Positions 1 to 64,000 of a stretch of DNA of 64,000 bases are shown piece by piece. The stretch is from Candidatus Latescibacterota bacterium. GTDB lineage: Bacteria; Latescibacterota; UBA2968; GCA-2709665. The stretch spans positions 1,152,001 through 1,216,000 of the forward strand of contig OZ250150.1 in the NCBI GenBank assembly GCA_965237675.1, in the 5' to 3' direction. The notes under the pieces were generated by a model that searched no databases, had not been told where the DNA came from, and saw only the letters and a program-made list of their open reading frames with translations. The first letter of the stretch is position 1. Every line of letters starts with the position of its first letter. The translations under genes and the position numbers were made by a program.

Positions 1-68
1 ATCCATGTACCCGAACATCTGTTATCCATGTACCCGAACATCTGTTATCCATGTACCCGGTTTGTACA
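1..68. repeat. 23-bp tandem repeat (ATCCATGTACCCGAACATCTGTT, about 2.6 copies, cut by the window edge), possibly an IS terminus
   Basis: Copies at 1-23, 24-46 and a partial copy at 47-59, followed by GTTTGTACA. An ACA end with repeated subterminal motifs resembles IS481/IS21-type ends (inference). Confidence 0.6.
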
Positions 69-78
69 GGCGCACACG

Positions 79-118
79 AAAAAAGAGCTCTTCAGCGTGT
101 TTTCACGCCAAAGAGCCC
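79..118 (-). terminator. Rho-independent terminator downstream of citrate synthase
   Basis: Minus strand GGGCTCTTTGGCGTG-AAAA-CACGCTGAAGAGCTC followed by TTTTTT. Confidence 0.75.
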
Positions 119-195
119 ATATAGCCAAGTTGTAAAGGCCGGCGGCTCTTACATCCCCGGCCGTTCATTGAGCCGCGTGGTGTCGGATCCGTCTC

Positions 196-1506
196 CTACC
201 TCTCTCCGATCGACGCATAGTCCCGGTGGTCTTCACCGATATAGACCTGCCGCGGACGTGCGATACGCTGTTCCCGGTCGTTAAGCATCTCCTTCCACTG
301 CGCCAGCCACCCGGGCATCCGGCCCAATGCGAACATAACGGTCATCATGTCCGTTGGCAGTCCCATGGCCTGATAGATGATGCCTGAATAGAAATCCACA
401 TTCGGATACAGCTTGTGAGAGACGAAATAATCGTCTTCCAGCGCAATGCGTTCCAATTCCAGAGCAATGTCGATGAGCGGATTCCTGCCGGTCACCTCGA
501 ACACCGCGTTGGCGGTCTGCTTGATGATCGCGGCTCTGGGATCGTAGTTCTTATATACCCGGTGCCCAAAGCCCTGCAGGCGCACTTCCCGGTTATGCAC
601 CCGCTTAATGTAGGACGGGATATTATCCACCGACCCGATCTCATTCAGCATCTTTAGCACAGCTTCATTCGCGCCGCCGTGCGCCGGCCCGTAGAGTGCG
701 GCAGCGGCGCCGGCCGCGGAGGAGTACGCGTCTGCGCCCCCGCTGCCGATGCCGCGCATGGTGCTGGCGCTGCAGTTCTGTTCGTGGTCGGCGTGCAATA
801 TCAGAAGGACCTCCACCGCGCGTTCCAATGCCGGATCCGGAGTATTGTCGTCAGATCCGCCGAACATCATTCTCAGAAAGTTGCCGCAATACCCCGCCGA
901 GGGATCCGGATCCACAAAGTCAAGTCCCTGGCTCCGGCGGTACACCATTGCCGCAACCACGGAAGCCCAGCCGATCAATCGCCGAATATGCTGTTCCCGT
1001 GCGTCGTCGGAACTGACGTCCCTTGCGTTTTCGAAAAACGTCGACAATGATCCCAGCACCCCCACCAGCATACCCATTGCGTGAGAGCCCGCCCGATACC
1101 CGTTCACCAGTTGGGTCAGCTTCGGGTCGGCTGTCACGTTCGCCATAATCGACTCGCTCCACGCATCCAGTTGCATCCGGCCGGGAAGTTCTCCATCCAA
1201 CAACAGATATGCCGTTTCCAGGTGGGTGCTGTGCTCGGCGAGTTGCTCGATCGGATATCCACGATATCGGAGAATGCCCATTTCTCCGTCGATAAATGTC
1301 ACGGCGCTCTGACACGAGCCCGTATTCAGGTAGGACGGATCGTATCCGAGCAACCCGAAATCATCCTCCGATACTTTGATCTGTTTCAGATCCGCGGTTC
1401 TGATCGCGGCGCCATATTCGGGGTACGTGCCGTAAAGAATGGGAACATGGTAAGTCTTGCCGGTCCGATTATCCGTTATCGATAGGGAGTCGTTGTTCAT
1501 CCACAC
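196..1506 (-). CDS. gltA: Citrate synthase
   Basis: Motifs GILRYRGYPI, ILHADHEQNCS, GPAHGGANE, GFGHRVYKNYDPRA, LYPNVDFYSG. Confidence 0.97.
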   Translation of the reverse strand: MWMNNDSLSITDNRTGKTYHVPILYGTYPEYGAAIRTADLKQIKVSEDDFGLLGYDPSYLNTGSCQSAVTFIDGEMGILRYRGYPIEQLAEHSTHLETAYLLLDGELPGRMQLDAWSESIMANVTADPKLTQLVNGYRAGSHAMGMLVGVLGSLSTFFENARDVSSDDAREQHIRRLIGWASVVAAMVYRRSQGLDFVDPDPSAGYCGNFLRMMFGGSDDNTPDPALERAVEVLLILHADHEQNCSASTMRGIGSGGADAYSSAAGAAAALYGPAHGGANEAVLKMLNEIGSVDNIPSYIKRVHNREVRLQGFGHRVYKNYDPRAAIIKQTANAVFEVTGRNPLIDIALELERIALEDDYFVSHKLYPNVDFYSGIIYQAMGLPTDMMTVMFALGRMPGWLAQWKEMLNDREQRIARPRQVYIGEDHRDYASIGER

Positions 1507-1536
1507 AATTCCTTTCAGATCGTCTTTCCCTGCCGG

Positions 1537-2205
1537 TCAGGCCCGAACCGCGTAGATCATACTTTCAAGCGGTGTTCCGGTCAGGTTATGGTCACACGTT
1601 TGTTGTCGAGTCACCCCGCCGAAAACTCTCTCCAGCGCACGTTCGTACGAATTGCTGGCCACCTGGCTCCAGATCGCCAGCGTTCCTCCCGGGCGCAGCC
1701 TCGTTCGGAGTGCCTGCAGTGTGGAAACGCTATACGCACGCCGGCTTTCCGAACGCACGACCCGGTCGGGACCATTGTCGATATCCAGTACGATGCCGTG
1801 GTAGCTTCGGGGATTGCCCTGAATGTAATCGCAAAAATCGCCGACCACCACTTCCGTGCGCGCATCGTCCAGAATATCGGCATTGCTCAGGTATTCGCGA
1901 TTCCAGTTTACAATTCGCGAATCCAGTTCCACGACACACACGGAACGCACATTCGAATAGGCGAGCGCCTGCCGAAGGGAGATTCCCAACCCCAGACCGC
2001 CGATAAGAACGTTGATGTGCCTGTGGGACTTCAATGTTTCCAGGACGGTGTCCATCAATGCCCGATCGGACGAGGCATTGTAGGTGGCCATCAGGAAAAC
2101 GCCGTTGAAGATAAGTTCGAAATGGGTGACCGTGCCGGCCTTCACGGACGCCAGCTGTAAGTCACCCTGACGGGTGGTTGAATGCTGCACAACCCATCGT
2201 TCCAT
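1537..2205 (-). CDS. Spermidine synthase-like SAM-dependent methyltransferase
   Basis: VLIGGLGLG SAM motif, VVELD, LDIDNGPD, LRPGG; start placed at MERWVV. Confidence 0.8.
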   Translation of the reverse strand: MERWVVQHSTTRQGDLQLASVKAGTVTHFELIFNGVFLMATYNASSDRALMDTVLETLKSHRHINVLIGGLGLGISLRQALAYSNVRSVCVVELDSRIVNWNREYLSNADILDDARTEVVVGDFCDYIQGNPRSYHGIVLDIDNGPDRVVRSESRRAYSVSTLQALRTRLRPGGTLAIWSQVASNSYERALERVFGGVTRQQTCDHNLTGTPLESMIYAVRA

Positions 2206-2428
2206 TGCCAGCCCCTGAAACGCCCCATCAGCCACCTTCTCTATCGAAGTCAGAATAGGCACGATATTAAGATAATGTAGAATTGAAATTTGACAAGCAA
2301 ATTTGGACTCAATGACAGGGGGCCAAGGGGTTAAATGGCTTGACAATTTTCGATGCGCATTTAGATTGCCCGTCTGGTGCAACTCCGCCCGACAAATCCA
2401 CGATTTTTCCAGACAATGAGGTCAATCA

Positions 2429-3274
2429 GTGGTCTTACCGGATAGATCCGATTCCTTGCGAGTGGATGAAATCGAACGGGTGAACCACGCAATAATCCGG
2501 GGGCGCTTTCGCTCGGTACTTTTCGATTTCGACGGAACGCTCTCGCTGATCCGCCAGGGTTGGCGGGAAATCATGGTTCCGATGATGGTGGCAACGCTTG
2601 GTGAATGCAACACCGGCGAGACCAGGGCGCAACTTTCCCATGTAGTCGCTGATTTTGTCGACCGGCTGACCGGAAAGCAAACCATTTACCAGATGATGAA
2701 GCTTGGCGAGGAGGTTCAGAAACGCGGAGGCACGCCTCCGGATCCGGTCGCCTACAAACACCGGTATCACGAACGGCTTAACCGTCATATACGTAACCGC
2801 GTTAACGGCCTCCTTTCCAGTAAAATTGCACCGGAAGATATCATGGTGCCAAAGTCGCTGAATCTTCTTCGCAATTTGCAACGCCGGGGACTTACGCTTT
2901 ATCTGGCAAGTGGAACCGACGAGGTGTACGTTAAAGAAGAGGCCGCCCTGCTGGGGCTGACACCGTTCTTTGAAGACCGCGTCTACGGCGCGCTTGATCA
3001 ATATCATAGTTTTTCCAAGGAGAGGGTGATTCAGGATCTGATTGTATCACAGGGCATAGAAGGCGAGGAACTGTTGGGCTTTGGCGATGGATACGTGGAA
3101 ATTGAAAACGTGAAGTCGGCGGGCGGAACGGCCGTGGGCGTCGCATCGGATGAGGAACGCCGCCGGGGGGTGAATGCCTGGAAACGGGAACGGTTGATAC
3201 AGGCGGGGGCGGATCTGATCGTACCGGACTTTCGGAGCCAGGAATTACTCGTGGACTATCTCCTCGATGCTTAG
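2429..3274 (+). CDS. HAD-superfamily hydrolase
   Basis: FDFDGTLS motif I, LASGT motif II, GFGDGYVE motif IV. Confidence 0.88.
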   Translation: MVLPDRSDSLRVDEIERVNHAIIRGRFRSVLFDFDGTLSLIRQGWREIMVPMMVATLGECNTGETRAQLSHVVADFVDRLTGKQTIYQMMKLGEEVQKRGGTPPDPVAYKHRYHERLNRHIRNRVNGLLSSKIAPEDIMVPKSLNLLRNLQRRGLTLYLASGTDEVYVKEEAALLGLTPFFEDRVYGALDQYHSFSKERVIQDLIVSQGIEGEELLGFGDGYVEIENVKSAGGTAVGVASDEERRRGVNAWKRERLIQAGADLIVPDFRSQELLVDYLLDA

Positions 3275-3349
3275 TATTCTGTCCCGGAAATAGATTGCCG
3301 GGCCGCTGACGAGAACAGAACGCTCCCGTTACGGCCCAATTTTTTCGTT

Positions 3350-4381
3350 ATGACTTCTTCCGCTCTGAAAAATCTTCTGGATAATTTTCCGGACCTTTCC
3401 ATTCTCGTGGTCGGGGATTATTTCCTGGATCGATACCTCGTTATCGACCCGGATCTCGCGGAAATCTCCCTGGAGACGGGGCGGGAGGCCAGGCAGGTCG
3501 TGCAGGTCCGCAACCGGCCCGGAGCAGCCGGCACGGTGACCAGCAACCTTTGTGCCCTCGGCGTGGGGCGGATTCGAGCGCTGGGGGCGATCGGGGAGGA
3601 TGGGCAGGGGTACGACCTGAAGGCGGGCCTGCTTGCGACTGGCGTGGATACGCGGCATCTGATCGAGGTTTCGGATCTCGTCACGCCAACCTATACAAAG
3701 CCGATTCTCAGCACGACCGGGCAGGAGATGGAGCGACTGGATATCAAGAATCGCTCGCCCATCCACGGCGACGTTGAAAATCGCATCCTCACCACCCTGG
3801 AATCGCTCCTGAGCGAGGTCCACGGCGTGGTCGTGCTCGACCAGGTCCAGGAACGGAATTGTGGTGTGATTACGGATCGCGTTCGGGCGGGAATCGCGCG
3901 CCTCGCAGCGGTGTATCCGGAAATCGTGTTTCTGGCGGATTCCCGTTCACGCGTCGCTGCGTTCAGGAACGTGGTCGCCAAGCCCAACCGCGATGAGGCC
4001 CTCCAGGCGGTGTCCGAAAATTCCGGCACCGAAGCCGAGGCCTGTCTGAACGCCGCCATTCGGTCTTTTGTCGATCGCACCGGACGACCCGTCTATATTA
4101 CACTTGGCCCGGAGGGTATCCTCTGTGACGATGGGAACGCGATTCGCCACGTCCCGGGCATTACAGTGCCCGATCCCATCGATACTGTGGGTGCAGGGGA
4201 TAGCGTTTCCGCCGGGATCATTTCGGCGCTTTGTGCGGGTGCGTCTTACGTCGATGCGGCACGGGTCGGGGTGCTCGTGTCGTCCATTACCATCCAGCAG
4301 ATCGGGACAACCGGCACCGCCTCGCCCGAACAGGTGCTTCGACGGTTCGAGGAATCCTGTCAGGATGCCTGGTTCCTGTAG
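3350..4381 (+). CDS. PfkB-family carbohydrate kinase (HldE/RfaE kinase-like)
   Basis: VVGDYFLD, PGAAG, KPNRDEA, DTVGAGD. Confidence 0.88.
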   Translation: MTSSALKNLLDNFPDLSILVVGDYFLDRYLVIDPDLAEISLETGREARQVVQVRNRPGAAGTVTSNLCALGVGRIRALGAIGEDGQGYDLKAGLLATGVDTRHLIEVSDLVTPTYTKPILSTTGQEMERLDIKNRSPIHGDVENRILTTLESLLSEVHGVVVLDQVQERNCGVITDRVRAGIARLAAVYPEIVFLADSRSRVAAFRNVVAKPNRDEALQAVSENSGTEAEACLNAAIRSFVDRTGRPVYITLGPEGILCDDGNAIRHVPGITVPDPIDTVGAGDSVSAGIISALCAGASYVDAARVGVLVSSITIQQIGTTGTASPEQVLRRFEESCQDAWFL

Positions 4382-4450
4382 GGGCGACCCACGGGTCGCC
4401 CGCCTGTCCGCGTACACGTTGCATTTGTAGGGGCGGTTCGCGAACCGCCC
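4378..4450 (+). repeat. Pair of GTAG-type REP palindromes
   Basis: GTAG-GGGCGACCC-AC-GGGTCGCCC (4378-4401) and GTAG-GGGCGGTTCGCGAACCGCCC (4427-4450); a related copy lies at 19331-19359. Confidence 0.7.
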
Positions 4451-4697
4451 GAATGGTACGGTGAAAGGGGACGGCGGTCCCTCAAGTTTCACCTCTCACC
4501 CGCCCGGTTGTGGGGAAGGGGAGTTTCCCGCTCTATCCAGCGATTCGCCTCTCGCGCATCCGGTCTGGGGGTTGGGGGTTTTTCCGCGCTAAACCGTCCA
4601 GCAACGCATTTCAGTAACGCTTACGACGTACGCAGGGCACCGACATTCGTATTTTTCCCTGCGGTGTTTCGCGGAAAAACCGGCTCCGCGCCGTGCG

Positions 4698-4778
4698 GCC
4701 TGCCTGCGCCGAGCCGTGCTCGGCAGGCAGGCGCCGTTCTTTTTGGCCCTTTTTCTTTGGCGAGAAAGAAAAAGGGCA
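4698..4778. repeat. CCTGCC...GGCAGG palindrome plus GCCCTTTTTCTTT/AAAGAAAAAGGGC hairpin (REP/MITE-like)
   Basis: Inverted repeats read directly; related CCTGCC palindromes at 35790-35825 and 38649-38681. Confidence 0.55.
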
Positions 4779-4831
4779 TAGAAAAAAGAAAGGAAGGGAG
4801 GGGGGTAGAAATAGTATCGCAGCGAAGCGTT

Positions 4832-5455
4832 CTAAATATCAAAATGCGCTTCGAGTCGCTCGGGAAGGGACGTCCACCATGCGTCTCCGGCCGAGAGACG
4901 GAGGATGTGCGTGTTACCCGGAACGTCGTTTGCGCCAAGGCCTTTTTCGAAGACGATCGTGCGGGGGTCGCGCTCGAGAAATTTCCCGATGCGTGCTTCC
5001 AGGCGCTCCCGGGTTCGGATGATGCAGGCGCCGGTCAGTTCGGCGGCCGGCAGGTCGAGCAGGTGGTCGACGTTCCAGTGCAGGTTCTTGAGTCTTTTTC
5101 GAGTGAGATTTCCGTCTCCGAGACCGATGGCATTGAATCGCCGCAGCATTTCGTCCCGGATGTTGTGAGGTCGCCTTCGGCCGGTCCGGGTGGCGTGGCG
5201 GACCAGCCGGTTGGCCAGTGACGCGGGGCCCTTCTGTGACATGGCGGACCCGACGTACACGTACTCACCCGCCGGAAGCGTTATGATTTTTCCTCGTTTG
5301 AATCCGCCAAAAGAAAGCGCGGCACTCTCCTTGAGTCGAATCCGCAATACATAAGACCCGCCCTGGAAATCGCCGCCCAGAAAGACGATGGAGGATGCCT
5401 CAGGATTCACGTCAAGCACTTTGTTAATGCAGCGCACGTTGGAACTGCCCCACAT
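4832..5455 (-). CDS. DUF123 / GIY-YIG (Uri) superfamily endonuclease
   Basis: GSYVLRI...GEYVYVGSA...RLVRH...LHWNVDHLL pattern; the true start may be a little downstream. Confidence 0.75.
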   Translation of the reverse strand: MWGSSNVRCINKVLDVNPEASSIVFLGGDFQGGSYVLRIRLKESAALSFGGFKRGKIITLPAGEYVYVGSAMSQKGPASLANRLVRHATRTGRRRPHNIRDEMLRRFNAIGLGDGNLTRKRLKNLHWNVDHLLDLPAAELTGACIIRTRERLEARIGKFLERDPRTIVFEKGLGANDVPGNTHILRLSAGDAWWTSLPERLEAHFDI

Positions 5456-6607
5456 TTACCAGTCGGCACGCAAAGAGCGCCTCAATTCGTCGTACCTTTT
5501 CGCTTCCCACGCCTGATAGTCTTCTGGTGCACGCCAGAATTCCTGCCATGCCGAGTTCAGGAGACCCACGATTGGCGTCAACGCGCCTGGCTTTGCTGTC
5601 ACCACACCGGTCCCTTCGACTCCTTCTTTTGTCGCCGAGACGACTTTCGATAGCAACTCTTCGGGGTAACACTGACGGTATTCGGGCTCTACTTTGTAGC
5701 CCATTATCTCAACGAAATCCCGCCAGGCCGTATCGATCCGCTCCACTTCCCCACCGAAGCCGTTCGCCGTCAGCATCGACAGCATCGCACGCATACGTGC
5801 ATCGTCTGCCGGGTGCGTTGATACAAACTTCAGAGGAGTCTCGAAGGGATCACCACCGCGTTTTACACATAGGTGATAATGAGACCAGGCAAAGGCCGGT
5901 CCTGTTGTCAGCACACCGAAGAGGTCACAGAAAAACTCTTCCATCCAGTATTTCGTCCACGAAGTTTCCCACAAACGTAGTTGATAGACCTTTCCCTTCG
6001 GCTTGTTTATGCGTTCGGCGGCTGTGATTTCACCTCTAAAGTACTCTACCATGTGAAACAGGTTTCGCTTGTAGGCCGCATGGTATGATACAAGAGCCGG
6101 AAGATCTAGTTTCTGCTTGTAATGAAACGGATGGCAAAGTTCGTGATAAATATCTGGGAGATGAAGCAGAAACCGGCTCTCGATTAAAGGCAAACAGAGA
6201 AGATTAAAGTCCCGATAAATATGAAAATAGCCCTGAGAGATATGGCTAACGACTGGGCGAATCAGAGGATACATTATCTCGCCGCAAACATCCGTAATCA
6301 GGCGGTTAAGGAACTCATCGTCTCGACTCACCCGGCTGAGGGCGAATGCGCCGACGTTTTCAACATTGTTGAGTTGACTTACAATGCGTTTAAATTCTCT
6401 CACTCGCCGGGGTGTCTGTAACGCCGTATCGACAATCGTCTCCGCGGACAATCGTTGTAGAGAAGCCTGCGACTCGTTGAGTTGTTTCAAACAGATCTTC
6501 CGCAATCTGTCATATTCGCACGGGTATTTCCCCTGTACGATTTGGCGTAACTGACGCGCCCGCTCGAGTGATTGGTCAATGGACCCGGTCAAGTACTTCT
6601 CGACCAT
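5456..6607 (-). CDS. Argonaute-operon protein with zincin-type metalloprotease motifs (M48/Lit-like)
   Basis: HELCH (HExxH), downstream EEFFCD and THPADDARM; ATG overlaps the upstream stop (TGATG). Confidence 0.7.
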   Translation of the reverse strand: MVEKYLTGSIDQSLERARQLRQIVQGKYPCEYDRLRKICLKQLNESQASLQRLSAETIVDTALQTPRRVREFKRIVSQLNNVENVGAFALSRVSRDDEFLNRLITDVCGEIMYPLIRPVVSHISQGYFHIYRDFNLLCLPLIESRFLLHLPDIYHELCHPFHYKQKLDLPALVSYHAAYKRNLFHMVEYFRGEITAAERINKPKGKVYQLRLWETSWTKYWMEEFFCDLFGVLTTGPAFAWSHYHLCVKRGGDPFETPLKFVSTHPADDARMRAMLSMLTANGFGGEVERIDTAWRDFVEIMGYKVEPEYRQCYPEELLSKVVSATKEGVEGTGVVTAKPGALTPIVGLLNSAWQEFWRAPEDYQAWEAKRYDELRRSLRADW

Positions 6608-6972
6608 CAATGCCCCCGAATTCGCCGGGCAATGTCCGCCCGTTCCTGTTCCAGTCTCTGAGCAAGGCTTTCTAACTTTTCGTGATAGCTAATATCAACC
6701 TGGCCATTGAGTAGACACTTGCCAAGCGCTTTCAGGCCGACGAAGGGGTCGCCGGTGTTTGACCGAAGCAAGCTGTCCAGGGTCAGCGCTTCAACGGATT
6801 GGGATTTGAGACCCTGATCGCTGGCATCGACAAGAAGCTGACCGAGTTTCAACTGATCTGGATCCGGCGAAAAAGTTCCGCCCTCTTCAAGGCGTTCAAT
6901 TACCCTGTCTATCAAGCTGCCATATTCCTCCACATCGGCGTAAACCCCCCTCAGCAAACTCAAATCACTCAT
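6607..6972 (-). CDS. Small alpha-helical hypothetical protein in the Argonaute operon
   Basis: 121-aa ORF with an ATGA overlap with the Argonaute stop and an overlap with the next gene. Confidence 0.75.
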   Translation of the reverse strand: MSDLSLLRGVYADVEEYGSLIDRVIERLEEGGTFSPDPDQLKLGQLLVDASDQGLKSQSVEALTLDSLLRSNTGDPFVGLKALGKCLLNGQVDISYHEKLESLAQRLEQERADIARRIRGH

Positions 6973-9344
6973 TTTACGACCTCCTCCTGAAGATGGGCAC
7001 TTGCAAACTCGATGGCGTCTTGATCGTATTCCGCGGCTTCGTCGAACAGGCTGCGATCACATAACTTGATCGAGACCGGCAGACGCGTCGCACCTTCCGG
7101 GCGAGTCCAAGTCAGACAGCTAAGTGAAAAAACATCGGACAGGCAATGTTCGAGGGGCATTTCACCAGCCGCGCGGCGGACATGTAGTGGATTGGACGTC
7201 CCCGGAATCCAAAATGGTCTTCCGGTTGTACTTACGAAGCCTTCGTTTGGAGCAGTTTGAATCCAATTTCCGACCAACGGGTTCTCGACATTGATCCCGT
7301 GGGCGTTACCTGAAGGCTTCACATCAAACAGCCGCAGTGGTGCTGGCGCGGACTTGGCTATTTCAACGACTGTGAGCTGCCAGTCCTGGTCGAGTTGCCC
7401 TTCTATAGATAGCCGCCGACATGCTTCTTCTAGCCCTTTGATTTCCGACGGCCATGTCCGTCCGTCGCGATGCACCACGACATGTTTTGGGCGATTGCTC
7501 AAATGGTGTTTTTCTTGGCGGATGAGATCACTCACGAACTGTGTAACTTGATTCTTTAGCAATTGTTCTTTTTGACGGGATGAACTCGTGGAAAGTCTAA
7601 TTATCTCACCTCCATTTGCAATCATCGTGAAGGCAGCGGTGTTATTCTTGACGTCAATCCCGATCACTACATCAGCATGTAACGGTTTATCGAGAATAAA
7701 CGGCCATTTACCATTGGTGAGTAGAATCTTATTGAGCGCGACGTTGCGAAGGTAAGCGAGGAAACGGGCGCGCTCACTTTCCTTTAATCTGTAGCTTGTT
7801 TCGTCCTTTATTGTTAAACTCGCGTACGACTTCCTTGCCATTTGCGTGTGAATAACAGCTGCGTTCAGCCCGAATACATCTGGAAATTCCTTTACGGTCC
7901 ACGCCACCAGTTGATCTTCAGATCTTGTCCGGCGATCATAACGATGCACCATTACGAGAGCGTAGCCTGGCCTGACTCTGGCAGTTTCAACTGCCTTTCT
8001 GATCGCACTCGTCTGACCGACGAAATCACGTTTGAAATTAAGGTCGTCATATACTATCACGTAAGGATTGTAACCACCTCCGTCGGGATAGAGGTTTTCA
8101 ACCTGTTTTCTAAGGTCTTCGAGAAACTTCGGACCATAGCTATTCTCAACACTCTTGGGTAGCACGAGGTATTGCCGATCCAGGAAGTTCTTCACGAAGA
8201 AACCCGCGTTCTCGTCCCCCAATAATGCTAGCCTCTTTCGCCCATAATCTTTAATTGCTAAGTCCGCATCGCGTTCTTTGTCTACAAGGCGTAGCGTTAC
8301 ACCATTTCCAAAACGCAAGTCAGGTGGTAAGAACGGTTTCGTTGTTATACGCCCCGGACAATCCGAAACCGAGAGATTGGCGTCTCTGACCCGCACGCGA
8401 CTCAGAAACATCTTAACGAGTCGTTTAATCTGACTGTGCCGTACTTTAGGTTCTATAACCGTCTCGTGTTGATATTTGGCGCCCTCTCGGGTGTGCGTAT
8501 CTTCGACTAGATGGCAGAGCGCTGCTGGTGCTGAACGTTGTTCCGGTCCATTTGTGCGATAATAAATCGCAGCACCATCTGGCGATAGATTTGCGATCGA
8601 TGGAGGTACCGGTTTGGGTGAAGTTCTGTTTAGATAATCGATCAAACTAACCACTTCTCTCTCAAGTGGTATCGAGGGAGTGCCGATATCCATATCGACA
8701 AGGCCGGAGAGAGTAACCTCGAACCAATTGCGTCCCATCTTATAGACGCATGATCGACCTTTGAGCTCGTTGATCTGCTCTCGCTTCGCTCCCGTTGGTA
8801 GCGGAGATCTCGAGACGAGTTTACGCCGAAGATCTGCTACAAGGCCAAAACCACCCTCTGGGTGTAATACGGTACGCATAGCGAAGCCTTCGTAAAGGTC
8901 AATCTTGCCCAGTTTTTTCTCCGGTTTCTTAAAAAAGAATGGCTGTCCAGCTCCTGGCTGCCAGAGGCGCGAATCCTTCCAGAGCACTCCCTGAAAAATA
9001 AACTGAAGGAAGCGTAAACGGACGGGGTCGAGATCCGGATCGGTCGTTGTGAAATCAAGATCTATTGTCTCTCGAGTGTCTTTCAACGTAACGACGACGC
9101 CAACAAGCATGACAAGATTTGGCGGATCCCCATATCCGGTTGGAATTGCCAAAAAGGCCTCGCTCTTCCTGTCGTAGGTAGTCACCGGTGCCTTCATCTG
9201 AAAGCTCAACTGCCGGATGAGCCGTTGTACATTGGCATAATAGTCTAACCCATCTCTTTGCAGACCAGCGATTTGGTACAGACGGTATGTTGAATTTAAC
9301 GCATCTAAGCCATCAATGCGAAAGCAATTCGTTTCAATAGACAT
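6969..9344 (-). CDS. ago: Long prokaryotic Argonaute (about 791 aa), predicted catalytically active
   Basis: PIWI motifs VIGIDV, QKEQ, VVHRDGR, VEIAKS, PLHV, LSCLTW, RLPVSIKLCD. Length fits N-PAZ-MID-PIWI. Start at MSIETN preceded by GGAGA. The ORF-track extension to 9467 runs into the IS. Confidence 0.92.
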   Translation of the reverse strand: MSIETNCFRIDGLDALNSTYRLYQIAGLQRDGLDYYANVQRLIRQLSFQMKAPVTTYDRKSEAFLAIPTGYGDPPNLVMLVGVVVTLKDTRETIDLDFTTTDPDLDPVRLRFLQFIFQGVLWKDSRLWQPGAGQPFFFKKPEKKLGKIDLYEGFAMRTVLHPEGGFGLVADLRRKLVSRSPLPTGAKREQINELKGRSCVYKMGRNWFEVTLSGLVDMDIGTPSIPLEREVVSLIDYLNRTSPKPVPPSIANLSPDGAAIYYRTNGPEQRSAPAALCHLVEDTHTREGAKYQHETVIEPKVRHSQIKRLVKMFLSRVRVRDANLSVSDCPGRITTKPFLPPDLRFGNGVTLRLVDKERDADLAIKDYGRKRLALLGDENAGFFVKNFLDRQYLVLPKSVENSYGPKFLEDLRKQVENLYPDGGGYNPYVIVYDDLNFKRDFVGQTSAIRKAVETARVRPGYALVMVHRYDRRTRSEDQLVAWTVKEFPDVFGLNAAVIHTQMARKSYASLTIKDETSYRLKESERARFLAYLRNVALNKILLTNGKWPFILDKPLHADVVIGIDVKNNTAAFTMIANGGEIIRLSTSSSRQKEQLLKNQVTQFVSDLIRQEKHHLSNRPKHVVVHRDGRTWPSEIKGLEEACRRLSIEGQLDQDWQLTVVEIAKSAPAPLRLFDVKPSGNAHGINVENPLVGNWIQTAPNEGFVSTTGRPFWIPGTSNPLHVRRAAGEMPLEHCLSDVFSLSCLTWTRPEGATRLPVSIKLCDRSLFDEAAEYDQDAIEFASAHLQEEVVK

Positions 9345-9429
9345 ACGGCTTCTCCCAGCAAATGTTGCGAAATGCACAGCGTTGGCAGGTTTCTGCATGA
9401 ACGGCGGTTCGGAAATCTTCGACATATAG
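9334..9429 (-). pseudogene. Detached 3' end of the Cas4-like nuclease gene
   Basis: Translates LYVEDFRTAVHAETCQRCAFRNICWEKPYVY*, carrying the CxxC-x5-C Fe-S ligands; in frame with 11119-11967 once the IS is removed. Confidence 0.85.
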
Positions 9430-18939: not shown

Positions 18940-19218
18940 TTACTCAACTTCAGACTGGCGACATTGTAACGGGATATGGTGATCCTTGAAGCGGGCCAAC
19001 CACCAGTCCTTCAGCATGCGTGACTCAAATCCGTGGCCATCCTCGCCGGCTTTGAGCCTGCGCCCGAGTTCCCGGACAATGCTGGTTTTTCCCATCCGCC
19101 GCTGTCCGGTCAACAACACGTGGTTTCGGTCTCGGACGAGTGTTTCCAGTATTTGCAATTCACGATCACGGTTGAAAAAGTCATCGCCGCTAACCCAGCG
19201 GCCCGTGGATGAGTTCAT
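18940..19218 (-). pseudogene. Internally deleted ATPase (probable partner of the ATPase-TPR gene)
   Basis: FFNRDREL and Walker A GQRRMGKTS joined directly to a C-terminal-type FESRMLKDWW motif; only 92 aa; RBS AAGGAG. Confidence 0.65.
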
Positions 19219-19539
19219 TGTCCGCTCCTTAATTTTCGAATCCAATGAAAATATATTATACAACAAATTCGTTGTCAACCATTTTGTTGTATAATTCGAC
19301 AAGCCGATGAAATCGGCGCCGTTGAAAGTCGTAGGGGGCGCCCCTTGGGTCGTCCCTGCAAATGCGCCGAGGGAGCGGACTTTGATTGTATCGCCATTGG
19401 CTGACCGCTGTCATCCATGCGCCGCAGGTGCGCAAGCCTTGGATAAATAAAAACGACCCGCGGTGTCTGCACTGGTCGTAATGGTCGTATTCTTCATCCT
19501 GTGAATTCTGCCGCAGCCGCTACCTTCGCAGAGTCCTTT

Positions 19540-19760
19540 TTCGCTTTCTCCGAACCTGGATGGCGCGGAGCGCGATCAGGGCGCGACGTCTCTTGACTTG
19601 CCTGCCGAGGACATCGTTTCCATACAGGTTTTCGGCGATGACATTCAGGGGGCAACTGCCGTCTCCATGCTTTTCCAGTACGACACGCGCCAGGTTCTCT
19701 TCGATGGCTTCGACGTTGGCGGGATTATGACCAATGCCGTGGCGGTAACCCGGGAAAATA
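19540..19760 (+). pseudogene. Fragment of a secreted cohesin-like domain gene
   Basis: Frame reads LDGAERDQGATSLDLPAEDIVSIQVFGDDIQGATAVSMLFQYDTRQVLFDGF, with no proper start or end. Confidence 0.4.
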
Positions 19761-19810
19761 TGAAGCCAGCGGAGTCGCTGCGGCAGCAATCGATCACCCG
19801 TATCGCCATC

Positions 19811-22546
19811 TCAGTGCGCGTCGAGCCAGTTGGCCCCCGTTCCCATCTCCACGACAATGGGAACCTGCATCGGAATGGAGGTCCTCATCCCGTGTTCAAC
19901 GATTGGCGGGAGGACATCCCCTTCGTCTTTATGCATATCGAAAACCAGTTCGTCGTGAACCTGCAGCAGCATCCGGGACCTGAGACCTCGATCCAGAATC
20001 TCGCGATGGATGTGGCTCATTGCGAGTTTGATCATGTCCGCTGCCGTGCCCTGGATGCGCGAGTTAATGGCGTTTCGCTCTTCTCCCTTTCGGGTGGTGG
20101 CGTTGCGGGAGTTGATGTCGCGCAGGTAGCGGCGGCGGCCCGTGACCGTTTCCACGTAACCCTTTTCGCGTGCGAACTCGATGGTTTCATCCATGTAGGA
20201 TCTGATGCCCGGAAACTGATCGAAGTAATGGGCGATGAGGTCCGCGGCGTGCTTGCGTGAAATGTCCAGACGATCGGCAAGGCCGAACGCGGAAATGCCG
20301 TAGATGATGCCGAAGTTGACGGTTTTCGCGTGCCGCCGCATATCTTCGGTCGCCCCTTCGATGCCGTAGATTCTTTCAGCGGTCGCTGTGTGGATATCAC
20401 CGCCCTGTCTGAAAACTTCCATCAGGGCTTCGTCTCCGCTGAGTTCGGCGGCCACCCGGAGTTCGATCTGGGAGTAGTCGGCGGCAAGCAGCACGTGGTC
20501 TACGTCTCTGGGCACGAAGGCTTTTCGGACTTCCCGGCCCATTTCGGTGCGGATGGGGATGTTCTGCATGTTGGGGCCATGGGACTGCAGGCGGCCTGTG
20601 GCGGCAACCGCCGCTTCGTAGTTGGTATGGATGCGGCCGGTGGGTTTGAAGACCGATCCCGGCAACTGGTCGACGTAGGTCGATTTCAATTTCGTACACA
20701 TCCGGTAGAACATCACTTGTTCCACGATTTCATGTTTGTACGCCAGCCGTCGCAGAACCTGCTCCGTGGTCTGGTACTGTTTGGTCCTTGCAGTGCGCCG
20801 CGCATTCGGATCGAGTTTCAGTTTGTCGAAGAGAATGTCGCCCAGTTGCCTGGGGGAGTTGAGGTCGAAGTGTTCTCCCGCGAGTTGGAAGATCTGCTCC
20901 CTGGCCCGATCGATTTCACCAGAGAGACCCTTGGATAAATCTCGAAGCACGCCGGCTTCACACCGGATGCCTTCGTATTCCATTTCGACAAGGGCCGGAA
21001 TGAGCGGGCATTCCACGTCCCTGAACACCCGCACCTGGCCCATTTCTTCAAGCCGGGACCTCAGTATTTCGCTCAGCTGAAAGGTAATGTCCGCATCCTC
21101 AGCCGCATACTTGGTTACCTGGTCCAGGGGGACGTCTGTCAGGCTCAACTGGTCCTCGCCCTTTTCACCGATGAGATCGGAAATCGGAATGGGACGGTAT
21201 CCCAGCAGCGCTTCCGAAAGATAGTCCATGGTGCGGCGAAGGTCCGGCGTGGCCAGATACGCCGCAAGCATGGTGTCGAATAGCGGGCCTTTAACGTGAA
21301 AGCCCTTCCAGCGCAACACGCTGAGATCGAACTTCAGATGGTGGCCGATTTTTTCGATTTTCGGATTCTCCAGAACGGGGCGGAACGACTCGAGGATCGC
21401 GTTCGCCTCGTCGGGAACCTGGGGCAGTGGCACGTAATATCCGGTGTGCGCCCTGTAAGAGAAGGCCAGGCCGATCAGTTCGCAGGTCTTGGGATTCAGG
21501 CCGGTGGTTTCGATGTCGAAACAGAAGGCTTTTTGCTGGCTCAACGCGGCGATCAGGTCCCGGCGAGATTCGGCAGTGCCGACCCGTTTATAGTCGTGCT
21601 CGACGTCTTCGATGGTTCGGACGTCGCCTCCGCCCTCTTCGGTGGCAGCCATGGGACCGGCTTTGAACGTTTCGCCAAGCAGGCGCTGACCGAGGGTATT
21701 GAATTCGAGTTCGACAAACAGCGCCTTCAATTTTTCTTCGTCCCAATCGCCGCGTGCCAGGTCGTCCGGTTTGACTTCCAATGACACGTCACGAGCTATC
21801 GTAACCAGTTCCTTGGAAAGCAGCGCCTGTTCCCGGTTTTCTTCGATGCGTTCTTTCTGCTTTCCTTTGAGTTCGTCCACATGGTCAAGCAGGTTTTCGA
21901 TGCTACCATACTTTCCGATAAGTTTCTGCGCTGTCTTTTCCCCCACCCCCGGCACGCCGGGCACGTTGTCCGAACTGTCGCCCATGAGACCCAGGATGTC
22001 AATGACCTGTTCCACGCGTTCGATCTGCCACCTTTCCAGGATATCCTTCACGCCCTGAACTTCCACGTCGCCTGTGCGCCCGGGTTTACAGACAAAGGTG
22101 CTGTCCGAGACCAGTTGGCCGTAGTCCTTGTCGGGCGTGACCATATAGGTAACGAAACCGGCCTCCTCCGCCTGTTTCGCGAGCGTCCCGATCACGTCGT
22201 CCGCCTCCCACCCGGGGACCCTGACAACGGGCAGGTTAAACGCTTCACACAGGCGGAAGACATAGGGAAGCGCCATGCTGAGATCTTCCGGCATGGACTC
22301 ACGCTGCGCTTTGTATTCCGGGTACATCCTGTGCCTGTGGGTTGGCTCGGGTGTGTCGAACACAACGCCGATATGGGTAGGGTCCGCGTTGGCCAGAATA
22401 TCCAGCAGGGTGTTGGTGAGCACGAAGACGGTGGACGTATTCAGACCTGTGGAGGACATGCGGGGGTTGCGGATCATTGAGAAATGGGCCCGGTAAACCA
22501 GCGCCATTCCGTCCAGCAGGTAGAGCTTTTTGTCGGTATCGCTCAT
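19811..22546 (-). CDS. polA: DNA polymerase I
   Basis: LLDGMALVYRA, EADD, GDSSDNVPGVPGVGEKTA, FDIET, ADYSQIELR, KTVNFGIIYG, QVHDEL. Confidence 0.98.
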   Translation of the reverse strand: MSDTDKKLYLLDGMALVYRAHFSMIRNPRMSSTGLNTSTVFVLTNTLLDILANADPTHIGVVFDTPEPTHRHRMYPEYKAQRESMPEDLSMALPYVFRLCEAFNLPVVRVPGWEADDVIGTLAKQAEEAGFVTYMVTPDKDYGQLVSDSTFVCKPGRTGDVEVQGVKDILERWQIERVEQVIDILGLMGDSSDNVPGVPGVGEKTAQKLIGKYGSIENLLDHVDELKGKQKERIEENREQALLSKELVTIARDVSLEVKPDDLARGDWDEEKLKALFVELEFNTLGQRLLGETFKAGPMAATEEGGGDVRTIEDVEHDYKRVGTAESRRDLIAALSQQKAFCFDIETTGLNPKTCELIGLAFSYRAHTGYYVPLPQVPDEANAILESFRPVLENPKIEKIGHHLKFDLSVLRWKGFHVKGPLFDTMLAAYLATPDLRRTMDYLSEALLGYRPIPISDLIGEKGEDQLSLTDVPLDQVTKYAAEDADITFQLSEILRSRLEEMGQVRVFRDVECPLIPALVEMEYEGIRCEAGVLRDLSKGLSGEIDRAREQIFQLAGEHFDLNSPRQLGDILFDKLKLDPNARRTARTKQYQTTEQVLRRLAYKHEIVEQVMFYRMCTKLKSTYVDQLPGSVFKPTGRIHTNYEAAVAATGRLQSHGPNMQNIPIRTEMGREVRKAFVPRDVDHVLLAADYSQIELRVAAELSGDEALMEVFRQGGDIHTATAERIYGIEGATEDMRRHAKTVNFGIIYGISAFGLADRLDISRKHAADLIAHYFDQFPGIRSYMDETIEFAREKGYVETVTGRRRYLRDINSRNATTRKGEERNAINSRIQGTAADMIKLAMSHIHREILDRGLRSRMLLQVHDELVFDMHKDEGDVLPPIVEHGMRTSIPMQVPIVVEMGTGANWLDAH

Positions 22547-22691
22547 TACTTTCTCCCTACCCCCGGCTCCCGGAAAGGGAGCATAGCGGGGGTTTTCATT
22601 TTGCTTGCTAACGCCGCTTGCGCAGCCTACTTTATTGCGTTGATTGGCGAGGCCGTTGCGCGGTGACAGGACTTTCCCGTGGAGGATCTAA

Positions 22692-23813
22692 ATGGTGAAG
22701 TTTGAAAGACGCGATTTTCTCAAGAAGGCATCCGGTGCGGTTGCCGGCGGCGCCGCGGTTCTGGCGGGTTGCAGTCCGGCTCCGAGGGAAAAAGCGGATG
22801 CGCCCGCCGTGCATACCAATAAGAAATACGAATGGAAAATGGTAACGGCCTGGCCGCCGCATTTTCCCATTCTTGGCCAAGGCGCGGATTTGCTGGCCAA
22901 ATGGATCGGTGAAATGTCCGCCGGACAACTGAAAATTACCGTTTACGGCGGTGGCGAATTGATTCCGCCGCTCGAAGGTTTCGATGCCGTCACCCAGGGA
23001 ACCGTCGAGATGTGCCACGGCGCCGCATATTATTGGGCCGGCAAAGCGCCCGCGACGCAGTTTTTCGCGGCGGTTCCATTTGGAATGAATGGACAACAGC
23101 TCAATGCCTGGATCTACAGCGGTGGCGGGCTCGAGCTCTGGCAGGAGCTATACGCCCCGTTCAACCTTATCGCGATGCCGGTTGGCAATACCGGAGTTCA
23201 AATGGGCGGCTGGTATAATCGGGAAATGAACAATATCGCCGATTTCCAGGGCCTGAAAATGCGGATCCCGGGTCTGGGCGGCAAAGTAATCGCCAAGGCC
23301 GGCGGCTCCGCCGTGCTTTCGGCCGGCGGCGAAATCTACACCAACCTGGAACGGGGCGTCATCGATGCAACCGAATGGATCGGACCCTATCATGACTATT
23401 TGATGGGATTCTTCAGAGCGGCGAAATATTACTACTACCCGGGTTGGCACGAACCGGGTACCGCGCTTGAGCTGATCGTCAACAAGCTCGCTTTCGGCCA
23501 ACTGCCGTCCGAACTTCAGAGCATCGTGCAGGCGGCGGCTGCCCGCTCCAACGCGTGGATGCTCTCGGAATTCGAGGCCAAGAACTGTGTTTATCTGAAA
23601 AAACTCACCAAAGAACACAACGTTGAGTTGCGCAGGTTTTCGGACGAGGTCCTCAAAGCGTTACGTCGTTTCTCCACTGAAGTGGAAAACGAAGTCGCCG
23701 CAGCCGATCCGATGAGCAAAAAAGTATACGGTTCTTTTGATGCTTTTCGGCGAAACATCACCCCGTGGGCGGCGCTTTCGGAGAAGCTATATTATTCCAG
23801 TATAGGCGGTTAG
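22692..23813 (+). CDS. TRAP transporter substrate-binding protein (DctP/TakP-like) with a Tat/lipoprotein signal
   Basis: RRDFLK Tat motif, LAGC, WKMVTAWP, GNTGVQMGGW, GLKMRIPGLGG. Confidence 0.92.
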   Translation: MVKFERRDFLKKASGAVAGGAAVLAGCSPAPREKADAPAVHTNKKYEWKMVTAWPPHFPILGQGADLLAKWIGEMSAGQLKITVYGGGELIPPLEGFDAVTQGTVEMCHGAAYYWAGKAPATQFFAAVPFGMNGQQLNAWIYSGGGLELWQELYAPFNLIAMPVGNTGVQMGGWYNREMNNIADFQGLKMRIPGLGGKVIAKAGGSAVLSAGGEIYTNLERGVIDATEWIGPYHDYLMGFFRAAKYYYYPGWHEPGTALELIVNKLAFGQLPSELQSIVQAAAARSNAWMLSEFEAKNCVYLKKLTKEHNVELRRFSDEVLKALRRFSTEVENEVAAADPMSKKVYGSFDAFRRNITPWAALSEKLYYSSIGG

Positions 23814-23885
23814 AAATCATGCTGAACAGAAGTCGTGGCGCACGGGGACGCGGAAATCACGCGTCCCCTTTTTGTTGCGTTCCGA

Positions 23886-25205
23886 TCAGGACGCCAGGTA
23901 CCGGGGCAGCCACGTGGCCACTTCAGGAAACAGGATGACGAGAGTGAGGCCTATGAGTTGGACGATGATGAACGGTACGATGCCGCGATATATGTGGCCG
24001 GTCCGCACTTCGGGCGGCGCGACGCCTTTCAGGTAGAACAAGGAGAATCCGAACGGCGGGGTCAGGAATGATGTTTGCAGATTCATGGCTATGAGGATAC
24101 CCACCCAAAGAAGGTCCACACCCAGTTGTGCGAAGATGGGCGCGACAACCGGAACGATAATGAACGTGATTTCGATAAAATCGATAAAAAAACCGGCAAT
24201 GAAGATAACGACCATAACGATGGCAAGAAAGACGTGGGGCCCGGGGTCGACTTCCAGGATCAGCTGCGTGAGGTACGCGTCGCCGCGCAATCCCCGGAAA
24301 ACCAGGCCGAAGGTGGTGGCGCCAACCAGTATGATAAAGACCATACAGGTGAGGTGGGTGGTTTCCGCCATAACGGACCTGAGAGTCTTGAGCGAGAGTT
24401 TGCGCTTGCACAGCGTGAGTACGGTCGCGCCAAAGGCGCCCACGGCGGCTGCTTCGGTGGGGGAGGCGATACCGGCAAAGATGGAGCCGAGGACGGCCGT
24501 TATCAGAAGCCCGGGCAAGACAAAGGCGTGGATGGTCTGTTTGACTCGAACGGCGCCCACAAACCGGTCCAGTTCCTCTCTGGGCATCGCGGGCGCGAAT
24601 TCGGGTTTGGTGATGGCGATGATGACGATCCAGGCGAGGAACAGCGCCACAAGGCACAACCCGGGAATGACCGCGGCAATGAACATGTCTCCAATGGAGA
24701 TGTTCAGGATGCTGCCCAGCAACACCAGGACGATGCTGGGTGGAATGATCTGGCCGAGCGTCCCTGACGCGGAGATGATACCGGTGGCGAGTTCGGTGCG
24801 GTAGCCGCGTCTGAGCATGGTCGGCAGGCTCAGGAGACCCATGGTGACAACGGTTGCGCCCACAATGCCGGTGGAAGCGCCAAGAAGGGCGCCGACAACG
24901 ATTACGGAAATGGCAAGGCCGCCTCGCAGTCTGCCGAAGAGCAGGGCCATGGTTTCCAGAAGTTCCTCGGCAAGGCCGGATTTTTCGAGCATGACGCCCA
25001 TGTAGATGAAGAGAGGGACGGCGATGAGCACGTAGTTGGTCATCACGCCCCAGATGCGCAGGGGCAGCAGGTTGAAAAAATCGATGCCTAACGTGAGATA
25101 GCCCAGGATGAAGGACACGCCGCCCAGGGTGAATGCAACGGGGAAACCGAACAGGAGCAGCACAAACAAGACCCCGAACAGAATGAGCGGCATGGCTTCG
25201 ATCAT
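23886..25205 (-). CDS. TRAP transporter large permease (DctM)
   Basis: [31 protein letters not shown]. Confidence 0.93.
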
Positions 25206-25831
25206 ACGTCCGCCCCCTGTTGTTCGGTTTCAGGGTCGATCGCCTGGCTGCCAGCGATTTTGAGCAGCGAATCAGAGGCCAGAGCGAGGCCCTGTATGGT
25301 CAGCAGGAAAAAGCCGACCGGAATGGCGGCTTTGAGGATGAACCGCGCGGGCAGTCCGCCGGGATCGGGTGAAACCTCCCCGATAACGTAGGCGCTAATG
25401 ACAAACGTGCGGGAACACCAGATGGCGACCAGGCAGAAGGGTATGAGAAACAGCAGACTCCCCGCGAAGTCCACGCATGCCCTGGTTTTCGCCGAGAAGC
25501 GATTGTAGAAGACATCCACACGCACATGCTTGCCATGTTTCAAAGTATAGGCCGCGCCTATCAGGAAAATGACGGCAAACAGATGCCATTCCAGTTCTTG
25601 CACCGCCACGAGGCTGCTTTTCAGCAGATAGCGCGTGAAGACGTCGTAACAGACAACAGCCACGAGGACCGTGGTGAGCCACGATACGGCGGCGCCGACG
25701 CGTTCATTCAACCGATTCGCAAAGCTGACGTAGGCACGCAGGAAATGCAAGGAAGGGATGCCCCGATAGCGGTTCAAAGCTGAAAAGCGGACCTGCCCGG
25801 CAGGGTCGTCAGGAAGTTGTTTTTGCGGCAT
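25202..25831 (-). CDS. TRAP transporter small permease (DctQ)
   Basis: [24 protein letters not shown]; 4 hydrophobic segments. Confidence 0.9.
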
Positions 25832-26186
25832 AAACTAAGGACGGCCCCAGTTGTTTGCAATCAAAAAAACGTTGCCATCACAACATCTTTTCGTTTCCTT
25901 ACCGCGCGGGAACATACGTCCCGGGTGCTGTTTGCCGCTGAACTTCGCGTTTGCGGGACGGGTCCGCGCTTGCCCCGTTAGTGCATGCGTGGCCGCTTTG
26001 TGTTTGTTCGCACCCTGGTTATATTTGGCGGTAGAACGAAGGTATTGTGACTTCGAGCCTGGATGCGGCCATACAGGGACCTGAGACAAGGGCAGCGGCC
26101 AACGGGCTGGAATCGGCTTTCGTCAGGCGCCGTATTCCCGCCAGAACAGGAATTCGGATTCATGCGCGGTTGAGGAGCCCTCTGCG

Positions 26187-28043
26187 ATGCGAAACTTTGA
26201 TGGCATAACCCTGCTGGTCGCGTTTGTCTTCGCGACGGCGCCGGTTCACGCGCAGGAAAAAGCAACAGTGAACACGGCCTGGCCGGTGGACGGGGCGCGG
26301 CCGGGTGACCTCGTTGCGCTGGCCATCGTGGTGGAGATCGACGACGGATTTCATATCAATCCGGATCCGGCGCAGGTGGTGATCGTCGGCGACTTTGAAC
26401 CCTATCCGACGGACGTACGTATTCTTGAGGCGGCGAGTGGGCTGACGTTGGAAGCCGTTCGTTTCCCGAAACCGCATCCGATACAGGCCGATTACGCGGA
26501 CGGCGATCTGATGGTGTTCGAGGGCCGAACGGTGTTTTACCTGCCGATTAAGGTGGGCGAAGCGTTACAACCCGGATCCCAGCGGCTTGAACTGGAGGTG
26601 GAATACCAGGCTTGCGATGCGTTCACGTGTTTCATACCCAGAACGGTCGTGCTGGAGACGTCGCTGGCGATCGTGGACGCCAACCAACCGATAAACCGGA
26701 TAAATTCCGAGTTATTCGAAGGGTACGGTACGGCAGGCGCCGTTTCCGAGGGAAACGGGGTGCGCTTCGATCTGTTCGGCTGGACATTCTTCGTCGATAC
26801 GTCATCCGCGGTGGGATTGATCCTGCTTCTGGTCGTGGCTGCCGTCGGCGGCGGGTTGTTGAATCTGACGCCCTGCGTGCTTCCGGTGATACCCATCAAG
26901 ATTATCGGGCTGGCGCAGGCGTCGGAGAACCAGACGCGACGTCTTCTACTGGGCGCCGCGATGTCGCTCGGGGTGGTGGCTTTCTGGCTGGCGCTGGGGA
27001 CGATGATTGCGGGCATCAGCGGGTTTACAGCCACCAATCAGCTTTTTCAATATCCTACATTTACGATCCTGGTTGGGCTGGTCATCGCCGTCATGGCGGT
27101 TGGCATGTGCGGTCTGTTTTACATCCGATTGCCGCAGACCGTGTACCGATTCAATCCCGGGCAGGACAGCCTCACGGGTTCCTTCGGCTTCGGTATCATG
27201 ACGGCAGTGCTTTCCACGCCTTGCACGGCGCCCTTTATGGGGGCTGCCGCGGCGTGGGCGGCCACACAGTATCCGGCGACGACGCTGCTGACCTTTGCCT
27301 CGATCGGCGCCGGGATGGCCGCGCCCTACCTGGCGTTGTCGATCTTTCCGGCGCTCGCAAACCGGATGCCCCGTACGGGCCCGGCCAGCGAGTTGATCAA
27401 GCAGGTAATGGGACTGTTGATGCTGGCGGCGGCGGCCTATTTTGTGGGCGTCGGGCTGAGCGCGTTTGTCGTCACACCGCCAGACCCGCCGGGCAAGGAT
27501 TACTGGTGGGTTGTCATGGCTTTCGGCGCTGCTGCGGGATTCTGGCTGGTTTACGGAACCGTACGCATAACCGCGCGTTGGGGACGCCGCGCGGTTTTTG
27601 GCTGTCTCGGCGCGGCGCTTGTCGTTTTTTCCGCAGTCGGCGCCGTCCGGTTTACGGACAAAGGGCCGATCAATTGGATCTACTACACGCCCGCGCGGTT
27701 GGAAGAGGCACTTGAGGAGGGCCAGGTTGTGGTGATGGATTTTACCGCGGAGTGGTGTCTCAACTGCAAAGTACTGGAACACAACGTGCTGCAAAGTCCG
27801 GAAGTCGTGAAATTGTTGGCGCGGCCCGACGTGGCTGCAGTCAAGGTGGACATAACAGGCAATAACCCGCTTGGCAAGGAAAAGCTGCGAAAAACCGGCC
27901 GGTTGACCATCCCGCTGCTGGTGATCTATGCGCCCGACGGACGGGAGGTGTTCAAAAGCGATTTTTACACGGTTGAGCAAGTGGTAACGGCGGTGAATAG
28001 AGCCCGGAGAATGCTTGGATTCGGGATTCGGGCAACTCAGTGA
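26187..28043 (+). CDS. dsbD: DsbD-family thiol:disulfide interchange protein
   Basis: YQACDAFTC, LTPCVLP, TPCTAP, DFTAEWCLNC. Confidence 0.88.
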   Translation: MRNFDGITLLVAFVFATAPVHAQEKATVNTAWPVDGARPGDLVALAIVVEIDDGFHINPDPAQVVIVGDFEPYPTDVRILEAASGLTLEAVRFPKPHPIQADYADGDLMVFEGRTVFYLPIKVGEALQPGSQRLELEVEYQACDAFTCFIPRTVVLETSLAIVDANQPINRINSELFEGYGTAGAVSEGNGVRFDLFGWTFFVDTSSAVGLILLLVVAAVGGGLLNLTPCVLPVIPIKIIGLAQASENQTRRLLLGAAMSLGVVAFWLALGTMIAGISGFTATNQLFQYPTFTILVGLVIAVMAVGMCGLFYIRLPQTVYRFNPGQDSLTGSFGFGIMTAVLSTPCTAPFMGAAAAWAATQYPATTLLTFASIGAGMAAPYLALSIFPALANRMPRTGPASELIKQVMGLLMLAAAAYFVGVGLSAFVVTPPDPPGKDYWWVVMAFGAAAGFWLVYGTVRITARWGRRAVFGCLGAALVVFSAVGAVRFTDKGPINWIYYTPARLEEALEEGQVVVMDFTAEWCLNCKVLEHNVLQSPEVVKLLARPDVAAVKVDITGNNPLGKEKLRKTGRLTIPLLVIYAPDGREVFKSDFYTVEQVVTAVNRARRMLGFGIRATQ

Positions 28044-28069
28044 AGACCGGCGCAAGAGGAGGTTGAACG

Positions 28070-29503
28070 ATGGCCGCGACAAATCATCTTCTGACGGATG
28101 CGCAGATCCAGCGGTTTATTCTGGATGGCTACATTACGGTACAGACGGATGCAATCCCCGAGATACACGGCAAGATCTACGATGAAATCGAAACCGTATT
28201 CGAAAAAGAAGGCAATGTCGGCAACAATATTCTACCCCGCGTGCCCCGGATTCAGCAGGTGTTCGACCAGCCGGTGGTGCGGGGAGCGTTAACGAGCCTG
28301 CTCGGACCCGATTATATCCTGAATCCGCATCGGCACTGCCATCTGAATCCGCCGGGTAGCAGGGGGCAGAGTTGGCACAAGGACTGTTATGTCTTCGACC
28401 ACAATATTCGACATCCGCGCTTTCAGTGGCTGCTGGCGTTTTATTACCCACAGGATACCACGCGGGACATGGGGCCTTCGGGGGTGATTCCGGGCAAACA
28501 GAACTATAAGACCATTTCGAATGCCAATCCGGAAGATACACTTGAGCCGGGGTATCCCATTTGCGGTGATGCCGGTATCGTTACATTGATGCATTTCGAC
28601 TCGTGGCACCGGGCAAACCCCAACGTCAGCGATAAAAAAAGATACATGCTGAAATTTCAGTTTACGCGTTTGCGGGAGCCGCGGGCGCCAGCGTGGGACC
28701 ATCAGGAGGAATCCTGGATGCCCGCTGAAGAAGACGTCAATCCCGCCATTTCCCTGGATGTGTGGCGCTGGCTGCAAGGAAAGGCGGTCAACGGACGTTC
28801 AAAATCGATCGCGGGTGCGGAGGAGGAGGCGCTGTCCGACGAGGACGAGTGCGTGCGCGTAAACGCGGCCTATTCACTTGCGGAAGATGAAACGGCGATA
28901 CCACTCCTGGTAGATGCGATGCGCAAGGAGACGCTGGCTGCCATCGAGGAAACGACGGCAAAAACGGCGGACAACGCACATGGGACCAATCCAACCGCCG
29001 GTGCGGCCGCGCGGGCGTTGTCAACGATGGGAGAAACGGCGGTTCCCGCGTTGCTGGAGGCGCTCCAGGACGATCACTGGTGGATTCGTGCCATGGCAGC
29101 CGATGTGCTTGCCCGGATGGGCACGGCAGCGGATGCGGCGGTGCCCGACCTGGTCAGCAGGGTTTCCGACGATCACTGGTGGGTCCGGCGCAATGCTCTG
29201 GAGGCGCTCCGTTCAATGGGGGAAATTTCCGAGGATACCATGCCCACCGTGGTCCGGGCCGTGAAGGATCCGGACTACCGCGTGCGCCGCAACGCGGCGT
29301 TGGTGCTTTGCAACGTGGGAGAGGCGGGGGATCCGGCGGTGAATAACCTGATTGACATTCTGCACGATGAGAATCGCTACAACCGGTTTTATGCGGCGCT
29401 GGCCCTTAGACGCATTGGAACGCCCAGAGCCCGGAACGCGTTGCTGGACGCGCTGTTTACCGCACGGTGGTGTGCGGTGACGACGGCGGACGATCTGTAT
29501 TGA
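28070..29503 (+). CDS. Phytanoyl-CoA dioxygenase-family domain fused to HEAT repeats
   Basis: WHKD (HxD), MGPSGVIPG, SWHRA; repeated DDHWWVRRNA-type HEAT units. Confidence 0.85.
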   Translation: MAATNHLLTDAQIQRFILDGYITVQTDAIPEIHGKIYDEIETVFEKEGNVGNNILPRVPRIQQVFDQPVVRGALTSLLGPDYILNPHRHCHLNPPGSRGQSWHKDCYVFDHNIRHPRFQWLLAFYYPQDTTRDMGPSGVIPGKQNYKTISNANPEDTLEPGYPICGDAGIVTLMHFDSWHRANPNVSDKKRYMLKFQFTRLREPRAPAWDHQEESWMPAEEDVNPAISLDVWRWLQGKAVNGRSKSIAGAEEEALSDEDECVRVNAAYSLAEDETAIPLLVDAMRKETLAAIEETTAKTADNAHGTNPTAGAAARALSTMGETAVPALLEALQDDHWWIRAMAADVLARMGTAADAAVPDLVSRVSDDHWWVRRNALEALRSMGEISEDTMPTVVRAVKDPDYRVRRNAALVLCNVGEAGDPAVNNLIDILHDENRYNRFYAALALRRIGTPRARNALLDALFTARWCAVTTADDLY

Positions 29504-29589
29504 GTACTGTAAACGATATGGGACGGATTTGAGGCGTTCGAGCCGGTGCCCGTGTGCCGCTGTCGAGTCAAAAAACCGTAAGCGGTCGT

Positions 29590-31422
29590 TCAAATGATAC
29601 CATGAAGGGGGCCGTCGCGCTCACCCAGACGATCGACTCGCCGCGTGATTCGCGGGTCTTCAACCAGAGGCGGGGCATGGTGGGGCTTCAGGCGGGCGTC
29701 GATGATCAACGGTCCGTGACAGCCCCAGTGTTTGTTTTCGACAGAACTCCGGACACCATGGATGTCGTGGGAGGGGTTTGATCGCGTAAAGGCAACCCAT
29801 AGGAAATTGTTCAGCGTGCGCGCGGTGAAGTCGGCGTCGTCGACAAGCAGGATCAATGGAAAGCCCTGAGCCCGATCCGTGGATTCCAGGGCGGCAGCCA
29901 GCCGTTGCGCCGCTTCCGCGCCGGCAGGGGTTTCAAAGGGCGGCGCTTCAACGGCCAGGATCCCTGCAAGCGCAACGCTTGGATTCTTTAACTCGTCGGG
30001 CAGGACCAGATTGCGTGGAATCTCGGTGGGCAGATCCCGCCTTTTTGCGCCCGCCGCGGCGATCACGACCTTGGAACCCTCGTTCAGGCCGGTGCCGGAA
30101 TAGTCCAGGGTATCGATGGTTGTGCGCGTCTGAAAGTGGAGGTCGCGGGTCCAGTCCACGCGTTCGAGCAGATGGCGGAGAAAGTCGGCGATGTTGTGAA
30201 TGTCCAGATTCGGATTGTCTTCGCCGGCGACGATCAATAGATATTTGGCCAGCGAGCACGCACCGAATCCCAGCAGGGCGTTGGCTATGGTGAGAATCTC
30301 CTGCGGTTGCCGTTCGCGATAAGGCACGTAACGCTCGCTGCCGATGGCCAGGAGCAGGGGGTGGACGCCGGCGGCGTCGACGGCGTTGATGGCCTTGAGG
30401 CCGGGAAGTTCAACAGGGACCATTGGGCCCGTCAATTCGTGAATGAGTTCGCCAAAGGCGGTGTCTTCCTGCGGCGGGCGGCCGACAACGGTGAAGGGCC
30501 AGACCGCACCCTCGCGGTGATAGACGGTATCGACGTTCAGCACGGGAAATTCGTGTGCCAGGCTGTAATATCCCAGGTGGTCGCCAAACGGGCCTTCGGG
30601 CAGGGTCTGGCCTGGATTGACGGTGCCCGTAATGCAAAAGTCGGCTTCGGCGGATATGGTGAAGCCGTTTTTTTGTACATATCGGAAGCGGCGGCCGGCC
30701 AGCCCTCCAGCGAAAGCGACTTCGGGCAGGCCTTCGGGAAGGGGCATCACCGCGGCGAACGTGTGGGCGGGCGGCCCGCCGACAAAGACGCTGACCCGAA
30801 GCGGCTCGCCTATTGCGATGGCGTTTGTATGGTGGATGCCGATGTCCCGCCGGATCTGGTAATGCAGCCCAACCTCTCTGTCGGGTTCGTATTGGTTGCC
30901 CGACAGCTGAATGCGGTACATCCCCAGGTTGGATTTGAGGATTCCGGAATTCAGAGGATCTTCGGTGTAGACCTGGGGGAGCAGGATGAAGGCGCCGCCG
31001 TCGTCCGGCCAGCACCTGATCTGCGGAAGTCGGCCGATCGTGGTTGTATGTTTAAGGACGGGACCGGACCGAACCCTTCGGGGCGGGATATTCAAGGCGA
31101 TGCTGGCGATGCCCGCGGCTTTCCAGGGCGCTTTCAGATAGGCGGGCGGATCGGCCTTGATTTCGATAAGACGCCTGACCCACTTGAGCGTGGAGCGGAA
31201 GATGAAGCGGGAACGTTCAAGGGTGCCATAGAGGTTTGACACGGCCGGAAAGGCGCTGCCTTTCACGTTTTCAAAAAAGAGGGCGGGGCCTCCGGATCGA
31301 TTCACGCGGCGGTGAATTTCGGCCATTTCGAGGTCCGGATCGACTTCATTGCTGATTCGGACGAGGTGACCGTTTTTTTCCAGGTCCCGGACGCAGTGGA
31401 GCATGCTTCTGTAACGCATCAT
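29590..31422 (-). CDS. UbiD-family decarboxylase
   Basis: GPALFFENV, NLGMYRIQ, EGPFGDHLGYY, VGRPPQED. Confidence 0.92.
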   Translation of the reverse strand: MMRYRSMLHCVRDLEKNGHLVRISNEVDPDLEMAEIHRRVNRSGGPALFFENVKGSAFPAVSNLYGTLERSRFIFRSTLKWVRRLIEIKADPPAYLKAPWKAAGIASIALNIPPRRVRSGPVLKHTTTIGRLPQIRCWPDDGGAFILLPQVYTEDPLNSGILKSNLGMYRIQLSGNQYEPDREVGLHYQIRRDIGIHHTNAIAIGEPLRVSVFVGGPPAHTFAAVMPLPEGLPEVAFAGGLAGRRFRYVQKNGFTISAEADFCITGTVNPGQTLPEGPFGDHLGYYSLAHEFPVLNVDTVYHREGAVWPFTVVGRPPQEDTAFGELIHELTGPMVPVELPGLKAINAVDAAGVHPLLLAIGSERYVPYRERQPQEILTIANALLGFGACSLAKYLLIVAGEDNPNLDIHNIADFLRHLLERVDWTRDLHFQTRTTIDTLDYSGTGLNEGSKVVIAAAGAKRRDLPTEIPRNLVLPDELKNPSVALAGILAVEAPPFETPAGAEAAQRLAAALESTDRAQGFPLILLVDDADFTARTLNNFLWVAFTRSNPSHDIHGVRSSVENKHWGCHGPLIIDARLKPHHAPPLVEDPRITRRVDRLGERDGPLHGII

Positions 31423-31668
31423 ATCCTCGACCGAAGCGAATTAATGGATGGATCGTCTTTGGATCCGGCAACTCGCGACACACAAATATGACAAACGACC
31501 CGGGGCGCCTCCAGGCGGCTGAGCCTGTCGAAGCCGCGGCAGGCGCCAGAGCGTTAACTCCCCCGTAATTTGTTAACGTCGGATGCAGTTGCCTTTGCGG
31601 ACCAATAGGCGCTGTTTTTAGGTAATGAATCCAAACAGTGCTGTCAACACAAAGGTAAGGAGAGACAG

Positions 31669-33627
31669 GTGGATATCTCAAAACGAAAAATCTGCTCGTC
31701 GGCCGCGTACGGGTTCGAGACAAGCAATCGGTTTCGAATCCCGACACGTGACGGGATCTCGCTGGGCGCGACGATTACCCGGCCGTTGGCCAAAGATGCG
31801 TTTCCGGCACTGGTGTGGTACGATCCGTATCGCAGTGGATCGGACGGAACCGCCTTGCCCATGGCCCGTTATTTTGCCGAGCGGGGGTATGTATTTGTCT
31901 ATCTGAATGCGCGAGGGACGGGCAATTCGGAGGGGGTGAGCAGGGATGAGTACATGGCGGAGGAAACGCGGGACGGATACGATGCCATTGCATGGCTGGC
32001 CGATCAACCATGGTGCAATGGACGCGTGGGGATGCTGGGAACGTCATACAGCGGATTCACGGCGCTGCAGGTTGCGGCCACGGCGCCGCCCGCGTTGAAG
32101 GCGATTGCGCCGGCCTACTTTACGGACAGACGATATACGGACGACTGTCACTACAAGGGCGGGTGCCTGCGCGGCTTTTACGATATGTTGACCTACGGCC
32201 TGAACATGGTGGCGCGCAATGGGCTGCCCCCGTTTCGCGAGGCCGTCGGTGAGCTTTGGAGCGAACTCTGGCAGCAGCGGCTTGAGCAGAACGAGCCCTA
32301 TCTGCTGAAGTGGATTTCCCATCCCGTGGAGGATGACTATTGGGCGGTGGGATCAATTTCGGGGCGGTACGATCGAATCCGGGCGGCAGCCCTGTTGATT
32401 GGCGGGTGGCACGACGGATACCCCACGCCGCCTCTTCGGGTGTACCGGGCGCTACGGTCGCCCCGGCGTCTGCTGGTGGGGCCGTGGTCTCATTCGTACG
32501 GAGATCAGTCACACTGTGGACCCCGAATCGACATCTACTATGAATTACTGCGTTGGTGGGACTGCTGGTTGAAGGAAATGGATAACGGGGTTATGGAAGA
32601 ACCCCCTGTACAGATTTATGAGCGGGAATATGAAAAACCCGTGACGGATCGCACCATGATTGCCGGCGGATGGCGGATGGCCGACGATTTGCCTCAGCAG
32701 ACCCCAGAGTCTCACTTTCTTCATGCGGGCGCGCTGGCGGCCGGTCCGGCGGCCAGTGCGGGCGAAGCTTCGATACCCTATCTGCCGGCTGCCTGCCGGC
32801 ACGGTGGGTTGTGGGACGGTGGGACGCCATTTACGCTGCCGGGAGACCAGCGAGAGGATTCGGCGCGCGCGATCAATTTTCTCTCAGCGCCGCTTGCGGA
32901 GCCGGTGTCGATTCTGGGGACGCCGACATTCAGCCTATATATCAGTTCCGATGTGGAAGTGGTACCAGTAGCTGTGCGGCTATTGGAGATTTCACCGGAT
33001 GGGACAAGCGTACTCGTAACAAAGGGAATATTGAATGCGACACGGCGAGAGGGAATGGATCGACCTGTCCCTCTGATTCCGGGCGAGGTTGCTCTGGTTG
33101 CGTTTCATATGGAAGCGACGGCATGTCGATTCAAGAAGGGACACCGAATCGGGATCAGTATCAACGGATCGGATTTTCCAAACGTATGGCCCACGCCGCA
33201 GGCGGGTCGGATCACGGTTCACTGGGGACCGGAATACCCGTCGAAGATCTCGTTGCCGGTATGGAACGGCGGACGCGATCCGGAATTTGCGTATTCCCCT
33301 TCGCCGCATGCCGCCAGGCCGACGGGGTCGGGCGACGCGCCCTGGCAGGTGGTGCACGATGTGCTGGAAGACAGGTACCGTTTCCTTCTGTTCGGCGGAG
33401 AAGGAGAGATGGGGGTGTCGAACCGAACGCCGGCAGAGGCCTGGTCTCGTTCGAAAAAGCAGGCGACGGTGGCGTGGCCGGGGTGCAAGGTGCGTTCCGA
33501 AGCGACCGGATCGCTGACAAGCAACGCGGATTGTTTTGTGATGAATCTGGGTCTGAACGTATATTTGAACGGTGATTTGTATTTTCGGAAGCGGTGGAGC
33601 CGGACCGTCAAGAGGCTGTTCTTGTAA
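31669..33627 (+). CDS. CocE/NonD-family serine hydrolase
   Basis: DPYR, RGTGNSEG, GMLGTSYSG nucleophile elbow, GGWHD, GPWSH. Confidence 0.92.
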   Translation: MDISKRKICSSAAYGFETSNRFRIPTRDGISLGATITRPLAKDAFPALVWYDPYRSGSDGTALPMARYFAERGYVFVYLNARGTGNSEGVSRDEYMAEETRDGYDAIAWLADQPWCNGRVGMLGTSYSGFTALQVAATAPPALKAIAPAYFTDRRYTDDCHYKGGCLRGFYDMLTYGLNMVARNGLPPFREAVGELWSELWQQRLEQNEPYLLKWISHPVEDDYWAVGSISGRYDRIRAAALLIGGWHDGYPTPPLRVYRALRSPRRLLVGPWSHSYGDQSHCGPRIDIYYELLRWWDCWLKEMDNGVMEEPPVQIYEREYEKPVTDRTMIAGGWRMADDLPQQTPESHFLHAGALAAGPAASAGEASIPYLPAACRHGGLWDGGTPFTLPGDQREDSARAINFLSAPLAEPVSILGTPTFSLYISSDVEVVPVAVRLLEISPDGTSVLVTKGILNATRREGMDRPVPLIPGEVALVAFHMEATACRFKKGHRIGISINGSDFPNVWPTPQAGRITVHWGPEYPSKISLPVWNGGRDPEFAYSPSPHAARPTGSGDAPWQVVHDVLEDRYRFLLFGGEGEMGVSNRTPAEAWSRSKKQATVAWPGCKVRSEATGSLTSNADCFVMNLGLNVYLNGDLYFRKRWSRTVKRLFL

Positions 33628-33725
33628 GGAACCGGTGCGCGAACTCCGATGGCGATGTCAGTTCATGGTGCCGCAGGGGTTGAGGCGCCGGAAAAATCAG
33701 AGATTTACTTCCTCGGGAGATCCGT

Positions 33726-34802
33726 ATGCGGGTGGTATTCTACTGGGGCAGGGCGGGGCTTGGGTTCGAAAAAAACAACCCTTACGGCCCGTTACTCGCC
33801 AGGGAGATGACCGGACTCGGGGTGGATGTGGAAGCCGGATATGATGAGGATTTGAGCGAATCGTGGTTGATGGACAATCGTGGACGGGTGGACGTACTGC
33901 ATCTGCATTGGCCGTCCTATATGTACAACACGGCCGAAATGGGCGAGAGCATCAGAAGGTGCGCGAAGCTGATCGGCCATCTTGCCCACGCGCGATTCCT
34001 GGGTTACAGGGTTGTGTGGACGGTTCATAATTTGTATCCACACGAATGTCCCCATCCGGGCCTGGATCGTCTGGCGAGGCTGGCGATAACGCAGCTTGCG
34101 ACGGCCTTGATTGTGCATTGTGAGTACGGACGCGGGCAGGTGGCGGCGCACTTTCACCGGACGGACGGCATTTTTACAATTCCCCATGGCCATTTTATAG
34201 ACGCGTACGAGAATTCGACGTCGCGCGTCGAGGCCAGGAGAAAAATGGGGATTACCGGGGACGGGTTCGTGTATCTGTTTTTCGGAAACGTGAAACGCTA
34301 CAAGGGCGTCGAGCGGCTGCTCGAGGTTTTTTCCCGGCTTCCGGGCGAACATTTGAGGTTGCTCCTGGCCGCAAAGTTGAACAGCGAATACAGCGCGCAG
34401 TTGATCGCGCAGGCCCGCACCGGCGATCCGAGAATTCTGGCGCATACGGCGGAATTCTTCCCGGACGAGGAACTCCAGCTTTTCTTTAACGCGGCGGACG
34501 TTATGGTGCTGCCCTTCGTGGATATGCTGACTTCCGGATCGGCGATAACGGCGATGTCTTTCGCGCGTCCGGTAATCGCGCCTGGCATCGGCTGTCTTCC
34601 TGAACTGTTGGACGATAACTCCGGAATCATATACGACGCAAAGGAGAGGAATGGCCTGAGGCGGGCAATGGAGGAAATCCGGGAGCGGGACATGGCGGCC
34701 TGCTCGGAAAGCGCGTTTCAGCGGGCAAAGGCGTTGTCATGGGAGGCAATAGCGGAGAGGACGCTCGAGGCGTATGAATATGAACCCAATGCCCGAAATT
34801 GA
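33726..34802 (+). CDS. GT4-family glycosyltransferase
   Basis: LHLHWP, WTVHN, FFGNVKRYKG, TSGSAITAMSF. Confidence 0.88.
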   Translation: MRVVFYWGRAGLGFEKNNPYGPLLAREMTGLGVDVEAGYDEDLSESWLMDNRGRVDVLHLHWPSYMYNTAEMGESIRRCAKLIGHLAHARFLGYRVVWTVHNLYPHECPHPGLDRLARLAITQLATALIVHCEYGRGQVAAHFHRTDGIFTIPHGHFIDAYENSTSRVEARRKMGITGDGFVYLFFGNVKRYKGVERLLEVFSRLPGEHLRLLLAAKLNSEYSAQLIAQARTGDPRILAHTAEFFPDEELQLFFNAADVMVLPFVDMLTSGSAITAMSFARPVIAPGIGCLPELLDDNSGIIYDAKERNGLRRAMEEIRERDMAACSESAFQRAKALSWEAIAERTLEAYEYEPNARN

Positions 34803-34808
34803 GAAAGA

Positions 34809-35639
34809 ATGGCAATGGCGGGTATGACGTTTGTGATGCTGGGCAGCGGCGCGGTCCGGGACAACCCGCGTCGAGCCGGTCCGGCGCAGATGCTTCGGAT
34901 CGGAGACGAGGTGTTGATGTTCGACTGCGGGCGGAGCGCCAGTACGAACCTGGCGCGTGCGGGTGTGGGATGTGAGGAGGTGGATCGGTTGTTTTTGACG
35001 CACCTGCACTTCGATCACATTGTCGATTTGCCCTATCTGGTCTTCGTGGGGTGGGTGAAGGTGCGGAAACGTCGATTGAAGATATATGGACCGGTGGGCA
35101 CACGGAAATTCGTGGAGCGAATCATCCGGCCGCCCTTTCAACAGGACATAAGCAGCCGGCTGAGCCACGGAAAGGACATTCAGCCGCTCGACCCGGAGGT
35201 GGCCGAGGTGGACGGAAAACACTGTTTTCTGGAACTCGCGGATTACAGGATTTCCGCCACGTTTACGGACCACGGGAATATTCCGACCCTGGCCTACCGG
35301 GTGGATGCGGGCGATCGTCGGGTGGTCATAACGGGAGATGGAACGCCCGATGAGGACTTTCCGGAATTCTGTAAAGGCGCGGACCTCCTCGCCATCGAGT
35401 GTTCGGGCACGCCGGAGTTCCTGGCGATGCAGCCGTGGGGTGCCTGGCACATCGCGCCCGCGGATATTGCGAATATCGCGCGGAAGGCGGAAGTAAAGCG
35501 AGTGATGATCAAACACCTTGTGATTGAAGACATCACGGGAGACCGGACGTCGCCCTACCAGATGGCGGACCAGATCAGAAGCGGATTTGGGGGCGACGTG
35601 ATGGTGGCTGAGGACGGGCTGGTCGTTGAGATTGAATAA
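34809..35639 (+). CDS. MBL-fold metallo-hydrolase (RNase Z/arylsulfatase-like)
   Basis: MFDCG, THLHFDH, ITGD. Confidence 0.85.
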   Translation: MAMAGMTFVMLGSGAVRDNPRRAGPAQMLRIGDEVLMFDCGRSASTNLARAGVGCEEVDRLFLTHLHFDHIVDLPYLVFVGWVKVRKRRLKIYGPVGTRKFVERIIRPPFQQDISSRLSHGKDIQPLDPEVAEVDGKHCFLELADYRISATFTDHGNIPTLAYRVDAGDRRVVITGDGTPDEDFPEFCKGADLLAIECSGTPEFLAMQPWGAWHIAPADIANIARKAEVKRVMIKHLVIEDITGDRTSPYQMADQIRSGFGGDVMVAEDGLVVEIE

Positions 35640-35740
35640 ATGCCTGCGGCCTAGCCGGAAATAGATTGCCAGAATTCGGCCGACGAGTCGCCCGGCTCGC
35701 AAGGCGGCTGCGACCTGCGCAAAGTCGGCGAGTGAAGGCA

Positions 35741-35825
35741 CTTCGACAAGCTCAGCGCAAGCAACGCAGCGAGACGGGATGAACCGGCGCCTGCCTGTGC
35801 GTGCTGCCACACGCACGCAGACAGG
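35741..35825. repeat. REP-like cluster (CTTCGACAAGCTCAGC and a CCTGCC palindrome)
   Basis: Related GCTGAGCCTGTCGAAG at 31518-31533; palindrome at 35790-35825. Confidence 0.5.
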
Positions 35826-35911
35826 GATGAATCGTGACAACTTTCTGGGACGGGACACTAGATGTACGGTAGACGTTCGGGATCCTTTATAATCCAGCGA
35901 GGAGGGATGGA

Positions 35912-36661
35912 ATGACGATTGTGGACGGCCATGTGCACGTGGGGTTGACCAAGTACGTCGCCGTTGAAGTGCTGTTGGCGCAGATGGATTCAGCCGGCAT
36001 CGACAAGGCACTGCTGGTGCAGTACGGAGGATGTCACGACAACGCCTATTTAAAGAACTGTATGGACCGTTTTCCGGGCCGATTCGCATCTCTGGGAGCC
36101 GTGGACTACGATGCCGCAGACGCAGGAGAGCAGATCCGGCGGGAAGTGACCGAGTTCGGTCTCGCGGGATTGCGAATTCCGGCTTCGGTCCAAAACGAGG
36201 CGGTGTGGGAAGCCGTGGGCGAGCTGGGCATTATGGCCAGTTTGAGCGGAGGGATAGCAAACATACTTCATCCCCGCGTGGCGGAGTACATTCATCGGTA
36301 TCCGCGCGCGATGTTTCGTATCGAGCACATGGGATGGTTTCCCGATGTGGAAAAGACACCGGATGAGCCGGATTATGAACGATTGATGGGGTACGCAGCT
36401 TATGAAAACACGGTTTTTATGCTATCGGGATTCTACGCGTTCGGGAAGGGATATCCCTACAACGAGGCCGTGCCGTTCATCGAACGTGCGCTGGAGCGGT
36501 TCGGTGCGGAGCGGATGATGTGGGGGAGCGATTTCCCGCCCGTGAGTCTTCACGAAACCTGCGAAATGGCGGTGAATATGCCCCGCCGCTGGACGTTCCT
36601 GTCTGAAAACGAACTTGAATGGATCATGGGCCGGACGGCCCAGAAGCTTTTTGATTTCTAA
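35912..36661 (+). CDS. Amidohydrolase_2 family protein
   Basis: DGHVH, EHMG, MWGSDFP. Confidence 0.88.
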   Translation: MTIVDGHVHVGLTKYVAVEVLLAQMDSAGIDKALLVQYGGCHDNAYLKNCMDRFPGRFASLGAVDYDAADAGEQIRREVTEFGLAGLRIPASVQNEAVWEAVGELGIMASLSGGIANILHPRVAEYIHRYPRAMFRIEHMGWFPDVEKTPDEPDYERLMGYAAYENTVFMLSGFYAFGKGYPYNEAVPFIERALERFGAERMMWGSDFPPVSLHETCEMAVNMPRRWTFLSENELEWIMGRTAQKLFDF

Positions 36662-36723
36662 AATCCGCCATGCGCGCCGGGGAAGCGAGCAGCGAAGATC
36701 GATCGATATTGAAAGGGGTCTGG

Positions 36724-38448
36724 ATGCGGTACAGCAGCTTGTTTACTCAGACACTCCGGGAGGCGCCGGCCGACGCCGAATTGGCCAGCCACCAACTGTC
36801 GTTACGGGCTGGGCTGATCCGTCCGCTGGCAGCGGGCATTTTCAGCGCATTGCCACTGGGGCTCCGGGTCGCGCGGAAGATCGAGGCGATTTTTCGGGAA
36901 GAGATGGCTGCAATCGACTGCGTGGAACTGCTGATGCCGATCGTGCAGCCCGCGGAGTTGTGGCGGGAGAGTGGTCGGTGGAACGAGGTGGGTCCGGAAA
37001 TGCTGCGCATGGAAGATCGATCGGATCGGGAAATGTGTCTGGCCATGACCCACGAAGAGGCGGTAACGGATCTGGCGCGGCAACTGATTCGGAGCTATCG
37101 CCAGGTGCCGTTGTGCGTGTTTCAGATTCAGACGAAGTTCCGCGACGAGCCACGGAGCCGGGGAGGTCTGATTCGCGTGCGGGAATTCACGATGAAGGAC
37201 GCGTACAGCTTCGACCTGGACGAATCCGGCCTGGAGTCGGTCTATCGGGATATGTACCGGGCCTATGAGAATATTTTTCGGCGCGTCGGCCTGGCGGATA
37301 GCGTGGTGTCGGTTGAAAGTGACACGGGCATGATGGGCGGAACCGGGGCGGACGAGTTCATGTATTTGAATCCGGTGGGTGAGGATACGCTGCTCATCTG
37401 CGACGGGTGCGGGTACCGCGCGAACCGGCAGATTGCCGTGTATAGAAGAGAGGACGCGATTCGGGAAACACCGGAACCGCTTCAGGAAGTTGAAACACCG
37501 GGATGCACGACGATTGAGGAACTGGCACGATTTCTGAAGATTCCCGCGAGCCGGACCGCCAAGGCGGTGTTTATGGCAGGTTCCATTCAAGGAGACGAAC
37601 GGTTCATTTTCGCGTTGGTGCGAGGGGACCACGAACTGAGCGAAACGAAATTGGCCAACGCGGCCGGCGCCGTGGACATGCGCCCGGCGACAGAGGAAGA
37701 AATCCGGGCGATCGGCGCGGAACCGGGGTACGGATCCCCGATCGGCATTGCGGACGATGCGCTGGTGATTGTGGATGACCTGGTGGCGGCATCCGGCAAC
37801 CTGGTGTCCGGCGCGAATAAAGTGGATTCTCACTATCTGAACGTGAATGAGGGTAGGGATTTCAAGGCGGACGTCGTCACCGATCTGGTGGCGGTGGAGG
37901 CGGGGATGCCGTGCGCCTCGTGTGGCGCCGCGCTTCGATCGACACGTGGGGTCGAGGTGGGGAATATATTCAAGCTGGGCACAAGGTACAGCGAGAAACT
38001 GGGGGCGACCGTCCTGGGCGAGGACGGCAGAGCCAGGGCGCTGGTGATGGGATCCTACGGGATCGGCGTCGGGCGACTGCTGGCGTGCGTGATCGAGGCG
38101 CACCACGACGATCAGGGTATCATCTGGCCGTTATCGGTCTCGCCGTTCCATGTCCATATCGTGGTGCTCTCGGGCAATCGGCCTAAGGGAGAGCTGGAGG
38201 CGGCGGAGCGGATCTGTCGGGACCTGGAGGCGGAGGATATAGAGGTCTTGCTGGATGACCGCGACGAGCGGGCGGGTGTGAAGTTCAACGATGCGGATCT
38301 GATCGGCATCCCAATTCGGATTACGGTGGGCTCGAGGGGGTTGGCAAAAGGCGAGGCGGAGGTAAAAATGAGGAACGAGCAGGAACGGCAGGACGTTCCG
38401 ATCGAAAAGTTGGTCGGGTTCGTGAACAAGATCGTCCACGACAATTAG
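36724..38448 (+). CDS. proS: Proline--tRNA ligase (with INS editing domain)
   Basis: MTHEE, KFRDEPRSRGGLIRVREF, EVGNIFKLG, GSYGIG, GVKFNDADLIG. Confidence 0.97.
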   Translation: MRYSSLFTQTLREAPADAELASHQLSLRAGLIRPLAAGIFSALPLGLRVARKIEAIFREEMAAIDCVELLMPIVQPAELWRESGRWNEVGPEMLRMEDRSDREMCLAMTHEEAVTDLARQLIRSYRQVPLCVFQIQTKFRDEPRSRGGLIRVREFTMKDAYSFDLDESGLESVYRDMYRAYENIFRRVGLADSVVSVESDTGMMGGTGADEFMYLNPVGEDTLLICDGCGYRANRQIAVYRREDAIRETPEPLQEVETPGCTTIEELARFLKIPASRTAKAVFMAGSIQGDERFIFALVRGDHELSETKLANAAGAVDMRPATEEEIRAIGAEPGYGSPIGIADDALVIVDDLVAASGNLVSGANKVDSHYLNVNEGRDFKADVVTDLVAVEAGMPCASCGAALRSTRGVEVGNIFKLGTRYSEKLGATVLGEDGRARALVMGSYGIGVGRLLACVIEAHHDDQGIIWPLSVSPFHVHIVVLSGNRPKGELEAAERICRDLEAEDIEVLLDDRDERAGVKFNDADLIGIPIRITVGSRGLAKGEAEVKMRNEQERQDVPIEKLVGFVNKIVHDN

Positions 38449-38636
38449 CCTGTATTCTTCATAAAAAAGGTAGTTTCCTTACCCAAATCATTGTATTTTG
38501 GTGACACAAATCATGTTATAACAATGAATTGGGAGAAAACTACCGTATACGTTCAAGATAATTATGACAGGGTCGCACTTGCAAGTCGGTGCGCCAAGAA
38601 TATGGAAGGCGCCTTCGACGGTCGCGTCCTGACCAG
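38449..38636 (+). mobile_element. Degenerate IS1380 left-end remnant
   Basis: CCTGTATTCTTCATAAAAAAGGTAGTTTCC... aligns by eye with 9430-9620, including the start of the transposase (AFDGRVLT vs TFDGGVLT). Confidence 0.8.
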
Positions 38637-39073
38637 CCAGCCTGTGCGCCTGCCTGCTGCGCCCAACGCGGCGCAGGCAGGTCACCGCAAGCAGGTCGGT
38701 GACAGTGGCACCTTGCTGTCTCGGGAAATGGAAGCCAGAACAGGCGATCTGTCTCAGATGGTTGACGCGCTCAAGCGATACCTCGAAAAAAGGCTTGAAA
38801 GGGTTCACGTCCACTTCCTCAACGGTTCTACAAGCCATTGTGCGGGCGTGGAGATGATGGATTCGCGAAGAGAGCAGCCTGATAGGCTGTGATGTAAACA
38901 TCGAACGAGAGCTTGAAAGGGTGGAGCGGACATTCTTGTCTGCTCACAGACATCAAACCGGAACCTGGGAATCCTGTGTCCCGACACGCCACGACTCGCC
39001 GCCGTCTCCCCCACTGGCAAAACGACGGCGCAATCTATCGGATCACTTCTGTCTGCATTCCGGCAGAAGGACG

Positions 39074-39319
39074 ATGAGAAGGGCAGACAGGAATACCGCT
39101 TATATTAAATTCAACAGTCGCGAACATCGGATTAAGGGCTATTGCGAACTGGCGAACAACGCATCGGTGAGCAGCTTGCCGGGCGGTGTATATATAGTAC
39201 CTGTTCAAGCGTTATCGATTCTGGATGAACAATATATCTCCTATCGACGTGCCTCGGATGACGAGGTTGAGAAGTCTTATGCTCAGATTCGAAATCCTGC
39301 TGCCTCTGAATTACAATGA
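39074..39319 (+). CDS. Small hypothetical protein
   Basis: 81-aa ORF with AAGGA upstream; overlaps the next small gene. Confidence 0.55.
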   Translation: MRRADRNTAYIKFNSREHRIKGYCELANNASVSSLPGGVYIVPVQALSILDEQYISYRRASDDEVEKSYAQIRNPAASELQ

Positions 39320-39523
39320 CGGTCGCCGCATTGAAGAGGAGAAATTCATACAGACCGATGAGGATTTCGTGCTCGCGATGAGGATCGGTTGATTCGTATC
39401 CGCATTGATGCAGAAGACACCGGGGAAAACACGAAATTCTTCAGGAAGTACAAGGATACCCTCAAATCTCGTTTTGACCAGCAGGATATTTGGATCACCG
39501 CTCAGTATATCGATGTCATTTGA
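39279..39523 (+). pseudogene. Small conserved-looking hypothetical gene with an internal deletion/frameshift
   Basis: MLRFEILLPLNYNDGRRIEEEKF... then in another frame EDRLIRIRIDAEDTGENTKFFRKYKDTLKSRFDQQDIWITAQYIDVI*. Confidence 0.6.
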
Positions 39524-39582
39524 AAAGGCACGGACAGGACGTCCGGCCGGGGCCCTGGAGACGCGATCTCCGGGGCTTTTTT

Positions 39583-40566
39583 CTATTCATCGAAAGACCT
39601 GAAATGAACGGCCCGTTCCGTGGTAATGGATTCTTCAATGGCTTCGAAGTAGGCGGCGACGTTGAAGGCGTCCAGACCATTTACCGAGGGGGTGGCCCCA
39701 GTCTCGATGCAGCGCGCGAATTCGGCGAGTTCTTCGTACTGTTCGTCAATTCGGTCGAAGGATTCCCTCCGATGGACACCGGGACCGATCAGGGTGACGG
39801 CGTTTTCGTCGTGGCTGTCCCACGTGATTCTGGCCTCGCTGCCTGCAAAGGTGATTTCGTAGCCCAGTTGGGAGACGTACGACGCGCCGATGTAGGAGAG
39901 GCGCCCATCGGCGTAGCGGCCGATAACGGCGCCCAGGTCCGGTGATTCTCCAGCCCCGTCTCTCTTGGACATGAAGGCGGCGATCTTTTCAGGGGCGCCC
40001 ATGATGTGCAGGACAAGGTCGATAAAGACAACGGCCATCTGCGCGAAGGGCAGAAGGGGCGCGTTCCTGATGTGGTACCGCCAATTGTCCGGCGTGAGAT
40101 GATAAGCCGAGGCGCCTCCGACGGATGCTTCGACGGAGTGCAGGGTGCCGACATCGCCGGCGTCCAGACGCTTCTTGAGGTGGGCGATAGCCGGGTTTTT
40201 GCGGAGGTTATGACCGGCCATGCAGGTGAGCCCTTTTTCGCTGGCGAGCCGCATCATTTCGGCGGCTTGCGTGCGGCTGGTCGTGACGGGCACGTTGACG
40301 AAGATGTGTTTACCATGAGCCGCGCAGATCTTGAAGTCATCGTAGTGGCGCGTGTTGGGCGTGGTGATGACGACGCCTTCGACATCGGGGTCGCCCGCCA
40401 GATCTTCAATGCTGGACGCCCGTCTGGCGCCGGAGATACGGGCAACCTCCTCAGCGCGTTCGGTGACGATGTCGAATACGGATACCAGAACCAGGTCCGG
40501 ATTCTTGTCGACGGCCCGCCGGTGGTTTCTGGAGTAGTTTCCCAGACCGATGAATCCGAGGTTCAT
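39583..40566 (-). CDS. Gfo/Idh/MocA-family oxidoreductase
   Basis: GFIGLG, ITTPNTRH, GKHIF; the usual EKP is replaced by NVP. Confidence 0.85.
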   Translation of the reverse strand: MNLGFIGLGNYSRNHRRAVDKNPDLVLVSVFDIVTERAEEVARISGARRASSIEDLAGDPDVEGVVITTPNTRHYDDFKICAAHGKHIFVNVPVTTSRTQAAEMMRLASEKGLTCMAGHNLRKNPAIAHLKKRLDAGDVGTLHSVEASVGGASAYHLTPDNWRYHIRNAPLLPFAQMAVVFIDLVLHIMGAPEKIAAFMSKRDGAGESPDLGAVIGRYADGRLSYIGASYVSQLGYEITFAGSEARITWDSHDENAVTLIGPGVHRRESFDRIDEQYEELAEFARCIETGATPSVNGLDAFNVAAYFEAIEESITTERAVHFRSFDE

Positions 40567-40591
40567 GGCTGGACCTGCCGACAGGACATCT

Positions 40592-42274
40592 TCAACCCGT
40601 CCGTTCGATTATGACCGTGACGTGAAGTTGTGAGGCGTCGTGAGCCACGGGTACGGTCATGTTCGCGGTTAGCCCGTACCCCGCGTGCATATAGCGCGCC
40701 ATGTCCAGGTCCCAGGGACCGCTGTTGCCGGCGAGGGAAACGCGGTAACCGATGCCCTTCCAGCGCAGGACCAGGGTGCTGTCGTGTATACTGTATCTCA
40801 GTTCCTCCTTGCCGTCCCAGAGGAGGATGGGAATTGAGAAAACGGCCTGGTCGTCGTCCTTGAGGTCTGTGACACGGTACGTCAGCCGAATGCGTTCTTT
40901 CTTCAGATCGAGTTTAAGATTCAGCGCAAGTGGACCGGTCAGACTGTATTCATCGGTGGCAATCGCCTCCGCGTCGCCTTCCATGATGCGGTAGGCCCCG
41001 CCGGCGTCTTTGACGAGAATGCCGAAGTAGGGTTCCAGCAACGGATCGGCGTTGCCCGGATCGATGATCTGGCCATGGAAGGCATGTTTGACGCCGTCCC
41101 GTTTGGCGTCCGCAATGGGTTCGATCATCGGGTTATTGTCGAATTTGAGCGCAATCGGCTGGAGCGGCAGGTGATAGCCCCAGTCGTGATTGCGAAGGGC
41201 GAAAGCCAGCCGGGACTTCTCACCGTGCAGGATCGCGTACCCTGCTTCCGGATCGACCACGTCCCGAACGGGAGTGGCGGCGACCGTGTCGAACCCCGGC
41301 CACTTCTGGTCGACCAGGAGCGCCAGCAGCGCCCAGGCCACCAGGCCCGCTCCCAGGTCGGTGTTCAGACGATTATAGGTCCATTCCAGGCCCGCGAGGG
41401 CGTATGGCGACAGGTGGTTGGGCGAATGGGAGAAGACGTCATTTCCCGGATTGAAGGACTGGCAGAAGGCGAGCAGCGCACGGATTCTGTCGCTGGCCGC
41501 TTTACCTTCGCCCATGTACGAGAGAAGCGCGACCATGGGATACACGTACATCTGGTAGATACTCCGGCTGGCCAGGAATGGGAGATGGAATTGACCGTTG
41601 GCCCGTTTGAACCACGTACATAGGGTCTCGAGGAGCCGTTCCACCTGGCGCCGGTCGTCCTCGGACGCTGCGTAGACATCCGATTTGCTCTTGAGAAGGG
41701 CAGCGGCCAGGAAGGTGCCTGTGAGGTAGACGTGAGCAACGGAGTGCCCGTTCACATCGTCGTCACGGAGGAAACCCCCGGATGTGACGCGCCTGTTGAA
41801 CGCGGCGATGAATGCTTCGGATCGCTTCCGGGCTTTTTCCTCCCGCCCGCTGTCCAGTAGAAGGTCACACAGCAGAGAGGCGGCGGAGACATGACAGTCG
41901 GACAATCCGGCGTCTTCAGTATAGGAAGCGGCAAAGGCGGCTTCCCAGCCTTCCAGGATATCCCTGTCCAGGACGTCGGATAGAATGGGAAAAACCATCG
42001 CGCCGTATCCCATCACGTACTCTCGGAAACCGGGCGCGTTTCTTGCGCCTTCCATAATCTCGGCGGTGCGTTTCATCCATCGGTCGGTCCACTCGAGATA
42101 AACGTCGTCACCAGTGAGCCGGTAGAGCGATGCGCCAACGACTGCCCAGCACGCCGGCGCGAAGTTCTCCGGCCGATTGTTTTCATAGGCGTCGTTCAAG
42201 ACGCCGTTCTCGTCCGTCCACCGTACACCGAGGTCAAAGCCTTTCTTGAGGCAGGCGGTGATGTCATTCAACAT
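40592..42274 (-). CDS. Hypothetical protein, probably an alpha/alpha-toroid plus beta C-terminal region (lyase/hydrolase-like)
   Basis: Long ORF with RBS AGGAGG before MLNDIT; LYRLTGDDVYLEW helix-barrel-like motif. Confidence 0.6.
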   Translation of the reverse strand: MLNDITACLKKGFDLGVRWTDENGVLNDAYENNRPENFAPACWAVVGASLYRLTGDDVYLEWTDRWMKRTAEIMEGARNAPGFREYVMGYGAMVFPILSDVLDRDILEGWEAAFAASYTEDAGLSDCHVSAASLLCDLLLDSGREEKARKRSEAFIAAFNRRVTSGGFLRDDDVNGHSVAHVYLTGTFLAAALLKSKSDVYAASEDDRRQVERLLETLCTWFKRANGQFHLPFLASRSIYQMYVYPMVALLSYMGEGKAASDRIRALLAFCQSFNPGNDVFSHSPNHLSPYALAGLEWTYNRLNTDLGAGLVAWALLALLVDQKWPGFDTVAATPVRDVVDPEAGYAILHGEKSRLAFALRNHDWGYHLPLQPIALKFDNNPMIEPIADAKRDGVKHAFHGQIIDPGNADPLLEPYFGILVKDAGGAYRIMEGDAEAIATDEYSLTGPLALNLKLDLKKERIRLTYRVTDLKDDDQAVFSIPILLWDGKEELRYSIHDSTLVLRWKGIGYRVSLAGNSGPWDLDMARYMHAGYGLTANMTVPVAHDASQLHVTVIIERTG

Positions 42275-42437
42275 TGATGGCTTCCTCCTGTCGTCGTGGT
42301 GTAGATGGTTTGCCGAAGCTTCGACCCATCCGTCGTACGACCTGTCGCATATTCTGTCTCCATATTCCCGTTCGATCCCCGATTGTGGGCTGCCGGAAAG
42401 ACGGCGACGCGCGTGCTTTTCCATCCACAATCGAGTC

Positions 42438-43382
42438 TCACCCCGCCAGACCGCTGTACCCCCGGTCGAGGTCGGGCAGGTCCGTGGATTTGCCGAGCGC
42501 CTCGGCCATGGCGCGGACATGGTACGGTAGGGCGCCGCAGCAGGATCCGATAAGCCCGATGCCCATGCGTCTGGCTTCGGCGGTATATTCGGCCATGGAA
42601 AATCGCGTGACAACGCGGGGCTCAACCTGCGTCCAGAGGTTGGCGACACTCAGGGGACGGTTGAAATTCTCGCCCGGTTCGAGTTCGTAACCCGTGGGCT
42701 GGGCGCAAAGAGGCACGGAGACGGCTTCCCTGACTTCGTACATCAGCGGACGCATCGTGGACCAGGGGCGCATGCAGTTGATGCCCACGACATCGGCGCC
42801 GGCGTCGACAATGCGTTTGGCAGCTTCGCCAGGACGGTAGCCTTCCCGTGTATATTCCCCGTCGCGATAGGTCAGGGTGACAACGGCGGGGATACCCGCC
42901 TGTTTGACAAAGGGAATAGCCAGGCTGACTTCATCCACGGAGTAAAAGGTTTCGACGATGAAGAGATCCACGCCCGCCGAGGTCTGTTGAGTGACACGGC
43001 GCTCGAAAAATTCACGGGCATTGGTCTTGTCTTCTTCAGTCATCGGATCCCATTTCGAGCGGCCTGAGTAGATGAAAGGGCTGAGGGTGCCGGCCACAAA
43101 ACGGTTCGGGCCGGCGGCCTCCCGCGCGAGTTCCACGGCCCTCGTGTGGAGTTCCTCTTCCCGTTCCATGGGGCGTACGCCCCAGACCATGGCCTGGAGG
43201 ACCTCGGCGCCCGCCCGCGCGAATTCTTTATGGAGTTCAAGTACGCCATCGGGGTAGTCGAGCACGCCCATGGGGATTTTTGAAGCATAGCTGCCAAGGC
43301 AACGGCGTTCGAATTCGAGATAGTAACCGCCATCGCACAGCAGGTGGTCTTCGGTGATCCGATCTAGAAAGTCAGACGGCAT
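42438..43382 (-). CDS. Homocysteine S-methyltransferase family protein (BHMT-like)
   Basis: LCDGG, HKEFARAGA, IVETF, VGINC, GSCCG zinc ligands. Confidence 0.88.
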   Translation of the reverse strand: MPSDFLDRITEDHLLCDGGYYLEFERRCLGSYASKIPMGVLDYPDGVLELHKEFARAGAEVLQAMVWGVRPMEREEELHTRAVELAREAAGPNRFVAGTLSPFIYSGRSKWDPMTEEDKTNAREFFERRVTQQTSAGVDLFIVETFYSVDEVSLAIPFVKQAGIPAVVTLTYRDGEYTREGYRPGEAAKRIVDAGADVVGINCMRPWSTMRPLMYEVREAVSVPLCAQPTGYELEPGENFNRPLSVANLWTQVEPRVVTRFSMAEYTAEARRMGIGLIGSCCGALPYHVRAMAEALGKSTDLPDLDRGYSGLAG

Positions 43383-43444
43383 GCGTGTCTCCTCAATTGG
43401 AGTTTTTGTGTGATTCCGACCGGCACAATATAACCGCCTGAATC

Positions 43445-45793
43445 CTATAGCTCTACCCTTTTGAATGCGTCTTCTGAACGTTCGGAGTAGGCGTTGCCGG
43501 TCCGTTCGAGGCGAATTTCAGTTTCGCCGTAAGCCAGGGAGGTGCCGGAGGCGAGACAGAGGGACTGGAGGGCCTCGTTTTTCAGCGTGACAACGGCCGC
43601 GCGTCCCTTCAGCGCGAGTCGGTCCACGCGCACCTCATCTTGCGCAAGGGTATACAAGAGGAGGAAGCGTTCGTCCTCCGTGGATATCCGGAGCGAGAGG
43701 GTATCGTCGGACAGGGTGTGGCATTGAACATCTATTGTGGGCAGGCGGTGTTTAAACGGCACGTGTACGGCGGCGAATATTGCGTCCGGACCGGGTCGGG
43801 AGACCTGGAGGTGGCCGCGGTACGGGAGGACGGCCCCCGGTTTCAGGGTGCCGCCCTCGGCATGCAGGTCCTCGATCACGTCCTCTTCAGGAGGACACTG
43901 GGAAACCGTAACCGTGGTGTCGCCGATACTTGGTATGATCGTCTGCAAACCGCCGCGAGCCATCGTCCAGGTGGCGGTAATATCACCAGACCCTCGCCCC
44001 GACCGGCCGGACCGCAGGGGTTCGGGGACGTCTGTGGGAACAAAGGCATCAACGCCGTCGACTTCGAGGTCTCCGGATCGCGCGTGCAACATCCATGTGT
44101 AGGACCCCAGATCTCCGGAAACGCGGAAGATGTCGGCGATTAGCGGTTCACCGGAATGGCGTGGCAGCAGCACAATAAGGCGCGCATTGGCCGGCGGCAG
44201 CCCCGCTTCCGCCAGCTTTGGACCGGGGGTGGTGCACCACAGCAGCGGTTTGCCGCCTTCTCCCTGTTCCGCGCATTCCAGGACGGTATTGTGGGAAAGG
44301 GGACCACGTTCCCACAGACGCGCCCATTCGGGATTCCAGTTGTATCCCATTTCGGTGACGAGTTCCTGGCCGCAGGACCACAGTCCGAAATTGAGGTAGT
44401 CTTTCTGTTTATGGGCGGCCGGGATATAGGGACCGTAGTCGATGAAGGCCATGGTCCGCGACGGCTTGTCTTTCCCGTGACGCAGAATCATCAGGCCGAT
44501 ATCGGACAGGTGGTCGCTCGCCACGGCGTAGGGTTCGCCGTCGCTTTCGGCGGCTGCATCCGGGTCTCTATAGAAGAGCGAGTATTCAGTGCCGCCGCTC
44601 AGGTCCGGACCCCAGACGGTCTTCAGGTGTCGAAGTGCTTTCCGGTTGTTGTAGGCGATATAGGCGACTTCTGAGCAGAAGGGTCGCAGCGGACTTCCGA
44701 CGTGCGAGTCGTTGATCGCCGGGTTGGTGTCGTTCGGGAAGGCGGCATCCAGAAACCAGGTATAACATTTCTCCAGAAGGGCGCATCGGGGGTTGGCGTA
44801 CACGTCGGTGTCCAGGTTGCCGCGGATGATTTCCGGTATACCCGTAATATTCTGAAGCAAACCCAGAGTGTAGTCGGCCGTACATTCGTAAAACGCGCCG
44901 TCCTGGAAGAAAACACCGGCCTCCGGCTTCAGCATGTCTTCGTATAGCGTGACTACGGATCGCAGGATTTCCCTGTCACCGGTTAGCGCGGCCGAGGCCG
45001 CGATGCACCACCATGCGCCTCCGTGATCCTGGATGGAGTAGTGGGAGAGATAGGGCGAAAGGGCATCGGAATATGAGTACCCTTTCAGGGTCGAGGTTCC
45101 CGGGTTGTTGAAGGATTCGACAAAATAGTCACGCACATATTCAACAAAGGCATCCATGGACCTGCGCTGTTCGTCATCAAGAACGACCGAGTCCCGTATG
45201 AGGTCATAGGCAATCAGCACTTTGCGCGCGCACCCGGCATCCCGCTGTTTCCAGCCGTCGATCTTCCCATAAAGGGGATCGTTCTGATCGTGCCAGACGT
45301 TTTTGTTCACCTGGTTGAGGCGATAGTTCTCGAAAACTTCCGCGAAGCGTTCGACAAGGATGGCGGCTATCTCGGCGTACCGCACGTCGCCTTCGATTCC
45401 GTAGACAAGACCGGCGCTTTCCAGGCCTCCCAGGATGTATTGCAGGCGATACGTGCGGACGACCGCCTGAATATTCCATGTTTCGGAGGTGTCTTCCGGA
45501 TCCCAGTCCCACGTCGCTTTGCAGTCTGTGCATAGAAGGGTGTCGCCGTGGTTGATCAGGCTGTAGGCGTACCAGGGGCCGCAGCCGCAGTTGGGGCAGA
45601 CAACGGTAACAAGTGGGGTCTTGTCGCTGATATAGGAACGCATGCGGTCCCGGTCCATCGCCAGGTAATATTCAGGATGGGACCTGATTTGCCCATAGAG
45701 TTTCTTCGCCCAGGCGTGGCGTTTAATATTCTCCCTGGCGCGGGCAAGGTCGTCGGGCTTGTACATCGTGCATGGATACCGAATGGCTGGCAT
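43445..45793 (-). CDS. Heparinase II/III-like polysaccharide lyase
   Basis: DGAFYE...Y, PAINDS, YGP..AHKQKD.L, SHNTV. Confidence 0.75.
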   Translation of the reverse strand: MPAIRYPCTMYKPDDLARARENIKRHAWAKKLYGQIRSHPEYYLAMDRDRMRSYISDKTPLVTVVCPNCGCGPWYAYSLINHGDTLLCTDCKATWDWDPEDTSETWNIQAVVRTYRLQYILGGLESAGLVYGIEGDVRYAEIAAILVERFAEVFENYRLNQVNKNVWHDQNDPLYGKIDGWKQRDAGCARKVLIAYDLIRDSVVLDDEQRRSMDAFVEYVRDYFVESFNNPGTSTLKGYSYSDALSPYLSHYSIQDHGGAWWCIAASAALTGDREILRSVVTLYEDMLKPEAGVFFQDGAFYECTADYTLGLLQNITGIPEIIRGNLDTDVYANPRCALLEKCYTWFLDAAFPNDTNPAINDSHVGSPLRPFCSEVAYIAYNNRKALRHLKTVWGPDLSGGTEYSLFYRDPDAAAESDGEPYAVASDHLSDIGLMILRHGKDKPSRTMAFIDYGPYIPAAHKQKDYLNFGLWSCGQELVTEMGYNWNPEWARLWERGPLSHNTVLECAEQGEGGKPLLWCTTPGPKLAEAGLPPANARLIVLLPRHSGEPLIADIFRVSGDLGSYTWMLHARSGDLEVDGVDAFVPTDVPEPLRSGRSGRGSGDITATWTMARGGLQTIIPSIGDTTVTVSQCPPEEDVIEDLHAEGGTLKPGAVLPYRGHLQVSRPGPDAIFAAVHVPFKHRLPTIDVQCHTLSDDTLSLRISTEDERFLLLYTLAQDEVRVDRLALKGRAAVVTLKNEALQSLCLASGTSLAYGETEIRLERTGNAYSERSEDAFKRVEL

Positions 45794-45843
45794 ATCAACC
45801 TTCCGTGGCGAATAAGTGTTCGTTTCGGGCAGCGGGCCACCGA

Positions 45844-47121
45844 TTAATCCAGGGAACGGAGCCTGAAGTTGCCCCACCAGGTTCGGAGGGGGTCCGGCGG
45901 ATTATCGAGGGTTCGGCCTTCGGCCTTCTGGATTGAAGTGAGGCGTGCCGTCCCGAGCAACCCGGGATGCAAAGAGATGGTGTCGATGCCCCGCGTCAAC
46001 CGGTTCTTCCTGCCCCATAGGCCGTGGATTTCGATTTCCGTCTCGCCCTGGTATTTCTGAGGGATGTCGTCGATCCAGATTCGTTGCTTATTGGTTTGCG
46101 CGTCCCACGCAATTTTGAACCGGTACGCCCGGTCGTTTTCTGGAACAACGGAATTGTCAAACGTGTTGAAACCGGGCGTCGGATGACCGGTGGCAATGGT
46201 CATTCGGTTTGTCAGGATACCCGTCTGGATCTTGCGAAAACACTTTATGGATCCGTCGTATTCACCCAGCAGGATGCAGGCTTCTGCGGAGACATCCGGG
46301 GACCTGACGTCGAATTCAAGCGTCCCCCTCGGGATGACGGGAAAGGTCGTCGTGACGAAACCGTACCGGGTGGCGAGTTCAAGCCATCGATTCTCAACGG
46401 GTCTGAGTCTGCTTTCGCAGACGTTGTCGTCCGGTTCGCCGTCCCGGGGAGGGGGGATGGGTTTCCAGTAGAGCGGGTAGGTTTCGTGATCGATCTGTTC
46501 GCCTCCGGCGAACTGTTTGACATGTTTCACGCGAATAAACCGGCCGATATCGATGCCGCCCGTCTGGAGTTCCAGTTTTGAAATCTCACGTACGGAATTC
46601 TGGAAAGGTACGGCGACGGGTTGTTCGCCGTCCAGAAGAAATGTGGCCGTCTGGTTTGCAAAATCGAATCCTTCGAATTTGTAGACGTGTTCATCGGATT
46701 CCACGACGTACCATTTGCGCCTGGAATGATCGCTGAAGGGGCAGTTGCCCTGGAATGTGAGAACCGCGCCGGAATCCACCAGTTCGTTCCTCCCCTGGAA
46801 TAGCAGGCGGCCGTCTCTCCGGATGTGACATGCAATGGCAAGACGGTCCGCGCTGTCGTAAAGGCGAATGGTGTATAGGGTGTGGTATTCCGGCTCGTCG
46901 AGAACGACCCGCATGGCCAGTTCAAGGGAACCCGCCCGGTTGGTGATCTTCTCGTTGAGGTAGCGGTAACATCGGACCGGCGCGTTGGAACCGTCCATTT
47001 TCAGGTAGCCGTCTTCGCCGAAAACGTAGTCCTGGTTCCCGTGGATATCGTGCCAGTTGAATGTCTGATGGATGTCGACCATAACGATGTCTCCCGAACT
47101 CCTGGTAGTGAACACTGGCAA
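45844..47121 (-). CDS. Hypothetical beta-rich protein
   Basis: 425-aa ORF in the same minus-strand gene run; no family recognised; start uncertain. Confidence 0.55.
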   Translation of the reverse strand: MPVFTTRSSGDIVMVDIHQTFNWHDIHGNQDYVFGEDGYLKMDGSNAPVRCYRYLNEKITNRAGSLELAMRVVLDEPEYHTLYTIRLYDSADRLAIACHIRRDGRLLFQGRNELVDSGAVLTFQGNCPFSDHSRRKWYVVESDEHVYKFEGFDFANQTATFLLDGEQPVAVPFQNSVREISKLELQTGGIDIGRFIRVKHVKQFAGGEQIDHETYPLYWKPIPPPRDGEPDDNVCESRLRPVENRWLELATRYGFVTTTFPVIPRGTLEFDVRSPDVSAEACILLGEYDGSIKCFRKIQTGILTNRMTIATGHPTPGFNTFDNSVVPENDRAYRFKIAWDAQTNKQRIWIDDIPQKYQGETEIEIHGLWGRKNRLTRGIDTISLHPGLLGTARLTSIQKAEGRTLDNPPDPLRTWWGNFRLRSLD

Positions 47122-47384
47122 AGACAGCCGATGCCTGGAACCGCGTTCCGGCCGACGTTTGAGCGGCGCCCGGTTCGGCGCTCGTACCGCTTCGACTTGC
47201 AGTACGCCGTTTGCTCCGACCGACCGTACCGCTGACTGTCAGTGTAGGCTAATCACAGATTATCAGCCCGTTGGGGGCAAGCGCCTTCACCTGTTAATCA
47301 CAGCCCATTACCATCTCTCCATGGGGTTCATCAGGATTTAATCACAGTCCATCATCGTCCATCACAGCCCATCACAGTCGATGT

Positions 47385-49352
47385 TTAGTATCCGTGGATC
47401 GAGTGGCCGGCGCCGGGGAACCAGATGATGTCAACGACGAGCGAAAGCCCCACACCCGTCGTATAGCCCGCCAGTACGCCCAGAAAAAACGGGATGTAAC
47501 GTCGGTACAGGGCCGCGCCGCCGATGCGCAGGATGATGAATTTGATGCACCACGCGATGAACACTGAAAAGGTGGAAAAGTGGACATACGAAATGCCGGC
47601 AATGGCGAAACCCACCGGGTGTAGGGGCCACCACGGAAAGCGGTATTTCATGAAGGTAAGGACAGACATCAGGGCTGCACCGATGCCCAGCAGAATTGGG
47701 CGGATGCTGGTTTCAACGGCGGGATCCTTCATTTTTGAAAGCGCATTCGCGAAACCGCTTCGGCTGTACCGTGTGAACGGGAAGTCGTTGAAGTTATAGG
47801 CGCCGTGGGTGTATCCCAGGTAAAGGGTATAGGCGATGGATGCGACCACGCCTGCGGCAAACGCCAGGAAGATCGCCGTCAAGACGCGGGGCCGGTCTTC
47901 GCGCGGACACAGATCCGCGATTTTGGCGGCATGAACCACGGAGGGCATGAACAGGCCCTTGCCAAACGAGGTGAGGGCATTTGAAAAAGCCAGTACGGTG
48001 AGGCTCGGCCCGGAGAGATTTCGGGGGCCGATCAGTCGGGTGACGATTTCCTGCTGGCCTACCGGCGTGCAGACAAAGACCAGGCCGACCTCGGCCACGA
48101 TGCGGGAGACGCCAAGAAAGATGAGCAGGGTTGCCATAACGGAAAGACAGGCAACCCCGAACCCCATGCCGGCACGCCAGAACCAGAAGACGGCAAAGAG
48201 AGTGCTCAGGATGAAACCGAGCACGGCGGTGCGGTATCGCATCATTTCGTCGGCGTCGTCAAGGGGCGCACTGCGGCCAAGGGCGATTCTTATGACCGAT
48301 CTCAGGTGGTGTCGCGCGACCCACAATCCCCAAATGACGAGCGCGAAGAATCCGCCGAGCTGCAACCACGCAAACTCGCCCGATGTCGTATAGATGCTGC
48401 TCGCGTTGTAGCCGTATCGGTTGAGGACGCCGCTGCGCAGGATAAAGAGGACGCAGAAGAACCAGAGGCTGAAGAGAACGTCGATGTTGGCGAAATAAGC
48501 AAAGGAGATGGTGAACATGTTGATGCGGGTCCAGATGCCGGGGAAGTAACGCTCGAAAAGCACCCATGGTCCCCAGCGAATATTGGGAACCTGAGGAAAT
48601 CCGGGTACAAAGTAGTGGATCATGTTCCAGCTGATAATCCCCAGGGCAATGGCGAAACCGATCCAGAAACGCCTGGAAAAACCGGGCCCTTCGCGGTCTG
48701 TGAGATCCAGAACCGGCTTCAGGATCGGGTAACCGAGCCGTTCACTCTCCACCCATTGTTTTCGGAGTATGACCGACAGGCTTGTGGAGGCTACAAAGAG
48801 TGCCGTGATCAACGCCATCCAGGCTGCCATGGGGATGTACCAGACCTCCCAGGGAATGTCCATGCCGGGTGGGCCACCTTCAAACAGGTGGTCCAGCGCA
48901 TGGTTGACATTGCGAGGCGCCAGCCAGCGGGGAATATAGGGATGGAAGAACTCACCCCATTGGTTCTCCGGTGTGGCGAAATAGTACGGCGCGGCGATAG
49001 CGCCCAGAAAATAGCCCGTCAGACCCACCGAAGGGATGGCGCCGCCAACCAGGCCGCCAGCCAGGATAACCTTGAGTTCGGTGGGCGAGAGGGCGTATCT
49101 CGCGGCCAGTTTTCTACACAGTGGATTGAGGAGCAGGGCAAGGGTGAGGTAGACCATCAGCGAACCCATGGGAAAATGGCTGAGGGTCATGCGGGAGGCA
49201 TGGATAACGTATTCGACGTAGTTGACCCAGAGGCAGGCCGCGACGGAGACGAGAATGGCCAGAAAGATTGATCGGAGAGTGACGCCACGGCCCGCCGGGA
49301 TTGGCACGGACGAAGCCTGGGATGCGACGGGAGGATTGGACGTTGCGGGCAT
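47385..49352 (-). CDS. DUF6785-type multi-pass membrane protein (OPT-like)
   Basis: ATPENQW, LRKQWVESERLGYP, WWPLHPVG, PFFLG; many TM segments. Confidence 0.78.
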   Translation of the reverse strand: MPATSNPPVASQASSVPIPAGRGVTLRSIFLAILVSVAACLWVNYVEYVIHASRMTLSHFPMGSLMVYLTLALLLNPLCRKLAARYALSPTELKVILAGGLVGGAIPSVGLTGYFLGAIAAPYYFATPENQWGEFFHPYIPRWLAPRNVNHALDHLFEGGPPGMDIPWEVWYIPMAAWMALITALFVASTSLSVILRKQWVESERLGYPILKPVLDLTDREGPGFSRRFWIGFAIALGIISWNMIHYFVPGFPQVPNIRWGPWVLFERYFPGIWTRINMFTISFAYFANIDVLFSLWFFCVLFILRSGVLNRYGYNASSIYTTSGEFAWLQLGGFFALVIWGLWVARHHLRSVIRIALGRSAPLDDADEMMRYRTAVLGFILSTLFAVFWFWRAGMGFGVACLSVMATLLIFLGVSRIVAEVGLVFVCTPVGQQEIVTRLIGPRNLSGPSLTVLAFSNALTSFGKGLFMPSVVHAAKIADLCPREDRPRVLTAIFLAFAAGVVASIAYTLYLGYTHGAYNFNDFPFTRYSRSGFANALSKMKDPAVETSIRPILLGIGAALMSVLTFMKYRFPWWPLHPVGFAIAGISYVHFSTFSVFIAWCIKFIILRIGGAALYRRYIPFFLGVLAGYTTGVGLSLVVDIIWFPGAGHSIHGY

Positions 49353-49369
49353 TGAAATGAACGGTAGTT

Positions 49370-50449
49370 TTATGCGGCGGGTGAATTGTAGAAGCGCGCG
49401 GGATCTTCCAGATCCCAGTCGCATTCGGACTTCAGGCGGGCGATGAGTTCAAGCCGGCCGTCCTCGTTCAGAAAGGGATTGCTCATGGCCGCACCCATGA
49501 GGGCTATGGAGGCGGGCCGTCTGCGGCTCTGTCGGGTATGGGGGACATCGGATTCGTGCCCCTGCCATTCTCTACCACCAAAGATGCGATAGTCAAAAAG
49601 GTATCCGGTCTTGCCCCGATCCGCCGACAGCCTGCACCATCGAAAGGTGCGTGCGACGCGTTCCTCGACGGAAAGGCCCGCGGGTGTGCCGTCCGGGAAC
49701 AGGAGGACACGACCCAGTTTGGCAAAGTGTTCGAGTCTGGAATCCGCGTCAAGCCAGTCGACGATGCTTGCTTCGTCGTCCGCGCCCCAGGCAAAGATGT
49801 GGCGGATGGATTCGGGCAGACACCGGAGATCCCTCGACATCTGCAGTTTACCGGGTCTATCGGGCGGCATACTCAGGTGCAGAAGGATTTCGGCGTCTGG
49901 CTTGAGGACGTGGATGCGTTCAACGAGAAAACCGATCACCAGAGCGTCCCACTGAAACGGACGAAGGGCCAGACACCGTTCGCAAACGCAGTTTCGGCCG
50001 ATTTCCCGCGCGGGCTCGATGTCGATGCCGCCCACGCCCGGCGCAAGGCGTTCGGCCAAAATGTCACCCATCCAGGCGCGAGATTCGGCGTCGTGGGGAC
50101 AGAGGGCGCTATCCGGACCCCTGGCGCCGCGCTTGAGCAGGTGCGGCGGCGCATCCGGTTCGGCCATGGTGTACTCGGAACCGCCTCCGCTGAACCCGTA
50201 AATGGCGCGTATGAGCTTGAGATCGACCGCACGGGCGTGTTTCACCGCCTCATGCCAGGCGTCGGAAAAGCCCCTGGCGTTGGTCCAGAACACCACGAGG
50301 CGATTGAGGCCGGACTCGGCAAGGTGGTCTATATAGGCGCGATTGACGGATATGTCCCGCGGATGATTTGAATATCCCTTGCGACAAAAGAGGTTCCACC
50401 CGCATTCAAGGGTACCGCGCAGGGCAAAGCCGCGTTCTGTTTGATACAT
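49370..50449 (-). CDS. Hypothetical protein (possible TIM-barrel, CxCxxC motif)
   Basis: 359-aa ORF; ALCPH and NCVCERC motifs. Confidence 0.6.
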   Translation of the reverse strand: MYQTERGFALRGTLECGWNLFCRKGYSNHPRDISVNRAYIDHLAESGLNRLVVFWTNARGFSDAWHEAVKHARAVDLKLIRAIYGFSGGGSEYTMAEPDAPPHLLKRGARGPDSALCPHDAESRAWMGDILAERLAPGVGGIDIEPAREIGRNCVCERCLALRPFQWDALVIGFLVERIHVLKPDAEILLHLSMPPDRPGKLQMSRDLRCLPESIRHIFAWGADDEASIVDWLDADSRLEHFAKLGRVLLFPDGTPAGLSVEERVARTFRWCRLSADRGKTGYLFDYRIFGGREWQGHESDVPHTRQSRRRPASIALMGAAMSNPFLNEDGRLELIARLKSECDWDLEDPARFYNSPAA

Positions 50450-50611
50450 GTGAATTCTCGCACAAGAGGGTCTCGTTCATGATAAACGGGATTCGGCGGT
50501 TGTCAACGATAGAACGGGATGGATGTACTTGCCAAACGGCATATTCAGGACTTTATTAGGGATCTGACGGGAACGGCGTCAGTGGCGTACCCTCGTAGAT
50601 GAAAGGTGTCT

Positions 50612-51874
50612 ATGGCACGTCAAGTCGATAAGTTTCTGCTGATATCCGTCGACTGCCTTCGGTACGATGCGATGAGCCGGGTCAATAACCGGCTGAACAC
50701 GCCCAAATTCGACCTGTTGACCAGGGATTTTGCGTTCGGCGAGCGGTTTTTTGTGACGGCCCCGGCTACGCGCCCATCTCACACGTCCATGTTTACAGGG
50801 TTGTACGCGTTTGAGCACGGACTATGCGGCCAGACGTATTTGAAGATGTTCGCCGGGATCCCGAATCTATTTCGGCTATTCTCGGATGCGGGGTTTGAAA
50901 TCCATGGCCGGTCGGAGCGGACGGACGTGTTTAGGTTTCTGGACTATGAGCGGTTTATCGGACCCATGGATCCCCGTGCGAGGGAGCAGCATCTCGGTTC
51001 AATGGAAGATCTGTTGCATTCGGCGTTCGAAGGAGAGGATCGCCCCCGGTTTTGTTTTTTGCATTTCTGGTATACACATGGCGGGTACGGGGCGAGGGGG
51101 ATTCCCGGAACGCCGAATCTGAAAGCGCTGGTGGACGCGGGAAGGGTGGAGGAGGCGCTGCGGTTCTATTATGCGGCGGTGACGCACGTGCAGGAATTCT
51201 TACTCGTTGAGATTTTGAAGCGTGTGAATCTGGACGATTGGGCGGTGTTTATTCTAGGTGATCATGGAGAGGGGTTCTGCGAGGAGGTGATGGCGCACGG
51301 AGATCTCCTGCACGAAAATGTGATCCACGTTCCGCTGCTGGTATCCCTTCCCGGACACGACGGACTGAGATTGCCCGGGGGGCCACTGTCGACGATCGAT
51401 CTGTTCCCCACAATAGCCAACCTGGCTGGGCTCACCGTCGACTATCGGGGCCATGGCCGTGACTTGCTTGGAACCGATGATCCTTTCCGGTGTCGATGGG
51501 TATATTCGGAACTCGACAGCCTGTACGGCTTAGGATTCCTTAATCCGGGCAACCTGGAGGCGGCGCAGGAACAGGTGACTTCCCGTGTGGCGATGGATGG
51601 TGAAGAACTGAAACGGGACGTCGATGGTTTGCGTATGTGGTCGGTTACGGACGGACGGGTATTTTACAGAGAACGGGATGGCGGTGAGGATTATGTGCTG
51701 CGGGATGTGTTCAGCGGTGCGGACGTGCCGTGCAACGATCCCGGACCGTTCAGGGCTTCTCGGAACGAGATCTTGAACGGTTCGAATTACAAACACCTTC
51801 AGGCGCAGGAATCCACCCAGGCTGAGGCGAATCTTCTGGCCGCAAGGTTGAGAAACCTGGGATATATCGAATGA
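50612..51874 (+). CDS. Sulfatase-like hydrolase (alkaline phosphatase superfamily)
   Basis: ISVDCLRYD, TRPSHTSMFTG, GDHGE, HVPL, LRNLGYI. Confidence 0.85.
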   Translation: MARQVDKFLLISVDCLRYDAMSRVNNRLNTPKFDLLTRDFAFGERFFVTAPATRPSHTSMFTGLYAFEHGLCGQTYLKMFAGIPNLFRLFSDAGFEIHGRSERTDVFRFLDYERFIGPMDPRAREQHLGSMEDLLHSAFEGEDRPRFCFLHFWYTHGGYGARGIPGTPNLKALVDAGRVEEALRFYYAAVTHVQEFLLVEILKRVNLDDWAVFILGDHGEGFCEEVMAHGDLLHENVIHVPLLVSLPGHDGLRLPGGPLSTIDLFPTIANLAGLTVDYRGHGRDLLGTDDPFRCRWVYSELDSLYGLGFLNPGNLEAAQEQVTSRVAMDGEELKRDVDGLRMWSVTDGRVFYRERDGGEDYVLRDVFSGADVPCNDPGPFRASRNEILNGSNYKHLQAQESTQAEANLLAARLRNLGYIE

Positions 51875-51917
51875 AATAACGGAAATACCGCGGTTTCACT
51901 ACCACCGCCCGCGCCGT

Positions 51918-52757
51918 TCAGCCTCGAGAAGGCTCGTGCATTTCGGTGCGCGCCCTGGCGGCCAGACCGGCCAGGTGGCCGTCATGCGCAAGACCCTGTT
52001 CAAGGTGAATTTTACGCTCCGGACCCGCGGTTTTGACCATAGTTTCGCTGTACAAACGGTCGATCCAGAAGCGGGCGTGGGCAGAAATGTAATTCTTGAA
52101 GTCTTCGATACTGTCTTCCGGAAAGCGCTGTGAACAGTTGATGGTGAACATGCGTCTTCGCGGGCTGCCGCCGAATGCGGCGTGTTTTAGATTGTGGTTG
52201 AACACGGCGATATCGCCCGGACGCGTTTCCAGCGCGACCCCCGGAAGGAGGTCTTTGCCTTCCATTCCCCAGTTTCCCTCGGATTCGCGAACCTGCGCCT
52301 GGATGGTCCGGGCATACCCGTCTTCCAGGATGTGGCTGCCGGGGATGACACGTAGGCAGCCGGTGTTTCGGGTCAGCGCATCGAGGTAGAAGGCGATTTT
52401 GACAAAGGGAACGGTTTTGCCCCAGCCGTCCGAATGCCAGACCGTATCGCCGGCGTAATAGTTGCCGTCTGAACCGACGTAGTTGTAATCCGGTCCGAGC
52501 AGGTCGATGAGCAGGCCGTTGATGCGTGGATCGTCCAGCAGGGCACAGAGGCGTTCGTGCTGGTCGATAAACGGCACGATGCAGGAGCGCGTTTCACCAT
52601 CGTGCGGTTTTCCATGGTGACCGCCGCCTCGGTTCGTCCAGACTTGTTCAAACGCGGCAGTGATGTCTACGATGACGTCGGACACTAACCCAGGCAGGTG
52701 CAGGTAGCCGAAGGTGTCGAAAAAGGCGAGTTGCTGTTGAGTGAGCAGACTCGGCAT
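51918..52757 (-). CDS. Phytanoyl-CoA dioxygenase-family protein
   Basis: FDTFGYL, WHSD, GCLRVIPGSH, PGD, LKHAA. Confidence 0.88.
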   Translation of the reverse strand: MPSLLTQQQLAFFDTFGYLHLPGLVSDVIVDITAAFEQVWTNRGGGHHGKPHDGETRSCIVPFIDQHERLCALLDDPRINGLLIDLLGPDYNYVGSDGNYYAGDTVWHSDGWGKTVPFVKIAFYLDALTRNTGCLRVIPGSHILEDGYARTIQAQVRESEGNWGMEGKDLLPGVALETRPGDIAVFNHNLKHAAFGGSPRRRMFTINCSQRFPEDSIEDFKNYISAHARFWIDRLYSETMVKTAGPERKIHLEQGLAHDGHLAGLAARARTEMHEPSRG

Positions 52758-52936
52758 TTGGGCACCTCAATGGGAAGATTCGGGTTCAGACAGCTATCCC
52801 TGCCCGTTCTTCTCACAAGCAGTGATCGTTTGGCGTTCTTTGCGGAGTCGTTTCTTGTGTGGCAGATTAATTCGTACGGTATATTACAAATAGTAACGGA
52901 AGAACCGGGAACATGAAAGGCAAAAATTTACAGATA

Positions 52937-52994
52937 CAAGATTGTCGACTGATATAACGGGGAGGCAAGATTGTCGACTGATATAACGGGGAGG
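52937..52994 (+). repeat. Perfect 29-bp tandem duplication including the RBS
   Basis: CAAGATTGTCGACTGATATAACGGGGAGG at 52937-52965 and 52966-52994. Confidence 0.9.
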
Positions 52995-52998
52995 CAAT

Positions 52999-54015
52999 AT
53001 GTCGGTTCGGTTTGCTTTTGTTGGATTTCGTCATGCGCACATCCACGATCTTTACAGACGGGCGGCTGGTCGGGACGGCGTGGAGGTGGTGGCTGCCTGC
53101 GAACAGGATGAGGCAGCGAGGGCGGCTGCGGAACGGGCCGGGGTTGCGGTCACGCATTCGGATCCCGGCCAGATGTTGAACGAAGTGGATTGCGACGTGG
53201 TGGCCATTGGGGAGTATTTCGCGCGGCGGGGCGGGGCGGCGATTCACGCGTTGAACGAGGGCAAACATGTCATTGTGGATAAACCGCTCTGCACAAGGCT
53301 GGAAGAGGTGGACGAAATCGAACGCATCGCCAGCGAGAAGGATTTGAGAGTGGGGTGTATGTTGTCGATGCGGGATCACGGGCAGACAATCGGCGCAAGG
53401 AATATGATTCAGGAGGGAACCATCGGGGAGGTCCACGCGATTTCGTTCGGAGGGCAGCATCCGCTGATGCTGGGGTCGCGGCCGGGATGGTATTTTGAAG
53501 AGGACAAACACGGAGGCACGATTAACGATCTTGCCATTCATGCAATCGACTGTCTGCCGTGGATAACGGGTCGGCAGTTCGAAACTGTGAATGCCGCCAG
53601 GTGCTGGAATGCCTTTGCGCCGGAATTTCCGCATTTTCGAGATGGCGCGCAGATGATGTTGACAATGGATAACGGATGCGGCGTGCTGGGAGACGTGTCG
53701 TATTTCATGCCCGATAAAGGGGGATATTCTCTGCCGTTCTACTGGCGGTACACCTTCTGGGGGCGGGAGGGTGTGCTCGAGGCCGGTACCACGCAGGATA
53801 CGATTCAGATTGCGTGGAAGGATTCGGAGCGGGTGGAAACAAGATCGATACCGGAGGATCGGTCCGGAGGATATCTGGAGGCGTTCTTGAAGGATATCAG
53901 GGGCGAGGCGGAAGAGGAGGAACGGCACACCGAATCGGTGATTCACGCCGCGAGAACGGTGCTCAGGATTCAGAAGGCCGCTGATGAAAACCAACACGAT
54001 GTCGCTTTACGATAA
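52999..54015 (+). CDS. Gfo/Idh/MocA-family oxidoreductase
   Basis: GKHVIVDKP, GGTINDLAIHAID. Confidence 0.9.
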   Translation: MSVRFAFVGFRHAHIHDLYRRAAGRDGVEVVAACEQDEAARAAAERAGVAVTHSDPGQMLNEVDCDVVAIGEYFARRGGAAIHALNEGKHVIVDKPLCTRLEEVDEIERIASEKDLRVGCMLSMRDHGQTIGARNMIQEGTIGEVHAISFGGQHPLMLGSRPGWYFEEDKHGGTINDLAIHAIDCLPWITGRQFETVNAARCWNAFAPEFPHFRDGAQMMLTMDNGCGVLGDVSYFMPDKGGYSLPFYWRYTFWGREGVLEAGTTQDTIQIAWKDSERVETRSIPEDRSGGYLEAFLKDIRGEAEEEERHTESVIHAARTVLRIQKAADENQHDVALR

Positions 54016-54298
54016 ACGCCGCCGAAACCGCGGAACACAGGCCACCATTGTCAGGCGTGGACGTTTTTCGGCCGATAAATGAAACACAAATTGTGACCTT
54101 GCGGTCCAATCGATAAGCGTCCGCGACGTCGAACCCGGGTGCAAGCTCGCGGGCTGCGCCGTCGAACGGCGGAAGCCTGGGGTAAATCCGAGCCTCCCGC
54201 GTCGATGAACGAATTGGCGGACATACGACGGGATTTCTTTCACGGGTCTCCTCTTGTGTCCAACTGATATTGACTTGTCCATCGGCATTGTTTAATGT

Positions 54299-55243
54299 TT
54301 GAGGGATTCGGTGTCCGGCAGGTTACCAGGGATCAAGGAGTGTGCAGTGAGTTCCTTCGGGTGGAAATTGCGGGTCTGCTGCCTCGTATTCGTGTTCGGT
54401 TGGACCTGCCGGGTTGCGACGGCCGGAAAAGGAGCGGGGTTCGTGATGCTGCGCGAGGGGGTTGGCGCTCGCGCGGAGGCAATGGGCGGGGCTTATACGG
54501 CGGTAGTGGGCGACCAGACGGCGGCATCCTGGAATCCGGCCGGCATAGCGGCTCTGGAGGGCAGAGATTTTCTGGTCTCCCATCACAGTTCCTTTCAGGA
54601 AATCCAGCAGACCTATGGCGGGTGGGCTTATGGCAATACCCGATCCGGCGTGGCTCTGAGCCTGGGGATCTATTCGGTGGGTGGAATTGAGGCGAGGACC
54701 GGGCCATCCGCGCAACCACAGGGTACGTTTGGCATTTATGACATCAATGCGGGACTCTCGTATGCAAAGCGGATTAAAAAAGGATTTTACGCTGGCGCAA
54801 CCGTGCGAGCATTGCACGAGACGATCGGCCCGGAACGAGCTTCAGGGTTCAGCGTGGACCTCGGCGTACTCTACCGCTTCGGGAATGAGCGACTGACCGT
54901 GGGGGCAAGCTATCGGAACCTAGGGCGAATGGAGGCGCTGGATGTGCACAGAACCCCTCTCCCGGAGACGTTTCGTGCCGGAATTGCCTGGCAGGCGGGG
55001 CGATTGACGGGGTCTTTCGATCTGCGTGCGCCCAGGCACGGCCCCGCAGGAATGCATACGGGCCTGGAATTGCGCTTGAAGGGAGCGCTGTGGCTGCGGG
55101 CGGGGTACCGTTCGGGGAACGACATCCGCGACTGGTCGTTCGGGCTTGGGATTCAACCCGGCAGGTGCCGGATTGAATATGCCTATGTCCCGGCCGCACT
55201 GGGGTTGGCAGGTTCTCATCGCCTCGGATTGGGAATCAGGTAA
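54299..55243 (+). CDS. PorV/PorQ-family outer-membrane beta-barrel protein
   Basis: GARAEAMGGAYTAV, WNPAG, DLGVLY, LRAGY; start uncertain. Confidence 0.8.
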   Translation: MRDSVSGRLPGIKECAVSSFGWKLRVCCLVFVFGWTCRVATAGKGAGFVMLREGVGARAEAMGGAYTAVVGDQTAASWNPAGIAALEGRDFLVSHHSSFQEIQQTYGGWAYGNTRSGVALSLGIYSVGGIEARTGPSAQPQGTFGIYDINAGLSYAKRIKKGFYAGATVRALHETIGPERASGFSVDLGVLYRFGNERLTVGASYRNLGRMEALDVHRTPLPETFRAGIAWQAGRLTGSFDLRAPRHGPAGMHTGLELRLKGALWLRAGYRSGNDIRDWSFGLGIQPGRCRIEYAYVPAALGLAGSHRLGLGIR

Positions 55244-55271
55244 CCGGCATGGAATTCCCGTTCACGGCTGA

Positions 55272-56372
55272 TTGATCGCTTGCGGTACCGCCGGGGCACC
55301 GGATCGACAGGTGCCTGCTCGTACTGAACCATGGGAAACACAGCGGGTTTTTCGGAGGCTGAAATTTGGCCGACGGTGTGAACGATGGGGGGGGGCGTGG
55401 ACGATTCGAGAACGGGACACTAGAGACCGCATCTGGGTCAACGTGCTATTGTTCGCCTTGACCGCGTATACGACCACAACGGCGGGTGTGCACATGGCGG
55501 TTTCCATGCGCATGGCGGTTTCACCGGAGTCGTTGCCGCCGGACTTACTTTCAGCGGCGCTGTTCTGGAATCCGAAATATCTGATTCTGGGGCTTCCGTT
55601 TTCGGGAACACTACTTCTCATCCTGGGTATCCACGAGATGGGACACTATCTCACTTCTCGCCGCTGGATGGTGCGCGCGACCTTGCCCTATTTCATTCCC
55701 TTTCCTTCTATGATTGGTACGATGGGTGCGGTAATCAGGATCAAATCCCGCATTCCGAACCGGCGCGCGCTGATGGACATCGGGGCGTCCGGACCGCTTG
55801 CGGGCTTCGTTGTGGCCCTGCTTGCCCTTGTCGTGGGATTGCATCTGTCGGAAATCGTGCCCGTCTCGACGTTTGAGCGGGGTTCGATTTCACTGGGCAA
55901 TTCCATTCTGGCCGGCTGGCTGATGAATCTGGTTATCGGGGACCTTCCTGAAGGATTTGCGATTTACGATCATCCGATCTTCGTGGCCGGCTGGCTCGGT
56001 CTCTTTGTGACCGCGCTGAATCTGATGCCCGTGGGGCAGTTCGACGGCGGGCATATTGTGTATGCTTTCGGAGGAGCACGCGTTCACGCGCTGGTTTCGA
56101 AGGCGGCGTTGATCATTCTGGGTGCCCTGTGGGCGCTGGGGCCGCCGTATGACTGGTTGTACGCCCAATATGATTTTTCGACCTGGCTTGATACCCGGTG
56201 GCCGGGATGGCTGATCTGGATACTCATCGCGTTGGCGCTGGGCCGTCGGCATTCCACGCCGGACGACCCCCATTTGGTTCTCGATCCGTTTGGAAGACTG
56301 ATGGGATATGTTTCGCTGGTCATTTTCCTGCTTTGTTTTGTGCCAAGGCCCATCAGTTTTGCAATACCCTGA
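55272..56372 (+). CDS. Site-2 protease family (M50) membrane metalloprotease
   Basis: HEMGH, LPYFIP, SGPLAG, NLMPVGQFDGGH; the true start is probably further downstream. Confidence 0.88.
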   Translation: MIACGTAGAPDRQVPARTEPWETQRVFRRLKFGRRCERWGGAWTIRERDTRDRIWVNVLLFALTAYTTTTAGVHMAVSMRMAVSPESLPPDLLSAALFWNPKYLILGLPFSGTLLLILGIHEMGHYLTSRRWMVRATLPYFIPFPSMIGTMGAVIRIKSRIPNRRALMDIGASGPLAGFVVALLALVVGLHLSEIVPVSTFERGSISLGNSILAGWLMNLVIGDLPEGFAIYDHPIFVAGWLGLFVTALNLMPVGQFDGGHIVYAFGGARVHALVSKAALIILGALWALGPPYDWLYAQYDFSTWLDTRWPGWLIWILIALALGRRHSTPDDPHLVLDPFGRLMGYVSLVIFLLCFVPRPISFAIP

Positions 56373-56469
56373 ACAAATCAAGATCCCGCTTTGTATCCTC
56401 AGTCCCGAAATTCATCCTCAACAATTGACTCTTGATTGAATCGGTCTACACTACCGGCGCCGTTTCCGT

Positions 56470-57759
56470 GTGCCGCCTCGTTTTCCAATCGGCCTGACCC
56501 ATTCCGCTTTTTCTCACGTTCCTATGGCTAAGGTATCCGGCAGGCGCCCCGGCCTCCAGGGCCTGCAAAAACAGACCAGACGTTCTCGCCGGATGAAGAT
56601 GGCCCGACGACGCCGACGCATGTCGTTGCGCCTCTGGACCCTGGCATGTGTGCTGGTGTTGGTTGCCGGCGTGGCGGGATGGATGCAGTGGCGCACCTGG
56701 GAAGCCCTGCCGTATGAGCAGGAAATCGCGTTAAGTCAGCAGGTGCATTGGCGAACGCTTCCGGCGGGTCCGCTGGCGTTTGCAGATTCCGTGGCATCAC
56801 AGGCCCCCGGGGTTCTGAAGGGGCTTGGAGTTCCGGAACGGGTCGTGGGGACAAAGCGTTTGTCGGCTCGGGGCGATAGTACCACCCGCTGGGTCATGAC
56901 CTCCGATGTACCTGGCGAGTTGCCGTTGGCGGTCTGCAATCTGGAATTGACCCGGCTTGCACGGCGCCTGGGCGGAGAGGTAATCGAAGCCCGGGAGGAC
57001 CGTAGCGGCAACAGGCTATCGTTGTCCGTGGGCCTGGATGGCGCCCGCACCAATCTGATTAAGTTGAAACGAAATGCCAGGCTCGATCGAATGCCGGGCC
57101 AACTCGCCATTATCGTGAACGAATTCGCGACTCAGAACGAAGCGCTGATTCGAGGTTTCTGCGCGTTGAAACAGACGATTACGCTCTCGATTTTTCCAGG
57201 CTTCGACAAAACCGCCTGGATTGCCGAACAGGCGGCTGCGGCTGGGCACGGGGTCATGCTAAACATTGCGATGGAACCGTTGGATTATCCCAACCGCGAC
57301 CCGGGTCCAAACGCGGTGTTGGTGGACCATCCACCAGAAACAGTCAGGAAGCTGATTCGGATGGCGCGTGCGAACCTGCCTCAGGCAACGGGATTGAACA
57401 ACCATATGGGTTCGCGGTTGACGGCGGATCGGACCGCAATCGGCAGGGTATTGAAGGAGGTGGATTGCCTCGGTCTCTTCTTCGTGGATAGCTTCACGAA
57501 TCCGCGGTCGGTGGCCTATACGGTTGCAGAGGAGATGGGAATACCGACAGGCCGGAACTCGATGTTTCTGGAGCAGAAGATAACCCAGAAGTCGATCGAA
57601 CGATCCCTGGAGACCCTGGCGGAAATGGCCGGCATTTCCGGAACCGTGATCGGCATCGGACACGCAAAGCCAGCCACGCTGGCGGCGCTTGAACACATGC
57701 TGCCGGAACTGGAGAAACGCGGAATCGTATTCATCGATGCGAAGGAAGCTGTCAGGTGA
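56470..57759 (+). CDS. Divergent polysaccharide deacetylase family protein
   Basis: MEP, GLNNHMGS, FFVDS, IGIGH; N-terminal TM segment; start uncertain. Confidence 0.82.
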   Translation: MPPRFPIGLTHSAFSHVPMAKVSGRRPGLQGLQKQTRRSRRMKMARRRRRMSLRLWTLACVLVLVAGVAGWMQWRTWEALPYEQEIALSQQVHWRTLPAGPLAFADSVASQAPGVLKGLGVPERVVGTKRLSARGDSTTRWVMTSDVPGELPLAVCNLELTRLARRLGGEVIEAREDRSGNRLSLSVGLDGARTNLIKLKRNARLDRMPGQLAIIVNEFATQNEALIRGFCALKQTITLSIFPGFDKTAWIAEQAAAAGHGVMLNIAMEPLDYPNRDPGPNAVLVDHPPETVRKLIRMARANLPQATGLNNHMGSRLTADRTAIGRVLKEVDCLGLFFVDSFTNPRSVAYTVAEEMGIPTGRNSMFLEQKITQKSIERSLETLAEMAGISGTVIGIGHAKPATLAALEHMLPELEKRGIVFIDAKEAVR

Positions 57760-57825
57760 ACCATTAGCAAGATTTGTGGCGATGGGCACGGTCTGGATCT
57801 TACCCTGTTCGATACCCATTACCCG

Positions 57826-57854
57826 TTGACTTGCACGTGAACGCTTGGTATATT
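57826..57854 (+). promoter_or_regulatory. Sigma70-type promoter upstream of tgt
   Basis: TTGACT, 17 bp, TATATT. Confidence 0.65.
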
Positions 57855-57860
57855 GGGGCT

Positions 57861-59244
<1,384 letters not shown>

Positions 59245-59263
59245 AGCGGGAACATCTCTTCCC

Positions 59264-59626
59264 GTGCAATTTACATATCCGATTTCTTCAAGGAGGGTTC
59301 TTTTGTTTGGCGTAAGTGAAGCATTTGCTATGGGCGGCCAGGGGACAGAGGGGTCCCAGGCGGGATTTCTGGTGCAGATTTTCCCTTTGATTTTGATGGT
59401 CATCGTCGTTTATCTGTTGATCTTTCGCCCGCAGATCAAGAAGCAGAAGACGCAGCAGGCGATGATCGACGCACTGAAAAAGGGCAACAGAATCGTGACG
59501 TCCGGGGGAATTCACGGGACGATTGTCGGGGTGAAAGAACAGGCTGGCATTCTGGTCGTACAGATAGCCAAGGAAGTCCGCGTTGAGGTTTCCAGGGGAT
59601 CGGTTTCTCGGATTTTGGAAGAATAG
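59264..59626 (+). CDS. yajC: Preprotein translocase subunit YajC
   Basis: YLLIFRPQ, LKKGNRIVTSGGIHG; position after tgt. Confidence 0.93.
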   Translation: MQFTYPISSRRVLLFGVSEAFAMGGQGTEGSQAGFLVQIFPLILMVIVVYLLIFRPQIKKQKTQQAMIDALKKGNRIVTSGGIHGTIVGVKEQAGILVVQIAKEVRVEVSRGSVSRILEE

Positions 59627-59696
59627 TGATCCGGGACCGGATCCGGATGGGTGCCGCGGGACATTCGCGGAAACGGATCCCTGATCGGAGACTGTC

Positions 59697-60626
59697 TTGA
59701 AGCTGGTGTTTATGGGGACGCCCGATTTCGCGGTGCCGTCTCTGGAGCTACTGGCCAACCGCGGCCACGAGATCGCCGCGGTCGTGACCCGGCCGGATCG
59801 GGCGCAGGGGCGCGGACGGAAGCTCACGCCGCCGCCGGTGAAGGCGGCCGCCCATCGATTGGGGCTTCCGGTATTGCAACCGCACGCTCTGAACGCCCGT
59901 GATTTTCTGGTGCGGCTTCAGGGCCTCGACGCGGATCTTTTTGTGGTAGTCGCTTTTGTAATATTGCCATGGATCGTGCTGACAATACCAAAGGTCGGCT
60001 CGGTAAACCTGCATCCGTCTCTGTTGCCGAAATATCGGGGGGCGGCCCCGATCAACTGGGCGATTATCCGGGGAGAGACGGAAACAGGGATAAGCGTATT
60101 CCGCCTCACGAGGCGGGTGGACGCGGGGGATCTGCTGTTTCAGCAGGCTGTGGGGATCGACCCGGACGAGACGGCCGGAGAGCTTTCGGAGCGGTTGCGG
60201 ATATTGGGGGCGAATGCACTGGCGAACGTCGTCGAAGGGCTGGAAAGAGACGAATTGGCATCGAAGCCGCAGCCGAAAACCGGGGTCACCAGGGCGCCCC
60301 GGTTAGAGAAGGAGGACGGTCGGATCGACTGGACATGCAGGGCGGCTTCAATCCGCAATCTGGTTCGCGGAACCAACCCCTTTCCAGGGGCGTTTACGAC
60401 GTGGAGGGGTGAATATCTGAAGGTGCACCGGGCGGCGGTCGCCGACGGAACGGGGCTGCCCGGCGAGGTGGTCTTGGCAGATGGGAGAAAGGGATGTTTG
60501 GTAGCCGCCGGTGAAGGAGCCGTCGCACTTGAAGAAGTGCAACCGGCCGGCAAGGGGCGGATGAGCGGCGCCGAACTGGTGCGCGGGTATCGGATTGAAG
60601 CCGGCGAGGTTCTTGGGGATTCCTGA
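59697..60626 (+). CDS. fmt: Methionyl-tRNA formyltransferase
   Basis: FMGTPDFA, NLHPSLLPKYRGAAPI, DAGD. Confidence 0.96.
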   Translation: MKLVFMGTPDFAVPSLELLANRGHEIAAVVTRPDRAQGRGRKLTPPPVKAAAHRLGLPVLQPHALNARDFLVRLQGLDADLFVVVAFVILPWIVLTIPKVGSVNLHPSLLPKYRGAAPINWAIIRGETETGISVFRLTRRVDAGDLLFQQAVGIDPDETAGELSERLRILGANALANVVEGLERDELASKPQPKTGVTRAPRLEKEDGRIDWTCRAASIRNLVRGTNPFPGAFTTWRGEYLKVHRAAVADGTGLPGEVVLADGRKGCLVAAGEGAVALEEVQPAGKGRMSGAELVRGYRIEAGEVLGDS

Positions 60627-60693
60627 TAGTCATCACAGGATCCTTTTCTCAAGTCTATTCGGTGAAAAGTGAAGGGATTGATCATCAGGGAGG

Positions 60694-60896
60694 ACCTCTC
60701 CCCCCGGCCCCCTCTCCTGCAAGGAAAGGGGGAGTTGAACCAGGCGTTGTGCCAACACGGTTTTATATGAGCTCTGATTGAGCGGACCCATCACAATATT
60801 TCGCCTGGATTTTTTCATCAATCGAAATGGCTTCAGCCAATCTGACCGTTCATCAACCGATCGCAGTTCCCCCTTCCTCTCAGGAAGGGGGGTAGG
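60694..60896. repeat. Pair of CCCC(T)CTCC..GGAAGGGG hairpins bracketing a short gene relic
   Basis: Hairpins at about 60694-60734 and 60868-60896; the minus-strand relic MKKSRRNIVMG.. resembles DUF559 N-termini (inference). Confidence 0.45.
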
Positions 60897-60903
60897 TCTC
60901 GTC

Positions 60904-61008
60904 CGCCAAATCCGTCACAGACAGGTTTTTCTTCCGTTTCTCTAATCACCCGGAAGCTGTTTCTGCTTCCTGAAACTGCAATCCGTGACAATTCATGAAT
61001 GAATCAGG
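60904..61008 (+). mobile_element. IS1380 right-end remnant
   Basis: CGCCAAATCCGTCACAG..CGGAAGCTGTTTCTGCTTCC..ATTCATGAATGAATCAGG aligns with about 11014-11117. Confidence 0.8.
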
Positions 61009-61027
61009 TTAAAGAGGTGTCGCGTTT

Positions 61028-61387
61028 ATGTTTCCTCTTTTCTGGGACCCCACGCTGATTCTTGTGATTCCTGGATTCATCCTGGCGCTGTGGGCGCAGT
61101 TTAAGGTCAAGCGGACGTTCGCCAGATATGATGAATTCGGTTCCCGGAGCGGGTGGACCGCGGACCAGGTCGCCCGCGATATTCTGCGGCGGGGCGGTGT
61201 TTCAGTGAAGGTGGAGAACGTGGGCGGCAACTTGACCGATCATTACGACCCGAGAGACTATACCTTGCGGCTCTCCGACAGCACGTACGGTTCCCGGTCG
61301 CTTGCGGCCATCGGCGTCGGCGCTGGTGGCGGTGCTTCATCTGTTTCGGCTGTTGATCCTTTCCGGCCTTCTGGGCGGAAGCGATGA
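61028..61387 (+). pseudogene. Truncated YugP-like zinc metallopeptidase
   Basis: AQFKVK, GNLTDHYDPR, LRLS..YGSRSLAAIGV, then similarity stops just before the expected AAHExGH. Confidence 0.75.
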
Positions 61388-61455
61388 ATGAGAACCCCGC
61401 CGTTGAATGGGAACGGTAGCCTCAAAGCCGAGGTGTTTTTATCAGGAGGGAAGCA

Positions 61456-62499
61456 ATGTACGACGTGGTGACCTTTGGCGAGGCGATGATCCGGTTGTCG
61501 TCTCCGGGGTACCGCCGGATCGAGAATGCGGCCAGCCTCGATGTGGAGGTGGGTGGGGGCGAGTACAATGTGGCGGTAGCCTGCGCTCATTTGGGGCTGA
61601 ATACGGCGTGGGTATCCCGGCTGGTGGACAATTGGACGGGATGGGCCATTCGGAATAAGGGTCGGGAACACGGGGTGAACATGTCCAATATACACTGGGT
61701 GGATTTTGATGGCGTCGGTATCGAACGGAATGGATTTTATCATCTCGAGCACGGCGTCGGGCCGCGGGCCAGCGCGGTGACCTACGACCGGGCGCATACG
61801 GCGATTTCAAATATCGAGCCGGGCATGGTGGATTGGAAGTCTGTGTTTGATGGCGCGAAATGGTTCCACGTCAGCGGCATCACTCCAGCGCTTTCGGACG
61901 GTGCGGCGGAAACGACATTGGAAGCCCTCGGGGCCGCCCGCGAGGCGGGAGTAACGACGAGCTACGATTTGAACTTCCGGTCAAAACTGTGGCGTTCCGA
62001 GAAAGCCCAGGAAACCACCAGGAGGATTGTTCCGCTGGTAAGCGTGCTGATTGGCAACGAGGAGGATTTTGAGAAGGTGTTGGGGTTGAAGGCGGCGGGA
62101 TCGAAGGATGACTATAGTCGCCTGGATCCCGATAGCTACAAGGATGTGGCGCGGCGGGCGGTCGAACGGTATCCCAATGTGGACTACGTGGGCACAACCT
62201 TGCGGGTTGCAAAGACCGGATTGCTGAACGATTGGCGGACGCTGTTGTTCGACGGTGAAGCGTTTTACCTGTCCCGAATCTACGAGGATCTGGAAATGGT
62301 TGACCGCGTGGGCGGAGGCGATAGTTTCTCGGCCGGTTTGATCGCCGGATTGATCGAGGGGGCGGACCCCCAGGCCGCCGTAGATTTCGCCGGCGCGTAT
62401 TCAGCGCTTGCCCACACCTTCCTGGGCGACGTAAACTGGGCAACCCGGGCGGAGGCGGAATCCGCCATGCAGGGTGCGGCAGCCAGAATCAGGCGGTAG
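61456..62499 (+). CDS. kdgK: 2-keto-3-deoxygluconate kinase (PfkB family)
   Basis: TFGEAMIRL, GGGEYNVA, SGITPAL, DLNFRSKLW, DRVGGGDSF; adjacent to eda. Confidence 0.85.
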   Translation: MYDVVTFGEAMIRLSSPGYRRIENAASLDVEVGGGEYNVAVACAHLGLNTAWVSRLVDNWTGWAIRNKGREHGVNMSNIHWVDFDGVGIERNGFYHLEHGVGPRASAVTYDRAHTAISNIEPGMVDWKSVFDGAKWFHVSGITPALSDGAAETTLEALGAAREAGVTTSYDLNFRSKLWRSEKAQETTRRIVPLVSVLIGNEEDFEKVLGLKAAGSKDDYSRLDPDSYKDVARRAVERYPNVDYVGTTLRVAKTGLLNDWRTLLFDGEAFYLSRIYEDLEMVDRVGGGDSFSAGLIAGLIEGADPQAAVDFAGAYSALAHTFLGDVNWATRAEAESAMQGAAARIRR

Positions 62500-62529
62500 G
62501 TCGATCGGACAGACAGAGGAGAGTATCCC

Positions 62530-63171
62530 ATGGCCGGTGTGCTGGACCGAATTATCGACTGTGGTGTGGTGGCGGTGCTGAGGGCGGATTCGCCCACGGA
62601 ACTGATGGATGTATCCAAGGCGTTGCGGGAAGGCGGCGTGGTTGCCATTGAAGTGACGATGACGGTGCCAGGGGCGCTCAAGGTCATTGAGGAGGCGTCG
62701 GCGAAAATGGAGGATACGATTGTGGGTGTCGGATCCGTCCTGGACCCGGAGACGGCGCGCGCGGCCATTCTGGCCGGCGCGGAGTACGTGGTGGGGCCGA
62801 CGTTGAACCTGGACGTAATCACCATGGCCAAACGCTACGGAAAGGTCGTGATGCCCGCGGGGTTCACGCCCACGGAGATTCTTGCCGCATGGCAGGCCGG
62901 GGCCGATGTGGTGAAGGTGTTCCCGGCGGGTGTCGGCGGCCCTTCTTATTTTAAAGATGTGAAAGGGCCGCTTCCCCAGGTTCGGTTGATGCCGACGGGC
63001 GGTGTCGACGCCGGGACGACCCCGGAGTTTATCAAGGCCGGGGCGTGCGCCGTGGGGGCCGGCAGCGCGATGGTGGATAAACGCGCTGTGGCAGACAGGG
63101 ATTGGGCCGCGTTGACTGCGACCGCCCGGGCGTTTGTGGACGCCGTGAAAAAGGCGCGGGCAGAGATGTGA
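62530..63171 (+). CDS. eda: KDPG/KHG aldolase
   Basis: VAVLR, IEVT, GSVLD, TPTEI, VKVFP, MPTGGV. Confidence 0.92.
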   Translation: MAGVLDRIIDCGVVAVLRADSPTELMDVSKALREGGVVAIEVTMTVPGALKVIEEASAKMEDTIVGVGSVLDPETARAAILAGAEYVVGPTLNLDVITMAKRYGKVVMPAGFTPTEILAAWQAGADVVKVFPAGVGGPSYFKDVKGPLPQVRLMPTGGVDAGTTPEFIKAGACAVGAGSAMVDKRAVADRDWAALTATARAFVDAVKKARAEM

Positions 63172-64000
63172 CTGCACTGACAGTTGGCGTCGACCTGGGC
63201 GGAACCAACACCCGCGCGGGTTTGGTGACGGACACGGGCCATATCGTGGCGAGGTTCCGATGCCCAACCCGGCCCGACCTGGGCAGTGATCGCGTGATTG
63301 CAGGAATCGAGAGGTGCGTCCGTCAGGTGCTACGGGAAGCGGGCGGCCGGGAAGTGCGCGGCGTGGGCGTGGGGGCCCCGGGTCCGCTGGATCCGTTTAA
63401 CGGGGTCATCATTTCTCCCGAGAACTTGCCGTGTATGCACGGCGTGCATCTGAAAGATCGGCTGGTGGCGGCGCTCGAGATGCCGGTGGTCGTGGACAAC
63501 GATGCAAATCTCGCGGCTTTTGGCGAACAGTGGCAGGGCGCCGGCAGGAGGGCGCCTCATTTTTTGTGTGTGACGCTGGGCACCGGAGTGGGCGGCGGCT
63601 GGGTGTGCAACGGCGAATTGATGCACGGGTTCAACGGCAATGCGGCCGAGGTCGGCCATATTACGATTAATTGGAACGGACCCCGTTGCCCATGCGGGAA
63701 TTACGGTTGCCTGGAACTCTATGTTTCCGCCACAGCGATGGTCGGTCGGACCCGCGAGCGACTGGAAACGGAAACACCCGAGACCGTGCTGGTTGCCGAC
63801 GGACTGACAACACAGGCGATATTCGAGGCAGCCGAGGCAGGTGATGGTTTTGCCCGCGCCATGTTTGAAGAGACAGGAACGCTGCTTGGAATTGGTCTCG
63901 TGAGTCTCGTGAGTGTGACGAACGTGGAGGTGGTGGCGCTGTGCGGTGGACTCGCGCGCGCCGGAGAACAGTTATTTGAGCCGGTAAGAAGGACCTTTCA
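63168..64000 (+). CDS. ROK-family sugar kinase, runs off the window
   Basis: GTG start overlapping the eda stop; VGVDLGGTN, DNDAN, TLGTGVGGG, EVGH, CPCGNYGCLE; not in the ORF track. Confidence 0.9.
   Translation, partial: MTALTVGVDLGGTNTRAGLVTDTGHIVARFRCPTRPDLGSDRVIAGIERCVRQVLREAGGREVRGVGVGAPGPLDPFNGVIISPENLPCMHGVHLKDRLVAALEMPVVVDNDANLAAFGEQWQGAGRRAPHFLCVTLGTGVGGGWVCNGELMHGFNGNAAEVGHITINWNGPRCPCGNYGCLELYVSATAMVGRTRERLETETPETVLVADGLTTQAIFEAAEAGDGFARAMFEETGTLLGIGLVSLVSVTNVEVVALCGGLARAGEQLFEPVRRTF

Follow-up and report, generated by a model that had tools for sequence, protein, structure and literature searches.

A predicted soluble zinc metallopeptidase and its small partner protein in operons of RNA-cutting Argonautes: a candidate latent protease switch

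The gene at positions 5456 to 6607 of the window (the whole stretch of 64,000 nucleotides that was analysed) encodes Z384, a predicted cytoplasmic zinc peptidase of what appears to be a distinct gluzincin family, which together with the 121-residue product of the gene just upstream (p121) probably forms a latent protease switch, a reading to which we assign a probability of roughly 0.6. The peptidase motifs are invariant across the family, the structural model of Z384 has a zincin fold, and the peptidase is strictly paired with a small protein.

The open reading frame of Z384 extends over 5456..6610 on the minus strand and codes for 384 residues counted from a TTG. The starts of homologues match the second codon, an ATG at 6607, giving a protein of 383 residues and an intact gene at 5456-6607. 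The gene and its motifs, which were found where the sequence-only reading had placed them, are as follows.

5456..6607, minus strand: Z384, predicted soluble zinc metallopeptidase of an unnamed gluzincin family (open reading frame list, homologues, invariant motifs, AF2 model)
6131..6145, minus strand: HELCH (H156 E157 L C H160), the HExxH zinc-binding and catalytic motif (H156, E157 and H160 invariant in 59 of 59 sequences; model helix 152-163)
5924..5941, minus strand: EEFFCD (E224-D229), the E-x-x-x-D of a "glutamate helix" (E225 and D229 invariant; model helix 205-236)
5792..5818, minus strand: THPADDARM (T265-M273), an HP-x4-R motif as in M48 and U49 peptidases (H266, P267 and R272 invariant, alignment A2)

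Alignment of 59 diverse homologues, with a mean column identity of 37%, identified twelve invariant columns and no others: E84, H156, E157, H160, W222, E225, D229, G237, H266, P267, R272, and W355. The assignment to the zincin-type metallopeptidases, made earlier on the basis of HExxH, E-x-x-x-D and HP-x4-R, held for all three motifs, and a chance occurrence of HExxH was rejected because the motif is invariant across the family. E225 is presumably the third zinc ligand, and Z384 would be expected to bind zinc and to act as a protease. The family is large, with 326 matches in one homologue search and 622 representatives at 50% identity in another. All twelve sites were present in 74 of 80 genome loci; the exceptions were L023 (H266 to P), L060 (P267 to L), L020 and L050 (position 355), the first of these two having its peptidase gene split into two frames, and L054 and L078, whose peptidase genes are truncated at contig ends. 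No transmembrane segment was found in Z384 by Kyte-Doolittle analysis (maximum 19-residue mean 1.12) and its N-terminus is not hydrophobic, consistent with the cytoplasmic location proposed before.

The AF2 model of Z384 (pLDDT 97.3 over the full length) begins with a three-helix bundle (residues 1-94), continues with a zincin core and ends in a helical domain. The core has strands at 120-139, the HExxH helix at 152-163 and the helix carrying E225 at 205-236, with a helical hairpin between the two helices. A VIA-align search with the whole model was dominated by generic three-helix bundles matching residues 1-94, which match generic helical bundles only, and residues 95-384 were therefore folded separately (pLDDT 97.1) and searched anew. 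All 13 of the solved chains matching this catalytic part at Z of 5 or more were zinc peptidases, and M48 and M13 members headed the list. The best match, BepA (6sar_A; Z 7.8, rmsd 4.1, 142 residues aligned), lies below the tool's caution line of 8 and was followed by M13 neprilysin (Z 7.4), PepO (Z 7.3) and ZMPSTE24 (Z 7.2); the M48 chains were, besides 6sar_A, 6bh8_A (Z 7.2), 3c37_B (Z 6.6), and 4il3_B (Z 6.2). DNA-linked zincins matched lower, namely ArdC (Z 4.7), PprI with ssDNA (Z 4.2) and SPRTN (Z 3.5). Foldseek against the PDB returned nothing at E <= 0.001 for either the whole model or the catalytic part, and a profile search of PDB sequences with alignment A1 returned no matches at E up to 10.

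No model of Pfam (0 families at E up to 1), NCBIfam or PADLOC matched Z384 or p121. In the search of the window's genome PF01435 (M48) found two other genes and did not detect Z384, PF10463 (U49) had no match in Z384 and U49 was not found in that genome, and PF06114 (Peptidase_M78) likewise did not match Z384, with two of the 59 relatives touching Peptidase_M78 below its cut-off (best E 7.7e-4). Profile comparison by hhalign gave the Z384 family 7.8% (E 0.0044) against 30 M48 sequences from related genomes, with ExxxD and HP..R aligned column for column; 6.4% against four U49 sequences, with the THP..R stretch aligned; and 81% (E 1.2e-5) against M78, with HExxH and ExxxN/D-x-FA aligned around a gap of approximately 40 columns, and these three families score against one another in the same range. 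In these alignments EEFFCD falls on the E..AD of M48 and the E..AN of M78. The clusters of the ESM Atlas scoring above 0.9 were all unnamed, and the nearest named ones, at 0.79, carry U49 or M48, which we regard as a lead only. The earlier label "M48/Lit-type" stood in so far as BepA and ZMPSTE24 are among the top fold matches of the catalytic part and did not stand as membership in the M48, U49 or M78 family models. Based on these comparisons, Z384 is read as a new gluzincin family and not as a member of M48 or Lit.

Z384 most resembles the M48 peptidases (HtpX, BepA/YfgC, Ste24/ZMPSTE24) in its HExxH, its Glu in E-x-x-x-D, its HP-x4-R and its best fold matches. Its spacing of 65 residues between H160 and E225 may be set beside that of M48, in which the Glu ligand lies some 60-75 residues after HExxH. 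BepA is also known for its His-246 switch. Besides lacking a PF01435 match and scoring low by hhalign, Z384 differs from M48 in being soluble, with no membrane or periplasmic signals, whereas HtpX, Ste24 and BepA are membrane-bound or periplasmic, and in having an extra N-terminal bundle, a C-terminal helical domain and an obligatory small partner. Lit (U49), which cuts EF-Tu and is the abortive-infection protease of e14, is likewise cytoplasmic, carries HExxH, serves in defence and shares the aligned THP..R stretch, yet it is set apart by its low hhalign score and the missing PF10463 match, and it is not known to have an obligatory partner or a link to Argonaute. The resemblance to M78 (ImmA/ImmR, IrrE(PprI)/DdrO, CapP/CapH) lies in the hhalign score, in a defence operon that encodes both a zinc peptidase and an HTH protein of the XRE type, and in the match of the window's XRE to the capH model. 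In contrast to M78, Z384 has no PF06114 match, a hairpin of approximately 45 residues is inserted between its motifs, no GAF domain was found, its gene is not adjacent to the HTH gene, and the family also occurs with a sigma factor or without a regulator. The zinc ligands of CapP, as given in the part of its published description available to us, are H96, H100 and E129, which places the Glu approximately 25-30 residues after HExxH.

The gene directly upstream of the peptidase encodes the partner protein.

6607..6972, minus strand: p121, acidic helical partner of 121 residues, pI 4.8 (open reading frame list, junctions, alignment A4, predicted complex)

The p121 gene is translationally coupled at both ends, by an ATGA overlap with the Ago gene and by a TGATG in which its TGA shares one base with the ATG of Z384. 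Its product has a conserved N-terminus, MS-x-x-GL-x-SG-x-Y (alignment A4). A p121 homologue lies directly upstream of the peptidase in 79 of the 80 loci, and the remaining locus ends at a contig edge. At three loci (L025, L053, and L058) the Ago frame continues into the p121 ATG without a stop. One of the three in-frame junctions (L025) has a Shine-Dalgarno-like GGAGG before that ATG, and since this is still seen, separate translation of p121 is possible there.

For Z384 and p121 a tight heterodimer is predicted. The predicted complex had an ipSAE of 0.88 in three of three runs (best of three controls 0.00), a mark that 58 of 80 solved complexes and 2 of 110 mismatched pairs attained; this calibration holds only roughly here because the prediction was run on custom alignments. 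The runs shared at least 88% of contacts and the partner had a pLDDT of 86. In the prediction the body of p121 docks onto the N-terminal bundle and the helical hairpin of Z384, and its N-terminal tail runs through the catalytic cleft beside H156, E157, H160, E225 and H266. The interface includes peptidase residues 153, 156-157, 160, 224-225, 228-229 and 265-266 and partner residues 1-10; residues 156, 157, 160, 225, 229 and 266 would line one cleft since all of them touch partner residues 1-10. The sequence-only reading had proposed either an effector activated by the Ago-target complex or a protease that cuts XRE or p121; these predictions lead us to favour a direct link between the peptidase and p121.

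The gene context confirmed the Argonaute operon with an XRE regulator that the sequence-only reading had proposed. The operon order is XRE, Cas4-like nuclease, PliAgo-type pAgo with DEDD, p121, peptidase and DUF123, with an insertion sequence (IS) splitting the operon.

11967..12362, minus strand: XRE-family HTH regulator (HTH_19 and HTH_3, approximately 6e-12; PADLOC capH, 9.6e-7)
11080..11967, minus strand: Cas4-like PD-(D/E)XK nuclease, the "Aga" nuclease of class II pAgo systems (Pfam PDDEXK_1, 1.3e-5; PADLOC Aga_Cas4-like_Nuc, 9.9e-113 over residues 1-283)
9427..11121, plus strand: insertion sequence with a DDE_Tnp_1_4 transposase gene at 9510-10874 (Pfam, 1.7e-156)
6969..9344, minus strand: pAgo of the PliAgo (DNA-guided, RNA-cutting) group (PADLOC pAgo_II PDLC02382, 1025 bits)
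4832..5455, minus strand: DUF123 protein (PF01986, 1.4e-15)

The earlier placement of the peptidase gene at the end of the operon had to be corrected: Z384 is not the last gene here because DUF123 follows, its ATG abutting the Z384 stop codon with zero spacer. DUF123 is a lineage-specific sixth gene, found 3' of the peptidase in 4 of the 80 loci (L001, L003, L007, and L011). The IS sits within the nuclease gene, at its 3' end, and cuts the operon in two; the final nuclease codons, from approximately 11121 down to 11080, are IS sequence. Its ends were set by the limits of multi-copy matches and are approximate to a few bases, and the same genome has at least 14 copies at 100% identity. XRE and Z384 are thus in one operon, three genes and one IS apart. 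The real start of XRE is probably M13, at 12326, and a promoter-like site at 12362-12334, matching at 11 of 12 positions, overlaps the annotated start. An alignment of 73 sequences showed a variable linker in XRE and, after it, the conserved C-terminal motif AARIGxVTxEEExALxEYLxFxRSR.

The Ago open reading frame is open to 9467, and its alignment with PliAgo begins at M42. PliAgo is the best solved relative of the window pAgo (7r8k/7r8f, E 1.7e-208, named as PliAgo entries in the main text of PMC9360449), and the DEDD tetrad of the window pAgo, mapped onto PliAgo, is D605, E634, D668 and D804 in the numbering of the open reading frame, the PliAgo residues being D563, E592, D626 and D762 in that text. 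The window operon, a PliAgo-like pAgo with DEDD preceded by a Cas4-like nuclease and an HTH regulator, has the layout that the text of Lisitskaya et al. 2022 (PMC9360449) describes for the PliAgo group. The same text reports that purified PliAgo, RslAgo, PnyAgo and HpeAgo cut RNA alone with supplied guides. The window Ago therefore needs no effector, as it has the full DEDD tetrad and its close relatives cut RNA alone in vitro, a point against the switch proposed below.

At the 80 peptidase loci, phmmer detected Ago 74 times, the nuclease 70 times and XRE 72 times, in identical order. The pair also has a fixed place in a second type of pAgo operon, the sigma-factor type (L149, PnyAgo-like), in which a sigma-70 factor and an unrelated 198-residue protein replace XRE and the pair is kept, as a 147-residue protein and a 374-residue peptidase homologue (hhalign 100%, E 1.4e-59) at the equivalent places. 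PADLOC had no match for the L149 copies of the peptidase and the small protein. The pair survives the loss of Ago: at least nine loci, with differing deletion end points, have lost the nuclease and Ago, keep exactly XRE, p121 and the peptidase, and retain all catalytic residues. At L009, L150 and L152 pairs without Ago or a nearby XRE lie among unrelated genes, and the neighbours of stand-alone pairs include an AAA_15/DUF3696 ATPase, a STAND NTPase and a type IIG restriction-modification gene. The 150-residue partner in L150 and L152 was considered as a p121 homologue and rejected (hhalign 0.8%), sharing size and place alone. Since the pair persists without Ago and nuclease and beside unrelated genes, its action cannot depend strictly on Ago. 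The pair is also independent of XRE, in whose place a sigma factor or no regulator at all can stand. The occurrence is scattered (10 of 26 close relatives; 18 of 168 genomes in the phylum), with plasmid-borne homologues in five records, two of them conjugative; tblastn gave no match among phage records.

The genes tightly 3' of the peptidase vary and include DUF123, PIF1 helicase, S8 subtilase and PIN_12, and some peptidase homologues are fused at the C-terminus to a CHAT domain (P0135, P0144, and L051). We counted this effector-like variability for the switch.

Based on these data, we propose that the peptidase and p121 would be produced together and that the small protein would occupy the peptidase, whether by inhibiting it or by being its first substrate. 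On a signal the peptidase would be freed or fired and would cleave a protein substrate. In operons of DNA-guided, RNA-cutting Ago the signal would most likely come from the Ago and nuclease part. The output would most likely be inactivation of the operon's transcription factor partner, which is XRE in the window and the sigma-factor set in the second group, or, alternatively, cutting of cell proteins leading to growth arrest.

A more specific version, which we offer tentatively and consider somewhat improbable, is that the operon is an Argonaute counterpart of Craspase, in which engagement of target RNA would be relayed through a small protein plug to the zinc peptidase as a portable output module. 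The small protein, which in some genomes would be fused to the Ago C-terminus, would plug the peptidase cleft; once freed, the peptidase would cut its transcription-factor partner (XRE or an anti-sigma-like protein) or else switch on add-on effectors (DUF123 nuclease, PIN, CHAT). Nucleic-acid recognition would thereby become a proteolytic signal, and the plug-and-protease pair would also serve away from Ago. As far as the available text on Craspase goes (type III-E Cas7-11, the TPR-CHAT protease Csx29, its substrate Csx30 and the sigma factor RpoE), both systems encode, next to a guided nuclease that targets RNA, a protease together with a small protein and a transcription factor, the latter being sigma-70 in the PnyAgo-like operon and XRE here, and the CHAT domain recurs in some peptidase homologues. 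They differ in that Z384 is a zincin versus a caspase-like protease, the guide is DNA and the nuclease an Argonaute, and an Ago-protease complex and target-triggered cleavage are proposals here.

An explanation that we consider unlikely is that the peptidase is only an anti-repressor of the CapP/ImmA/IrrE kind, which would sense DNA damage or ssDNA and cut XRE, inducing the nuclease and Ago, with the small protein as an accessory and no link to the Ago target. It would account for XRE and the peptidase sharing an operon in 72 of the 80 loci, for the retention of exactly XRE, p121 and the peptidase where Ago is deleted, for the capH match of XRE, for the 81% hhalign score and the two relatives touching Peptidase_M78 (E 7.7e-4 or weaker), and for the variable linker and conserved C-terminal motif of XRE, which is the sort of region in which DdrO and CapH are cleaved according to the consulted portions of PMC12828697 and 10.1101/2022.04.27.489752. 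However, the other pAgo group keeps the pair with its sigma-70 factor and 198-residue protein and without XRE, L009, L150 and L152 have no XRE nearby, and in intact operons XRE and the peptidase are not adjacent. The architecture is also unlike that of CapP and IrrE, with no GAF domain found, 65 versus approximately 29 residues from HExxH to Glu, and an obligatory partner predicted in the cleft.

The loss of Ago and nuclease from at least nine loci that retain an intact pair would also fit a self-sufficient pair of toxin-antitoxin or abortive-infection type, with the peptidase as toxin and the small protein as antitoxin, which would stabilise an island or act as a defence of its own and ride in pAgo operons. 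The defence-type genes beside lone pairs, the partner tail predicted in the active site and the patchy, partly plasmid-borne distribution point the same way. Nonetheless, we find this account quite unlikely, as Ago is in fixed gene order at 74 of the 80 loci, the pair is kept in both pAgo groups, the in-frame Ago-p121 junctions speak for a functional connection, and no PADLOC model matches the pair. Very improbable, in our estimation, is a housekeeping helper of the Ago pathway that would serve in the maturation or turnover of Ago or of the nuclease, or strip proteins from DNA for guide making in the manner of SprT/Wss1. The low-scoring fold matches to DNA-linked zincins and the constant position of the pair beside the nuclease presumed to make guides are in keeping with such a helper, but the purified Argonautes named above cut RNA alone with supplied guides in the text of PMC9360449, the pair survives without Ago, and no DNA-binding domain was recognised in Z384 with Pfam.

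The latent protease switch that we favour would resemble SPARTA/SPARSA short pAgos, and long-B pAgos with nuclease, Sir2 or membrane effectors, in having a co-encoded protein that could act after target recognition. Known pAgo effectors are NADases, nucleases and membrane proteins, paired with catalytically inactive pAgos; by contrast, the window pAgo keeps DEDD and its associated enzyme is a peptidase. PADLOC covers the window pAgo and the Cas4-like nuclease and has no model for the pair.

RNA-cutting pAgos (PliAgo, RslAgo, PnyAgo, and others) are under development as RNA tools, and the text of PMC9360449 treats their natural role as an open question. If the protease switch is real, it would be the first protease-linked Argonaute system and would add to Craspase a second, independent example of proteolysis coupled to guided recognition of RNA. 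A soluble gluzincin family whose cleft is plugged by another protein would also be new, and would be relevant to how proteases are regulated and to programmable protease output. The literature texts that were searched, including Ryazansky 2018 and Lisitskaya 2022 (PMC9360449), contained no mention of a pAgo-linked peptidase or of the small protein, a result that applies to running text and not to figures or supplements; both genes may appear in Fig. 1b or Supplementary Fig. 1 of PMC9360449. The small protein and the peptidase are two of the five constant operon genes of RNA-cutting pAgos and are annotated only as hypothetical, for example on the Runella slithyformis plasmid with its PliAgo-type operon.

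The open frame of the peptidase (window 5456-6610, minus strand) has 384 codons and a TTG start. Its homologues start at the second codon, the ATG at 6607, and the gene was therefore placed at 5456-6607, the extent already given in the sequence-only reading. That reading had also named three motifs, all of which were found at exactly the positions claimed:

6131-6145, minus strand: HELCH, peptidase H156-H160
5924-5941, minus strand: EEFFCD, peptidase E224-D229
5792-5818, minus strand: THPADDARM, peptidase T265-M273

The 19-residue hydropathy maximum was only 1.12, so the product is without a membrane segment, as had been supposed. There were zero matches to Pfam, NCBIfam and PADLOC models. A word-indexed search returned 326 relatives, all of them unnamed or annotated 'hypothetical protein' and lacking any recorded Pfam domain. 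When the representatives at 50% identity were searched exhaustively, 622 were returned at E ≤0.001 and 140 at E ≤1e-30. An alignment of 59 sequences from across this range, at a mean column identity of 37%, was invariant only at E84, H156, E157, H160, W222, E225, D229, G237, H266, P267, R272 and W355, which take in HExxH, E-x-x-x-D and HP-x4-R; HExxH is thus conserved among the homologues, as the earlier protease proposal required. The full invariant-site pattern was present in 74 of 80 genome loci with peptidase homologues (L-numbers hereafter). The exceptions were L023 and L060, with one substitution each, L020 and L050, which differ at position 355 (the L020 gene is also split over two frames), and L054 and L078, whose peptidase genes are truncated by contig ends. 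The peptidase is a conserved soluble zincin whose catalytic-type residues are intact.

An AlphaFold2 model of the peptidase from the family alignment (pLDDT 97.3, pTM 0.94) had the following order:

Residues 1-94: three-helix bundle
Between the bundle and the HExxH helix: three short strands
Residues 152-163: helix bearing HExxH
Residues 171-236: long helical hairpin, the second helix bearing E225 and D229
After the hairpin: more helices

Foldseek with this model gave no match at E ≤0.001, and VIA-align with the whole model matched only generic helical bundles, to residues 1-94. Residues 95-384 were also folded alone (pLDDT 97.1), and in a structure search with this part all 13 chains at Z ≥5 were zinc metallopeptidases, including BepA (7.8), neprilysin (7.4), PepO (7.3), ZMPSTE24 (7.2), Zmp1 (7.0), the Haemonchus H-gal-GP peptidase (6.7), the M48-like 3c37 (6.6), ECE-1 (6.3), Ste24p (6.2), abylysin (5.3), 4l7a (5.2) and jannalysin (5.0), although all of these values are modest, short of the Z of 8 below which the tool urges caution. 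Lower-ranked matches (Z <5) were to BlaR1, M1 aminopeptidases, selecase, ArdC, thermolysin and PprI. Based on the uniformity of this match list and the presence of the motifs, we assign the modelled peptidase a zincin fold.

The more specific proposal of an M48/Lit-type protease held only in part. It is consistent with HExxH, ExxxD and HP-x4-R and with zincin matches topped by BepA, whereas the lack of a Pfam match and the profile comparisons speak against it. For local hhalign comparisons, M48 and M78 were each represented by an alignment of 30 proteins taken from related genomes and U49 (Lit) by one of 4 proteins; the peptidase family scored 7.8% to M48 (E 0.0044; ExxxD and HP..R aligned), 6.4% to U49 (THP..R aligned) and 81% to M78 (E 1.2e-5 over 50 columns; HExxH and ExxxN/D-x-FA aligned, the alignment being gapped over some 40 columns). 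These resemble the scores of the three families with one another (M48 to M78, 79.5%; M78 to U49, 75.4%; M48 to U49, 7.4%), and the profiles therefore point to a separate gluzincin family, about as far from M48, M78 and U49 as those are from one another. It has a C-terminal motif of the M48/U49 type, a long M48-like spacer and an M78-like core sequence. In the ESM Atlas only unnamed clusters scored above 0.9, and the nearest named families were U49 and M48 at 0.79.

The peptidase is strictly paired with a small protein. With an iterated profile, 79 of the 80 loci were found to have a homologue of the 121-residue p121 immediately upstream of the peptidase; the remaining locus starts within the peptidase gene. 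All 77 homologues that matched the profile from its first position begin at an ATG with MS or MT, after which most have x-x-GL. In the window, the start and stop codons of the p121 gene overlap with those of both neighbors (Ago and peptidase).

With alignments for both chains, a tight peptidase-p121 complex was predicted, with ipSAE 0.88 in all three runs and 0.00 in the best of three controls; the ipSAE mark is one that 58 of 80 solved complexes attain, along with 2 of 110 mismatched pairs, a calibration that is only rough because the alignments for the complex were self-built. The runs shared at least 88% of contacts, with a partner pLDDT of 86. The predicted interface comprised bundle helix 3 (61-78), the edge strand (125-134), the hairpin (180-192, 209-221) and residues 153, 156-157, 160, 224-225, 228-229 and 265-266 of the peptidase, and on the p121 side it included residues 1-10. 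The expected error between peptidase residue 160 and p121 residue 5 was 1.2 Å. As the putative zinc ligands are all in the interface with the p121 tail, they are predicted to line one cleft with this conserved N-terminal tail inside it, and the modelled pose is that of a substrate or plug. This bears only indirectly on whether H, H and E surround a metal, as the sequence-only reading would require. TIMPs and serralysin inhibitors have N-terminal tails that reach the zinc.

In the window, the pair belongs to a prokaryotic Argonaute (pAgo) operon, listed here in operon order, in which the peptidase gene, contrary to the sequence-only reading, is not the last:

11967-12362, minus strand: XRE HTH gene, first in the operon
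11080-11967, minus strand: Cas4-like PD-(D/E)XK nuclease gene (PADLOC Aga_Cas4-like_Nuc, 9.9e-113)
About 9427-11121: insertion sequence, transposase gene (DDE_Tnp_1_4) at 9510-10874, plus strand; the genome has at least 14 copies, 100% identical
6969-9344, minus strand: pAgo gene (PADLOC pAgo_II, 1025 bits)
6607-6972, minus strand: p121 gene
5456-6607, minus strand: peptidase gene
4832-5455, minus strand: DUF123 gene (1.4e-15), abutting the peptidase gene with zero spacer

Among solved structures, the window pAgo was closest to PliAgo (E 1.7e-208; PDB codes in PMC9360449). Its residues D605, E634, D668 and D804 align to the PliAgo tetrad D563, E592, D626 and D762 (PMC9360449), and on this basis it is expected to cut RNA actively under DNA guidance. 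In the description by Lisitskaya et al. 2022 (PMC9360449), operons of this type comprise an HTH regulator, a Cas4-like nuclease and a pAgo, and those of another group have a sigma-70 factor in place of the HTH regulator; the two genes downstream of pAgo are not named in its text passages on these operons.

The insertion sequence sits within the 3′-terminal part of the nuclease gene. It divides the operon and thus separates Ago, p121, peptidase and DUF123 from a promoter-like site near XRE. Insertion sequences or other inserts within the operon were also seen in the related loci L002, L006, L022 and L151. The promoter-like site (TTGACA-17-TATATT, 11 of 12 positions, window 12362-12334, minus strand) overlaps the TTG start of the XRE frame. 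The conserved Met of XRE is residue 13; its ATG, at 12326, comes a few bases past the -10 box, so that the XRE mRNA may be leaderless. In 73 XRE sequences the C-terminus (window 11967-12110) has a variable linker, then a conserved AARIGxVTxEEExALxEYLxFxRSR, then a basic tail, and the motif region could serve for partner binding or cleavage. Upstream of the operon, also on the minus strand, lie genes for a DUF433 protein (12531-12773, 2.6e-25) and for a protein with ankyrin repeats (12883-13689).

By phmmer, 74 of the 80 loci have Ago, 72 have XRE and 70 have the nuclease, and the gene order is constant. The Ago frame reaches the p121 ATG with no stop between in L025 (5113-8004), L053 (5176-8001) and L058 (5083-8007), possibly giving Ago-p121 fusion proteins of about 940-975 residues. 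L149 has a more distant pAgo (best PADLOC model PDLC02383), and its genes (4973-12342) run sigma-70, an unassigned 198-residue protein, Cas4-like nuclease, pAgo, a 147-residue protein, a 374-residue peptidase homologue (hhalign 100%, E 1.4e-59) and a PIN_12 protein; the 147-residue protein scored 49% against the alignment of p121 homologues. Both types of RNA-cutting pAgo operon thus share the pair, which holds a fixed place in each. A PIF1 helicase-HTH_40 gene lies upstream in L149 on the opposite strand.

We infer that the pair is a latent protease switch: the Ago part would supply the trigger that turns on the peptidase, which would then act on the transcription-factor partner or on cell proteins. 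Two other readings draw on loci without Ago. Nuclease and Ago were deleted in at least nine loci (L001, L003, L007, L011, L012, L035, L064, L065 and L066), with differing end points (for example, nuclease residues 1-19 run straight into Ago 754-832 in L001, and nuclease 1-91 into Ago 803-831 in L003 and L011), and all nine retain XRE, p121 and a peptidase with intact catalytic residues. More distant Ago-less pairs follow an AAA_15/DUF3696 ATPase gene (L009, 7507-9155) or a STAND-NTPase gene (L150, 7873-11056), or lie near an Eco57I-like type IIG restriction-modification gene (L152, 9282-10850); relatedness of the 150-residue partner in such pairs (L150, L152) to p121 was not detectable. Retention after Ago loss and occurrence alone argue for a portable, perhaps addictive, module.

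These same observations keep in play a CapP-like peptidase that cleaves XRE, which we consider unlikely; the sigma-factor operon keeps the pair, which argues against XRE as a universal substrate. They also keep in play a self-sufficient, toxin-antitoxin-like pair, to which we give a rather small chance. Both pAgo systems with an accessory enzyme and zincins with a protein plug are kinds already known, and in the searched texts on pAgo systems no mention of a peptidase in pAgo operons was found.

Homologues are distributed patchily, in 10 of the 26 close relatives and 18 of the 168 genomes from the phylum, and they occurred in five plasmid records and no phage records. Three peptidase homologues of 609-632 residues carry a C-terminal CHAT (caspase-like) domain: P0135 (Pfam E 4.3e-9), P0144 (2.4e-4) and that of L051 (7956-9827; 4.6e-9). 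The tightly following genes vary, being DUF123 (the window and four loci), PIF1 helicase-TPR (three loci), S8 subtilase or RNase H-helicase. On the Runella slithyformis plasmid pRUNSL03 (L157), Ago, small protein and peptidase are each annotated 'hypothetical protein'. Directly after this pAgo operon, at 7444-9623, are multiubiquitin-domain, ThiF-family adenylyltransferase and DUF6527 genes, which together resemble a defence set for ubiquitin-like conjugation carried by a conjugative plasmid.
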